Positions 1 through 64,000 of a stretch of 64,000 bases of DNA are shown here, piece after piece. Positions within the stretch are counted from its first letter, which is position 1; each line of letters starts with the position of its first letter. Under the pieces are notes generated by a model. It searched no databases and was not told the DNA's origin. It was given only the letters and a program-made list of their open reading frames with translations. Source of the stretch: Trichosphaerium sp. ATCC 40318 (Eukaryota; Protista; Tubulinea). The stretch spans positions 186,001 through 250,000 of the forward strand of contig JALMLS010000538.1 of assembly GCA_038496445.1 (NCBI GenBank), read 5' to 3'. The translations under genes and the position numbers were made by a program.

Positions 1-494
1 ACCAATACACTAAGCTTAAATCAACACACTACGTAGCTAATAAGTACAAAAGTAGAGGAATACCATGTCATATTACCACGAATAGCTGTGTAATAACTAC
101 TGTAGTGAGTGCTAAAAGCTATTAAACGCCACCAAATAATTTAAAGACGACAGACTTAGCTACAGTAGTAGAGAAGATGTTATTGTAAATTTGATAAATT
201 CATTGTAAGCAAGTAAAACCAGCATGAAGATAACAAAGGGCATCAATCGGACAACGACAGACATGTATTTTAATTCAAGCCTTTTTTGTGTTTACATGCC
301 TTTCTCTATGTTCAGGTAGAACGCACCATGTTCTATTAAGCACACGGAATACTTGCAACAGGATTAGAATATATTCCGTTCCTGTATAATCACGTGACAA
401 TTGGTATCTTGCTTCAGCACATTTACGAAATAGAAACTGGTATGAGGGAATTGTTTATTCTTTGCAAATGAGGCGTGAGGTATTAGTTTTTGCT

Positions 495-1577
495 TTAGTC
501 AACAATGAGTATGGAACAGGAGTCATTAGCGCTCACAGCAAAGTAGTAAGAGTCGAACTTTTCACCTAGATCTTTAGGAGGTGTTTTGACCTGCTTTCCT
601 CCTATCAAGAAAGAAACCTTTTTGTGTTCCATATCTATTGTTACTGTAACAATATCGCCCTTGTTAAACCCTTCTCCCCTGTAGCATTTCGTAGTTATCA
701 TTTTATTTTGAATTACTTCACCAGATAAAGAGATACCAACACCATTGCTATTTACTTCACTACCCAACCTGCTTTGCAGGGAGAACTTTTCGCAAGGTAC
801 AATCCCTAGTCTAAGTGACTGTGAGACGTCAAGGACCCTGTTGGAAAGGATTATTAGAATCGTCATCATCTCAAATGACACGTACTTGAAGGCAACACTT
901 TTTTTGCCTTTGGACACTGAAGGTTCGAGAAGAGCAACACCTGGTACTAGTCAGTTACTTGTAAGGTTGAAATTGTCTTCGAAAAACAAGGAAGGCGTAC
1001 ATTCACGTCCTTTTTTCATAGTTGCAATGTTACCAAGTACATTCAAACTCCAAACCTGAAAATACTTAAATTGGTATCACATGATAATTTCTTTGTTCTA
1101 AAAATTTTTGTAGTACTTTGTTCTTGTTCTTGCTATCCGCGCTGAATCTTGGTAAATCAGCTTTAAGAACCAAATTTACTGGGTCACATTCTTTTATGTT
1201 CAACCGTAAAGTGAGCTGTTGAGCGTTAACAGACGCAATCTCACAGGTGACCAAGTTATTCATCTAGGCAGATGGTGAATTTAACGACATATCCCACAAC
1301 CCCACTTTGCTCCACAAACAAGAAAATTAGCGTACTTTATTAGATCCTTTCTTTAGCTGGGCTGTGTAAAGCGATGAGATGTTTGTGTTAACTGTTTGGG
1401 TAACCACGTACCTAGAAGGAATCCAAGAGTAGGCATCATTCCATTCGATAGTTCTGATATCTTGTCGTCATCTATCAAGTCCAGAGTGTACTTGGAGGCC
1501 GTTATACGCACATAAGCTTCTGGTACAAAGCGCTTTACAATGAATTCAATGCCATCTACGGTGAATATGAGGTCCAT
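495..1577 (-). CDS. Multi-exon B30.2/SPRY-domain protein
   Basis: Splicing at GTACGT/GTACGC...AG introns joins MDLIFTVDGIEF... to ...GRECVALLEPSVSKGKKSVAFK|VLDVSQSLRLGIV...FNKGDIVTVTIDMEHKKVSFLIGGK...YYFAVS. The GD.V.V.ID......F..YFAVS pattern is typical of SPRY domains. Confidence 0.65.
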
Positions 1578-3398
1578 TTGTTGCGTTGTGTTGAGAGTTT
1601 GAAAAAAATGCTGCATGAATTGCTGCCAACTTTTCAGAAAAATTCGGAGTGTAATAGCCGAATACGCTTCAATTCTCTTCGTTGAAAAAGTAACTAATTA
1701 TTGGCTCGTTGTGTAAGAGTCTTCTAGATCTAGACTAGCATCTAAGTATGTCAATACGATGTTTTTACCTCACAAAACAGGTTGAAACATTGCTGCATCC
1801 AATCTTTTCCGGCACGTAATATAAACGACACAATTAGGCTTTTCTGTCTGCAGTTTGCTCAGTGAGTTATGTATGCTTCCACGAATTTGTTCAGTTCTTA
1901 GAGAAACAAAAGAGTTGAATGATGTTGGCATTGAACATTGTATTTTATTGGTACCAATACCATCTGTGATCTGTTGGCTTACATCCAAAGTTAGAAACCG
2001 TCACAAAGTGTGTAGAGCCAGATTATGTAAGCACTCCACTATTAAAACAAAATTATTTTGATGTTGAAAATAGTTTTTTATGATTGACGCTTGAGTAAAT
2101 AGTAGCCATACATACTGTAAATAATATATAGAGAGTATGAAACATTCACCAACAGTGATGTAGCCTACAATGACTCTAAAAAATAGTTTAATTTAGGGAC
2201 TTTTTAAGCATTGTTTAGCTAAGTTATACTTATTGCACACATTATCAATTATGTTTTCATCACTTTGAGTAGGTGTCAATGGTCGCATTTAATAGCCTCA
2301 AAGCATGTTATTGAAAAGTAAACGCACAATAAAGTGCGTCAAATGTGGGAGTTTGTTGAATGATATTTGATGAAACAAAAGGTTTACTATTCTACACTGA
2401 TGTTATATGTTATGTTCTACACTTTTCTTCATTAGAAAATGAGTATATGGCATAGTGGTGCCACTATGATCAATTGTAAAAATACACATGCCAATAGCGT
2501 TTGCACCAAAAGTACTCACTTACATTTTTTTTTTCCCAAAGTTATCAAACAATCAATTTTACATCTCAGTTATTGCCACCGATATACTCACATGTGTTGC
2601 AAGTGATGTATTTTAGCTGGCACGTTTATGTGTTTTTAAAAATGGCCCAGTTTTCTACAGCTGGAATTTTTCATAAAACCAATATTAAAGGCTAGGGCCA
2701 AAACGGTCCAAACCGTGACTATGTAGAAACAGAAGTATATGATCTGTTTATATAGTTTAGAGAATATCGATGGCATTGCCTGGCATTATACCTTTTTCTT
2801 GCCTTTTTGTTTTAAACAGAGTTTTATGCTTGGAAACGCATATTCTACGCACGAATAACGCTTGTATAGTATTGTTCTTTGATTTTAAAGAGCAATTAAC
2901 TTTTTTAGCCACTAAACGCTGTAAAACACTTATAACTTCAGTTCCTACATATTTGGAACAATTAAAAGGCTGTGTAATGTGCAGGCATCATGAAACCGTG
3001 TTCAAGGAGTTTATGTTGCTGCTTTCCTTTTAAGGCAAACAGTTTTTGCTTTTAAGTAAGTACTTTTTTCCGTGCTTACAACGTAATCTTATGCTCTCAC
3101 ACTCCACTGCCTTGTTTAACAGCATCTTTTAAAGCCGATAAGCATGTGTGGAATGCTTACGTAATCTGGCTCTAGTTAATTAGCTATAGGTTCTAACCTG
3201 TATTGTCTGATCCTTTTTCATTCTTGTTACAATGGCGGAGCACCAACAACATAGCACGCTCGATCCGAACAGCGGTGAAATCTTAGGCAGCGTTTTTCTA
3301 CCTGACTATTCTGAACGTACTCGGTCTTGACTGTTCTTGACAATCAACACTTCAGAGAATTCTCAGGAAGTTGTGTTAACTATTTGTTACAAATAACG

Positions 3399-5217
3399 AT
3401 GGCTGAGAAGAAGAGAAAGAGTACTACGCCTGTGAAGGGAGAAAAGGCAGCAAAGAAGGCCAAGACAGCCTCTACTAGCAAAGGCAAAGGATTTGCAATT
3501 GCTGGCCTCGAAAACCAAAATGCATCGTTTGAAAACTTCAATAAGGAGCTTTGTGGCATGCTTGTGGGTATGCATCGATTTTCATGTCGGTTAAGCTTAC
3601 AGTTTGAAGAATTGGGTGAAATAGAGAAGAGTAAAGGTGACGTAGTGCGTTGGAAGTCATACACGACAGCAGCTGCCCAATTAAGAGGGTAATTATTGGA
3701 ATTTTTGGATTTTTTCCGTTAAACGCACTGCTGAATAACCGCAGGTATCCAAAGAAGATCGAGTCAGGAAAAGAAGCTAAAAGTACATCGTTACGATCAA
3801 AAAGCGTAAACTTACCTCTGTTGTAGAGTTAAAGGGTATAGGTGTAAAAATAGCAGCTAAAATACAACAATACGTTGATACAGGCACAATCCCAAAGTAT
3901 TAACTCTAAAACGCCACAAAACCTCATTTCCCTGCGTAGGCTTGTAAAAGAACTCGCCAGACCAGAAATCCAAGCTCTAAAAAAATTAACGAGCATACCA
4001 GGAGTTGGGTACGCTTTTTTTTATCGTCAACAGTCCTTTTGCACTTACTACTGATTTAAAAAATCCTGTCAACCTTTATTTTTGGTTTTTGATCAAAAAC
4101 CTCTGAAAAACTAATGTCATTTTCAACAGTCCTGTTGCTGCCGCAAAATGGTTTACAGATCTCGCTGTCTGTGATATCGAAACACTTCGTGTAGCTGTCA
4201 GTAAGGGCGATATTGTATTGACTTCACACCAAAATGTTGGTACGTCACGTGTTAATCACGTGAAGAAAAATTATAAAAATCGATCAAACTTGTTGACATT
4301 TGGTTGATTTATTGTTATTCAAGGTGTAACGTACTATGAGGATTTGATGGAGCGTATTCCAAGAAAGGAAGTTACAAAGCTTGCAAAATATGTGTTTGAT
4401 GTTTGTAAAGAAATTGATCCAAAAATAACAGCACAAGTGTGTGGTAGTTAGTACGTGATATCTTGTTTGCAGTTTATGTTATTTTGGATTACTGGGTCAT
4501 TATTGTTTACAACTTAAAAATAGTCGAAGAGGAAATGATACATCCGGTGATTTAGGTAAGAAATCAAGCCAAAAACAATTCTTTCCAAAAAAAAATCCGA
4601 AATGTTAACCTTTGTCTAGATGTCTTGCTAATGCACCCTGATTTCAATAACGCTGCAAAAAAGAAAAAGAACTTTCTAAATATATTACCACGTATAATCA
4701 AAAAGCTTAAGGAACAAGGTATGTATCCGAGCAATGTCTCCAGAAATCTTGTAAAGAGAAAATATTTTTGATATCTGTTTGAAAAAACCAACTCACAAAA
4801 AATCTCTTCGTAGAATTCCTTGTTGCTGATATGTCCAATGGTAATGTTAAATACATGGGCGTGTGTCGCTTGCCTGATAAGAATGCTAAAGCGAGACATA
4901 TTGATCTTAAACTGTTTCCTACAGAGGCTTTTGTTCCTGCTCTTCTTCATTTCACTGGATCTGCAGAACATAACAGACAGATGAGTTGTATTGCTATTCT
5001 CAATGGATTTATGTTGAACGAGTATGAACTACGTCCAGTCGGAGAGAATGGTACAAAGGGTGATTCTATACCAGTCACTTGTGAAGAGGTACGGCTAGAC
5101 AACATTTTGTGAAACCAAAAAATTTAAACAACATTTCTAACTTGGTGTTTGTACAAATAGGACATCTTTGAGATGTTGGGAGTACCTTATCGTGAACCAA
5201 GCCAAAGAAACTTGTAA
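3399..5217 (+). CDS. POLB: DNA polymerase beta (family X), multi-exon
   Basis: Spliced exons give the HhH motifs KGIGVKIAAKI and IPGVGP, catalytic VCGSYRRG..SGDLDVLL, RHIDLKL, LLHFTGS, LNEYEL and C-terminal EEDIFEMLGVPYREPSQRNL*. No BRCT domain. Confidence 0.92.
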
Positions 5218-5619
5218 AAACAAACCAACGCTGCAGACAAAATAAAATAGTTTGTTACATTGCACACTAAGATTATTCGGTACTCTCACTATGTTCAAAT
5301 ACGCCAAGTGCTTTTTGAAAGCTTTTTGCTTTTACTGCATTCTTCTGTTACAGCCATGTGCGTCAAAGTTGGCGACCAAAAAGTTTAATAAGTATGAACA
5401 TAAACACGCAACGCGAACACCTGAAATAAGTGACACACGTCAGAATGTGCACTCTCATAGAATTATGACAACGTAAAGTGCGCTTATGTAACGAGTAAGA
5501 AAATTAACACGTGCCGAACGATCTCTTTTTACACAAATTTTATTTTTATTTTTTTTGAATCTTTTCTGTTTTGTCAATTGTTTGCAAGTTTAACACCTTC
5601 TGTTTTCTTGAAGATGAAT

Positions 5620-6890
5620 CTATTTACGTCTTCTCTTCTTTGCCAGTAGATTCTTTGGTATCTCATCTAACCCTTTAATCGAAAATAGCCTGTTTGCGCG
5701 CTGCTCTAAAGTTCCACCACATTTCATCCCTCTTAGTGTAAGTTGAGTCTTTAAATCATCCAAACCAAGTTTCTCAAGTGATTTACTTGATGAGAAGTCA
5801 TCCAAATCTACTTTTTCGACCTAAACAAAATAACTTTCAGCAAAAACCAAAAAAAAAAAGTTACCGTTTTTTACCTTTTTTTTTGGTTCTTCTTTAACTT
5901 CCTCAGCCGGTTTCTTAGATTTACTAGCTTCTTTCTTAGCTTTACTTTTTCCATCACCATTCAAACGTTGCTTTTTACGTGGTGGTGGGGATACATCCTC
6001 TTCTTCTTTTTCCTCCACACTTTTATCCTCTCCAGACTCACTATCATGGGATGGAGCGTCTTCTGAGTCAGCATCAGATTCAGAATCAGATAAATCATCA
6101 TAAGGTGTCCTAGAATCAAAAATCAACAAAGATTCATATCACCAAGGACCTCTAAAAACGAGGCAACAAATGCGCTGAAATGACGATTTCAAAAAAAAAT
6201 ACAAAAAAGGAGATTTTGTGGTTCTAGACGTACCAGAACTTTGGTTTTTTCTTTGGTTTCGGTTTTTGTGCTTTTTTCTTTGCTTCTAAAGCCTTTAAAC
6301 CTAAAAGAGTTACAAAACGGCCGTACGTTATCATAACAATCATACCTTTTTCCAGTGATACCTGTGAGTGCTTACTAACTTGCTCACGTTGCTCATGGAA
6401 CTCGTTTTGGTCAAACTGAAATTTTGGAACCTTAGGGCGTAGTGCTCTTTGTCTTGCTTTGTGTCTGGCAATATACTTGTCTTTGTTTAAGTCCCTGGTA
6501 GCGGTTAAATTAGTTTTATGTAAATGTAAGTGTAATTACGCACCAGTCTCTTTGTCGTTTCTCTCGTTTAACGTCGCGCAAGCGTCGCCCATTTAAATCT
6601 CTACAAGCACCGAAATTCGTTGTTTTTTTGACGAAACCGCGTGGACCGCCTCTTAAATTAGCACCAAAACCTCCCTTACCTCCTAAGAGGGAGAAATTTA
6701 ACGATAGGACATTAATTAAGCCTGTAAGCGTTTCTGAATCCCCAGGATATACGGTGCCATGTTTTAACGCCTGATACCGAGGTGGAATACCCGTTCGTTT
6801 ATGTATTGCTTCTTTTAACGCCCCAATAGATATGGAATCATTGATATTGAAATTTAGAGTATCTGAGCCAGTCTGTAAAAGAACTTGCAT
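5620..6890 (-). CDS. SDE2: Splicing regulator Sde2 (ubiquitin-like N-terminus, LGG|KGG cleavage site, C-terminal SAP domain)
   Basis: A ubiquitin fold is followed by [14 protein letters not shown]...[16 protein letters not shown], an acidic linker, and the SAP-like [32 protein letters not shown]. Confidence 0.93.
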
Positions 6891-7005
6891 TGCTTTGGGC
6901 GTGAATACAACTGAGCTGTACGCCCAAGATTCTCGTTGACCTGTTTCGTTCTTTTTTGACGAAATTTTTTAGTCTTGTCAATATTTGTACAACAGAGAGC
7001 ACATA
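6891..7005. promoter_or_regulatory. Compact bidirectional promoter between SDE2 and PFDN5
   Basis: The two head-to-head ATGs are only ~115 bp apart. Confidence 0.55.
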
Positions 7006-7782
7006 ATGGCTGAACAACAACAACAAGTAGTACAACTTGATTCTTTGACCATAGAGCAATTGAGAAGCTATGATCAAGCTCTAAAGGAGGTACAATTTTG
7101 TTTATCATCATTTCAAGGTTAAATATACGTAAAACTCACGCGTCAAACACCAGGAAGTAACAATTCTCGTTGATTCGCTAAAAAAGCTTGGTGCTGTACG
7201 TAACACATATAAAGAGGCCAGTGATTCTCTTAAAGACGTAACAGAAGGAAAAGGTTCGTTTTAAATCATAATGTAACATAAAAACGCTCACACGTACCAA
7301 AGATGATGAATGGATGATACCTTTAACTGATTCAGTACGTAATACAACCTGTTCATAAATCTTACAGCGCGTAAACAATGCGAACGCTACTAAACACCAT
7401 AGCGCGCTTTATAACATTAATTACGCTTCAAAACAGCAAATTTTATGTCCCATCCGTTTTAAAACTAAACGACACTCTAGCTTTACGTACCAGGTTCTCT
7501 TGTTGACGCCAATACAGTACTCATTGACATTGGCACCGGATTTTACGCTGAAAAGGTACGTCCGAACGAAAAACACATTCGTTTTTCTAAGACAGCTAAT
7601 AACCGGTTCTTTAGACAACAGAAGACGCTAAAAAACACTGGGGTAGAAAAACAGCAAGTCTTGAAGAAAAAATTAAAGAATACTCGGCTACTTTACAACA
7701 AAAGCAACAAAGCTTACAGGCTATTACACACCAACTCCAGGTAAAGATTATGGAACGTCTAAATCAGCAAGGTCAAGTATAG
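7006..7782 (+). CDS. PFDN5: Prefoldin subunit 5 (alpha type), 5 exons; missed by the ORF track
   Basis: Spliced product MAEQQQQVVQLDSLTIEQLRSYDQALKE|EVTILVDSLKKL...|DDEWMIPLTDS|LYVPGSLVDANTVLIDIGTGFYAEK|TTEDAKKHWGRK... matches the PLT.SLYVPG / IDIGTG.Y.EK signature. Confidence 0.9.
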
Positions 7783-8142
7783 AAAAAAAGTTATGAAGCA
7801 AATAATAATAATAAAATATTGACAATCCCAAAAAATCGGTCACTTCCAGCTTTCTCTGAATGGATACAGCAACCGCAGTCAAAATTTGTCTGGGTGTAAA
7901 TGAAGGTATGGGAAGCTAATAATCAGGGGATTTTAGTCATGATTTGACACTTTGTTCGCTTGTAATCGTTTGAAAATTTTCGGATAAAACTTGTGCTTCT
8001 TTTTATTGATGATTGGCACAATCTGTTGAGAAAGGAAGTACCTAAATCAATTGTACTATTACCGTCAACACCTTTCCATATAACTAGAAGTTACCCATCA
8101 CGTGCATGCAGCCCCATTGGAATTGTAAATAACTACAGCGAG

Positions 8143-10761
8143 ATGAACTTTTTCACACCTTTGAAAGTATTGATACTCTCTTGTTTTTTATCCACCTGCT
8201 TTGGAGTATGCGTTCCTTACGTTATGAATGTAACAGGATCACCTAGTAGGTGCGTAATCATGTTTACAGACACTTATTTAAACAAACCAACAACTACCCT
8301 TTTTGAGGCGTTTTGGTGATGTCTATCACTACTTATGTGCGTATCAAAGGTGCGATACCATCATTGGAAGCAATCAACTAGTTTATTTGTCTGGAAATGA
8401 TACTCAAGTGAGTGTACAAGCGTAAGTAATTAGTTTTAATTAACAACAATAAAAAAAGAGATCGCGTTAAACGTGTGAGGATTTATTCACACGTGACAGC
8501 CGCTTTTATTCATGAAAAAATAATTTACATCTGCATCACACGTGATAAGACACATAACGTTTAATACAAGTTATTATTGATCTATGAAGCAAAATACACG
8601 TGATTTTAAACAACATAAAAAAACATTGTGCAATTTTTATTTCCTACCGTTTTTGTGGGTGCGCTAACTTGCTCGCAGAGACCTTGATGTTGCTTTAGAA
8701 GGTATAGATATTTTGGATGTTGTTGGTGGAGCTAGCTGTAAGTTGTTTGTTGTTCTCTATGCTTGTCAATCCAGTTTTAAACAATGCAATGATTCGTACA
8801 CCAACGGATTTATTTTACCCTGTGTTGAAACTTGTCATAATATTGCTATTCACTGCGAACCATTCCTGGCTTTTAGCTCTCTAGAACTTCCTGATTGCAC
8901 AAATGAAACTCTAGTATCGGATTGCAATATAACACAAGCTGATAATATAACAGGTTGAACACGACATTTTTTGAACAACAACGTTCTGACCTGTATAGTC
9001 GAAACTTTCAAGTGTCCTCCCAGATTATTTCGAGATGTCAAAAGTTCAATGATTACACCTTGTACTATGAGAAGTGTAAAATATTATACTAAAAAAACAC
9101 TCACCTAGACGAGGCACCATGCTGGACCTGTCCAGCTCCGGCATATTCAGGTACTAAAAACTCAAACTTTGTGGCTTTCTATTAAACGACCAAATTCTAG
9201 ATTTCTCGACAATGCTTGTCAAATACTTCTCTATTGGTGTGTCTATTGGCGGGATGTTTGCTTCTCTATTTTGCTTCTTTGCTTTTGTAACAAGCAAAGA
9301 GTACGTATTGAACAATCGAATACAACTTGAATGAATGTTAAAAGACTTTGTTTAGGTTTAGAGCATTTCAAACACAATACTTCAGCATCTTAACAGCCGA
9401 CTCCTTTATTACTAGTTTATGTGTTTTTACGTCTAGTATTTTTCAAGAATTCTTTACGTGTGAGAGTAAAGCAAGATTAGCCCAAGCATGGCATTGGCCA
9501 TGCACTATCCAAGGTCGCTTATCTAAAAGTGTTACATATTCTAATCTTACTTTTTTCTTACTTTTCTTAGGTTTTTTGCTGATATTTGCTGGGAACCAAC
9601 TCATATTCTCCTGGGTTTTGATGGCGTTTAATGGAGCATATATTACCCTTAGAGGAGTTAAGATGATTAGTGGCAAATACCCATTGAACTATAGAATTGT
9701 ACAAAGTCATCTTTGGAAAACGTTTTAATTTGTTTGAAAAGCTATTGTTGATGCTTTCGCTCTAGGCAGTTTACAGCCTTTTATGGGGAGCCCCTTTAAT
9801 TTTGGCAGGTGGCGCCGTTGTTGGTGGATATATAGGAGGCATACCTGGTTTCACATTTTGCTTCAGTAAGTTGTAACGAAACCAATGTGTGCTGACTTAG
9901 CTCCCAAGTCACTGTACGCAACAGATGGGCACAGTGGGTGTTCTTTTTTGGGCCTATTGTACCTTGTTCTATTTTTGGTATTTGTAGTTTCTTGTACTTG
10001 ATATACCACTTGTACAACATGGCAAGCAAAAAGGTAAGTATTGTTCTCAACATTCAAAGCCTGGCAAAATTTCTGTCTCAGGACGTATCATAATGTTTAG
10101 GCTACAGTTTCTGCTAATGACTTCAAAAGGAGTAGAACTAGGAACCTAGTACTTGTTCATGTTATAACCTATTGGATGATTATGACATACATTTTAATGT
10201 ACACGTGATTTTTTTTTTAGTAGCTGTTTATGTTCTGTGATATTGTTGGTTCTTATCGTCCTATAGGTACCGGGTTTATATAGAATTAAATTTTATAGAC
10301 GTTGGTAATGAATATATTGATTGCTTTCGGACAGCTGTAGACATAGATGTATGCTTTCAAAATGAGAGCTTGAATATCCCAGCAACAATTATTTTTATTT
10401 TTTGCATTGGAGGTACTTTAACTCTTTTTGCAAAGTGCTCTAAGTCTTCAAATAACAACTAACATCATCAATTAATAACTCTTTTAAAAGGAAGCGGAAT
10501 TGCCTTATTTTCAGCGTTCATGTTTATGCGGTGCGTTCAAAACAAATCTTCTTTTTGCTATTCAGGTCAAATTTAACATATCACAGTTCTTTTCGTCGAC
10601 TAGTGGCAAGCTATTTTTCGGTGTTACAGCCTTATACAACATTTAAAAAGAAGGAAGAAGTATCTAAAGAACCAAAGTCTGCTATGACATCAAGTGGAGA
10701 AGAACTCGAAGGAAGAATAATAGAAATCCCTAAGGCTGGAAAACAAGCTTCTGTTGAATAA
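8143..10761 (+). CDS. Frizzled/Smoothened-like 7TM receptor (signal peptide, FZ cysteine-rich domain, 7TM), similar to Dictyostelium Fsl proteins
   Basis: Signal peptide MNFFTPLKVLILSCFLSTCFG; CRD SCKLFVVLYACQSSFKQC...LPCVETCHNIAIHC...LPDC; linker CPP...CWTCPAP; then hydrophobic exons incl. PCTIQGFLLIF, SWVLMAFN, LWGAPLIL, GFTFCF, WVFFFGPI. Confidence 0.8.
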
Positions 10762-11202
10762 AACAATGCAATAAGACTACGAAAAGTTAAAGCCTATATT
10801 TGATTACTTATTCAGTAAACAATGTTGGAGGTGTACAATACATCAATGAAACAATATCTAAAACTGTAACTCCAGTTCATAAACATGAAACAAACTAAGC
10901 AATGCTTAAAAAGAACTGTCAAAACAAACAAACTAAAAAAGCACGTGTCGCTATTTTTGAAGAGATGGCCCGATGATGCGAAACAAACCCAATACTAACA
11001 CGCTCGATTACACATACATTCTTCTTCCTGGACAATCACGAGAACGCTGAGACCAACACCAAAAAACACCAAGCCCGCTTATTTGGTGCGCAGTTAAGCC
11101 AGATCGTAGCTGAAAACATACTGCTGACTGTATTTTAGCAGCTGCACAGCGCATTGACAATAGTAGTAAAGGTGCAACAGTTTTAGATTATATTGTAACG
11201 AA

Positions 11203-12219
11203 ATGGAAGGAGAACACACAGAAAATACAAGTCGCAGCCTCATTACGCTCCCAGTTGAAGTAATAGTTCATATTCTTAAGCAAGGGACATACACACTCAG
11301 TTCAGCCCAGACTTGCCGCCTACTCCGAGATATTGTTCATAACCACGTGGGATATAATATAATCTATGTTAAAAGCGAAAGGGAAATGAAAGCGCTTTCA
11401 GGAACGCCTTTACTTCGAAACACTGAAATTTATTTTGGGTACGGGTTCACTCCTAGTGACAGTCTCTTGCATTTACTTGCAGGCGTACATACAATTAGCT
11501 TATACGGTTGTAAAGGAATAACAGATGAGGGTATAAAGGCATTATCAGGCGTACATACTATTGATTTACGTGATTGCAAAAGTGTAACAGAAGAGGGTAT
11601 TAAGGCATTAGCAGGTGTACACGAGATTAATTTATCAAGAACACAAAATATGGTAACAGATGAATGTTTGAAGGCACTGTCAGGTGTACATACTATTAAT
11701 TTATGTGGCTGTAAAGTGACATACAAAGGTATCAAGGCGTTAGCTGGTGTATATGACATTAATTTATCACAAACAAACATAACAGACGAAGGTTTGAAAG
11801 TACTGGCAGGTGTACATTCAATCGACTTATTTGGGTGTAAAGAAATAACAGATGATGGCATCAAGGCATTGGCTGGCGTTCAAAGGATCCGATTGGTACG
11901 TACAAACGTTACAGATGAAGGCTTAAAGGCATTGGCTGGCGTGCACACCATCAAGTTAGGATTATGTAAATTGATTACAGATGAAGGCATCAAGGCATTG
12001 GCAGGTGTATATGATATTAATTTAATGGCTACAAATGTGACAGATGACGGATTGAAGGGATTGGCTGGTGTGCATTCAATCAACTTATTTGGGTGTAAAG
12101 AAATAACAGATGGCGGATTGAAGGCATTGGCTGGTGTGCACAATATCACGTTGACGTTTTGTAGAGCAATATCAGATGAGGGCATTAAGGCTTTAGGAAG
12201 TGCAAATATTACCATGTAA
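11203..12219 (+). CDS. Intronless F-box + leucine-rich-repeat protein
   Basis: N-terminal F-box-like LITLPVEVIVHIL...TCRLLRDI followed by ~10 repeats of LAGVHTINLxxCxxITDEGIKA (24-25 aa). Confidence 0.85.
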   Translation: MEGEHTENTSRSLITLPVEVIVHILKQGTYTLSSAQTCRLLRDIVHNHVGYNIIYVKSEREMKALSGTPLLRNTEIYFGYGFTPSDSLLHLLAGVHTISLYGCKGITDEGIKALSGVHTIDLRDCKSVTEEGIKALAGVHEINLSRTQNMVTDECLKALSGVHTINLCGCKVTYKGIKALAGVYDINLSQTNITDEGLKVLAGVHSIDLFGCKEITDDGIKALAGVQRIRLVRTNVTDEGLKALAGVHTIKLGLCKLITDEGIKALAGVYDINLMATNVTDDGLKGLAGVHSINLFGCKEITDGGLKALAGVHNITLTFCRAISDEGIKALGSANITM

Positions 12220-12927
12220 CACTCTCAGTTGACTTTCTTCTATCAACTAACCAAGGAACACTAACTATAGACGATGTTGTGAGGAAGACAAAAATGTCTT
12301 GTGGCTCTAGCGCAGCGCCAAGCATTTGTTATATTATACAAGAACACTTGGAAAATAAAAGAATGGTTTTTACAGTTTTTTTAAAAACAAATTGAAAAGG
12401 AAATTTTTGGGCGATTGCTGCTCGCCATGTTGTTTATGCTTTGTAGGTTTTTGTTGTTGTTGATTTATACGAAGTCAACTGAAGTTTACCCAAACGCCTG
12501 TAACGGAGTAAAACACGTGTACAGCCATAAATTATTTATTGTGCAAGAAGACCAACGTAGATTTATCAAAATTAGTGCTAGTGAGATACACAGAACTTGC
12601 GTTGATGTGGAGCAATAGTTAGTCATGTGACTGGACAGTGAGAATATTAATGTACTAAAGTAGACAGTAATAATACCAAAGAATCTCATTTGCACGTGTT
12701 TTGTAGTTTAAAAAGTCTTGGAAAAATGGCTGGCGTTTGTTTCGTTCAGCTGAAATTGGCTCATGCGAACCCCACTATGCCGAAACCTAGCGAATTTATA
12801 AAGAGCGAGAAATCGCAACAGTCTAAAGAGTGCATTAAGATTCAAAAAGTGACCCTTAAAAAAAACGAGTCAAGGCACTTTGAATGTGAAGGAGGTTTTA
12901 TTAAAGCACTTTTAGAGATAAGTGCGC

Positions 12928-13674
12928 TCAGGTACAGGCACTACAATCCCCGTTTAGAGTTAGAGCAACACTCGAAGAAGTAAGTGGGTCGATATCGGCG
13001 GTGCCTTCCCAGCAGAAATGAAAAGAGTTGTAGATTTTTACTTCGGAGAAGTTCCAGCCATCAACATCAAAGACAGTCATCTCAACACTTTGAAGTGTCT
13101 TATCAGGATTTTTAACAGGTCCTACCATGTAAAATAGATCGCGAGCACCAACTTGAAACTCATCATTTCGGGTATCCACAAGAGCATCGCTGTAAGGAGA
13201 TGTTGAACTGTCGGTGTAAACGTATCGGTATTTAACTGGTGAATCTGTTCCATTGAACTGTCCGCCGTTTGTCTTCGTCATTATCATCGTTTCTTCGGAT
13301 ACTATCTTTTCGTATGTATCCCCACTTGCTCCGCTCGTAGCTGTCGTACAAGAAGTCATGAAAAACAAGTTACAAATACTGTTGAAGTAGCTGGTGTAGT
13401 AGCCACAGCGATCGTCTGAGTTGCAAAGTTGTTGGCATTGAGTCTTTGTCACGGAAGTATCTCGAGTGAAGGTACATTCTCCAGGGCCACCGTGGTAGTT
13501 GCAGTGAGTTACCGTTGATCCAGGGACAGAACCATCGCATTTAACGAAGTAACCGGCATGCATATCCTTGCGACATCCGGAACAAGTCGAATGGGCGTTG
13601 GTGTAAAGGGCTTTGAAGTTGAATGCTATTGCTGATGATAAGCAAAGACATAGAAAGATCGATGAATAGTTCAT
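12928..13674 (-). CDS. Intronless secreted protein with Cys-rich PAN/apple-like module and C-terminal PLAT/LH2-like domain
   Basis: Signal peptide MNYSSIFLCLCLSSAIA; TQCQQLCNSDDRCGYYTSY...CNLF (PAN-like); DEFQVGARDLF...LQSVEM...DGWNFSEVKI (PLAT-like). Confidence 0.65.
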   Translation of the reverse strand: MNYSSIFLCLCLSSAIAFNFKALYTNAHSTCSGCRKDMHAGYFVKCDGSVPGSTVTHCNYHGGPGECTFTRDTSVTKTQCQQLCNSDDRCGYYTSYFNSICNLFFMTSCTTATSGASGDTYEKIVSEETMIMTKTNGGQFNGTDSPVKYRYVYTDSSTSPYSDALVDTRNDEFQVGARDLFYMVGPVKNPDKTLQSVEMTVFDVDGWNFSEVKIYNSFHFCWEGTADIDPLTSSSVALTLNGDCSACT

Positions 13675-14992
13675 AGTAAGCGAGAGAAGTTGTAGCTTTG
13701 TTGTTACTAGGTTTAGAGTAAATAACAATTATATAATTAGCTTAAACTGTTAGTTCAGACAGGCTGTGTGTACCACAAAAAGAGAAGGAAAATTTCGGGT
13801 TTATCACGTGGCTTTTGTCTCAGTAATATGACGATTTTGTCTTCATTTAGATGAAGGATAGAGCGTAAAGAGGCGTTGAGTGAGTCAAAGAAAAAGAATC
13901 ACAAAAAGTTTCTATTTTACCTAAAAATACAGTGTCATAAAAATATCTTGTGGAATCACACGAAACTTTCATAATATGTTCATAAAAATCACGTGTATGT
14001 CAACTAACTGTTAAAAAAATGATTTTAGAACAAAAAACACAATTTGTATTTTTTTTTGCGTTCCATTGTGATTCTTAGAACTGTTTTAGTCATGACGTGG
14101 TTTATTTTGATCGACCCGTTCCACTTTGTTTACACGAAGCTATAACCATGTTCTTTTGTTGACAGGCAAAATGAGAAAAAGCAAATCCGAACACACAACA
14201 CGTTTATAGTGCTAGCAAGAAAAAATGTCGTTTCGTTATAGTAGCCAGTGTACTTGCCACAACACAACAGCGCTACTAGTTAGTGACACAATCTGGGTCC
14301 AGGCACTTTAGAGACACTGCAAAGGTAGTATTTGCAGTGCAGCACTGCCAATAGCCATGCGAGTCGCACCAGTTTATAGCGTGGTTTGGATGTTGAAAAA
14401 TCAAACTTTTTTGTGCAGTATGTGGGTGTTTGTAGACAAGCCTTTTCCAGACACTAGTCATGACTTTGCAGCTTAGTTTTGACTACAGTCGCAGAGCACC
14501 GTATAAATTAAGTATGCTTCTTTGATTTGTGATTCAAGTTAGAGCGCTTGCAGCATACAGTGCTGTTACAGCCATTCGCTATCTCTACAACACAATCAAA
14601 CGAAAAATCTGGTTTGATTCACTCAAACAAACCCTTTTGGCTCTTTCTGACTTGAGCTTTCATACCGTTCAACTCCATGACTTTCTCGGAAGAGAGCCGC
14701 AATCCCATAGAATTTACCTTGGGATGTTGACACTCAACCACGAAATTCACACATGTGCTCTTAAAGCAAACTGGTCGACAAGTGCGTAGATTCCAACCAA
14801 CTACCCAACTCAAAAAACTCAATCAAAGCACAACAGTTTTCTCATTAGAACAAGAGCATGATAGATGCGTCTTATTCAATACTCAAAATCCAAAGTAACT
14901 AGACATAAGGTATTTTTTGTACAAAAGTTGTTGCGTTTTTATTTCTTTTGATTTTGGTTTTTTTTTTCAACACAACATTGTTTATATGACAT

Positions 14993-17900
14993 TTAGTCAT
15001 CATCAAGTAATACAGGCTCACCAGGTAATACAATATCACCATTGATACCTTCAACATCATCTAAGCGTACACTCATCTCCTCACCATCATCGTCATCATC
15101 ATCATCAGACAACTCACCCAATGGGTCCAATTGAATATCGGCATCGGTATCATCGTAATAAGTTTGTACTTTTACTCTGTCATATCGATTACAAGTGACA
15201 CGCTTCCATAGCCATCTTAATACTTTTACTAAATCTCCTTGGTTACCAACAGGTCCTACAGCCATCATGATAGCACTGAAAGACACCATAGAAGCAAAGA
15301 GACTTAATGAAAGCGTCAAAGATACAACCATGCCGAACTTTGCGAAAATTTGAAGTTTGCAAAATAACAACATGCTGCAAGCCAAGACAGTCGTCAACGC
15401 TCCACCTGTTACTGATCCTCCCATTCTACCTAAACTATAGCGCATATGTTTATAACGTAGGTGCATAGGTGAGATCGCTAAAGAGAAAAAACAGCGTCAG
15501 TATTTGACAATCAAAAAACCAGAAAAGAACAAAATTTAAACAAAGTGTAACTCGAACGTACAAGCAAAGTTTGTATCCATTTTATGTGCATGAACTTTTG
15601 CGCAGTGACGTTGATGATGTGTATAAGCATCGGCCAAATGGAATACCTACACAACCGATTAAACAAAATACTCAAAAAAGAAGAAAAAATCAACACTTCA
15701 AAACATAGCTCAGGTGAAGTGAAGGCAGCTTTTGACTACTCTTTGTATCATTGATATAAAAACTTACGTAATCAATAGATAACCCAACCAGTAAACTAAC
15801 AGATACAGCTTCAATAGCACCAAGCTTCCATCCCATAATATAATAGATACCAAGAAGTTCAGCGATATTAATACACAAAGTCAAGATGGCAACAATAGCT
15901 GTTCTCCAGTTACCCAAAAATACAAGTAAAGCAATAAGAGATACACCAATAGATATAGCAATACCAAAAGATACACTATTAACAGCAGTGAACTCTGTTT
16001 GCATTTGTACCTAACAAGAAAAAGTCAAACAAAAGTCTTGGTTCGAAAAAAAGAAAAAGACTTCAGTCTTGAGACGTTACCCAATTGTTACCAGCGTCTA
16101 CTGTCTGGAACGCGTTATTCATACTTGTAGGTGCTTGATCATTCATTTTATTAACCCAAGCTTCCCATAATTTATAGTACTTGCGCTCTTCTACAGCAGA
16201 GGAAACCTTGGAAATTTTCTTGGAAAAAAAAGTCAATAAACAAGAGTTTCATTTTTTAATACTCACCGTCCTGAAGATCATGCGTATCCAAGCGACACGT
16301 ACAGGCTTCAAGTGATATGTGCTTTGACCGGCGTTTATAGCCTCAGCTTGTTTATATAGAGCATCTGTATCATTAAAACCGACGTCGTATTTGTAAGGAT
16401 TATAAAGAAAGTTGAGGTGGTTATGATTTTCAACTTTACTTCTGACGTTGTATGCAAACATGAAACGAATCATATAATTCGTGAATGTTTTCCTTTTGAT
16501 TTATAAAGTAAGTATAAATGTTATATGGTATGCCATACAAAATAAGTTGCAAGAAAAGGCCAAAAAACATCAACAACTTTTTTGGGAAAAGTCAAAACGT
16601 GATAAAAAAAAAGAACGCACTCGTTTTTGATTGGGAACCCCATGTTCTTGCTCACGATATACTTTTTGAATTCAGTCATAACGCATCTAGGCTTAGAATT
16701 CTCAGCAATCTCTGTATTTGCAAGTGTTTCCTCACAGACCTTTAAAAGAAACGTAAGAAAAAACTCATTTCTTGTTTTGTCAAAATGTTTCTTAACACCG
16801 TACTTTGATGGCATATTCTTGTGCTCTTGGATCTGCTAGGTTAAACGATGTATCATATACAGGTTTACCCTTATCAGAAGCAAAAGGATCATTGATATCA
16901 ACACCACTTCTATCAATACCATCTATACCATAGACAAGAGATACACGCATCCTTGATGCGCTAACACCTTTATCTGGTGCACAAGCGTTGTTTCCACCAC
17001 ATACTCTGCAAACATCGTCAGCATCAAAACGTAGTAGACATGCAAAACGTGTATTGAATCCAAAAATAAACGCCAAAGAAGACGAGGAGAAAAGGAAAAA
17101 AATACATACCCGCAACCATCGACTTTCTTTCCTGAACCAGGAACACCATCACAACCTTCAAGTCAAAATTGTCAGACTAAGTAAATCCATAGTAATATAA
17201 AAAATGAGTGGGTACCAATGTCTGAAGGCTTAGAAGTAGGTATAGGCACAGGAGGTGCTGTAGGGGCTATTGTAGTAGAACGTGTAGGCGACGCTGTCGT
17301 AGGCGGCGGTGTTATGACATGCGTAGGTGGTCGAGATGGTCTAGCATTCGTAGGTGCTTCTGTGACAACATGTGTTGGTGGTAGAGTAGTTCTAGGTGAT
17401 GTTGTTGTAGGCGGCTGTGTAACAACGTGCGTGGGCGGTTTTGTAGTAGCAGCATTCGTTGGGGACAATGCAGTAGGTGGTTGCATAGTTACAGGTTGTG
17501 TAGAGGCTCCGGTCGTTGGTGAGGCCGTTGTTTGGGGTGGCGAGGTGACCGCAGTATGAGGTGCATGTGACGGCGTTGGTGTGGGCGTACTCGTTGGCGC
17601 TCGCGATGTAGGAGGCCTTGTTGGTGCTGAAGTCGTTGGTGGCAGTGTTTGAACAGGAGGATAAGGTGCTTTAGTAGGTGCTAAGGTAGTTGGCATCATA
17701 GACGCTTTTGGAGATATGTCAGGTGGCTTACAAGTACTTCCATCACCGTTACAAACACCACATTTATCTCTAGAAATTACCAGTGAGCAAACAGGCAATT
17801 CAAAGTAAGAGTCTTATGGTTTCAGGTCCAAAAAAAAATTAAAGATAAAAAGGAAACGTACTTTCTTCCTTGTACTACTTGACCATCTATAAAAGAAAAG

Positions 17901-20900
17901 CATCCTTTAGGTACTTCACCACCACCATTATCACTTGCAGCTCTACAGAAAAAATCATTTAGATATAAAGCTATTGTTTAAACTGACACCCAAAAAAACA
18001 AAAAAAAATAAATCTTCGAATTGTACGTACTCTAATATGCCTTTAATGCCTCTGTTATCCCATTCAATAAATAGCTCCAGAGGGTTACCCTTAGGAAAGA
18101 ATCGAAGGAGCTCAGATGATGTCTCTAACTGCGTTGAGAAACCTATAGAGACACCGACTATTACGACAGTAATTGCAATAACAACCCATTTCATCTTTCT
18201 CAACATAGGTGAATACTTGTGAGTAAAAAAAGCCTCTGTTCCGCGCATTTTCTTTCCAGCAGCGTTACGTTGTCTACGCTTAACACAACAAGGTATTTGA
18301 TCTTCAACCATCCTTTTACCCTTCTTTATAGACTTGCAAGGAGCCAACTCACAACAGAACGGCTTTATCTTGCCTATGATTTAAATGTCAGACTCATGTT
18401 GTTTACATTGACCTAAAGGTCCTTATGACATACCTTGAACAAGAGGAAGCCAATAGCGTGCGTATACTGCCAGAACGACAGGAAACCAAGTGATTACAAA
18501 GCAATAATTGGCCATGACGAGAAGAGACATGTACCAACCGAAATCATGTAAAGCGGTAATTTGTGAAATGACATTTGATCCAAAAGCAGCCGCTGTTGTG
18601 ATGGACGTTACTGGTACGTTAAGGGATACAAAACTGGTTAAACAAAGAAAGTAAAAAACAAAATGAGTTGGATACTAAACGTCGTCAAAGCGGCTTCTTT
18701 AAACGTCTGTGAGAGGCGTCTACGTAGGTCTTTTATGTCTTTCTTTTGCATGAATGTGTCATAGAATATGAATACATCTAAAGCAATGTTAGAACAATGA
18801 AGCAAGGATAAAAATAAAAGAAAAAAATAAATGCAATAAGAGTAACATTCGTACCGTCTACGCCAATACCAAGAACAATAAATAATGATACTGCTGTGAG
18901 AACATTGACGTATTTAATCATTAGAATATAATGATAGATTAAAAAGACACTACAGCATTGTTAGAAAAGAATTACAAAGAAAACAACCCTCCGAAATAAA
19001 ATACATAAAACCTTTTTTCTCAACAAACAAAACAAGGTACGTACACAGGGAAAGAAGCTACAATATGGAGCAACGAAAATACTGTAATGAATATAGACGA
19101 TGTATGCCACCAAATCAATACAAAAATAATAGCCAAGCTCACAATCTAAACGAGAAAACAAACAAAATATTAGCCACATACAAAAAAAAATTCTTTAAAA
19201 GTATGACATACAGATATCTTGGCATCAGCGATGATATACTCCAATACTTCGTATTCAGTAATATAGTTACCTTATAACACCATTAATATGTCGCTAAACA
19301 TGGAAATAACTGAAGCTTACCACCATGAAATACCATGACATTCAAGTCATCCTTACGTTTATTTGTAAGTCCTTTCAAGTAATCAACCATTGTTGTATCC
19401 ATCCATTTTTTAAATTTTTCGTTTTGTTCATGTCTACGATCAGAATACGAGGAATAACCAGCAAGTGGAAGACCAAACTTATAGTGAAGCCTCAAAATAG
19501 TACTAAACAATTGTCAGTCATTTATCATTAAAAAAACAGCAATAGATGGATGCTAAGTATAGCAACGTTTTCAAGGACAGAATATTGTACCTGTATGGAT
19601 GAGTCTTACTGAATTTTTCATCAGTATAAAGAAACATCCCGTTCACCAAGAGTTGGTTGACTACAATGCTTAAATCTCCGATTAAAGCACCTACACATGA
19701 ATGTTAATCATTTAAAAAGCTATTATAGCATAAAGTCAATAAAGGAGGTACCTTTGCCATCAAGAACAATATTATTTGTTTCAGCATTGTAAGAAGGGTA
19801 GAAATAAGGTATTATCGAGTCTAGGTTTATGTTAAGATTACTGAGGATGAAAGGATTGTACTGTATACAATCACTTACCACCAGGTATGCATGTCTTCGA
19901 ACTTGTTGCTTTACAAAAATCTTTGAAGCCTTCAATCTGTGGAATCTCATCAAAAACTTCTCTTGCGAATTTAATAATATCTTTATTGAAAATCGTTGCG
20001 TTTGGTGATTTATCCAGTGTCATAAACACAATATTGAGGTCCCAAGCACCAGCCTAAATAATGGGTATTAATATAGGCAATATATAAAATAACAAACAGT
20101 AACTGACAGGCTACATTAACAACAAAACAGGCTTTAAAAAAAAGTTGTCATTTTTTTTTTTGGACGGATTTAAAACGTACCATTTGTTGGCCGTATTCTA
20201 CATTACGTTTACTATGTAATGATTCAGTCAATCCATATTCAGATAGTTCTATCCCTTCAGGAATTTCGCTGGACTAAAGTGCAACACAGTTATGAAATGA
20301 AGCAAAACTTTGCGACGTTTAAAATAATTCAGTGAAAAAAAATCAAAACCCCAAAAAAAAAAGGTACTCACCCAAGATGTCATTTCTCTTTTTGATGTTG
20401 GAGCTGATAAGAGTCTCTTTATTTTTTCATACGTTTCAGATATAGCAGCGCTGACAGAGTCAGCCCTTTGAGCAACAGGATGATCACGAACAGTGAACGC
20501 TAAATCAAGGATATCAGAAAAAACCACAAAAAAGTATTTGATTTCAAAAAAAAAAAAAAAAGGTAATCTTCTGGCTGTCTAGCTTCCCGGACGATTTCGA
20601 CGTACATGCAATACCGTGATCAATAGTCACATTACCAAGAACGAGAGCAACAAGTCCGCCAATGCACAAGGCGAGCTGTGCGCGATTAGTAGATAAAAAT
20701 AAAGATAGATGTTCCGAAGTGCGATCAGTGGAGCGCCACGCTATTTTTTAGAAAGAAAAACGCCCGCCCGAGGTTTGCGGCACAAAAGAGATCAACAGTT
20801 ACAAAAAGTTTGTCCGCTTTGCCATAGCGTTTCACGCCATTTATAATCGTTGTTTGAACGACGCTTACGCGTGTTAAAGGGAATTCGTACCAAAACTAAA

Positions 20901-21220
20901 AAACAACCACTAAATAGCGCGCAAGGAAAGCGAACGATCGCATTCGTGTAGAAGAGCGTCTTCTTTGAAGAAGCTTCAGAAGGGTCAGTTAGTTCCACCT
21001 CTTCGGCCGCTAGTAACGTTATTAGACCTCATAACAAATGGAGCACAGGCCGTCGTTTAAAATAAAACACTTTTATCAAAAAACTTGACGTGCCCTTTAC
21101 AGTTTCATCCTCTGAATGCTCAAAATCAGCCATAGGTCCATCTTCTAGCGGAAGCGGTTCTAAGTAGTCATCGTCAACAAGCGAACGTCCTTCCTCAACA
21201 GAAGTTCCGTTCTCTGACAT
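14993..21220 (-). CDS. Dispatched/Patched-family RND transporter with sterol-sensing domain, many exons
   Basis: Exons encode GIGVDDVFIFYDTF, TSITTAAAFGSNVISQITALHDFG, WKLGAIEAVSVSLLVGLSIDY and MGGSVTGGALTT...CKLQIFAKFG, with a duplicated multi-TM topology. Confidence 0.88.
17218..17725 (-). repeat. Pro/Thr-rich mucin-like low-complexity coding repeat (PPTHVVT.PPTT) inside the Dispatched-like gene
   Basis: The translation is ~165 aa dominated by P/T/S/A with repeated PPTHV(V/I)T units. Confidence 0.85.
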
Positions 21221-21398
21221 GCCACAAGCCACGTTACGTTATATTTTTATGCAAAACAAATAAACTGTTCATCCAAAACTTGGCAAATTTCCACGCGCGG
21301 TGAAATAACAAAAACAAAAAAAAAACGCTTCAGTTAGCGTTAAATCGCAACGCAGTTCGCAAAAAACTTTATTTGAAAATAGACTAAGTGACATAGTC

Positions 21399-22560
21399 CT
21401 ATTTTTTGTTATTAACCTTTATAGAAACAGCATCAACATCAATAATCATTTCATCTATTTCTTTATCCATGTCTTCATCAACAACATGCCATCGTTCACT
21501 TTTCCCTGTTTCCCCATTCCTTAGCTCAATCCAAAACTTCGAAATGACCCAATAACGTCCAAACGTCGTTGGCTCATGAGTGATTGCTTAAAAATATGTA
21601 AGTTCATGCCACAAGGATAACAAAAAATTATACAAAAACAATCACACATTTTAGGATCACTAACTTTCACGACATGTCCCGTGCGAACTGATTTCTTTTT
21701 TTGGTTTTTTTTGAAATAAAAAATGTCTAATTTCTCTCGCTTACCTCGTATTATAACGTTTGCTGTTCCCTTTGATCCTATGATAGGAAACATATATGTC
21801 GACGCGATTACTGGACCAAGGCTTGTCATAAGCGTTGCTTCATCAACGCACATTTTTTCAATGTTAGGCGTTGGAAAATTGCCAATTAAACGCTCCATTT
21901 CGACCCTACTTGTGTCAAAATTAATGCACGTCAATGTACTACGCACCGCTTATCTTCATAGAGTTTATCGAGTGCATTTGAAACCAATCTTGAAGACGCA
22001 GAAAGCGCAGAATTTCTTCTTACCCACACAACTAGTAAGACGATGAGTGGGAGCGTTGTAAACCAAGAAAAATGTAAAAGTACAATACCTACGAAAATAA
22101 AACCGCCAATCAAACCACCAAGGCCCAGTATAGAACCTAGAGTTCTCTTAGATGCGTAACACGCCTATAAGCTCACCCCATATTTTGAAAGGAATAAAAT
22201 ACATCAAAGTTCCAGTGAGAGTAACGACAGAAAGGTGAAAACGCACTGGCCACAGCTTTTCAGAATTAAATTACGGTTTAGGCTTAATAAACGCACCAAT
22301 TCACCTATTCTCTTCCCCACTCGAACTACCCTTTCTGCAGCAGTTTCTTGTTTACCTGGCAGTAGTTGTGCGAAACGTGTCGCTGTGACTGGTAGGCACA
22401 AGCGCGTAACGCTGCGCCGAACAGTGCGGCGCTGTGTAATAGTGTTGTAAGCGTAGGAACGCACATTAACACGCCTTGAGCAGTGTTTTGGTTTGTTAGG
22501 CACAACAGCGACTCGAGGACAAGAAAGAGCGGACACAACAGTGCTACGCATAAGGAACAT
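21399..22560 (-). CDS. Multi-exon membrane protein, possibly mitochondrial (weak Coa1/Tim21-like C-terminal motif); start uncertain
   Basis: Basic N-terminal frames, hydrophobic segment GGFIFVGIVLLHFSWFTTLPLIVLLVVW, then FPIIGSKGTANVIIR; intron signals present. Confidence 0.4.
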
Positions 22561-22642
22561 CTCGCAACGCGTATATTACATAGTTTTATAGAGTCAACAA
22601 GTTTATTAATATGAAAGGGTTTACGGTAGGTTTTGTTCAGGT

Positions 22643-23011
22643 TTATTTACGTAGTGCTGCGTGGCACTTGGTTACGGACTTTGTTCCTTCAGAAACAGCG
22701 TGTTTGCCAAGCTCACCAGGCAAAAGTAAACGGACAGCTGTTTGTATTTCTCTCGATGTGATAGTTTTCTTTTTGTTGTATCGAGCAAGGCGACCAGACT
22801 CAACGGCTAGTCGCTCGAAAATATCGGAGACGAAAGAATTCATAATAGCCATAGCTTTGTTAGAGATACCGGCTTCAGGGTGTACTTGCTTTAATACCCT
22901 GTAGATATACGTTGAGTAAGATTCATAGTTCTTACGTCTACGGCGCTTGGTGCCTGCATTAGAGGAGGCAGCTGGAGTTTTTTTAGTCTTTTTAGGAGAT
23001 TTGCGTGGCAT
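22643..23011 (-). CDS. H2B: Histone H2B variant
   Basis: [16 protein letters not shown]...[21 protein letters not shown]...[29 protein letters not shown]; intronless; AATAAA downstream (plus-strand TTTATT at 22602-22607). Confidence 0.97.
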
Positions 23012-23309
23012 GTTGCGGTTAGTGTTGCGCTTGTGATTTGTGGTTTGAACAGTAACTTACAAAAAGTAACCGTTAAGCGAGATAATTAGGGCGGAAGTGA
23101 CGGTTAAACACGGAGCAGACGTAGCTGCTCAAAACAACACAAAAAGAGATAGTTTGTAGTTGCATAAAACAAAAGTACAAGTAGCCGTTAGGACAATGTT
23201 ATCGAGATGTCCAAAAACGGTTTAAAAGACGAAAAAGTGAGGCTAGCGACGGTTTAAAACGTGAGACGAAATTGAAAAGTTACAAGAGTTGAGTGTGTAG
23301 CGATGAGGA

Positions 23310-23325
23310 GGTGTTAAAAAACACC
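23310..23325 (-). other. Histone mRNA 3' stem-loop of H2B (GGTGTT-TTTT-AACACC)
   Basis: A 6-bp stem with a 4-nt U-rich loop, starting GG and ending CC, lies 24 nt after the H2B stop codon. Confidence 0.88.
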
Positions 23326-23349
23326 AAATTGATCATTTTAGAACAAGAT

Positions 23350-23712
23350 CTACTCAGCCAAAGAGGCGTTGTATTTGGTCACGGCTTTTGTTCCTTCCGA
23401 GACAGCGTGTTTGGCGAGCTCACCAGGCAAGAGCAAACGTACAGCAGTTTGGATTTCTCTTGATGTAATAGTTTGCTTTCTGTTGTAGCGAGCGAGGCGA
23501 CCAGATTCGAGTGCGAGTTGCTCGAAGATATCGGAGACAAAAGAGTTCATGATTGCCATGGCTTTGTTTGAAATACCGGTATCTGGGTGAACTTGCTTCA
23601 ATACCTTGTAGATGAAGGTAGAGTAGGATTCGTAGTTTCTACGGCGGTTTGAACCTCCCTTGGAGACTTCAGCTGGGGCTTTGGTTGTCTTAGTAGATTT
23701 GCGGGCTGGCAT
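23350..23712 (-). CDS. H2B: Histone H2B (canonical, divergently paired with H2A)
   Basis: Full H2B fold ending [17 protein letters not shown]; intronless. Confidence 0.98.
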
Positions 23713-23929
23713 TGTTTTGGTTTATCGTTATAGGTTGATTTGCTATTTGGCGCGACTTATGTTTTTTATAGTAGTCGAATCTGGTTGGTGGTTTTTCTCT
23801 AACTCTATTTCTGAAAACTCGCGAATTTTTCAAACCATAAAATTGCTGTTTGAAAAAAAATCACCAACCAGATTGGAGTTTGCACTTAACCGTTGTAACT
23901 CAATAGTACAAAATTAACAAACAACTACC
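23713..23929. promoter_or_regulatory. Divergent H2B/H2A promoter
   Basis: Head-to-head H2B and H2A with a 217-bp spacer; related elements tctggttggtg and caccaaccaga occur in inverted orientation. Confidence 0.65.
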
Positions 23930-24331
23930 ATGTCGAAATCAGCAGGAAAAGGAGGAAGAAAAGCCGGTGACAAATCTCGTTCATTCAAAGCGGGCCTTAC
24001 ATTCCCAGTCGGTCGTCTCCACAGGCAACTCAAACAAGGACAATTCGCAAAGCGCGTAGGTATCGGTGCCCCAGTTTACTTGGCAGCCGTCCTCGAATAC
24101 TTGACCGCCGAAGTTCTCGAACTCGCCGGTAACGCCGCTCGTGATAACAAAAAAGTCCGTATTGTACCAAGACACGTCATGTTGGCCGTTAGAAACGACG
24201 AAGAACTCAACAAGCTCCTCGGAAAAGTAACTATCTCCAACGCCGGTGTTATTCCAAACATCCACACCAACCTCTTGCCAGAGAAACAAAAGAAGCAAAT
24301 GGTTGAGAGTGGTGAATCCCAACTCTACTAA
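23930..24331 (+). CDS. H2A: Histone H2A with H2A.X-type C-terminal SQ motif (ESQLY)
   Basis: AGLTFPVGR...[36 protein letters not shown]...DEELNKLL; ends SQLY*. Confidence 0.97.
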
Positions 24332-24359
24332 GCAACTAGCTTTTACGAGCTCAAAAAAT

Positions 24360-24375
24360 GGCTTTTTTTAAAGCC
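24360..24375 (+). other. Histone mRNA 3' stem-loop of H2A (GGCTTT-TTTT-AAAGCC)
   Basis: A 6-bp stem with a 4-nt loop, preceded by an A-run, lies 28 nt after the stop codon and is close to the metazoan consensus GGCTCTTTTCAGAGCC. Confidence 0.9.
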
Positions 24376-24587
24376 TCTTTCCCCTTGTAACTCTAATTTT
24401 AAACGTTTTGTACTCTGTAGCATAAATACTTCAAATTTTCAAAAAATCGCGGCAAATTGCGTTTAGTACTTTCGCTTTTCATATACTGCAGTAGTTTGCG
24501 CTTAGCTTTGTTTTTTACTACGCGTGTAAGTAGAAGATTGATGCCGACTTAAAAACGTTCTTTTGTGGTTGAATTTACAAGCGTAGC

Positions 24588-26211
24588 ATGTTGTGCCAGG
24601 TAGGGTACCCTGTTGAGCATATAACAGGCGTTGTTGACACGGGTAATGTTAATTTGTTTTCTTTTTGCGTACGCTAAGCCTGTGCGTAGTTGAGGACTAC
24701 CAACTTGTCGTTACAGCGTCAAATTCGTCGCCTGAAGGCTCTGTAATTGATGTGTGGGGTTGGCCGTATGTTACGTCAGACGAAAAGGTGCGTTTCAGCG
24801 CTATTTGGCGTTGTACTGTGTCATTTCTTACCATTTAATTTGTAGCCGCCTATTGTCGATCCTGTAGCTCACTATGTGGAAACTCGTGGCGCTATAACCT
24901 GTTTACAGGTACTTTTGGTATTTTACGGCTTTTATTCATCTATTATAGGGTATGCACTCTTCTGTGCGTACGCTGTTTCTCGTTGGGCTTAATTCTGGAC
25001 ACGTTATCCTACAAGAGCTTCCATTAGAAGATTTGGTACGCTTTTTATTGATTAACGCGCTAATCAGCGACTCTAACGCTTATGTAGCACGTCAAAGAGT
25101 TGCAAAGTGAAAAATTACATAGTGCTGCCGTATGCGCAATGGATGTTAGGGTAGATAATAACGTTGGATGCTCTGCGGACGAGAGCGGCAAAGTAATCAT
25201 CTTTGAGTTTCTAGATCATGGCGTGAAGCGTGGAGATGTTAGAGAATTTTTTTCAGTGGTTATGACGCTTGGTGCGTTCGTTTGGCTATCAATGCAGTGC
25301 TCTTTGGTCGTTTTGGAAGAGATTTTTTTCTTGTTTTTTTGTTTGTTTGGCTCGTTTTTTGGCTTACGTTGGGTTAGACGTCAGAGCACCTCCTCAGTGT
25401 ATTCGGTTTATCAATAAGGATACATTGGCTATGTCTATAACGAATGAGATTCACTTCTATGACCTATTAAATCCTAAAAAGCCTAGAGCGAAGATACACT
25501 GGTACTTTTTTTTTTTTTTTTCAAGAAGCGAATGGTTTTAATTTTTTTTTGTTGCTTCTGCTGGTTTTATTCACTTGTATGTTAGTGGTAATGACTTGAG
25601 TGACTGGGTTTGGTCTTTTGCAATACATCCTGATCGTCAAGATATCCTTGTTTCTGGTGCAGCCAACGGAAAAATAAGTTTGTTTGACACCCGAGATGCT
25701 ACATTAATCAGAACACTTCCTTCGCAACATAACTCAATAGGTACGCACTCTTATTACTATACAGTGTTTAAAAACCCTCATACACAATATATGCCTATTG
25801 GCCTACGTTTTCAGGCGAGCCTGTGGGTCTAATCGTGACACTTTGTGTTTAATCAACTTTTTTTTTTTGACTTTGGCTTTTTTTTCTAGTGTGGGATGTT
25901 GCATTTTTCCATGCGTTCCCCGATAAGATTGTATCATGTAGTGACGATGGTTTCTTGATTTTATGGGATTTTAATAAGGAGCATGCGTTGAGGACTGCTG
26001 ACCCTTTTAAAGGTGCTGTTGCACCACAAATTATACGAAAAGTGCTTATAAAGAATGGATTGCCTTTGAACGGTATGGACAGCGCTTGGTTTCCTTTTTG
26101 GATTTATGAAGTACTTATAATATGTTATTAGGTATATATGTACCGATGTCTCGTAATGGCATATGTGTAGCAGCAGAGCAAGGGTTGCTATTTCGAAACA
26201 ACGTTTTTTGA
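24588..26211 (+). CDS. NUP43: WD40-repeat protein, probably nucleoporin Nup43
   Basis: Spliced exons give LHSAAVCAMDV, VWSFAIHPDRQDILVSGAANGKISLFDTR, VWDVAFFHAFPDKIVSCSDDGFLILWDF and LPLNG, a pattern typical of Nup43. Confidence 0.65.
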
Positions 26212-26616
26212 TTTTTTTTATTTGGTGTTGATATTCTCGATTTGTTGTAAATTTGAAGAAAATAGAGAAGAATTCAAGATGCAACTCCTGTTTACAATTA
26301 TTATTCTACTCTCAAACAGTTGAGCATTTGCTTCTGCAATAGCGAGAATTATCAGCAATATGATTTCGTACTCTTACATTTTTAATTAGTTACATTGGCA
26401 TTGTCGCCATGTTTGAGCTGCGTGTCAATGTCGCAACTTTTAATACGTTACTTGAAATCGCCTTAACGTCTTCCAAGGTTAACATTTCGTGATCCTATGT
26501 TTCTCACTTGATGCTGCAGTGTCTGTACCGAGGATCAGAGATGGTTTATTTTGTTTCCTTTTTTATTGGTTTTTGAGATCGTCAGCTACTTTCAAGTCTT
26601 ACTGTCACGCGAAGAT

Positions 26617-28876
26617 ATGAACGTTGCAACATATCTGGTTATTTTTCTTTCCGTATTCATTTACGTACAGGTATTAACTAGGATTTAAATTAACAAATTA
26701 AACAAAATAGGGAAGCACGAGTTATTTTGTTGGGAATGAAAATGTAATTAATGGCTACCAAAAGGATGAACAGTATAATCTTGTAGAAAAAGTAGGATCT
26801 ATAAACGGTATAGCGGCTACATCAAGTTATGTATATTGGACAGATAACGTACAAGGTATTGTACGCAGGTAAGCCCCAGAAATAGGAATAACAGTCCTTC
26901 GTTTATTAGTTGTTCAAAATTTTGTTTTTTTTTTTGTCCCTACGCTTCGACCCACGTGATTTTGATTTCTTTGGTGGTAGCACTCGTTTTCTTTTACACT
27001 TCGTAGTTTAATTACCATGTTTTTAATTTATTTTACACGTGGGGTTTTCGACAAAATAGAATTTTTTTTTTTTGACTTTACTTCATTCGGCTGTTTAGTG
27101 CTAAAGCCAGTTGAGGTCAAATTTAAAGTTTGGAGATATAAAAACTATCTACAAGTGCGCTTTGAGGGTATCTTGTGAGCTTGGTCCTATTGCCGCACGT
27201 GGTACCACCGCTGTGTTTACTGTTGGCGAAGGGCTATTTGTTTTTCGTGAAAAAGCATCTGAGGTAACACCTTTGGAGGGATTCAACACTGGAAGACTAT
27301 TTACTGTTTATGGTACATACATATTTGTAGGTTTTCAATTTGAAATACACAAAATTTTTGTGCTCCATAGAAGCAACTCAAAAAAGAAGCAATGTGTTTG
27401 TGGTCGGCTTCTAGCATTTTGCAAATGTGCTATTGCCAGCGCTTGTATCTATAACCGAAAGGGTCACGCTGCTTCACAAAACTTATAAGGTTTTTACGTC
27501 CAAAGTTTTATCTTACTCTTGATAGATATTGCTTTCTTAGGAGAAAGCAGAATATTTTTAACATCGAATACACCTAATTATGCATTAACAACAATCACGT
27601 TGGATTCAGTTGATAACTTTAAAGTTGTTTACACAGGTACGTTTTGTACACTGTGGTAAAATGTTAAGATCTCATTATTAGATACTCAGTTTTATGGTAT
27701 TGCAATACAAGAACAAGAGTTCAAGATACTGTTCAGTAATAATGATATCGAGAGCGGCCTTATCAGTGGCACAATAGTAATATCAGACGATGGAAAAGCT
27801 GCGCAAATACTTGATACAACCACAAAACGATTGGAATTTTCTACATACATCGCTTGGAGTATTACTTCAGGCGTTGTTTATGTTGCGCAAAAAAATTGTA
27901 CTTTCCTTCTTTTTTTTTTTCTTCTTGTAAATTTATCTATGTTGACCTTTCTTTTTGTTTAGCTGTGTTAACATCCAACGGTGATAATGACTTCACAGAT
28001 ATTGATAGAGTACCTGGGCCAATGGCTATTTCAGGTAATGAACTAACATAGCTGTGATAAGTGCCTTGATTAATTATTGCTGTAGATGGAGTGTCTGTTG
28101 CAACACGTGCACCAACTACTATATCTCGTGTACCAGCTGTTGCGGTGGCTCCAGTGTTCGAAGTAGGTGTACCATCAGCGACTGCGGTATGCAAAACTAC
28201 AGGTATAAGTGATGCAGAATGTGTTAACGGAAAGGTCCGTGTTGACAAAGATGTTGTTATTGATGATGACACCGAAATTAATACAGACATAGAAATTAAT
28301 GGTACGTACCAACCAGCGTGCGAGGTATTTTTTCTGATATGTTTTGTAGGCAACTTTACAATAACCAATTCAAATACTAAGTTGGTAATCAAAGACGGTG
28401 GCACGTTAAATATTTCTGGTTGTGCGGATTTCAGTGGTACTTTGGTTATTGATGGTGATGACTTTTCAGAGAGAGAAATCGCTACTTTTGACTGCCGTGG
28501 AAACTCGACGTTTGACGTAATAGAAGTAGCGTATGTGCTAGTCCCTATGTCACTTATATTTTAATAAGTTATTAGTAATGAAGATTCGTGCAAGGAAGTT
28601 ACAGCCAGGCAATCGTATTCGGAGACAAAACTGACAGCTACTTTCATTGTCAGAAATGTATGTGGAGACGGTACTCTGGCTACTTGGCAGCTTGTTGTAA
28701 TGATAATCGCTGTTACTGTTGTCATAGCTGGTGTTATTGGGGTAGCTGTTTTTATTTATATGAAGAAGCAAACTGCTAAGAGTGAGTTCATGCATCAAGT
28801 TGAAGAACCAATACAAACCGCACAAAAACAATAATTTCAATTCTCCATCTTAGTGTTGTTGAAACAGCTGTACTAA
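26617..28876 (+). CDS. Type I membrane protein: signal peptide, YWTD-like propeller region, beta-rich Cys module, single TM; 3' end uncertain
   Basis: MNVATYLVIFLSVFIYVQ|G...GIAATSSYVYWTDNVQGIVR; later LNISGCADFSGTLVI...FDCRGNSTFD; TM LATWQLVVMIIAVTVVIAGVIGVAVFIYMKK. Confidence 0.6.
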
Positions 28877-29016
28877 AGCACGTGATTCAAAGAGATTTTT
28901 TGGAAATAAAGGATGTTTACAAGGAATTTTGTTTTGATGAAGGCACGTGGGTATCACGTGCAAAATGAAAGGAAGTTAAGGAATTATTCTTTTATTTTAT
29001 TTTTTCTTGTTTGAGT

Positions 29017-32000
29017 TTATCCAAACGCCACTGCAAAGTCGTTGTTTATTTTCAATTGTGTTAGTATTCCTTGAGATTCGAACTCATTAAAAAAAGACTT
29101 CCATGAGTTTTCAAGTAGTCCAGTAACTTCAGAAATCCTAAAACCAATCATCAGTAAACATTTTAAAAGTGAACATAAATTTTGAAAACAAAATGTTCTG
29201 TTTGGCTCTAGAAGACTAGTGGAGGGTTAAAAAAATGAGACTTACCAAAATTTTCCAGCTACTGCGTTAATAAAGACATCTTGAGCATCACTCTTCGCAG
29301 TATTTACAAGAAGCAAATCAGTGCTTGTCAACAGTGTATTGATATCCTTCAATGCGTTTATCCAAATATTTCTTCTGCACACAGAATTCAAACTGATACT
29401 CACTCCTTCAGCTGTTATCTACAACAAGATAAGAACGATATATCCTCTAATAGCATTGGTTCTTTGCTGAAGGCTTTGCTTTGACAAATTTTCTAAAGGC
29501 ACAAGATGCTTCACGTGGCCAAGAGATTTTGGACAAAAAAAAGTTGTTAATACTTACCCTTTCATCTAACTTTAGGTTTCCGACTACAGTGCTTATAAAA
29601 GAGCATTCTGAAGAGAGTAGCATTGCGTTAAGAACATCAGTGTTGTGGTTTTTTAGGAAGAGCTAAGCAAGGCAAGTGTTAGTCAAACACGACGTTGAAA
29701 TAAGTTGTTTTATAAATATGAATGTTTCACGCACTGAGTGAAGGACAGGTATCGATGTAGAATTGTACATTGAAACAGCTAAATATGCGGCTTTTTGGTA
29801 CACTTCTGGTATCTTACTACCACCGCTTTGTTCTTTCCAAAACATTGCGGAAACTTCTTTGATTATCGCGTCGGTACCTTCATTTTCTTAGTAAGTATTT
29901 TTCAATGTTTTTTCGAAGGGCCGAAAAAATCTCGGCATAGCTTGTTATTACACTTACCAAAATAAACATCCCAGTAGTATATTTCTGATAGTAGAGATTC
30001 AGGTGTATTTTTATGGTTCATCATTGGTTTAAATGCAGTGGTGATAATCTAAAGTTCACGTTTAGAAGAAGTTTCAGAGAAAATCATCTTTTAACGTACT
30101 CTCGCATAGTATGGGAACGATGGTGTCTCGATCAATAGTGGGTGTACAGATGCCCATTGTGATACCAATAGAGACCATAACTCAACATCATAGAGAGTTG
30201 TGACAACATTAGTTAATTGAACAACAGTCTCAACATCAACATGTCCTGTTTTCAAAAGGAAGAACATTTGACGGATGAGAAGCTTGTTCTGAACAACGTT
30301 TCTATTTTCAAGGTCACCGAAAATAGAGTCCCATAAATCAGGTGAATAGTTTGTCAACAAATATGCGCTCCAGTTGTAGTTACCTTGAGGACATAATGAG
30401 TTAGGATTTCGGAATTTTTTGTTTTGTTTTGTTTTGGACTCACCAATGATCAAGTCGGCGTCTTCATTGATTTTTACAGTTATAGGGTCTTTACGTAATT
30501 CTATACTCTTATATTCAGTGCTAGGAGCACCTAGTTCACCGATTTGGAGTGTCATATTAACCCACCATGTTTGTCCTTCCAAGTACCTTCAAACGATTTG
30601 TTAGTATGTTTTGTCAAAAAAGACTTTTTTAACGGCTTGTACTTGGATATAGGAGACTGAGATATCATTACACTTGTTTTAGATACAGTAGATATTGTTA
30701 CTACTGGAAAACCTCGCTGATACATCCATGTACCTAAGTAATGAAATGACATCTTTGAAACACATTCAAGATTTTAAAAGAAAATGATTAAAAATCTTCG
30801 TACTTAAATCCTCCTTTGTAGTGCCGCCCATCACGTGTTGGAACGAGTCAAGAAGATCGTCTACAGTAGGGTTTGTATATTTATGAAGCTCCAAGTGGTG
30901 TGTCAAGGCTAAGAACAAGTTAGGCAAGTCAACGAATGATCGGAAAAAAATCAGGTCAATTATTATATTACCTTTGTTCCAAGCAGCTTCTCCTTTTGTT
31001 TCAACAATATATTTGTTTATAGCAGCTCCTTTTCCATAAGCAATATTAGAGAATCCGTTCTGAGCTGATGATTGGCTACCAAGAACATCCTTTTCAGGCA
31101 CAGAAAGTGCATGGCTTATACCTGTGGCACGTGTTAGTGACATATTTACAAGAACGCGAACAGAAGTGAAGCACAAGTTTTTGGATAAAGGCAAAGCATA
31201 TTATCGAATAACAAAGGGTGAGTTGGTTACCTTTGTAGTCGATTTCCATTCCAGAGAAGAATGCAAAGTTAAAGAAACTAAGAGGGCTATCAAGGCTGTA
31301 AATATCCCATGTTGGATGAAGAGATTTTACAGATGTAAACTGAAGATATCTCGCGAATCCTTCATGCAAATACACTACGAGGTATCATTATTAGAGGGGT
31401 ATGTTATATAGATTATATTACCTTCTGACCACCATGGCATCGTAACGGTATCTCCGAACCATTGGTGAGACAGTTCGTGACAAGTAACCTGAGCGATGAG
31501 TTGTATTTGAGCAAGATTCGGATTTTTTGGATCAGTCAAAAGAAAGTCTGTAGCATAAGTCACTAATCCCCAATTCTCCATAGCATCATCTACTATTGCA
31601 GGACGGCAATGGCGTCAAGTTTCTTCATTGGTGACCAAGGAATAGGCGAATATAAAGCTGAAAAAAAATGAACAAAAAAACAGGCTTGATTGACTCTGTC
31701 GTACGTGTGAAGTACTCAATGCATCCTACTGTTGATGCTAGTCCGAAAGCTCCAAGTTTTTTCGCATAGCCACCTGCGGGTGCGTATAGCCTGTAACGGA
31801 TGTCTTTTGTTTGGTGCTCTATATACTCAAACTTTCCTATAGCAAATGCGACGAGGTACACTGACATAGGCATTGGAGATTTTTCAAAAATAAACGTTGT
31901 AGTTCCAGCAACTTTTCTAATTTCTTGTTCCTTCGTGTTAAACAATGCGGTGTAATTAGTAGGCACTCTAATAATAGCTTGCATATGTGCTTTCATAGCT

Positions 32001-33058
32001 TAAAATAACAAGTTAGCGAGATACAAAGGTAAAGTCACAACAGCAGAGGTGAAAGGTTTTGTCACAAAGGCTAGAGTTTGTGGATCTATCTCTGTAGTAA
32101 CTTGTCGTACCTGGTTCATCGAAACAAGGGAATGCCATGCGGGCGTATATTGCTTCAAATTGAGTAGCATACATGTATTCAGATGAAGAGGCTCTTTTTT
32201 GTTTTTCTATTTTGTTGTCAATAATTTCTATTTTTATCAGGACAACACGTGCTTTCTCTTGGTTTATTTGAAGTCCCTGAATAATACGCCATTGCTTGCG
32301 TTGCTTCTTCGTCTGACATTTCATCGACGTCAATATCGGTAGAACTCTGGAAAAATCCTGTAGCGTTCTTGGTATTGATTGTGGCTAAAAATACAAGGTA
32401 CACGTTAGAACTCATCGAAAGTTTTTCTTTTTTTTTTGTGACGCAAAAAAATATCTTCGGACTTACACGTGAACGCAACGATCAATGAGGCAGTGCCTAA
32501 TTTGATTGGATCCTTAAAAGATATAATAGCGAATTGTCGAATGTTATCAAGGTCAATTGACTCCGCAGTAATGTAAGGACCTCCTGGTTGATGTAATACA
32601 ACGTCTTGAGCCAAAATCTTCGGACGAAGTCAGCTTCAAAAAGAAGGAGAACAAAAAAACTGGTTTCCGGATCTTTTTCCGATTTTTTTGGAACGACGAA
32701 TGGAAAAAACGATGTTCGTCTCGGATACGCCTTCTTTTGATGTTTTCGTATACGTACAGTAAGTTCGCTTTGATGAAGTACGATACAAGTCGTTTCGACA
32801 TGGACAGTGATGTTCAGCTGTATTACACCCTGGTACGTTGTGTCTGGGAGTTTATCTAGCGATAAAGTGATAGTATAGTCATCTGGTGTAACAGATAACG
32901 GTAATCTAATGTAAAATCAGTATTAGAATGGTCAGAACAACAGTAAACAGTTTCTGTAGTCTCACGTGCCTGTACGGAAGAGTTGTATTCATAATACACT
33001 TGCTTGCGCATAATAAAGCACATGAAAGTAGTATAATGACACAAAGAAGCTTTGTCAT
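29017..33058 (-). CDS. Secreted M1-family zinc aminopeptidase (apparent 1-nt frameshift at ~31601)
   Basis: Signal peptide MTKLLCVIILLSCALLCA; RLPLSVTP; ATQFEAIYARMAFPCFDEP; MSVYLVAFAIG; DAMENWGL; HELSHQWFGDTVTMPWW..YLHEGFA; IAYGKGA; WMYQRGFPVV. Confidence 0.88.
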
Positions 33059-33773
33059 TGTGGAGAAATGTCGTCAAATGTTTCACTAAATCTTACCGTT
33101 TAGGAGTTTGGACGTATTCGTTCAACTTGGCTTAACTGCGATCCGATCTATATGCTTTCAGGCTTAGTGTTGTTGGCAGGTATGCCATATAATTGCATTA
33201 GCATAGTATGCAAATAAGGCATTCTTTTAGGGTCACGCTTTTGGTAATTACTAAATTTAACCATAACAAAAGCAAACTAGGTGAAAAACTGTTATTACTT
33301 TATGAATCAATGTCATGTGGTGTACCTTGACGCGTTATGACTATGTCAGCGCTACTTAATAAACAGTTCTTTTAACCTATTTACATGTCATGCTAGCATA
33401 TGTGCTTGTGCATACCCTTGTCAATGCGAGAAGACAGGATCTCGGTACTAACTAAGTGAAGTTGTTTGCACAATTCCAACGAGTTAAAAGCTTGTCCAGC
33501 GTAGACAGAATGATCAAAGTAATCTATCACATGTTTGCTTGGTTGCAGATGATAACAAATTGTTGAATATTATTTTACAACGCATGTACGCAACAGGTAC
33601 AAAAACTTTGTTGTTTTTTTTATTGTTTGACTTATTTTCTTCCCGGTAAACTCATGCGACGCCAGTCAAAGCAAAAGTAAAGCAATATCCTAAATATCTG
33701 CATTGAATTAATCACGTCTAGTAGCTACATACAAAGGACAAGTCATTTACACAAATAAGAAACGTGTATGTTA

Positions 33774-34443
33774 ATGATGCTTCAATATTTTCTTATTTGT
33801 GGGTTTTACTGTCTATTACTTGTAGTAGGATACTTAATAACGTCTAAAAGCAAGGTATGTATAAAAAACGCGTGTGGTTACTAACAACACTGAGTAGCTT
33901 AAGGATATAGTAAACATTGAGAAAGAAGCATGTTGCCGTCTATTAGACCTTCCAACAGAGCTACACCTTGATATTATTGACTTAGATTATGAAGTTTATG
34001 TAAAGTGGCCTCTTTTATCAAGACACAGTGCTATTACAACAAGGTTTGATAGTAGTTTTAACAAGCATGGAAAGTGGTTAAAGCAATCAAAACTAGGCAT
34101 CTACTGTGAACATTCTTGGAAGCATGGTAAACGTCATGGAGAACAAAAAAGAAGATATTCTAAAGACCGTATGCTTCAACAGTACAATTGTATAGATGGT
34201 AGCATTGAAGGAGAATTCAAGGAGTGGCATTACAATGGTCTACTGGCCACACAGAGCTATTTTAAAGGTAATAAATGGGAAGGCGAGTATAAAAGCTGGT
34301 ATAGAAATGGTCAGTTGTACACACATAGGTACTACAAAGAAGACAAATTGGAAGGTGAATACAAATGCTGGTACTCAGAAGGACGATTGTGTAGACACTG
34401 CTTTTATGTAAATGGTGAACTACAGAGAATACAAAGAGTTTGA
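33774..34443 (+). CDS. N-terminal hydrophobic anchor + F-box-like + MORN-variant repeat protein (2 exons; intron 33855-33897)
   Basis: Exon 1 is MMLQYFLICGFYCLLLVVGYLITSKSK, followed by a GTATGT..CTAAC..TAG intron. Exon 2 is in frame with LLDLPTELHLDII and repeats of EGEYKSWYRNGQL...YK. Confidence 0.75.
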
Positions 34444-34802
34444 TAGAAAAGGTAAATTGAATAGGCATTCTATTTATATATGAAGCGCTTGCCACACGAT
34501 ATCCAGAAAGAGTATTGTATTTCCAGATTTAAACAAGTCATTTCATCCGCCAAGGGCATAAATTCTTGTAAATCAAAAAATTAATTGGTTTTCACTGTTT
34601 TTTGTTTCTAAATACACGTGACAAATGAAATTGTCTAATTTTTACCTTACCAATAAACCGTAAAAAACTTTCTTAATTTGCGGTATATCGCTAATGCATT
34701 CTAGGTTTCTTTTGACATTTCAGCTGTGGTTCTTTGTTAAGTCATCTCTTTCATGCAGTTAAAAACTAAGTTGAGAGCTGTTTGTGCGTAGTGGTGTCGA
34801 TT

Positions 34803-37050
34803 ATGGCCAAAAACCTTTCTGGTGAGGTAATTTGTAACTGTTTAGCTACTTTTGATTGACTTTAGACAAGCATTAAACAAAGATTCATATTTTAGGACAA
34901 CTAGGAACCAACTCAAGCGAAAATCAAGCCGATAATTAAAAACGACAATATCAGAGCGTTTGACAAAATGGACACCGAAGACAAGAAAGGTGAGGCTTTT
35001 GTAGCACGTTTAACTCCATCTAACAGTATTTTTTTAAAGCAGCTTATGGATACTCGTTTATGCGTAATATAACACCTGCAAAAGATAGACCATTGGTTTC
35101 TGTTTCAGTATCTAGAAAGCGTACAGTTGGTAATACTAAAGACGTACTAAAAGCGTCAACTACACTTGACACAATGTCAATGTTTGCAAGATTTTCATCA
35201 ACCAATAAAAATGTCGGACCAAATCAAGTATCCGACAGAGATATGGCTTCTGTCACAATGTCACAGTTAACAATTGAGGATCAAGATAGAGTAAAACTTA
35301 ACTATGACGCTAATGACGTATCTTCAAATGATGAAGATCAACGTGTTTACCGTTACTACCAGTGGTGGGTAAGTAATATGAAATCAAGTTAGTAGATTTA
35401 TGTTTTAACATTTCTTTTATTAAGGTTGATGGTATTGAAGAGTTTATGTATATTCATACAATCCAAGATTGGCATCGTGTACAGAAATACCAGCTTAAAG
35501 TTTATTCTTTCGATGCACCAAGATTATGTACATACTGTTTTTTGTGTCAATGTAACGCTCATGTCTGTTTCTCTTCAGCATTGAATTTTGAAGACATTTC
35601 TCCTCCTACACGGTTAGCTGAAGGATCATTTGTTAGTAAAGTATCCGAATCCTCATCTATCGTCAAAGAGAAAGAACGTATAGGTATGTAAAAATCCATA
35701 AACAAAAAACCAGAAGAGCACGTGCTTATTGTTTTCTTTTACAAAAAAGATGTCCGTATCAAAAAAGAACATGCTAGTAGAAATAATGTTGTTATTGTTG
35801 AAGGACTATGTAACTATTTACTTGGAGAGAATGGATTAGTCTATTTGGTCCCACACAATCGTTTTAGATTAACAGGAAGGGTACCTAACCTTAAACGTAT
35901 TATTCAGATTGATGCAGAAGAAAGTCATGCTCTTGCTTTGAGCAAAGATGGCCAAGTTTTCGAATGGAGATCCCACCGTCTCGTTAAGTCTAATACTCCC
36001 GTTAAACTAAGTATTGGCTATTTCATTGTATCCATAGCTACAGGGTTAAACTATTCAATGGCATTAACCAACAAAGGATTTGTTTTTTCTTGGGGTGATA
36101 ATTCATTTGGTCAACTTGGCCACTCTTTGGATAAACCAACAGGAGTACCAACAAAAATTCCCAACCTAGAAAAAGTTACTCAAATAAGTGGTGGAAGAGA
36201 AGATTCTGTTGTATTAATTTCGGATGGGTCACTTACTGTGATGGGCAGAATTCCTGCTATCAGGGTACGCTATATCAAATTTTTCAAATTTGAACGCCAA
36301 GCTCCGTCAGGTTCTTCTCTCAAACGAGATTGGTTCGTATTCTAGTTTCCATTCGCTGTTGAGATAAGCAAATGACTGCGCTTGGCAATGTTTAATTTGA
36401 AGGAAACGGTAACAACCATGAAATCTAAGTACTTTTTTTTTGTAGCATGGAAAAGGACGAACGTATTACAACACTTTTGATGGTGATAAGATAACACTTT
36501 TAAAGCATAACTTTGCTCTAACATCATCTGGAAAAGTATATGAAGTCACAACATCAAAGAAAAAACTTATCAGTGGCAACCTAAAGGTAACAGATATCTG
36601 TGGAAGACAGACTCCTTATTTTTTGGTTAACAACGGAGACATTTATCAAAAACAGCAAAAGAAGGTTAAAAAAATATCATCTTCATCTCAACGTGTACTC
36701 TATCACGCTTGCTCAACAGTGTTTGTTTCCGATTCAAGGACATTGGTTTTGAATGCACAAACAGGGAGAGCAAAATGGATTACAGATCCTGTTAAATACA
36801 ACCAATATCATTGAGACCCTGGTTGTTTTTGTCGTTGTCAACAAGGAGAGGTTAATAGGCGGTTCCACCTGACGGAGAGTTGTGTTAAAGGTTTTCGGTA
36901 ACTGGTATAGTAAGTACTTGTACAATAAATAAACGCCAAAAGCGCCCAATCATATTCTGGTACATGAACTGGCAGAAACAAGGTAAACAATGTTGAACGC
37001 TTGTTTTCAAGTTTCTCGGTTTTTTTTTAGTACACTAACGATGTTCTAAA
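34803..37050 (+). CDS. RCC1/BLIP-II repeat protein, multi-exon; ends approximate
   Basis: IIQIDAEESHALALSKDGQVFEW; IVSIATGLNYSMALTNKGFVFSWGDNSFGQLGH...PTKIPNLEKVTQISGG. Confidence 0.78.
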
Positions 37051-38195
37051 GTACATAAACAAATTTTCAATTGAAAATCGTGTCTTTTAGCAATCTGTCA
37101 ATAGCCGCAAATTGATTTGCAGAGGAATCCCCGGTAAGAGGGCATACCAGCATTGGTCGTGAGAAGCTGACATTTGGTGACTGAGGTATCAATTATTAGC
37201 GAGATTGAATTGATGGTAGATAGAAACGTGACCCATTGAGTAGGTACAACTGCTGAGGAGTGGGATACGAAAAGATTCATTTTCTCGTCCTCGTTGTGGC
37301 CTTTAATAGCTTCAGTCTTCAAGAAAATAAACACCGTGGAGCTCGTTAACAACGTGTTATAACAACTTTACTATTGGTAAACTAAACTTATGGGTGAATT
37401 GGGTTTGAGAAACAATCACAAAACACGTTTGTTTAGAAAATATGACTTTCTATCCTAAGTTAGCAATTTAAACGTGGTGTCAAGCGTTTGGAAAAGTATG
37501 AATTATGTAGCAATAGGGACACCGTAGTAAATAAGTTTTCTTGCTTATACAGTTAGTGGTAATAGCCAACCAACAGATACCTACATACTTTTTTGTCAAC
37601 TAAAATAATTTTGGATTCACATTAGCGCGCTCCCTAGTAACGCGTTAAAAATGATGCTTTATGCTCACTACAAAAAAATACTACACTACTATCGTAAGGA
37701 CAAGCGTGGTTCTTATATGTCCACACAGTATTGTAACGCGCAGTTACAGCGTAAACTTGCTGTAATATTACTACTGCAGGAAGAAATGTCCGAGGGTTGC
37801 GTCATGTGTAAACCCAAATCATGCGTTGTCCCTTTTTCTACAATAAAGTGACTTTGTGAAGCTCCAAATCGATAAACTAGTCGAATTCTCTGTACTAGCG
37901 CAAAAATTCTCTACAAATGAAAAAAATGTGCTTCATTTTTAGTTCTTTTTTTTCATACATACCACGCCAATAACAACACTTGTATCGCTTTAGTTTCAAA
38001 CAAGAGGTAACTTAGCTATAATTTAACCTTAAATTACCTTTTAAAGTACTTTTTGTAACCACGTGAATTCGTGACAAACCAGAGCGTTTTTTTTCTTCAA
38101 AACCGCGCAAATGTCTAAATTAGTTCCGTAAAGAATTCTGTCCTATTTTTTTTTCGATCACGTGACTAATTTCTAAATTTCTGCCCTAGTGAACA

Positions 38196-41100
38196 ATGTC
38201 AGCAGCACTATACTGCGGTGTTATGGTTGCTTTAGTCTTCTTTGTTTCGAGTTCGCTTTCCGCTTCAAGCGCTAGTCCTGATACTATCTTCAATTGTAAC
38301 GTAACTGCTACTAACTGGGGCTGCCCTCCTACTGATTGGAGGAACAAAACAATAACGCGAAACGGCGAAAGGGTGCAAGTACCAAACCGCTTAAGATGTG
38401 ACACGAAACCCGAACCACTCATGAGTTGGGCGACAAAGACAGTCCGAACTGATGACTATATGGTCTTCGTTGGCGCAGAGGATAACCCACAGACCGAATA
38501 TGTACCTGGGAGTATCATTGAAGTTACTGTACTTACCCTCAAGTACTGGTCAAAGTACAGAGGGTTGATGATGTGCGCTTTTCTATCTTTTTTAGACTTT
38601 TTTTCATTTTGCCCTTTTGGTTCCCTCTCCATACGTAACATTACTAATATTGTCTTTAAGGTACGCCGAAGATTCGGACAATAATCACGTGGGTGAATGG
38701 AAGTTACCAGATGATTTCCCACGTGCGTGTGAACTTTGCGAGATTTTCTTTTTTGAATCAGTTTCTGTGTTGCTACTTTTTTTTCATCTTTTTATGATCA
38801 CGTGACGTTGTATATGAACTTACGCGTGTATTTAGCCGTATTCCAGTTGCCTTGGGCTTCTGATCATCAAACTTGCGCTCAGACATTGATGCACGCAAGT
38901 GCTCAATTGAAGCCTTTGAGATCTACCATTTCGTTTGTTGCTCCGCCAAAGGGTACCGGAAAAATCACTTTCCGAGCACTCATAAAGAGCGGCGATGCCA
39001 ACACTGGTGACTTCTGGTGGCCAAATATGGATGGCGACTTTACAATGACAGAATCAAGCGAATCTCTTCCAACAAACACTGGATGGTTCCAAACAGAGGT
39101 ACTGTCCAGCAACCAAATATTATTGTCTTATTCTTTCAAAGGTTGGACAATCTTGTACTGAGCGATGTGAGATGGAAAGTCTTCAATGTGACTTGGTTTC
39201 TTTGGAGAGTATAAACGGCATTGACGAGATTAACTCAGAATTGAAAGTATCTGGATTTTTATGCAAGAAACCCTTCCTCAGTGGTTGCAGCGCTCTTGGT
39301 ACAACACAAAGTACAGCAGGATTTTGTTACTACGATGATACAAGATGCGGAATGCAAGGTCGTTCTAATGATAGAGTAAGCTGTGACGCAAAGAGTACAA
39401 GTGATGAAGACGGGTATGTTTACTTTACGCTGCTTCTTTATTTTTCTAACTTCTTCTCTAAGAATGCGATTCTGTCGATGCTTGGAAGCTACCTTAGCGC
39501 CAGTCACACAGGATAACACCACTGCACCATCTGATAGCGGTACTGGATCACCAATCGACGATCCAAATGGCTCATCTTCATCCTCCCGACCAATCATCTC
39601 CGTTTTGTTGCTTTGCCTATGCACATTCGGTATTGCCTTCTTCACATCACAAAACGGTCGCACTTCAACGCCATTTATCCTTGGACTATTACTTATTGCT
39701 CTCATCGCATTGCCTTCGGCTCACGGACACAACTGGGTCACAAGCATTAGTCGAACACCTCGTGCTAGTACAGAAACACCTTGTCCACCTAAAATTCAAG
39801 AGGGACCTCATGTTCAAGTTGGTCCTGGTCAGGAATTTGAACTAGAAAATGTTCAAGGTCACGGAGGTGTATCTTACTTTGCTATTGTTCACAAGAAGAA
39901 TGAGGATAAATTAAAACTCCACACAAAGAAGATGTTTGAAAAATACTTTGACGAAGCGCCTGCATCAGCACTCTCAACACTTCGTGTTGTACACAGACGT
40001 TTTAGAAACCGCGATCCAGAAGATGGAGACTCCTTCCTGGGACCTGAGATTGCCATAACGGATCCTGACTTTGTTCCTCGACCAGAAGCTTTTGGAGGAT
40101 GGGGAGCTGAAGCAAAGTTGTTTCCATACAAACCAGAGTATCATCAAGACAACTACGCTGAATACGAACATCCAGATATGCCTTGGATTGAAGGTGTTTT
40201 CAGAGGAAGACATTACACCAAGAGACCTGGAGATTCTGATGCTGTTAAGATTAAGATACCTGATAGCTCTGAAAAGGGAAGGTACATCGTTCATTGGTAC
40301 TGGAATGGATATCGTGACTGTACAGATGTTGACTACGTTGATCATCAAGTTGAGAATATTTACGGAATTAAAGAAAACGTGACATCATACACGTACGTTC
40401 TTCAACATATATAAATCAATCGTACTTATAAATGTGCTTAGGCGTGTAGATCACTGCTTCTTCCCAAAGTACAGAAGTGCAGGAAGTACGAACTAAACTT
40501 TTAAATATCAATTGCTAATGCTGTTTTCTTTAGGATGTACAAAAATCTACACTGACTTGTCTTACTGCGCTCGAACATGTGGTCTAACGTGTTCTGGTAT
40601 CGCGGTTATGCCTCTATCAGTTGCATCAAGATACGCAGAAGAAGCATCACTGGTTCCTGATGGTTGCTTTGAAAACTTCGATAACTTCACGGCAATAGAA
40701 AACCCTGAAGATATAAACGTTTGTTTCTCTGTGCGAGGAAGAATACCTTCTGATACCTTTGGAGAAACAGAGATAGTCTTTGAGGATGACCCCGCCTATA
40801 GAGCCACATGTTATGTGAGAGGAACTGGCCGCGTATTTCCGGGATATGTAGCAGATACAGAAAAGGAGATACCATGGAGACATGGAGATAAATGTATCGA
40901 CTGCAACACAAGAGAACTCAACAAAGACTTATCGTTGACGAATATACCAGCCTGGCCGCTCTCTGAAGATTGTATAAACTGCGACCTTGAACCTGTAGTA
41001 GTTAACAAGCCAAAGGTACCTGCGTTAATCAACAAACAGTCAAGTATGGCTTGTAACGGAGCAAGAAACGTTTGGACTCAAGTGAACGGAGAGAACCACT

Positions 41101-41387
41101 ACAGTTGTAACGGAACAAGAGCTGAAGTTTCTAAGCTTTGTCATAAACAGCTTAGGTTCGACGGTAGAAGAGAAAAAACTGATGGTTTCTTCCCTTCAGA
41201 GTGTGCTATGGCTGCTAGCTTGGATCCCGAATGTACTGACAAGATTACAATGTTCGATCGCAGCTTGACTTATGGTGGTGTACGTGCTGGCCAGTGCTAT
41301 TGTCAGACAAAGGTTGAGTGTTGTAACGGGTGCTCATTGGTCGATAGAGGTACTGCCTATCACTATTATGATCTTGCGATGGTTTGA
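38196..41387 (+). CDS. Secreted multidomain putative polyprotein: Reeler-like + Cys-rich domain + membrane/GPI-like anchor + internal signal peptide + His-brace LPMO-like domain + Cys-rich tail
   Basis: Exons join in frame across GT-AG introns: YVPGSIIEVTV...YRGLMM|YAED...VGEW...FVAPPKGTGKITFRALI (Reeler-like); GQSCTERC...SCDA...DG|MRFCRC; two hydrophobic segments; AHG-HNW...GHGG...GRYIVHWYWNGYRDCTDV. Confidence 0.8.
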
Positions 41388-42135
41388 AGTCTTACAAAAA
41401 CCCAAATTGGGAAATAAATATACTTATTATCGTTCTTGCGTTGTGTACCTCACGTAATACAAAACATAATTTAGTCTTCTATCGAATACTATGATCAACT
41501 TATTGTGTATTCAGCTTAACAATGAGTTATTTGTTATACACTTATAGACTTGCCGGTGGACACAGCAGAAGCTCTGAGGGTAAGTCAAAAAATAGTTCAA
41601 ACTGAAATTATACGTGCACATTAATGAGTTCGACTGAAGAATGATCTAAAACCTGTATGCAATAAGAGTACAAAGGTCATAGCATGTAGATAATGTATCA
41701 TGTGTCATCAAGTGAACGTATGTTGGTACTTAAATAACGTTTTTTTGCCAATCACGTGACGAGACTTTTAAACATGATCATAATTAAATTGTGCGTCAAA
41801 CGTAGCGCGCTTTAAAATATCTATAATAATAGCGTCAATGTACATAAAATGCTCGCAAAACAATGTTTTTATTTTGCTATTTTACTAACTTTTTACGAAA
41901 CGAATTCTCGTCTTTGATATTACTCTTCTAGTCCATTTAAACTCTTTTCAACGTACCTAGCGTTTTTTAAATTCATGTTTAAACTTAAAACAAATATATC
42001 ACGTGCAAGCAAGCATTAAAAAAGAGTCCCTTGCGTTTACTCCAAGAATGCACGTAAAATTGCCTTAAAACAGAAATCTCGATTGTCGGTGATTTTTCTC
42101 GTGAAATAGACCCAAAACCGCAACTCAACAGCCTA

Positions 42136-43858
42136 ATGAAGTTCCTCTTTATCATATTGGCGCTAGTGACCCTTAAAAACTATGTATATAGTCAAGAGAT
42201 AGATTTGTTTACTGCCATCAGTACCGTTTCAGCAGGAGGCCCAGGTGCTATTGAAATCGCAGAGGAGAGCGTAACAGACCCTGTATCAATAATAGGCGGT
42301 ACTAGAATCCTAAGAGCTACACGTACTGCGTCTTCAGCGCCGTCTCTGACCTTGCGTTGTGCTGCTATTGCAGGTTTTCTAGCCTACAGCGCAGATGTGA
42401 CTGTTTCAGGTGAGTGTAGAGCTATATACGCTGGGGATGATGGTAACGGTTTAACTCCTACGAATTTCATACAGAGCGGATGTGGTAAGTGAATTCTTTT
42501 TTGTAAAGAACACTTTACTTCTTTTGCTAAACGGTTTTTTCTTTTTTATTAAGATTGTTGGAATCTGCACATGGTTGACACTGATAACGATGTTGTTCTT
42601 GAGTTTATTGCACGTAGTACACTTCAATCTGATCTTTTGGTATCCACCCTCCCAATACAGACGGCGGTTGTAGATCAAGATATTTGCTTCCCTTTTTCCG
42701 GGAACCGTACTGTTTATTCTTCTATTGACCATATTGAGATTGGCATTATTGGTAATAGGATTAATATTGATGCGAATATAGGATATTCGTGTTGTCAACC
42801 AAGACTATCCTGCTGGTAAGTGTTTTTTCCAACTTGTGTTTTTTCGTGATAGTTTTTTTTTCTTTCTTGTTTTTTTCCAAAGCGTGTCTTGACTCGTTCT
42901 ACCGCTAAAGTTTTGCTTCGTTAGGCATACTGTTACAGATTTGAACGACGTGATGGTTAGTGAAACAAATATTGGAGATACTATAAGATTAGGTATCATG
43001 TGCGAAAACTATGACTCGTTGCCAGAAAGCATAGAAGAATTTGAAATTTCTTTTGGTTTTCCGCAAACTATTGGTCGTATGGACGATACAACAATAACCT
43101 GTAATAGTGCGGTAAGTTCCCTCGAACAATCTCCAAATTCTCTAGGTCTCTAAGTTATCTTATACGTGTATCAGGCAATGAATCCAACAGTTACTGGGAA
43201 TGCACTTACATTGAGTGCTATCTTAAACGAGAACGAATTAGTTAGCTGTGTGGTTGAAGTTGATTTGTTTGCTAATGGTATAGCGAATGATATTGCAGCT
43301 GATATTACGTCATTACGCACACCTGATGTCACATTCAAATCTAACGCCAATATGAATACGTGAGTACCCAATATTTTTTTTTTTTAAGCTGACAGTTTTT
43401 GATAATATCTTGTTTAAGGCAAGGCACAGTTGATTTCTGCAAACCTCCAGAACCCTCAACTGTTGTGGTTGGAAATCCACCCACAGACGCACCTACTCTT
43501 CAACCTACACCTGAACCACCAACTGCAACTGCAGCACCTACAACTGAACCTCCAACAGGAACTCCAACAACTCTATCGCCAACTGAGCCAAGTCAACTAA
43601 TTTGTATTTCACCTCGTATTATTGATGGCATGTGCCAGTACGTATTTCAACAATGAAGACATTCCCATAGCTATATAGCCCTATACTCTATCTAATGACA
43701 TTTCTAGGTGTCAAACATTCCCTTGTCACAGACTACCTGATAGTGATGATATTCAATGTGAAACAGAAGATTGGTATTGCTATTTCATAACAATGGCTCC
43801 TTCTTCAGGTTCCTTTAGAGTATCTTACGGAGGATTTGAATGTTTTTGTTCAGTGTAA
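42136..43858 (+). CDS. Secreted multi-exon protein with beta-rich domains, Pro/Thr stalk and Cys-rich C-terminus; function unknown
   Basis: Signal peptide MKFLFIILALVTLKNYVYS; exons bounded by GTAAGT/GTGAGT/GTACGT donors; PPTDAPTLQPTPEPPT stalk. Confidence 0.7.
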
Positions 43859-44184
43859 AATAAACGAAAAAAACAATACCAAACGAGTCACAGCACATTA
43901 ACGGCCTTTCTTGACAAAAATGCTCAAGTTTGTATGTTGGCTGTAAAAAAGTTCGTGGGTGTATTTCTCATAGCGGTGAAAAGATTCCACGGTGGCTATG
44001 TGATTCACATGAATACGGTTCTGTACTACATGATTTAAAGGGCCGTCTAAGTAGACACAATGATCCAACAGTCAGCCACTGTGACTGGTCAATGTCTTTT
44101 TTTCAAGGAAAAGAATGCACTGATTTCTGTTAAGGCTTGTAGCGTATTCATTCAGTCTTTTTTAACTCAACACAAGCACAACAG

Positions 44185-45184
44185 ATGGACCTCATATTCA
44201 CCGTAGATGGCATGGAATTCATTGTAAAGCGCTTTGTACCTGAAAACTGTGTGCGTATAACGGCCTCCAAGTACTCCCTGGACTTGATGAACATGGACGA
44301 TTCCTTCTAGGTGCGTGATTATCAAACGGTTTACGCAAACCATCTCATCGTTTCACACAGCCCAGCTAAAGAAAGGATCTAAAAAGTACGCTAATTTTCG
44401 CGTTTGTGGAACAAAGTGGGTTGTGGGAGATTGCGTCTGTTAACGCTCAACAGCTCACTTTAAGCCTGCATAGAAAGACTGTGTCAGTAAACTTGGTTCT
44501 TAAAGCTGATTTACCAAGATTCAGCACGGACATCAAGAACAAGAACAAGGTACTATTAGTACAAAAAATGGAACATGCAAAGTTGCAAAAAAATATCACG
44601 TGATATCAAAGTAAAGTATTTTCTAGGTTTGGAGTTTGAATGTACTTGGTAACATTGCAACTATGAAAAAAGGACGTGAATGTACGGCTTCCTTGTTTTC
44701 CGAAGCTAATTTCGACCTTACAAGTAACTGACTAGTACCAGGTGTTGCTCTTCTCGAACCCGCAGTGTCAAAAGGCACAAAAAGTGTTGCCTTCAAGTAC
44801 GTGTCATTTGAGATGATGACGATGCTAATAATCTTTCCAACAGGGTCCTTGACGTCTCACAGTCACTTAGACTAGGGATTGTACCTTGCGAAAAGTTCTC
44901 CTTGCAAAGCAGGCTGGGTAGTGAAGTAAATAGCAATGGTGTTGGTATCTTTATCTGGTGAAGTAATTCAAAACAAAATGATAACTACAAAATGCTACAG
45001 GGGAGAAGGGTTTAACAAGGGCGATATTGTTACAGTAACAATAGATATGGAAAACAAAAAGGTTTCTTTCTTGATAGGAGGAAAGCAGGTCAAAACCCCT
45101 CCTAAAGATCTAGGTGAAAAGTTCGACTCTTACTACTTTGCTGTGAGCGCTAATGACTCCTGTTCCTTACTCATTGTTTACTAA
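44185..45184 (+). pseudogene. Degenerate inverted duplicate of the SPRY gene at 495-1577
   Basis: Highly similar to the reverse complement of 495-1590, including introns. An exon-1 deletion shifts the frame to TAG (44308-44310), and a ~50-bp deletion near 44430 removes a splice acceptor and exon start. Confidence 0.85.
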
Positions 45185-45642
45185 AGCAAAAAATCATCAC
45201 TTCATGCCTGACTTAGCTTCTTTGCTTACAACTTTCACAAGTCTTTTTTTAAGGGTGGTGGCTTTGGTTTTTTTTAAAAGTGGTTTGGGTATGAGGCGGT
45301 AAAGGGACAATCATCAAAGATCAATCTTAACTGAGACCAGCCAAGATTAAAAAAATAGACAACGGTTCTTACATCCACCAGATTGGGTTTTTTTTGGGTT
45401 TTTTGGGTTTTTTTTGACATCGCGTCATAGCTAATACTCACAATTGTTTGCTGTAATAGTTGCAATGTACTATGTATGGTTTAAAACTATTTATTTTAGC
45501 TAGCACCAATACAATGTCTACAGATAAATAAGTGTCTAAGGCAGCTTGACCAGAGTTTCAAACATTTCTGAAAGAAAACAGCAGCCACAAGACACAACGT
45601 CAATCCAAATATTTACATTGTTTTGTAGTATTAACACATAGG

Positions 45643-46896
45643 CTATAACCACACAATAATTAACCAAACAATAGATGCTATTACTGCAAATACCGTCAAT
45701 ATTTTATATTCACGTGGGATATCCACCCCACTTTTGTCATGTCTTCTAATATACCAACAATAGCTCAAATCTATAGTATGAACACCTGCTAAAGCTGTAA
45801 CACCAGCATCAGTAACAAGAGTACTACATAAATCTATTGTATGAACACCAGCCAACGCTTTAATTCCTTCATCTGTCACATATCTACAGAAACTTAAATT
45901 GATTGTGTGAACACCAGCCAACGCTTTAATTCCTTCATCTGTCACATATCTACAGAAACTCATATTAATGGTATGAGCTCCAGCTAAAGCTCTAATACTT
46001 TCGTCTGTCACTTTACACTCATTAACATTGATGCTATGAACACCAGCCAAGGCTTTAATCCCATCATCAGTCAATTGATCACAAAAAGCAACAGAAATTG
46101 TATGAACTCCGGCCAATGCTTTAATACCTTTATCTGTAGTATTTCTACAACCGCTCAGATTTATAGTGTGAACACCAGCTAAAGCTATAAGGCCATCTTC
46201 TTTTACATTACATTCGCTCAAATCTATTGTATGAACTCCTGCTAAAGCTCTAACACCAGCATCAGTAACATGAGTACCACTTAAATTGATTGTGTGAACA
46301 CCAGCCAACGCTGTAATTCCTTCATCTGTCACATTATTATACCGTAAATTTATTGTATGAACACCAGCCAAAGCTTTAATACCTTCATCTGTCACGTGTT
46401 TGCAAATACTCAAATCAATTGTGTGAATACCAGCTAAACATTTAACTCCCTTATCTGTCACGTTCGTTTTTGCCAATACAATCTTCCGTATTCCAGCTAA
46501 TAGAATTAGATGATCATCAGTACAGTCATCAAGCTGAAGACTATTAATAATCTTAAAGTTACTAAGATCAACTCCTTTCTCCAGATTCTGTAATTTGAGG
46601 TCAAATGCTCCTTGCAAGTACTGTAAGTGGTGTTGTCTTATACCAAATTGAATTATAATTCTATTTGAGTCTATGAGATGAGGTGAAGTTTTGTACAGTT
46701 TTATGAGCTTTTCTTCAGTTTCTATGATTATATCTCTTGTGTTTGCGTATTGCAAGTGGTATTTTGCGATATTAGCAAACATTTTAGATGTATGCACTAT
46801 AGAGTCCATAGATAACAGCGGAACATTGTGTAGTATATGAACAATAACTTCAACTGGTATCTCATCAAAGAATGCGCTGTTTGTGTTCATTATCAA
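45643..46896 (-). CDS. Intronless F-box + LRR protein with C-terminal transmembrane tail anchor; paralog of 11203-12219
   Basis: FDEIPVEVIVHIL; ~11 LAGVHTI.L...VTDEGIKA repeats; ends ILTVFAVIASIVWLIIVWL*. Confidence 0.85.
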   Translation of the reverse strand: MIMNTNSAFFDEIPVEVIVHILHNVPLLSMDSIVHTSKMFANIAKYHLQYANTRDIIIETEEKLIKLYKTSPHLIDSNRIIIQFGIRQHHLQYLQGAFDLKLQNLEKGVDLSNFKIINSLQLDDCTDDHLILLAGIRKIVLAKTNVTDKGVKCLAGIHTIDLSICKHVTDEGIKALAGVHTINLRYNNVTDEGITALAGVHTINLSGTHVTDAGVRALAGVHTIDLSECNVKEDGLIALAGVHTINLSGCRNTTDKGIKALAGVHTISVAFCDQLTDDGIKALAGVHSINVNECKVTDESIRALAGAHTINMSFCRYVTDEGIKALAGVHTINLSFCRYVTDEGIKALAGVHTIDLCSTLVTDAGVTALAGVHTIDLSYCWYIRRHDKSGVDIPREYKILTVFAVIASIVWLIIVWL

Positions 46897-47255
46897 GTTT
46901 ACAAGGAGCTAGTTCCGATATAAAATAAAGAACCTTACAACAGCAAAGCAAGACAAGGTGCCACGTGCGTTTTGCTCCTTTGAACTACCGGAGTTGACTT
47001 GAAAAACATAAACAGTAAAAGATTTTACCTGAAATAACTATTATTAGCTTTTCAGAGAAACTGACTTTAAGCATCAAGAACGATAGCAAACATTTATTGT
47101 ACCGTATAGCAGTAGTACACGACAACTGTAGGACTAACTTAATACAACATTTTAAACAGCTACACTTGCAACAAAAAAAAAGTAAAAAAGAAGCAAAAAG
47201 ATAACAAGACAGATTACTGTACAAAGTGGGGTTGCTTTTTTATGGAATTAAGTAC

Positions 47256-48895
47256 TTAACATTTTTTGGCTTGAGTATACTGTGTTATCCACCAATGTTT
47301 TCTAAGTTCAGCAAGAGATATACGCTTCTTTGGGTCAACGACGAGCAACTAAAACACGAGAAACAGTCAGTTAACCAGGTCACTGTAACATGCTTTTTTC
47401 TTTTGGTAATAAAACGTTTTACGTACCCTTTTAATCAAGTCTCTTGCGCCAGCAGGGAAGCCAGTAGGGAACTTATACCTATTATTTACGATAGCTTTTC
47501 TTGTTTCTTTTTCAGAATCAAGTTCAAAAGGAGGTGTTCCTACTAAGAACTCGTATGCTAGTACGCCTAGATGCATGGTAAGATACCACCAAATAAATAT
47601 CAATGTTGACGTACCCAAAGACCAAATATCACAAGTTTTGTTATGTCCAGCTTGCTGTAAAGGAATTTAGAGGATATTTTTTGAAAACAACAACATCAAA
47701 AAAAATTCTTGTATTTAGTAATGTACCTGAAGCATCTCTGGTGGAAGATAATCTAGTGTACCGCAAAGGGTTTCGCGCCTTTTAGCATGGGAATGTACAG
47801 AGTATCCAAAATCAGCAATTTTTACTGTTCCATCTGCTGTAAGCAACAAGTTCTCTGGCTATAAAAAAACGATTTTTAGTTTCACGCTTAATTCCTTGAA
47901 TAGTAAATCATTACCTTCAAATCACGGTGCGCAATACGTCTAGAGTGTAGGTACATAAGAGCTTCTGCTACTTGATCAATATACTAGAACGATGTTGAGT
48001 AAGACAAAGGAAACAACAAACATGAAACGTGTTATCCACGTGGTTTAGTTTTTTTTTTTTCAATTTTTTCTTTTTTTGGACCAACGTTTTAACAGGTCAC
48101 CAATAACAATGAAGAAACAATAAAACCATTTTTCAATAAGACTACGCTATGCGTTATAAATTGTTACCTTTGCAGATGTTTCAGCGTCAAATCTACGCTG
48201 CTTTCTAAGGTGTCCGTATACTTCTCCTTCTGATGCGTATTCTAGTATAAGGACAATCCTCTTGTCATCGTGAAACCATCCGTATAGTCTGATAAGGTTT
48301 TTATGGCGAATCTAATGATTAGAAGGTTAATCTCGATAAAACCTTTCGATAATTTTTTATGATCAAAAATAACGGATAGTAGTGTATTAGGCTCTTACTG
48401 AGCGTAATATCACCTGCGGGGCTATTTTCGAAAGGATTTAAATCGTACGTTGGACATTATTTCAATTTCACGTCTTACGCTCTTTTCAGCCATATCGCGC
48501 ATAATATCTGATTTAAAGAGTACTTTGAGTGCAACGATGAATTTGGACTTCTTTTCTCTAGCAAGGTAAACGTGGCCTAAATAGTATCAGGTTGCATGCA
48601 CTAGAGTGTAGATGTTCGTACCATACTTTCCACGGCCTAATGGTTTGCCTATATCGAAATCAGCAATACTCCACTGTCTTGGCTTTTGCTTCTCGACAGG
48701 TTGTCTCCTGTTCATTGAGTGTCCGCGCCGTACGTTTGGATGCTATACAGAATCAGAAACGGTTTGATGGATTGGCGGGAATCTTTTTAAACCGCTAACA
48801 AAGCGAATGCACAAACCAGCGCGGTTATAGACGCAACATGCAGTGTTTTTTTGTATTTAAAACTCTAGAATTACACGTACAGAGTTTTCTGTCAT
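47256..48895 (-). CDS. Aurora-family Ser/Thr kinase, multi-exon
   Basis: [18 protein letters not shown]|[21 protein letters not shown]...RREIEI; [18 protein letters not shown]; HRDLK|PENLL; IADFGYSVH...[16 protein letters not shown]; [15 protein letters not shown]; GARDLIKR|LLVVDPKKR. Confidence 0.93.
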
Positions 48896-49188
48896 TATAA
48901 TTGCAATAATACGTTTAGGATAGTTGTTAGCGTTATGGCGGTTACGAAGCTGAAAAAAAATGTACCATGGCTTAATAGCGTAAGCGAGTAGTTTTTTCCT
49001 TTTTCAGACGGTCTCCTCTACTAACGCCATCGATAATACACACATAGGTGCGCCAACATATGGTAACAAACATAGCGCAGTTGAAGAGTACAAAAGTGAT
49101 TTTAAGCTATAAACTGACCATAAAGTTGAGCTCAAAATAAAACCGTTACTTTCCTATTTAACATGTTTATTAATTACGTTACAAATTA

Positions 49189-49251
49189 AATGACAGTGTC
49201 AACACTACTGCGCCTAATCAGGTTTAAGCAGTCGTGAATCATTTGGTCATT
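49189..49251 (-). promoter_or_regulatory. Eukaryotic type II SECIS element in the GPx 3' UTR
   Basis: The minus strand reads AATGAC-caa-ATGAT-TCACGACTGC-tt-AAA-CCT-gatt-AGG-c-GCAGTAGTG-t-TGAC-act-GTCATT. This gives helix I, an AUGA/GA quartet, helix II, unpaired AAA and an apical mini-stem. Confidence 0.9.
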
Positions 49252-49286
49252 CAACAAAGTACGCTCCTAATTTTCACATTTTTCCC

Positions 49287-50406
49287 TTACTCAGCTTTGT
49301 CCAAGTCTTCTTTCATCTCCTTCAAGAGTTGTACTATCTTTGGTTGCATAGTGTTAGGGCTGGTTGCGGTACCATAGCGCTTGTAAGGGACGCCATTGTG
49401 ATCGCATAGGAACTAGAGGAAAGTCATTAGCGCGACGAACAAAAACTAAATGTCAATGACTAAATGCAAAGGTTTTGTTTGGAAGTCGCGAGACAGACGC
49501 CGGTCGGAGGGGCTCAATAATTTATATGGTATAGTGTACCTTTGTAAAGTTCCATTTAATTGATGAGGTAAGCATGCCTGACTTTTTAGAGCACAAGAAT
49601 GCAAACAAGGGATCTTGATTTTTACCCTTGACATCGAGTTTATCAAACATTGGGAATTTAACACCAAATCCTGCAACAAACTTTTTAATCTGCTCGTTAC
49701 TGCCTGGTTCTTGACCACCGAACTATTAAAAAAAAAGAGGTGTTAATGAGAATGACGTTTTCGACAAGAAAAGAAGAAATGGCGGCTTACTTGATTGCAA
49801 GGGAATGCAAGCACTTCAAATCCTTCTTTGTGGTACTTTTCGCGCAACACTACAAGCTCCTTGTAGTTTACTATTTGTTGTTAGTTAACTCATAAATTCT
49901 AATTCTCCGGTGACATAATGCGCCATAAGCAAGTATTGTAGTTGTAGGAGATGCGTACCGCTTGTTACGCCTCACTTGGATGCGACGTTGACGACAACTG
50001 TCACTTTATTCTAAAAAACAGTTATAAAATAGAAAATAAGGTGGTAAATAGTGTAGCGGCGTCGAAGAGTTAATGAGAAGGAAAATATTTCGCCGACTTG
50101 TTTTTTGGATCAATTGTCGTTTCTGTGCCTTGAAGTCGCTCAAATCGACCATTTCGCCATCAATGTTCTTAACTTTAAAGTCAAATATGCTTTTTGGTAG
50201 TTTCTAAGCAAACCGTTAATAAAACCAACTACTGCTTCGGTACCTGTTCTGCCGACGTAGAATAACGAAAAGCTGCCAGGGCAACGGCGGCAGTAGCGCC
50301 ACCAACTATATGCGACACGCGTGTCTTCCTAACAGCCTCTAGTGCTTGAATTAGCTTTAAATAAAACACATTCAAACGTACGGGCGGCGAACCGATGCAA
50401 TAGCAT
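49287..50406 (-). CDS. GPX: Selenocysteine glutathione peroxidase (GPx4/PHGPx-like) with mitochondrial-type presequence; UGA-Sec at 49972-49974
   Basis: MLLHRFAA..AVRKTRVSH...|[21 protein letters not shown]|NKVTVVVNVASK-TGA-GVT|..[26 protein letters not shown]|[12 protein letters not shown]...FDKLDVKG...WNF|TKFL...KRY; SECIS downstream. Confidence 0.93.
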
Positions 50407-50900
50407 GGTTTGCTGTAATTTAATAATTTCACAGTTTGTGGCTCCAACTTAACCAAAATTACCATTTGGCCAACTTTCATTCTCATTTCTTTCTTTGTCA
50501 TATCCTACTCTTTGTGATAAGGTTAACAGTCAAATCATTGTTATTTGCATCATGTACCAAGTGCACACTAACTTATAAAGAACCTAAAATGCAGTGAGCT
50601 CAGATGTCAATCCAAATTCTCACCTGCCTCTTCAAAGTACAATCAGTGCCATTCCTTCTTCAACATACCATCGACATAACGCTCTTTCACTTCAGCAGTA
50701 CCGCCCTTATCCTGTCTTGCAGTGGTACACAGCAAAGTTCGACTTCGGAAGATGGTTTTCCGATAAATGGTAAAACGTGTTGCAATATTTTCCTAGTTTC
50801 TGTAACGTCTCAATAAAATTTCAGTGAAGAGGTCAAACTACTTTTGTACAAGTCGTACAAATTACTCAAAAGTTGTACGTATGCACCACCTGTACCTGTA

Positions 50901-53792
50901 ATGTCCCAAAAACCTAAAACAAGGAAGAGAAAGCGCAAAGCAATCAAAACATGCTCTGCTTGTAGACAAAGACATGAAAAGTGTGATGGAGGTCGTAAAT
51001 ATGCGCCATAATATGCCCTATGCGACTGTAGTAGTTAAAGCCTACATTAGGAAGTCCGTGCGTTCCATGTTGGCGGATGAAGACGGAATGTGTATATCTA
51101 GCGCCTAAAAAGAGAGGGCCACGCCCTGGTATGCTTTATATATAATATGATTTTATGGTAACGATGTTTGGCTAAATAGATTATTCAGGCTACAGAAAAA
51201 AGTACAAGGAGAAAATAGAAGAGCTGGAGGATATAATTAAAGAAAAAAATGAATTATTAGCGCGTTTAACTGGGAATGATGTCATGGAAATACAAATGTT
51301 GTCTCCGTCTAATATAGGCGTTCAGCTGGTACGCTAGCATATTTATATTAAAAAAAATTCCGTTCCGCTCGGGCCATCGGCTAAACTAGTTTATGCAAAA
51401 AATCGTTAAATTCACCACGTGCTTGTTTTTTTTTTTTTTTCTGTTCAAGTTTGTTTATTCGTTTAGGTTAATGCTGGTACTGTCTTTGGTTATGTAAATG
51501 ACTTGTATAACTACACATGCCAAATAACTGATATGGTTCTACCCATTGAAGTTGGTAGGGTATCATTATCTGTTGGTAAGATGGCCAGAAATCGAGAACG
51601 AAAAAACAATTTTATGTTTTTGTAGTAAAAAAATGGAAAGCCTTTTTCTAAATTTTTTTTTTGTTTAGCTTCTCCGAAGTCATTTCACGCTTATGCTACT
51701 GCGACATTTAGTGCATACCTGTCTGGTAATTTAAAGCAAAGAGAACAGCTCGAAAAGGTTGCTATTCGGTTTGGTCAAGAGATTGAAGGCGTCGTACATC
51801 CAAACGAAGCTGGTTTGTTATTTTCCTTTTTTTTTTTAGTCTTCTCACTTTTTTTTTCTCGTTTCACCTCGCTCTTACAATAAGCATTTAGGTGGACACC
51901 TTATACTTGGTATAATGTATTTCGTACAAGGCGACATGTTAAAAGCAGTAGCGCACACATCTAAAGCGAGCAAAACAGCAACAGCATTCAGAGAGAAGAA
52001 CAAAGGCAAACATACCTTTTTTAATAATTTTTTTTCTTGTATTGACACGAAATTCTTGTGATTTATTTTAATTCAATTCTAATTATCTTTAAAATCAAAC
52101 AGATCCTAGTATAAATGAGAAATACCTACTCGATCTCATCAAGTGGCACGATTCGTTGAATAAAAACGCTTCAAATGAGATAAGAGATGAGATTACTGAT
52201 GCGGTTTCTACAGCATTACTTGCTAAGTGTCATGGTAAATATTATAATATATATCCACGTTAAGGGAGGCATAACTAACGAATATTCTCTTTTTCAGGAG
52301 AAACATCTGAGCTATGCAGGATAGAAAAGAAACAACTGGTTTTCTTCCTTACTTCCAAAGTCCTACTTCGTGTACGCCTTTTTTGTGCTTATCTAGTGCT
52401 ATCACTATACTGACTACAAACAAGGTATCTACAGCACTTGCGAATGAAGAGACACTGACACCATCTGAACACACAACGCAAATGGTAGGGTCAACTGTCA
52501 TTGTAATCCAAAAAAAGCTATTTTGCAATAATAACCACGTTTTTGTACTCTTTTCGAAAAAACACTCATCACGTGTAGTTGTATATGATGCAAGCAGATG
52601 CTCTAATATCGCCAGATCATGGCGTATATGCACCCGTCATGTCTTTAGTAACAAAAGCTAAATTTCAGATGCTATGTGGGAACCGCAATAAGGCGCATGA
52701 AGTGCGTCTAGTACTGTTTAGTCGGATTTGGTTTTCTTTCGTATTTTTTTAATCGCTTTCTCACGTGACTTTTATAGTTTGCGTCTTCGGGATTGAATTT
52801 ATTAAAGAAAATGAATCTACAATCTATGATTGGGTATATTTTAATGAACAGCTTATTACCCGTGCGTACAAGCGAAAAAATTTTTCAAAAAAAAACTGAT
52901 CGTCCGTCTGACTTTCAATTTAGGTTTTTGCAATTATTGGTGCTCCTGATGAGTTTATTGAGTGCTTTCAGTATATTACAGAGTCTTCTAAAAAGTGAGC
53001 ACTAGTTGAATATGACAACATTACCGTACCTTCAAATCAAACGGTGGTTTAGCACTGACAGTATTGAAACAAAAATTATTAACTTTTTTTCGTTTAGGTG
53101 GCGGATAGCCAAGGTTGTAGTCAATGTACGGCTTTGTATTTCTTCTATGTCTTTGTCTAATATGCTGTAATTAGTTGTGGATGACTATGATAGATTGTGC
53201 TACAGGAGAAGCAACAGAATCAGATAAAAACACGCTAGAAACAGTTCAAAAAGCATGGCCAACTTATGCCCAATGGGAAGCTCAAAAAATTGTTGAGATG
53301 CTTCGTAAGGTTATTGATAATGGCTATAGTATTCAACTACCATATACAGTAAAGCATCAGTCGGATGTACAAGATGAAATGACTCAAGGACACAGTGAAA
53401 CAAGCTCACCAAGTCTAAATAGAAATAACAATGATGGAACTTTTTTCATCCAACAACAAAACTCGGAGGAAGATTCCTTTGCTGATCATGATCGACGTGA
53501 TTCCTTTGATGAACATGATCAACGTGATTCTGATGATACGAACCCTCCTTTAAACCAAAGTGTACTTAACATGCCTGTATCTTCTCGTACAGAACATAGT
53601 CGTGTACACGACGCAGAGGAGCTTTTATCTCTTCAAGATGATGATCTTTTGCCAAGTTTTTTTACTTCTGCTGGAGATTCTGGTATAAGAACTATGAATG
53701 TCCAGTCATTACAGGTACCTTCTTTTAACTTAGAAGAACCAAGATCAGATTGGGCTGCTATGGCAGAGAGTCAGTTGAACTTTAATTTTTAA
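50901..53792 (+). CDS. Zn(II)2Cys6 (GAL4-type) transcription factor, multi-exon; start may lie further upstream
   Basis: KRKAIKTCSACRQRHEKCDG|GSPCVPCWRMKTECVYLAPKKRGPRPG, followed by a coiled coil (KIEELEDIIKEKNELLARL), a helical middle region and an acidic disordered C-terminus. Confidence 0.88.
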
Positions 53793-54341
53793 AGTCAATA
53801 AAAAAATAAGAAAAGAAGAAAAGAAAGAAGGAAAAAAAAAAGTACTTTTGGTGTAAAATAAATGTAGGTTGTATTTCAAACGTGATCACCGTTTTATCAT
53901 ATTGTTTGAATGTCTGGGTATATCTGTTCCTCGTGGTACTGTTATTCGCGTGTGCTAAGTACTTCTTACACTCAATTAAGGTAATCAATGCTATGTCATG
54001 TAGCACTCTTGGCATACATACTAAGCTGTCTTAACTATTAGTATATGCACCACTTAACCGTACTAGGTGCAGTTAAAAGGTTTTAGGTATAAGGCGTTAC
54101 ATGAGAGAGGTAAGGAGAAACGGGTGATGTATTGATGTGGACGAACTTGCAGTTTGTGAAGTACATTCTTTGAACACACTTTAACACAAAAGATTGGTTT
54201 TACAGAACATTATTTGTAACTTCACTAATATGTACATATTAGTTTTTTCAAACCAAGTCAATATTTCTTCATTTACTTTGCGTTCTGTTGAATTTTCCAA
54301 TATTGGTATCAAACTCACAACCCGTCTTTGAAACGCTTGTA

Positions 54342-55579
54342 ATGGCATATATAAACATCGTATACGTCATTCTATTTTGTACAATAACTAGCGCGGTTTG
54401 TTCTCTTCCTGACTGTACGGTCACGTGTTCTTACCGTCTAACAACTTATTGTAGATGCCCACACATGTACAGGCTCTTCCAATTGTACATCAAAGTGTCA
54501 AAGCGCTGGAAAGTGTCTAGGAAGCGCCAATAGTGCCAGAAGAAAGTGTTATTGGTGCGGTTATCGGTTTCGCAGCAAAGATCCTTGTAAGAACCGTGGT
54601 ATATGCGTTGGATGCTCAGATGAGTTTGTATGCATCTGTAAACCGGGGTTCACAGGCACATTCTGCGAGATAGGCCCAGTAAGCCGTTTTATGGACGTTT
54701 TCGTGTTTTTCTACTCATTGACACGTGATAGAAAGCGTATACGCTGAACACTCAAGCTGAAGTACCAACGGCTACTTATAAGGATATAGTATATTGTTCC
54801 TCTTATGGATGTAAAAAACCTGAATACGAAGGTGATGTAGGACTTGTTAAAGCAACGTTACCACCTAAAGTTGTTCCAACAACTGAACCTACTGCATCGT
54901 TGGGATGTGGTGCGTCGTTTCGATCACCTGATGATCCAACTGAGAGGGATATGTGGCGGTTTGCAAATGATGCTAGATGTGACTATGGTCTTGAACCATT
55001 ACCAATAGAGGATAGGTACACACTTTTTATTGATCATGTTTTTCTTTCTTGACACGTGTTTTAGACTAATGACTATTGCTCAAAATCATGCGAGGGATAT
55101 GGGTATACGTGATTTCTTTGATCATGTGAATCCAGATGGGGATGACTCGGCAGTCCGCGCAGGACAAGTACACTATACTTTTTTAGCGTTAGGTGAAAAC
55201 ATTGCAGCAGGGTAAGATTTTGTTGTCCTTCTATGATGCTATAGGCGTATTCACATATTATTACAGACTCCCGGATGCAAGAGCTACAGTCAACTCGTGG
55301 ACTATGAGTGAAGGACATCGAGATAATTTGCTTGCAGGTACAAGTTGGTTTTTTTAGTATACTTGGAACTAGTACTGATTTTTTCTTTCAGACTTTACGG
55401 AGACTGGTGTTGGATACTTTCACATTATCAATAGTGCTCACCGATTCTATTATGTCCAAGTATTTGGTACACCATTAAATTTAAAGAGAAATGTACCACA
55501 CAATGATGTAATTACATACACAACGGGGACAACGTCAAGTTTCTATGTATCAAAAAAAATAAAGCATTCCAATTTGTAA
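54342..55579 (+). CDS. Secreted protein with EGF-like domain and bacterial-type CAP/SCP (YkwD-like) domain
   Basis: Signal peptide; DPCKNRGICVGCSDEFVCICKPGFTGTFCEI (EGF); AQNHARDMGIRDFFDHVNPDG...GENIAAG...WTMSEGHRDNLL...TETGVGY...YYVQVFG (CAP). Confidence 0.85.
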
Positions 55580-56123
55580 CATAATAATAACATATTTGTA
55601 AATTCGCCTGGGATTGTATTTTAATACTTGAGAGGCATGTATTGATGTCAAACACTATTTTGTACATTTGTTCCCGTTTTGAAACTCAAGCTCGTATTTT
55701 GGGTTGTTACTAATGTCGTGATGTTTTGTTAAGACTCAGGACGTGTTGTAACATGGAGTTCATACAAAGTCAACATTAATTCTTAAATGTTGATGTAGTT
55801 ACACGACACTAGCGTTAGTGTAGAGTAGTTGGAGACAGTTTTTCTTTGTTTGCAAGGTCAGTGGTAACATAGAATCAACAAACTTTGAAATGCATTGCCA
55901 GACTGGCCAACGGCTGTGCAAAGCAAGTTATAAACAAGGTTATTTTGTAGTATTTAGTACACACGTGTAGTAAAGATTCAACTTTTCCTTTTTTGCTGTC
56001 ACAATGTACTTTTTTAGCAAGGATATAACAGTTCGTTTAGCGTTTATGATCAACATTAAGTACCAAATAAATTTTCGCGAGCTTGTCCAGAAAAGCTACG
56101 AGTAAAAATTTTAGTAAAAGGTT

Positions 56124-56287
56124 AAAATCTGGTAGTATAAAGGAAGTACTATGGGATCTCCCCACATAATCTTCGACCTGGAGGCACGGGATTATATATC
56201 CCATGTAGGGCGAGTGAGAACTCGGTTTGTTGTTGGTGTGGGGAGAAAACACTTCCACTTATACTTCCAATTATACTACCAGATTTT
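56124..56287. mobile_element. Fold-back / MITE-like inverted-repeat element (~164 bp)
   Basis: AAAATCTGGTAGTATAA.GGAAGTA pairs with TACTTCCAATTATACTACCAGATTTT (17-bp perfect terminal match); internal TCTCCCCACA pairs with TGTGGGGAGA. Confidence 0.6.
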
Positions 56288-56454
56288 CCTAAAACTTCTA
56301 GACCTTACTTTAAGATATTTGGAAGTGTTATTCTATTAGAGTTACCCTCCTAAAACATGTGTAATAAAGGGTTATACGGTGGATAAGTAGTACTTGTTTA
56401 AGTCGGTATTAAATGAATAAAGGCAATCGAAATAAAAATCCAAGTTCTTGCATC

Positions 56455-58134
56455 ATGTCAAAGCTTCTTTTCGCGATATTACTTGTGTTGGCGCTTCTAG
56501 CCACCCTATGTGCCTGTCAGACAAGACCAGTAGCCCAAATCTATCCAAGTATTAACGTTATGGATGTAAGCGTAAGGGAAACAGATACAATGTTCGCAAA
56601 CGGTACTTTATGTATAATTATTTGGATAATTATGTCGACTTTCATTTAAAACTGGCACATTTTTATTTGGGCTAAGAACTTTTGTAATGAATACCCTACG
56701 CCCACAGATAACTACAAAGCAAATGTTTGCTAAAAAGAAAAGTTTGTGCTATAGCATAAAATTACGAGTTTTTGTGGGCCATTTGGTGGCAAGTCCATAA
56801 AAATAGTCAATTACGCACCAAGTGTTAGCGCAACAAGGGTTTAAGTTATCGTAGGCCTCTAGAAAACTCAAAATTTTATGCTCTTGTAACGTGCCTGTTT
56901 CAAATGATAGTCAACATAATGTTTTTACCAAAACACAAAGCACAATCTCAACTCACGTGATGGAGACTAATTTTGTTGTATTATAGATGCCCTTTTTGGT
57001 GTAACATTTGCCTACAGTGGCCCTTCATCCCCTATTTTACGTACGTACAAAGTTTTACAGGCCGTCCTTTGTCTATCCAACATAGTCTTCAGAAAATAAT
57101 TAAATCAACCAAGTCCAGTTCAAGGTCACCGTGATATTTTGTAATGAGGTTCTTTATGTAGTTCCTGCTGTCGACGGATCTTTTATTCTATTGCTAGATA
57201 CAGACGCAGGAGTACTTATAGTGAAAATGCAGGATGATACTTTTGTTTGTTCGACCACCACAATGGCGATTTGAGTAATACTGAAGTAGGTGGTTTCATC
57301 GATGAAACGACGTTTATCACTTATGATGGAAATTCATTTTTCATCAACACCATTGATACTTCCACTACCACGTGTGTGGTTACTACTTCACCATCATGTG
57401 GAACAACAGGTGGTGATGTGGGAGATGGTAAATGCATTTGTAGTAACTTTTTATCTTTATTTGCAAAAACCCACCTTTCTCTATTAACAACGTTTCGTTT
57501 TTAGTTGAGGTTGCTCCTGGTACATCATATGTTGTATATGACGATAGTAGCATGATGGGCAGAATCGCTTCATTCCCTACATCGAGTCTTGTTGCGGCTC
57601 CTTGTGATATAGACCTTACTGGAGTCACGAACATTGGTAATGAGATTACTCCTGAAGCTTTCATAATTGATCGTATTGATGATGATTTCTTGTATGTTGA
57701 AAACGGCGGGTTTTTTTCTGTGGCTTTGATGGGAGGTATGTTCATAAAAAAAAAAGTTGTGTTTTTGATTTAACCGCATGTTAGGCGCTCGAGCCATGTT
57801 CACTCAGTCTCCCCTTGGTGGTCAAGCTGCCTTTTATTCTGGATTCAATCTAGCTGTGCCTACAACTCCACCTCCATCAACGCCACCACCTTCAACTCCA
57901 CCACCTTCAACGCCACCTCCGTCAACGCCTCCACCATCAACTCCACCACCATCAACGCCACCACCATCAACTCCACCACCTTCACCTGCACCTCCAGTTT
58001 CTACATGTGTCAGCAAGCCGTACGACAATCATTTTAAAGTCCACCTTTTTTTCATTTGACCATTTTTAAAGGAAGATATCGATACGAGACAGAATCAAAA
58101 TGCTTCGCCGTTAATTATTATAATCGTTGTATGA
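56455..58134 (+). CDS. Secreted multi-exon protein of unknown function, paralog A (with STPPP repeat); 3' end uncertain
   Basis: Signal peptide MSKLLFAILLVLALLATLCAC; exon structure conserved with the paralog at 61818. Confidence 0.65.
56629..56920. mobile_element. MITE-like insertion (~290 bp, ~33-bp imperfect TIRs) in intron 1 of paralog A
   Basis: The left end ATTATGTCGACTTTCATTTAAAACTGGCACATT matches the reverse complement of the right end, ATTATGTTGACTATCATTTGAAACAGGCACGTT, at 28/33. The segment is absent from the same intron of paralog B. Confidence 0.7.
57862..57996 (+). repeat. 15-bp coding tandem repeat TTPPP-(STPPP)7-SPAPP
   Basis: Direct repeats of tca acN ccN ccN ccN; paralog B has only one unit. 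Confidence 0.9.
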
Positions 58135-58444
58135 TATTCATATCCTATACAAGCTCTTACTTAGGACTACCTTAAGTTCTTTTCGTGTTCTTCTTATTTA
58201 TCACTGAATTTAACTTTCATAATTGAAACCGGCCTGTTTAGTTGTTCCAACAGATATATTTAAAATTGTCTTCGTTTATTCGGTAAAACAAGAAATGCAC
58301 AACAATTACACTTTGAGAGTTAACAGATTTGACAGATCTCATTGTTTGCAACTTCTTACAATCAGGCATGTCTTAACGAAAAAAGGAGTTTGTCTCTACA
58401 AAACCACGATAGAGACACCTCGTTGCAGCAAAGAATCACTACAA

Positions 58445-59152
58445 ATGTCCATTATCAAGAACGCCTTCAGAAGCATCTTTTCAGCCATTTTCAGATGTAC
58501 AACATCGGCAGATGAAGAACCGACGCTCGAAATGCAGCCACAGTTCCCTGGAGAGACTGATTACGAGATAATACAACGGTTGGTGACGAAAGAACTTGGA
58601 GAAAGCGTGATCGTTCCACTACCGGCAGAGGAACTGAAAAAGCCCGGTACAAAGAAGAACAAGAAGAGGAAACCAAAACTTCGAAGTTCAATTCAAGCGC
58701 CAAAACGAAACCATCGACGAAAGCAGCATGACAAGGAGAAGAAGCAGCATGCCAAAAAGAAGTCAAAGAATAGGCGCTACTTTCCTGTTCACGACAACAC
58801 ACCAAGGAATACAGATGATGCGCTGGCAAGGTTTTACGAGCGACAGAGGATAAGAGAGGAAGCCAAGGTACAACAAGGTACGCCAAAAACAGTTTCTAGG
58901 GCAGAGTCACCTCAAGATGATCGGCACACTTCCTCCCAAATTCGACAAGAAAACCACCAGACCTCACAACAGCGCAGACGCAGGCGCAAGGGAAATAAGG
59001 TACGAGCAAGTAGTGGCGCTAACGTTTTACTTGAGGAAGAAGATTGCAGCGAAATTCAAGTTGAATCAATTTTCAGCAAGGAATTGCTCGCTCAATGGAA
59101 GCATGAATTCGAAGTTGAGGCTCTTTATGGCATGACTATGAAGAAGCCTTAA
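58445..59152 (+). CDS. Intronless basic, disordered protein of unknown function
   Basis: 235-aa ORF from MSIIKNAF; Lys/Arg-rich NLS-like tracts; higher GC than flanks; AATAAA just downstream. Confidence 0.6.
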   Translation: MSIIKNAFRSIFSAIFRCTTSADEEPTLEMQPQFPGETDYEIIQRLVTKELGESVIVPLPAEELKKPGTKKNKKRKPKLRSSIQAPKRNHRRKQHDKEKKQHAKKKSKNRRYFPVHDNTPRNTDDALARFYERQRIREEAKVQQGTPKTVSRAESPQDDRHTSSQIRQENHQTSQQRRRRRKGNKVRASSGANVLLEEEDCSEIQVESIFSKELLAQWKHEFEVEALYGMTMKKP

Positions 59153-60280
59153 CCTCAGAAGCTTCAAAAAAGAAAATAAAATACCTTTTTTTTTTACCTT
59201 CTCTTTGGGTTTTTGTTCAGCTCTTTTGCTTTCTCTACGTTTGTTGAGTTTTTTCCACAGTATTGTTTACACGAGAACAGCAAATTGCTGACGTGCAACA
59301 TTATCTGAAACGAAGTTTAAGCCTTGTTAGTTTTCCTTTACCTGCACACTGTTTCGTATTGATCATGTTCAGTACTTAGTATTCTACGCTTCATAGCGTG
59401 TGAACAAACCATTGAGAGTTCCCAGCAAGATCGCTTTTGTTGATGCAAAACCAACGAAAAAGATCTTCAAAGCATCATCAATCCATTTTAGTACGCATTG
59501 CGAATCATAACAACGTATTTTGGAGTCAAAAAATGTTGGTGAAAAGCCAGTTTTTAAACGAGCGTTTAAAATGGCGCCAAAGCAAGAGGATCTCTTGTAT
59601 TCAGTAGATAAACGCTTTGTACAAGAGCAAAGCTAACAGATATTGTCGACGGTACGATCACGTTTTTTTGAACCAAAAAGGCAGTATCCGGTTTAAAGCG
59701 TCACCAACGCTATATTTCGTTTACGTTATAAAAATAAGGCATGTTTTGAGTGATAAGCACCTTAGGGAAGCGATTCCAGAAAGATGAAGCTGTTTTTGGA
59801 TCAAACTACTCGGAAACGTCTTCCTCTACGCTAGTAACATACCTCACGTTACTACATGGTTGATCATACAAATTCTTCGTTCTTAGGATTCCTAGCGAAT
59901 TAATATCCATTGAAAATACAGATTAGTTTCATAATACGCCCAGAATACATTGCACGCAAATGAATAAACCATTGTAAGTTGCATTTGAGGCTTTGTCGAA
60001 TTTCACTTTTTTTCACTTTTCTTTCTCAACAAGCCACTCTATCGATTTACTTCATAACTCCACATCTTAAATCTCAACTTCGAAATACGTATATATGCTA
60101 TTAGTTCGACTTGATATGCTTCGATTACCCTGTACAACGCATTGGAGCGGTTTTCTCAAAAACCGTGGTAAACCACAATTTTTTTGCAACAAGAAATTAC
60201 TTGGTTAAAAGGAAAATCGATTTTTTATCTAGTGGAAGCATACGAATACTACAACTATAATATCTATACTTCTGCTTGAC

Positions 60281-60550
60281 ATGTCAAGACTACTCCGAGC
60301 AGTGCGAAAGTACGCTCGTAAAAAATACAATTCTCTCCTGGGCAGACCATTAGTGATTAAAGTCACGGTCACAGTCCCTAAAAGCATCCTGGTTAATACC
60401 AGACCAGACTACACATACGCTCTGACTTGGGACCCACAGGTAGAAGACCTCTACTACCCACCTACAGGCGTATCAAATATCATAATGATATCCAGCTATG
60501 ACATAGATCTAGCAAAAATGGCATTCGAAGGCGGAAGCCCAAGAATGTAA
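60281..60550 (+). CDS. Small intronless ORF (89 aa) ending directly in an A-rich tract; possible retrocopy
   Basis: ATG-TAA ORF whose stop codon runs into a ~33-nt A-rich tail; a degenerate tandem copy follows. Confidence 0.5.
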   Translation: MSRLLRAVRKYARKKYNSLLGRPLVIKVTVTVPKSILVNTRPDYTYALTWDPQVEDLYYPPTGVSNIIMISSYDIDLAKMAFEGGSPRM

Positions 60551-60704
60551 AAAAAAAAAAAACAAAAAAAAAACAAAAAAACAATTTTGCTACAACAAAG
60601 AGGTTGTAACCTTTTACTTGTATATCTAGTAAGCAATATGAATAAATTCTTTGTGATGTGGAAACGTACAAATACTAACTATTAAATTGATACTTATGGT
60701 TATA

Positions 60705-60907
60705 GTGTCGAGGCTAATTCTAGCAGTTGGTGATTAATGTCATGGTCACAGTACCTTCAAGCATTATCTCAGACACTGAATCAAAAGAACCCAACACTTA
60801 CATGTTCACATAGGACCCAATCATTGATTACGTATTGCTCCAATGGGTATGGTGAACCACCATGCATAGATGAACGTTTAGAGCTGACAAGTGGCGAAGA
60901 GGTTTAA
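60705..60907 (+). pseudogene. Degenerate tandem copy of the 60281-60550 ORF
   Basis: gtgtcgaggctaattctagcagt resembles atgtcaagactactccgagcagt; gtgattaatgtcatggtcacagtaccttcaagcat resembles gtgattaaagtcacggtcacagtccctaaaagcat; the W codon of TWDP has become TAG (acataggaccca). Confidence 0.7.
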
Positions 60908-61817
60908 AGTAGTACACAAATAAAATACTGGAGTTTTTACTTTGTTCAACTGTTTTTATCTAGACAATACGAATTCAAGACTCAATCAAGGGTGGACCCT
61001 TATACCTGTAGACGTCATTTTATAGCCAGCCACATGTCTCAAGTACCAACATTGTTGCAAACATAACTATAGCTAACAGTTTAGCTTTACACGAACTTTA
61101 CCAACATAAGACTCGAAAAAATAGGACACAGTGGGCAGGAGAAGTCGTACAATTTGATAGGTTTATTTCTACTGGAATTGTGGGTTTTTGGTACTAAGAG
61201 CCCTTAATGAATACGCCAGTATTCCACTCACAATTTGGGACTGCTTTAAGCTACGATATGCTGGTATTGCCGCTTACATCCTGTACAATGTACAACTCGT
61301 TTTTTTAGTGCACTAAAGACAAAACACTGCGACGCGGGCATTCTGTACCCAGCATTGACGCGAAAGCAAGGAGACACGGCAAGTATAACCAAGGCATGAG
61401 AGAATTCTCCAATTAGATTATAGACGCCTTATTGTTGATCTGTAACGCCACTGCATTACTCTGCGGTGTTTTAGAGGTAAATAAAATACAAGCTTTCACG
61501 TGCCCAAATAGTTGACAGATCTCCCAGAACTTACTTATTATTTCTTATATTTAATTACTTGCTACAGACAATACTTCCAGATTTTCGAAACTTCTTCATA
61601 TCTTACTTTTATGATTTAACTTGTTAGCGTACGTTTTTTCGATATTACAACATTTTAAAATAAAACTTGTGATTACTTAATCTCCTACAAATTAGTCTTT
61701 GTTTTGTTCCTAAAACATGCGTTATAGAGGGTTATACAGTGGATAAGTAGTACTTGTTTAAGTCGGTATTAAATGAATAAAATTGGCAATCGAAGCAAAA
61801 AGCCAATTTCTCCCTCC

Positions 61818-63066
61818 ATGTCAAAGCTTCTTTTCGCGAGATTACTTGTGTTGGCGCTTCTAGCCACCCTATGTGCCTGTCAGACAAGACCAGTAGCCCA
61901 TATCTATCCAAGTATTAACATTATGGAAGTAAGCATAAGGGAAACAGATACAATGTTCGCAAACGGTACTTTTATGTTTAATTATTTAGATCCAAATCCA
62001 AACATAAAAATATTTTGGTCAAACCAAGCACAATCTCAAGTCACGTGATAAGTTTTAATTTTTTTTTTATTTTAGATGCCGCTTTTGGTGTAACATTTTC
62101 ATATGCTACCCCTTCATGCCCTATTTTACGTACGTACCGAGTCTACACGACATAACTACGCTATAAAATGAGTTTCGATTGTTTCATTTTGACTTCTTTA
62201 TTGAAAAAAAGAGAAAGTCCAGTTCAAATTCACCTATAAGTCTCTCTAATGTGTCTTTTATATAGTACCTGCTGTTGATGGATCTTTCATTCTATTGCTA
62301 GACATAGATGCACCTACACTTCGAGTAAGATCACAGGATGATACTCTGCTTTGTTCGACCGATTCACTAGCTGCCGATTTGCTTCTTACTTCAACTGGTG
62401 GATTCATAGATGACACAACTTTTATTACTTTCGATGGGCTGGACACTTTTTACATCAACGTTATTGATACGATGACATGTATGATTACTACTACTACGTC
62501 ATGTACAACATCGGGTGGTACAGTTGGAGATGGTAATGAATGAATTTGCTGAAATTTCTTTTTTTTTGTTTACAAACTTAACTCCTTGGCGTCTTATTAA
62601 CAACGTTTCGTTTTTAGTTGAGGTTGCTCCTGGTACATCATATATTGTATATGACGATAGTAGCATGATGGGCAGAATCGCTTCATTCCCTACATCGAGT
62701 CTTGTTGCGGCTCCTTGTGATATAGACCTTACTGGAGTCACGAACATTGGTAATGAGATTACTCCTGAAGCTTTCATAATTGATCGTATTGATGATGATT
62801 TCTTGTATGTTGAAAACGGCGGGTTTTTTTCTGTGGCTTTGATGGGAGGTATGTTCATAAAAAAAAAGTTGTGTTTTTGGTTTAACCGCATGTTAGGCGC
62901 TCGAGCCATGTTCACTCAGTCTCCCCTTGGTGGTCAAGCTGCCTTTTATCCTGGATTCAATCTAGTTGTGCCTACAACTCCACCTCCAGTTTCTACATGT
63001 GTCAGCAAGTACGACAATCACTTTTTTTTTTTCATTTGACCATTTTTAAAGGAAGAGATCAATTAG
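61818..63066 (+). CDS. Secreted multi-exon protein, paralog B of 56455-58134 (repeat collapsed; possibly C-terminally truncated)
   Basis: The 5' and 3' portions are near-identical to paralog A, with an I->R change in the signal peptide and an earlier stop in the last exon. Confidence 0.6.
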
Positions 63067-63380
63067 TTTCACACAAGATAGAATCAAATTGCTTCACCGT
63101 TAATTATTATAAGGTTGTATGATATTCATATCCTATACAAGCTCTTACTTAGGACTACCTTAAGTTCTCTTCGTGTTCTTCTTATTTATCACTGAATTTA
63201 AAGTTTCATAATTAAACCAAGCCTGTGCTTGCTTGGTTTTAAAAAAGCAGACATTGCTTTATGTTCATAAATAATATTCTGTCAGCGCTCTTTGCAACGA
63301 TCCTCAGTTCTCTGTAGGAATTCTTCTCTTGCACTGAGATGCAATAATAGTAGTGGCTACTACAACCGCCCAGAGCTTGT

Positions 63381-64000
63381 ATGAGAAGAGTCTTTAAGCC
63401 AGTTTTTTGTTCAGTTAAGCCTTCAAAACAGTTTACTGCTACAACGATGGCTAGCGTATTCGACTTTAAAGTAAAGAATATTGATGGCGAAATGGTCGAT
63501 TTGAGCGACTTCAAGGCACAGAAACGACAATTATTCAAAAAAAACAAGTCGGCGAAAATATTTTCCTTCTCATTAACTCTTCGACGCCGCCACACGCATC
63601 TAACACCTTATATTCTATTTTATAACTGTTTTCTAGAACAAAGTGACATTGATCGTCAACGTCGCATCCAAGTGAGGCGTAACAACCGGTATGCTTAATT
63701 TAACCAACTGTTAGCTGTTTTTACGGAGAAATTCGTTTAGCTAACTAAAACCATAGCAAACTACAAGGAGCTTGTAGTGTTGCGCGAAAAGTACCACAAA
63801 GAAGGATTTGAAGTGCTTGCATTCCCTTGCAATCAAGTAAGCCGCCATTTCTTCTTTTCTTGTCGAAAACGTCATTCTCATTCTCATTAACACCTCTTTT
63901 TTTTAATAGTTCGGTGGTCAAGAACCAGGCAGTAACGAGCAGATTAAAAAGTTTGTTGCAGGATTTGGTGTTAAATTCCCAATGTTTGATAAACTCGATG
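63381..64000 (+). CDS. GPX: Second selenocysteine glutathione peroxidase, truncated by the window end; UGA-Sec at 63673-63675
   Basis: MRRVFKPV...[24 protein letters not shown]|[18 protein letters not shown]|..[12 protein letters not shown]...FPCNQ|[15 protein letters not shown]; near-identical to the inverted copy at 49287-50406. Confidence 0.92.

Follow-up and report, generated by a model that had tools for sequence, protein, structure and literature searches.

A putative two-chain secretory precursor of protists in which an internal signal peptide would expose the N-terminal histidine of an LPMO-like domain

A gene of Trichosphaerium sp. ATCC 40318, located in a 64,000-nucleotide stretch of contig JALMLS010000538.1 (the window), encodes a continuous 933-aa frame in which a Reeler-containing half and a half beginning with a conserved His are joined by two short hydrophobic segments. 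Taken as a whole, with the processing, fusion origin and copper function proposed below, the product is probably a two-chain secretory precursor. Its domains are ordered as follows: a signal peptide, a divergent Reeler domain, a Cys-rich domain, a Ser-rich linker, hydrophobic segment 1, a polar loop, an internal segment resembling a signal peptide, the domain that starts at His414, and a Cys-rich tail with a PAN/apple-like end (Table 1).

The frame (2802 nt) results from joining seven exons on the forward strand between 38196 and 41387, and its segments lie where an earlier note, written from the DNA letters alone, had placed them in one spliced frame. All six introns are bounded by GT and AG and are 43-113 nt long. 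Two of them, 38573-38660 and 40486-40533, appear as joints in public RNA contigs, and intron 40393-40441 is supported by loose contig ends. The intron at 39414-39462, also proposed earlier, is backed by homology only: the Cys-rich domain regains its conserved RFCxC ending when the intron is removed, and reading through it meets a stop codon. That part of the proposal stands, but no public RNA contig covers the intron. Upstream of the start codon is a palindrome, TCACGTGA, a candidate promoter element that occurs 9 times in the window, where 0.73 copies would be expected.

Table 1. Features of the precursor gene, in window coordinates
Feature	Position	Strand	Remarks
Candidate promoter element, palindrome TCACGTGA	38158..38165	.	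31 nt 5' of start codon
Exons of precursor gene	38196-38572, 38661-38722, 38836-39098, 39142-39413, 39463-40392, 40442-40485, 40534-41387	+	
N-terminal signal peptide	38196..38264	+	residues 1-23; core GVMVALVFF then SLSA
Divergent Reeler domain	38265..39098	+	residues ~24-232; exons 1-3; introns 38573-38660, 38723-38835
Cys-rich domain GQSC...RFCRC	39142..39481	+	residues 233-331; contains intron 39414-39462
Ser/Thr/Pro/Gly-rich linker	39482..39592	+	ends NGSSSSSRP; possible GPI omega region
Hydrophobic segment 1, IISVLLLCLCTFGIAFF	39593..39643	+	residues 369-385, 17 aa; stop-transfer segment or former GPI-signal tail
Polar loop TSQNGRTSTP	39644..39673	+	residues 386-395, 10 aa, one Arg; predicted cytosolic side
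Putative internal signal peptide, FILGLLLIALIALPSAHG	39674..39727	+	residues 396-413, 18 aa; 13-aa hydrophobic core, then P-S-A-H-G
His414, predicted residue 1 of mature second chain	39728..39730	+	codon directly after A-H-G
LPMO-like (His-brace type) domain	39728..40392	+	222 aa; single exon
Candidate ligands H1, H45, Y195	within 39728..40392	+	H45 at 39860-39862, Y195 at 40310-40312
Cys-rich middle region	40442..41009	+	exon 6 and first part of exon 7; intron 40486-40533
PAN/apple-like C-terminal module and stop codon	41010..41387	+	without C-terminal hydrophobic tail

By sequence similarity, the domain behind the first signal peptide is probably a genuine though divergent Reeler domain, in agreement with its first description as Reeler-like. 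It matches the N-terminal parts of the homologues P0161 (E 1e-46) and P0001 in phmmer, with E values of 1e-46 to 6e-49, and P0161, P0066 and P0122 score 22.8, 26.6 and 40.2 bits, respectively, above the cutoff of 21 for the Pfam Reeler family (PF02014). Homologues also begin with similar N-terminal signal peptides. A scan of the window protein in six exon-level pieces returned no match to PF02014 and nothing of use from other Pfam families. The Cys-rich domain that follows is matched by 49 fetched proteins (local phmmer); in several homologues it repeatedly resembles, below the threshold, the final ~85 positions of the GT18 profile in Pfam. A cupredoxin domain (PF00127), above cutoff, lies upstream of the hydrophobic hairpin in P0015 and P0043, as does a sub-threshold DOMON match in P0066, which hints that some upstream chains may serve as redox partners.

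The linker leads into segment 1, which was found in 78 of 84 homologues of the same layout (median length 17). A run of small residues lies 4-8 residues ahead of it in 69 of 75 homologues, as counted by a crude heuristic. Stand-alone versions of the upstream module (P0182-P0184) end in such a run followed by a terminal hydrophobic tail, an arrangement of the GPI type. In the window, the hydrophobic tail does not lie at the extreme C-terminus, as in a GPI signal, but has the loop, the internal signal peptide and the second chain behind it; a GPI signal with ~30 residues after it is a non-canonical transamidase substrate. Segment 1 had been read as an anchor in the earlier note; the hydrophobic segment is there, but it resembles a former GPI-attachment signal more closely than a lasting anchor.

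Both halves of the protein are Cys-rich and carry N-glycosylation sequons, which places both in the lumen and requires two membrane passes between them. The loop joining the two hydrophobic segments is short and basic in the homologues as well (median 5 aa; mean K/R 1.6 versus D/E 0.24). The internal segments of the family have a hydrophobic core of 12 aa, compared with 11 aa in its true N-terminal signal peptides, and the distance from the last charge to the cleavage site is 16 in both; by these dimensions, the internal segment is sized like a signal peptide and not like a membrane anchor. In FILGLLLIALIALPSAHG, the residues at the predicted cleavage site are A at -3 and G at -1, and the next residue is His414. 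The same site is found throughout the homologues in which the His-Asn-Trp (HNW) start of the domain is internal: position -1 is A, G or S (72/7/5) in 84/84 (background 23%), position -3 is A, V, T, S, C or G in 84/84 (background 41%), and Pro is enriched at -5/-4. Homologues with the His behind an N-terminal signal peptide have A/G/S at -1 in 35 of 38 cases. The earlier note had stated that it would be wrong if the signal-like segment and the His were not conserved together; the segment, its -3/-1 site and the His go together in every internal form. The layout of a signal-peptidase-processed polyprotein (membrane segment, short basic loop, internal signal with a -3/-1 site) is thus present in the window sequence, and His414 is predicted to be residue 1 of the mature second chain. 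Compared with a transcript contig of 94% identity, all 5 differences listed within 39500-39727 are synonymous, while the His domain has many replacements.

A histidine brace needs a free N-terminal His, which is exposed by removal of the signal peptide (PMC10952591). An exhaustive search yielded 368 homologues of the His domain. Among the best 150 of these, the HNW start is internal in 84 and sits right behind an ordinary N-terminal signal peptide in 38, so the architecture recurs in other protists, where the earlier note had suggested looking for it. A Reeler-like module lies upstream in nearly all internal forms; only 8, several of them fragments, are without a match. On the domain tree, the internal and N-terminal states are intermingled, with 15 changes, at least 7 of them forced, although some N-terminal rows are perhaps truncated gene calls. 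In an alignment of 78 domains, H1 is invariant (78/78), as are W3, H45 and Y73, and the HMMER alignments begin at H1. Y195, D197 and D200 are each conserved in at least 90% of these domains, and D141, D197 and D200 are nearly invariant Asp residues.

An AF2 model of the His domain (pLDDT 91.2) was compared with 48,161 chains using VIA-align. The top two matches were LaX325 (6ibh; Z 8.0), aligned residue 1 to residue 1 over 126 of 150 residues, and TdAA15 (5msz; Z 7.8), with an rmsd of 2.6 over 118 residues, also beginning at residue 1. Approximately 15 LPMOs from six AA families, including several AA10 chains, are among the top 50; a Z of ~8 is a level that VIA-align itself calls middling. A structure search of the ESM Atlas gave LPMO_10-type clusters (TM 0.51-0.52), and a feature search gave LPMO_10 clusters and one BIM1-like cluster, with the nearest clusters carrying PF03067. 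The fold call rests on VIA-align and the Atlas, Foldseek matches (PDB and AFDB clusters) being weak, with TM ~0.3 and LPMOs mixed with GH123 N-domains and cohesins. Together, the models assign an LPMO-type Ig-like beta-sandwich fold to the His domain with moderate strength, and the LPMO/X325-like character read earlier from the sequence is borne out by fold and by language-model features. Sequence comparisons gave no such assignment: the window domain matches no LPMO, BIM1-like/DUF6595 or X325 family of Pfam, full-length homologues matched no LPMO family there either, a Pfam scan of 78 members gave one AA9 match (E 0.005) and no other LPMO family, and PDB sequence searches with the domain, the profile and the C-terminal third returned chance matches only and no solved LPMO.

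The remainder of the second chain consists of two regions. The Cys-rich middle region is conserved in fused and stand-alone homologues alike; its model is poor and no fold could be assigned. Residues C92, C120, C123, W140, C146 and C149 are invariant in the last exon. The C-terminal module (model pLDDT ~80-90) is predicted to adopt a PAN/apple-like hairpin-loop fold, in which a helix packs on a disulfide-held beta-sheet: nearly all of the top 25 VIA-align matches are PAN, apple, MANEC or WSC domains (Z 7.2-3.5), only 61 chains reach Z >=2, and Foldseek ranks MANEC and the HGF N domain first, weakly. Exon-level pieces of this module gave no Pfam match.

These features suggest the following course of events. 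The first signal peptide would direct both upstream modules, Reeler and Cys-rich, to the lumen of the ER, and translocation would then be halted by hydrophobic segment 1. After the very short basic loop, the second segment would restart translocation as an internal signal peptide, and ER signal peptidase would cut behind the A-x-G/A site, making His414 the free amino terminus of a second chain composed of the LPMO-like copper domain, the Cys-rich region and the PAN/apple-like module, which may bind a ligand. The free NH2 group and side chain of His1, with His45 and Tyr195, could then form a histidine-brace copper site. The first chain may be kept at the cell surface in one of two ways: the hydrophobic hairpin that is left over may hold it there, or its Ser-rich stretch may be transamidated and receive a GPI anchor. 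We propose that the second chain acts as a redox-active LPMO-type copper protein on a glycan, either on the outside of the cell or within the phagosome, and that the anchored Reeler chain is its partner, for docking or electron supply. The most likely origin of the gene is an in-frame fusion of a gene for a GPI-anchored Reeler protein with one for a secreted His1 protein, because the stand-alone upstream modules end in a GPI-type tail; the former GPI tail and the former signal peptide would now stand back to back.

All of this presupposes one gene. The alternative is that two genes, or a gene and an internal promoter, have been mis-joined by read-through and that the downstream half is translated from its own mRNA. 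RNA contigs of at least 99% identity do not bridge 39210-39451, and three small RNA runs cover the downstream half only (39765-41387). However, coverage in these runs thins out gradually in the 5' direction, a pattern of 3'-biased libraries, and the sole bridging contig, the 94% relative, begins at 39500 and is therefore uninformative on the start of transcription; the RNA contigs are compatible with either the presence or the absence of an internal transcription start in Trichosphaerium. The exon 39463-40392 holds the end of the Cys-rich domain (its last conserved motif, MRFCRC), both hydrophobic segments and the His domain in full. Between M326, which lies in that motif, and His414 the frame has no stop codon, and M326 is also the nearest upstream in-frame Met, with none between the two hydrophobic segments. 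In the window count, TCACGTGA is absent between 39100 and 39728, so no copy precedes the His half. More than 80 clusters below 50% identity share this in-frame fusion, among them complete ORFs in transcriptome assemblies (Trinity, MMETSP) of four protists (Flabellula, Rhizamoeba, Cavostelium and one MMETSP sample) and a continuous 540-aa genomic ORF of another eukaryote (L001) that extends from the Reeler domain across the first part of the His domain. We consider separate genes very improbable, and we infer a single transcript in Trichosphaerium; the earlier statement that the downstream half cannot start as a gene of its own holds. A chimera of transcript assembly was rejected, since it could not account for an in-frame, stop-free junction in more than 80 diverged clusters; spliced-leader or internal-ATG initiation was rejected as well, there being no Met after M326.

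Given one precursor, it could still remain uncut, as a two-pass membrane protein with both ectodomains outside, in which His414 is not N-terminal and no His-brace copper chemistry takes place. The topology needs two hydrophobic segments with or without cleavage, cleavage itself is a prediction and the structural match to LPMOs is moderate. Such a protein would leave unexplained the small residues at -3/-1 in every internal form, the Pro at -5/-4, the 12-aa core of a cleavable type and the invariant His at +1, as found in relatives behind a true N-terminal signal peptide, and we regard it as distinctly improbable. A less remote, though still unlikely, reading accepts the processing as proposed but makes the His1 domain a copper binding or uptake protein of the X325/Bim1 type and not an oxidative enzyme. 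LaX325 is the best structural match, a BIM1-like cluster is among the Atlas feature matches, the system is associated with the cell surface, and D141, D197 and D200 could close the copper site, like the Asp of X325 (PMC10952591). Against this, LPMO_10/AA15-type proteins make up the majority of feature and structure matches, the second chain itself is without a GPI tail, and a PAN/apple-like module together with the cupredoxin or DOMON of some partners would suit an enzyme that needs substrate and electrons. On comparative evidence, the interpretation given in the earlier note, of an internal signal peptide that would unmask a His1 copper domain, is supported overall.

The closest known proteins resemble the window family in part only. 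Like LPMOs of the AA15 and AA10 (LPMO_10) families, its His domain has a predicted Ig-like beta-sandwich fold, a mature chain predicted to start with His, another conserved His further on and, in the last strands, a conserved Tyr; its H-x-aromatic-x-x-x-P-S-R start and Y-x-D-C-x-D-V end may correspond to AA10/AA15 motifs. Unlike these families, it has no Pfam or PDB sequence match, its second His is only 44 residues past His1, HG is replaced by an invariant HNW, and in most members the His lies behind an internal and not an N-terminal signal peptide. Fungal X325/Bim1 proteins provide the best structural match (LaX325), and the Asp residues of the window domain offer a possible extra ligand. 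X325 is a His-brace protein held at the cell surface via GPI (PMC10952591), whereas here the GPI-like signal is on the partner chain and not on the His1 chain; the window domain is also 70 residues longer, with a helical insert, and has no BIM1-like or DUF6595 match in Pfam.

In its layout, the precursor is closest to viral glycoprotein polyproteins (flavivirus, pestivirus and bunyavirus Gn/Gc), in which, according to reviews, two lumenal domains are linked by a TM segment, a short loop on the cytosolic side and an internal signal carrying a -3/-1 site, so that a single translation product ends up as two chains. The family described here, however, is cellular and intron-containing and belongs to free-living protists, and the predicted cut would, beyond separating two proteins, also create a catalytic N-terminal residue. 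Reeler domains are known from FRRS1/SDR2 (Reeler-DOMON-cytochrome b561) and from insect Reeler immune proteins. As in other Reeler surface or redox proteins, the domain here follows a signal peptide, and redox modules (cupredoxin, weak DOMON) occur in some family members. In contrast to FRRS1-type proteins, the family is without cytochrome b561; behind the window Reeler domain come a GT18-C-like Cys-rich domain and a GPI-like signal.

We found no description of this architecture in the literature on LPMOs and the histidine brace with internal signal peptides, on Reeler proteins, on amoebae and Amoebozoa or on protists. According to a 2023 review, every known LPMO and related brace protein has an N-terminal signal peptide (PMC10952591); most members of this family would instead be unmasked by an internal signal. 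We lean slightly towards regarding these proteins as a widespread, undescribed protist family of LPMO-like copper proteins made as the second chain of a polyprotein, in which signal peptidase, acting behind a former GPI signal, creates the catalytic His1 and releases the chain 1:1 with a surface-anchored Reeler partner, in some cases one with a cupredoxin or DOMON domain. If cleavage is confirmed, the family would be a conserved cellular case of polyprotein processing by signal peptidase, otherwise associated with viruses, and would add an LPMO-like sequence family missed by Pfam-based annotation. The poorly understood Reeler domain would then look like a dedicated partner of a copper enzyme, and LPMO screens that look for a signal peptide followed by His1 at the start of a protein would be overlooking such genes.

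The gene is eukaryotic, its introns are short and of GT..AG type, and its seven exons join into a 2,802-nt frame encoding 933 amino acids. This translation bears out the order of parts proposed in the earlier note, running from a signal peptide through Reeler-like and Cys-rich domains to two hydrophobic segments, a 222-residue domain that begins with His414 (the His domain) and a Cys-rich tail. The same note had argued, from the lack of a Met between the hydrophobic segments, that the downstream half is no ordinary separate gene; in the translated frame no Met occurs between M326 and His414. Exon 5 alone encodes MRFCRC, the motif that closes the upstream Cys-rich domain, together with the linker, the two hydrophobic segments and the whole His domain. 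Because this one exon carries both sides of the junction, a reading as two separate genes is decisively countered.

Parts of the precursor, exons and palindrome copies, with coordinates
Feature	Precursor residues	Window position
Signal peptide	1-23	
Reeler-like domain	about 24-232	
Cys-rich domain	233-331	39142-39481
Ser/Thr/Pro/Gly linker	332-368	
Hydrophobic segment 1	369-385	
Loop TSQNGRTSTP	386-395	
Segment 2, ending P-S-A-H-G	396-413	
His414 and 222-residue domain	414-635	39728-39730 (His414 codon)
Cys-rich tail	to 933	
Exon 1		38196-38572
Exon 2		38661-38722
Exon 3		38836-39098
Exon 4		39142-39413
Exon 5		39463-40392
Exon 6		40442-40485
Exon 7		40534-41387
Palindrome TCACGTGA		390, 4256, 38158, 38798, 41752, 44596, 52761, 56953, 62041

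With the His domain as query, HMMER was run exhaustively against 1.84 billion cluster representatives and matched 368 proteins at E ≤ 1e-3, the best of them 43% identical; the alignments start at query residue 1, the His itself. Among the best 150 of these 368, the start motif HNW is internal in 84 (at positions ranging between about 65 and 920) and lies directly behind an ordinary N-terminal signal peptide in 38, and the remaining 28 have no HNW start and look like fragments. The architecture is found elsewhere, as the earlier note had proposed to check. Of the 84 internal forms, 78 have a pair of hydrophobic segments ahead of the His, and the loop between the segments (median 5 residues) carries a mean of 1.6 K/R versus 0.24 D/E. 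Every internal form has A, G or S at position −1 (72, 7 and 5 proteins) and one of A, V, T, S, C and G at −3, the background frequencies of these residue sets being 23% and 41%; Pro is enriched at −5/−4. Joint conservation of signal and His, on which the original interpretation had been staked, therefore holds in 84 of 84. The hydrophobic core measures 12 residues in the internal segment versus 11 in the N-terminal signal peptides of the family, and the last charged residue lies 16 residues from the site in both. By these measures, the internal segment is sized like a cleavable signal peptide, unlike a membrane anchor.

The His domain matches no Pfam family and has no sequence match to any solved structure; by sequence, it belongs to no named family. 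Across 78 aligned domains, H1, W3, H45 and Y73 (domain numbering) are invariant, and conservation reaches at least 90% at N2, R9, P18, Q30, Q35, D141, Y146, P152, G184, W192, G194, Y195, D197 and D200. The AlphaFold model is a confident prediction (pLDDT 91.2, pTM 0.88). Foldseek gave weak matches. VIA-align against 48,161 chains ranked the copper protein LaX325 first (Z 8.0) and the Thermobia AA15 LPMO next (Z 7.8), both aligning model residue 1 onto chain residue 1, with about 15 LPMOs (AA9, 10, 11, 13, 15 and 16) in the top 50. In ESM Atlas searches by shape, the matches were eukaryotic clusters at TM 0.51-0.52, including one with the name chitin-binding type-4/LPMO_10; by features, scores of 0.92-0.93 were obtained to LPMO_10-bearing clusters, which supplied 48 of 100 matches, and a BIM1-like cluster ranked lower. 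Each of these lines is moderate alone; jointly they converge on a predicted LPMO/X325-like His-brace domain, in keeping with the LPMO-like assignment made from the sequence.

The upstream module is Reeler-like, as had been noted: it matches homologues P0001 (E 6e-49) and P0161 (E 1e-46), and P0161, P0066 and P0122 exceed the Pfam Reeler gathering score. Such a module is present in nearly all internal forms; eight lack a match, several of which are fragments. The following Cys-rich domain repeatedly gave sub-threshold matches (E 3e-5 to 0.04), in the present gene and in P0006, P0066, P0122, P0025 and P0004, to the last ~85 positions of Glyco_transf_18 (GnT-V; GT18), which suggests a shared small C-terminal domain. 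Between Reeler and hairpin (the two segments and their loop), some homologues carry a cupredoxin of plastocyanin/azurin type (P0015 and P0043, above cutoff), TSP1 repeats (P0122) or a weakly matched DOMON (P0066), which may add electron transfer or adhesion to the partner chain. In the tail, a PAN/apple-like module is modelled in the last ~125 residues (almost every entry of the VIA-align top 25 is a PAN, apple, MANEC or WSC domain); the region before it has conserved cysteines and no assignable fold.

We commit to reading the predicted second chain as a redox-active copper protein of LPMO type whose Reeler partner is anchored, because its feature neighbours are LPMO_10/AA15-type, a binding module lies on the chain and some partners bear electron-transfer domains. 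The main functional rival, a Bim1/X325-like copper-handling role, is suggested by the first rank of LaX325 and by the BIM1-like cluster among the feature matches; we consider it improbable. For the LPMO-type protein, candidate substrates include prey walls and material of the organism's own wall or cysts, though others are conceivable.

Searches with the upstream module also returned stand-alone proteins of 368-385 residues (P0182-P0184), laid out as signal peptide, Reeler-like domain, Cys-rich domain, small-residue run and a hydrophobic tail at the very C terminus, apparently a GPI-attachment signal. Segment 1 of the fused proteins has a median length of 17 residues, often contains Pro or Gly and follows similar small-residue runs. 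Given these tails and these features, the junction reads as a putative former GPI signal, then 1-10 residues, then a former signal peptide. We infer every step after translation. Signal peptide 1 would be cleaved, segment 1 would stop transfer and segment 2 would re-initiate it, and signal peptidase would cut just before His414. The second chain (LPMO-like, Cys-rich and PAN-like, with no anchor) would be released or stay bound to the first, itself kept on the membrane by the hairpin or, provided that the transamidase tolerates the extended signal, by a GPI anchor. Both halves would be lumenal, since each contains cysteines and glycosylation sequons. As a whole, we regard this processing model as reasonably probable; the original observation is confirmed and its interpretation gains strong comparative support.

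According to a 2023 review, all known LPMOs and other brace proteins carry N-terminal signal peptides (PMC10952591). Full-text literature searches returned no paper that ties internal signal peptides, Reeler domains or Amoebozoa to LPMOs or histidine-brace proteins, and those on internal signal peptides returned viral polyproteins. The component parts are of known kinds; their combination, like the sequence family, appears undescribed, as the earlier note had supposed of the architecture.

Evidence for a fused mRNA is direct for relatives and thin for Trichosphaerium itself. Complete fused ORFs occur in Trinity/MMETSP transcriptomes (Flabellula baltica, Rhizamoeba saxonica, Cavostelium apophysatum and MMETSP0437) on contigs of ~3 kb, agreeing with ORF length. 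On L001, a 23-kb genomic contig from a metagenome, a single unbroken ORF of 540 aa spans Reeler and hairpin and extends into the His domain. Within 3001-5898 of L001, the fused homologue P0161 is succeeded after 48 nt by a same-strand ORF of 408 aa, which is probably the rest of that gene after a short intron.

For the gene itself, introns 38573-38660 and 40486-40533 are joints in public contigs, and 40393-40441 is backed by loose ends. Intron 39414-39462, for which RNA confirmation had been proposed, is supported by homology: with the intron removed, the Cys-rich domain regains its conserved RFCxC end, and the frame that retains the intron meets a stop; no public contig covers it. One public RNA run, X1, holds pieces of both gene halves at similar low depth. 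Three small RNA runs cover only 39765-41387, the cover dropping gradually toward the 5′ end, and no public RNA contig bridges 39210-39451. The sole gap-free contig over 39500-40170 (run X1, 689 nt) has 94% identity and so comes from a paralog or relative. All five differences listed in 39500-39727 are synonymous third-position changes (19 of the whole difference table are outside this list); the variable part of the His domain, unlike that stretch, shows many replacements. A loose end at 38230 in run X1 reveals a divergent copy of the coding sequence at its 5′ end. Given this copy and the 94% contig, the organism, or a close relative in run X1, expresses at least one near paralog.

The palindrome TCACGTGA is 12-fold over-represented in the 64-kb window (9 copies versus 0.73 expected) and resembles a promoter or regulatory element in common use across the genome. 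Near the gene, copies lie 31 nt before the start codon, inside the second intron and ~370 nt past the stop; none of the nine lies in 39100-39728, the stretch in front of the His half. The next ORF downstream (42136-42492) opens with a clear signal peptide (MKFLFIILALVTL...) and possibly encodes another secreted protein.

Follow-up and report, generated by a model that had tools for sequence, protein, structure and literature searches.

A precursor of 935 amino acids is encoded in the window, the whole stretch of 64,000 nucleotides analysed here, and its residue 416 is His1 of a domain referred to below as the HNW domain. Whether the HNW family represents an undescribed group of LPMO-type histidine-brace copper proteins, with the domain freed from the middle of a precursor, is predicted at about even chances. 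The parts of this reading differ in strength. A copper histidine brace of the LPMO type is predicted as likely, and the further prediction of a true glycan-cleaving enzyme falls at or just short of an even balance. The family itself is real, with matches well beyond chance.

Gene structure and precursor architecture

The DNA of the window is eukaryotic, with a GC content of ~37%, and its large open reading frames encode LRR and RCC1 proteins. All features described here lie on the + strand. By direct translation, the open reading frame at 39383-40414 reads PFILGLLLIALIALPSAHG followed at the predicted cut by HNWVTSISRTPRASTETPCPP, and further on VQGHGGVSYFAIV and KIKIPDSSEKGRYIVHWYWNGYRDCTDV. 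The gene model begins upstream of this frame, at ATG 38196. Exon 1 (38196..38572) is an open reading frame collinear with the N-termini of homologues, and it holds the start codon, an N-terminal signal peptide and the first part of a Reeler-like module. The intron that follows (38573-38660) is bounded by GT..AG and is spliced out in an RNA-derived contig from run X1. The rest of the Reeler-like module is assigned to exons 2-3 (38661..39098; ~38661-38728 and 38836-39098) from frame-preserving GT..AG candidates, with uncertain inner intron borders. Exon 4 (39142..39413) encodes a Cys-rich module (QSCTERC...) whose Cys positions hardly vary in the upstream alignment A2; it is without read support, and the introns predicted on its two sides (39099-39141, GTACTG..AG; 39414-39462, GTATGT..AG) keep the frame. 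In all, the three short introns predicted in this upstream part, without read cover, preserve a single frame from the start codon.

Exon 5 begins with a Ser/Thr/Pro-rich linker (39463..39592), as read from the translation. Next comes a first hydrophobic segment, IISVLLLCLCTFGIAFF (39593..39643), read as a stop-transfer transmembrane segment, and a short Arg-containing loop, TSQNGRTST (39644..39670), read as cytosolic and matched by equivalent short N/S/K/R loops in homologues. An internal signal-peptide-like segment (39671..39727) then leads up to His1, and its end carries the -3/-1 small-residue cleavage motif found in the statistics of 128 representatives. The HNW domain occupies 39728..40392 and is assigned as a putative LPMO-type beta-sandwich from alignment A1, the AlphaFold2 (AF2) model and its structural neighbours; RNA-derived contigs from runs X3 and X4 cover 39765-40393. 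The preliminary description of this DNA had closed the domain at 40345, which proved too early, as the domain extends to the exon end. The TAA at 40412-14 that terminates the raw open reading frame is intronic, because it lies inside a 49-nt GT..AG intron (40393..40441). This intron was placed from the loose ends of two X4 contigs (15 and 16), which match 40377-40392 and 40443-40451 exactly.

Exon 6 (40442..40485) was set by the contig joint and encodes RVDHC..., the start of a conserved Cys-rich module after the HNW domain that is recognised by the DHC in homologues. It is separated from exon 7 by a 48-nt GT..AG intron (40486..40533; joint 40485->40534 in X4 contig 16). The domain exon thus joins as ...RVDHCFFPKYRSAGR-CTKIY... 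and continues to the stop codon TGA at 41385-87, with AATAAA at 41413. Exon 7 (40534..41387) encodes the Cys-rich C-terminal region, is represented in RNA contigs from X1, X2 and X4, and is shared by 45 homologues. A direct splice from 40348 to 40534 was rejected, as the phases are incompatible and the reads gave two introns instead (40393-40441 and 40486-40533). In total, three GT..AG introns are shown by contigs from public RNA-type runs, namely these two and the one at 38573-38660.

The junction between exons 4 and 5, which connects the Reeler part to the HNW domain, has zero read support in the source genome. Transcript-derived proteins of 900-1050 aa (P0001, P0003, P0004, P0006 and others) are collinear with the window protein over all three parts, and so is a Trinity open reading frame marked 'complete' from Cavostelium apophysatum. 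The N-terminal part recurs in 80 of the homologues that were fetched and the C-terminal part in 45. The arrangement of Reeler module, hairpin and HNY start is also present on genomic DNA, in a contig of a JGI sample. The preliminary description was silent on the domain being internal to a larger precursor. Its 'mature chain' does start at HNW, and this start corresponds to residue 416 of the precursor, so that it is N-terminal only if the internal signal peptide is cleaved.

The modules on either side of the domain also recur in the family. The upstream exons of the window gave no Pfam match of their own. The N-terminal part they encode matches P0190, which carries Pfam Reeler (PF02014), at a BLASTP E of 7e-21. 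In 76 homologous upstream regions, Reeler was found in 26, DOMON in 2 and a plastocyanin-type Copper-bind domain in 2. Reeler, DOMON and cupredoxin modules form a repertoire associated with the transfer of electrons and the handling of metals. Downstream of the domain, the Cys-rich module reads (R/K)xDHC...C..GVNVVP, and 96 of 117 homologues have a DHC in the first 60 aa. These 117 downstream regions contain no known carbohydrate-binding module, and three of them contain Laminin_G-type lectin domains. ESM features gave a weak PAN/apple-like lead for the C-terminal Cys-rich region. The window protein ends in ...HYYDLAMV and is without a hydrophobic GPI signal.

Conservation and predicted structure of the HNW domain

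The motifs named in the preliminary description are present in the domain at the coordinates given there, and the residues it singled out are those that vary little or not at all across the family (alignment A1). By direct reading, HNW is encoded at 39728-39736 (His1, 39728-30), and the early SR...PC motif comprises R9 and P18-C19 (Cys19 codon 39782-84). A beta strand, VQVGPGQEFELE, spans residues 29-40. GHGG lies at 39857-39868 with the second His at codon 39860-62, which is residue 45 of the predicted mature chain. KIKIP spans 40247-61, and GYRDC (40307-21) contains Tyr195 (40310-12) and Cys198 (40319-21). Tyr73 is encoded at 39944-46.

A phmmer search against 1.84 billion representatives returned 368 matches with E<=1e-3, of which 183 reach E<=1e-10; the top match has an E of 2.4e-43. 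A word-indexed search with the 228-aa piece had returned no homologue, because its length filter leaves out long precursors such as the 935-aa protein, and its profile and region versions contributed little more. The 368 matches are cluster representatives, mostly from protist transcriptomes, and nearly all of the alignments begin at query residue 1. Named sources include the amoebozoans Flabellula baltica, Rhizamoeba saxonica and Cavostelium apophysatum, the acantharean Phyllostaurus siculus and MMETSP transcriptomes; the other sources are mostly metatranscriptome contigs of cDNA length.

Alignment A1 covers the HNW domain in 108 sequences, with a mean column identity of 18%. H1, R9, H45 and Y73 are invariant. 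Conservation reaches at least 90% at N2, W3, P18, D141, Y146, P152, D171, G184, Y186, W192, G194, Y195, D197, D200 and G213, and at least 97% at each of W192, G194, D197 and D200. The window copy keeps all of these residues and differs from the consensus by W41N, H93R, R143Y and Y151M, at four positions that are otherwise well conserved. The proposed His-His-Tyr site is supported by its columns: H1 and H45 are present in 108 of 108 members, and at position 195 a Tyr is found in 104 of them and a Phe in the other 4. An alternation of Tyr and Phe is known for the axial position of LPMOs. The unusually short spacing between the two His residues also holds across the family, with His2 at mature positions 41-53 and the Tyr or Phe at 192-248. 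Positions 19 and 198 covary perfectly (Cys/Cys in 83 members, neither Cys in 25, mixed in 0). This covariation points to a disulfide that would pin the N-terminal arm to the Tyr195 strand; a Cys19-Cys198 bond beside Tyr195 is proposed because the pair covaries and never occurs as one Cys alone.

Searches against known families bear on the proposal of a new LPMO or LPMO-like family, which they left standing. The window protein gave nothing against Pfam at E<=1. None of the 108 members reached E<=0.1 against LPMO_10 (PF03067, AA10/AA15), and BIM1-like (PF20238, X325) was matched neither by the window protein nor by any of them. The exceptions to the missing Pfam AA/LPMO matches are three of the 108 members with sub-threshold AA9 (PF03443) hits, the best at E 0.025, with none for the window protein. 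PDB chains gave no sequence match to the single sequence or to the A1 profile. By ESM-Atlas features, the nearest eukaryotic clusters have 13-23% LPMO_10 members (scores 0.93-0.94, 205-210 shared features), and the ESM-Atlas shape search points the same way at TM 0.53-0.54.

The structure model called for by the preliminary description was built, and its best neighbours are LPMO and LPMO-like structures at modest Z. AlphaFold2 run from alignment A1 gave a confident model (pLDDT 92, pTM 0.89), with pLDDT 95-98 in the blocks that hold residues 1, 45 and 195; the single-sequence AlphaFold model was uninformative (pLDDT 39). In the model, the chain forms a beta-sandwich, and helices are inserted behind the strand of His45. 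The short stretch from His1 to His2 includes ~25 residues without regular structure, and the insertion after His2 comprises ~75-100 residues. When the model was compared with 48,161 chains, LPMO families were strongly over-represented in the top 20 and aligned from residue 1. The best neighbour was the non-catalytic X325 (Z 7.6), marginally ahead of AA15 (Z 7.5). Foldseek searches of PDB, AFDB clusters, Swiss-Prot and BFVD gave weak, mixed sandwich matches at TM 0.3-0.4, with no viral structure (BFVD) among them. The top Foldseek matches in PDB were GH123 N-terminal domains, and algal 'Chitin-binding type-4' proteins are among the AFDB matches of probability 0.99-1.00.

The register of the AA15 and AA13 alignments is consistent with their axial Tyr lying at the position of Tyr195. 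With AA15, the aligned range in the model ends 11 residues past Tyr195 and the TdAA15A chain range ends 11 past Tyr184, the axial residue of that enzyme (PMC5823890). With AA13, both ends lie 9 residues past the Tyr, which is Tyr195 in the model and the axial Tyr224 in AoAA13 (PMC4338556). From these offsets, the pLDDT of 95-98 and the C19-C198 covariation, all of them indirect, His1, His45 and Tyr195 are predicted to converge on one surface site.

Proposed precursor processing and competing explanations

Among the 128 representatives, the matched chain begins with His in every case and reads H-N-W in 126, the others being HQW or HNY. The -1 residue is A, G or S in 125 of 128 and the -3 residue is A, V, T, C, S or G in all 128. 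A hydrophobic stretch precedes His1 in all 128 and is an ordinary N-terminal signal peptide in 38 and internal in 90. In 77 of these 90 internal cases, the stretch has another hydrophobic peak and a short N/S/K/R loop before it, both peaks lying within 60 aa upstream of His1. In the window protein, the cut is predicted between AHG and HNW, with the internal signal-peptide-like segment directly before His1. The family thus shows the superfamily feature of a mature-chain His1 made by a signal-peptidase cut, the cleavage itself being predicted.

What the data show directly is the sequence family, its conserved residues, the local gene model and a confident fold model with LPMO neighbours. The mechanism that we infer, including cleavage, copper binding, geometry, catalysis and substrate, would proceed as follows. 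Guided by the N-terminal signal peptide, the Reeler-like module and the Cys-rich module would enter the ER lumen. The first hydrophobic segment would stop transfer, the short basic Arg-containing loop would remain cytosolic and the second hydrophobic segment would restart translocation. Signal peptidase would then cut after Ala-His-Gly, and His416 would become residue 1 of a new chain. These targeting, stop-transfer, loop and cut steps are proposed from topology rules, the -3/-1 statistics and the processing of viral glycoprotein precursors. The released chain would consist of the HNW domain and the DHC/Cys-rich tail as a soluble, extracellular protein without a membrane anchor, and the Reeler part would stay anchored in the membrane. 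In the released chain, copper would be bound in a T-shaped brace by His1, through its free amino group and its side chain, and by the His45 side chain, with Tyr195 underneath, and the Cys19-Cys198 disulfide would tie the N-terminal arm to the Tyr-bearing strand. The chain would most likely be a copper-dependent oxidative enzyme acting on an extracellular glycan. A more specific version of this reading, held as less likely than not, is a self-contained two-part oxidative system. Its precursor would be split into a membrane-anchored Reeler/DOMON/cupredoxin module, serving to donate electrons or to dock, and a secreted copper oxygenase of a new auxiliary-activity family that would owe its catalytic N-terminal His entirely to the internal cut.

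Several observations run against the LPMO-type reading. Pfam, PDB-sequence and profile searches gave no match to LPMO families, the Foldseek TM values are only 0.3-0.4, and the best neighbour is the non-catalytic X325. The Gln or Glu found two residues before the axial Tyr in AA9 and some AA10 is absent two residues before Tyr195. Against the best explanation as a whole stand the four consensus departures of the window copy, the exon 4-exon 5 junction without reads and the absence of a downstream CBM.

Some of these observations would fit a protein with the same fold and copper brace that does not cleave polysaccharides, and that would serve either copper uptake or homeostasis at the cell surface in the manner of X325/Bim1 or a redox relay with the anchored upstream module. 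This explanation is possible but doubtful. A role as binder or relay is favoured by the top match to X325, the missing downstream CBMs (a classical CBM in 0 of 117 regions) and the acidic residues by the Tyr. One of these near-invariant residues, D197 or D200, could add a ligand, as X325 has an Asp as an extra copper ligand (PMC13353379). The upstream Reeler (26), DOMON (2) and cupredoxin (2) modules, with their electron-transfer and metal-handling repertoire, would also suit such a role. However, the BIM1-like Pfam profile is unmatched, a C-terminal GPI signal is absent, and the lead of X325 over AA15 is marginal (7.6 vs 7.5). The axial Tyr/Phe and the Y-x-x-C arrangement are kept as in catalytic families, and this favours an enzyme.

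A role without copper would make the domain an extracellular Ig-like beta-sandwich for adhesion or binding, with its His residues serving folding, another metal or a ligand. The GH123 N-terminal domains at the top of the Foldseek PDB matches and the zero sequence match to copper families agree with this. It is improbable given the invariant His exactly at the signal-peptidase site in 128 of 128 representatives, N-terminal and internal alike, which is hard to explain unless a free N-terminal His matters. The invariant H45, the Tyr/Phe at position 195 and the over-representation of LPMO families in the top 20 of 48,161 chains, aligned from residue 1, likewise argue for copper. Still less probable, and indeed very unlikely, is that His416 is not a free N-terminus, either because the two hydrophobic segments form a permanent transmembrane hairpin in one membrane protein or because the HNW part is translated separately from ATG 39464. 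This ATG lies one base past a predicted 3' splice site, the exon 4-exon 5 junction is without read cover and the cut is a prediction. On the other side, the -3 residue is small in every representative and the -1 residue is A, G or S in nearly all (125/128), 38 relatives start HNW behind an ordinary N-terminal signal peptide, and transcript-derived homologues are single open reading frames that span the junction. A start at 39464 would, moreover, be expected to place His1 in the cytosol.

Relation to known systems

The preferred reading, a copper-brace domain released from within a precursor, would have several consequences. Known LPMO domains stand directly behind the signal peptide, the reason being the N-terminal His. 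A brace domain hundreds of residues into a precursor, behind a transmembrane hairpin and a canonical cut site, would show a second route to the histidine brace. If the two-part reading were true, this would be the first LPMO-type enzyme found with its domain away from the very start of the gene, as far as the searchable literature shows; no paper was found there tying LPMOs to Reeler domains, internal signal peptides or HNW-bearing protists. The recurrent upstream Reeler/DOMON/cupredoxin modules offer a testable hypothesis of a built-in redox partner. If catalytic, the family would represent a new scaffold with a very short His1-His2 region, a large post-His2 insertion and Asn2-Trp3, and its substrate may be new. 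If non-catalytic, it would extend X325-type copper handling beyond fungi. Pfam does not recognise the family, and CAZy-style annotation probably misses it too, so oxidative copper proteins may be under-counted in transcriptomes of amoebae, rhizarians and marine plankton.

The LPMO families listed in the searchable literature are AA9-11 and AA13-18 (PMC13431639). Among the closest parallels are AA15 (TdAA15A, PDB 5msz; Sabbadin et al. 2018, PMC5823890) and the related AA10, which share with the HNW family a eukaryotic, secreted setting and an N-terminal His right after the signal-peptidase site. The H-x-aromatic...P-S-R start of the HNW family resembles that of AA10/AA15, which reads H-G-Y/F...P-x-S-R. 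Further likenesses are the second His on a T/A-G/x-H strand and an axial Tyr/Phe with a Cys three residues later and x-D-V/I behind it, and LPMO_10 is found on part of the ESM and AFDB neighbours of the HNW family. In contrast to AA15, which occurs in algae and oomycetes and was recognisable by Pfam search (PMC5823890), the HNW family is without a PF03067 match. His2 lies at 41-53 rather than at the His91 of AA15 (PMC5823890) and AA13 (PMC4338556), and the short His1-His2 region is paired with a large helical insertion after His2. Residue 2 is Asn rather than Gly, and the domain is often internal to a precursor. X325 (LaX325, PDB 6ibh; Bim1-like PF20238) offers the likeness of a histidine-brace sandwich, in that case associated with the cell surface. 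The HNW domain differs from it in lacking the Pfam match and a GPI-type tail, in an identity of 10% and in keeping the axial Tyr.

The fungal families AA9, AA11, AA13 and AA16 have the same Y-x-x-C after the axial Tyr. In AA9, the Cys of this motif forms a disulfide to the N-terminal region, and in AA11 the second His is relatively early (His60). The HNW family is set apart from these families by its protist lineages, by the absence of Gln at Tyr-2 and by having only three of 108 members with sub-threshold AA9 matches. AA18 is CelOCE, which a review presents as a lytic cellulose monooxygenase whose exo-type mechanism is without precedent (PMC13353379). The known part of the present proposal is the LPMO-type brace itself; the predicted new part is that it occurs in a sequence family not recognised before, whose His2 is shifted, whose loop plan differs and whose precursor is unusual. 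The AA18/CelOCE fold is not known to be a histidine-brace sandwich.

The nearest precedent for the precursor lies in viral polyproteins processed by signal peptidase. In the glycoprotein precursors of flaviviruses, hepaciviruses and bunyaviruses, an internal signal sequence is cut lumenally by signal peptidase. The likeness extends to the order of parts, in which a transmembrane segment and a short cytosolic loop come before the internal signal sequence and the lumenal cut frees the next ectodomain. The HNW precursor differs from these in being a cellular gene, and it would be a rare cellular polyprotein processed by signal peptidase. The purpose of its cut would be chemical, to free the N-terminal His of a copper site.

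Intron structure and the downstream cysteine-rich module

The TAA codon (40412-40414) that closes the long raw open reading frame lies within a 49-nt intron. A reading based on open reading frames truncates the protein and conceals the module downstream. The introns of the gene (38573-40533) are very short, at 43-107 nt and mostly 48-49 nt, and have GT..AG ends.

The cysteine-rich module (40442-40485 and 40534-40700, forward strand) has the pattern (R/K)xDHC...C...C..GVNVVP and, in most family members, lies immediately C-terminal to the HNW domain, the LPMO-type putative copper domain. Its Asp-His-Cys was found to be near-invariant among the homologues aligned over the module (alignment A3), and DHC was present in 96 of 117 homologues. 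ESM features of the module gave a weak PAN/apple lead and nothing more. The module may be integral to the functional unit, or else it may be a new binding module.

Departures from the family within the HNW domain

At mature residues 41, 93, 143 and 151 (counted from His1), the window's copy carries N, R, Y and M, whereas 66-85% of the family carry W, H, R and Y. Residues 28 and 93 are both His in most aligned members (78/108); the window's domain (39728-40392) has retained H28 but not H93. The H28/H93 pair might constitute a second site.

A possible promoter palindrome and other reading frames

The palindrome TCACGTGA, an E-box core, occurs nine times in the window against 0.73 expected copies (38158-38165, 38798-38805, 41752-41759 and six further sites). 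Because one copy sits 31 nt 5' of the ATG of the HNW-family gene, the data suggest that TCACGTGA is a promoter element common in Trichosphaerium sp. ATCC 40318. Elsewhere in the window, two long reading frames are rich in LRR_6 (RNI-type) leucine-rich repeats (11203-12219, forward strand; 45643-46896, reverse strand), and another contains RCC1 repeats (35722-36345).

Module architecture in relatives

The nearest named relatives are amoebozoan. On one eukaryotic contig (L001, 1713-4584 and 6001-7802; JGI sample), a fused gamma-beta-alpha urease adjoins a gene encoding Reeler, a TM hairpin and an HNY domain, and TSP1-repeat genes come next. Among the upstream regions of homologues (A2), four relatives matched the C-terminal part of Glyco_transf_18. 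Some relatives, P0044 among the homologues concerned, have a DOMON module (2) or one of the plastocyanin-type Copper-bind kind (2) on the N-terminal side of the internal signal peptide, where it replaces Reeler or accompanies it.
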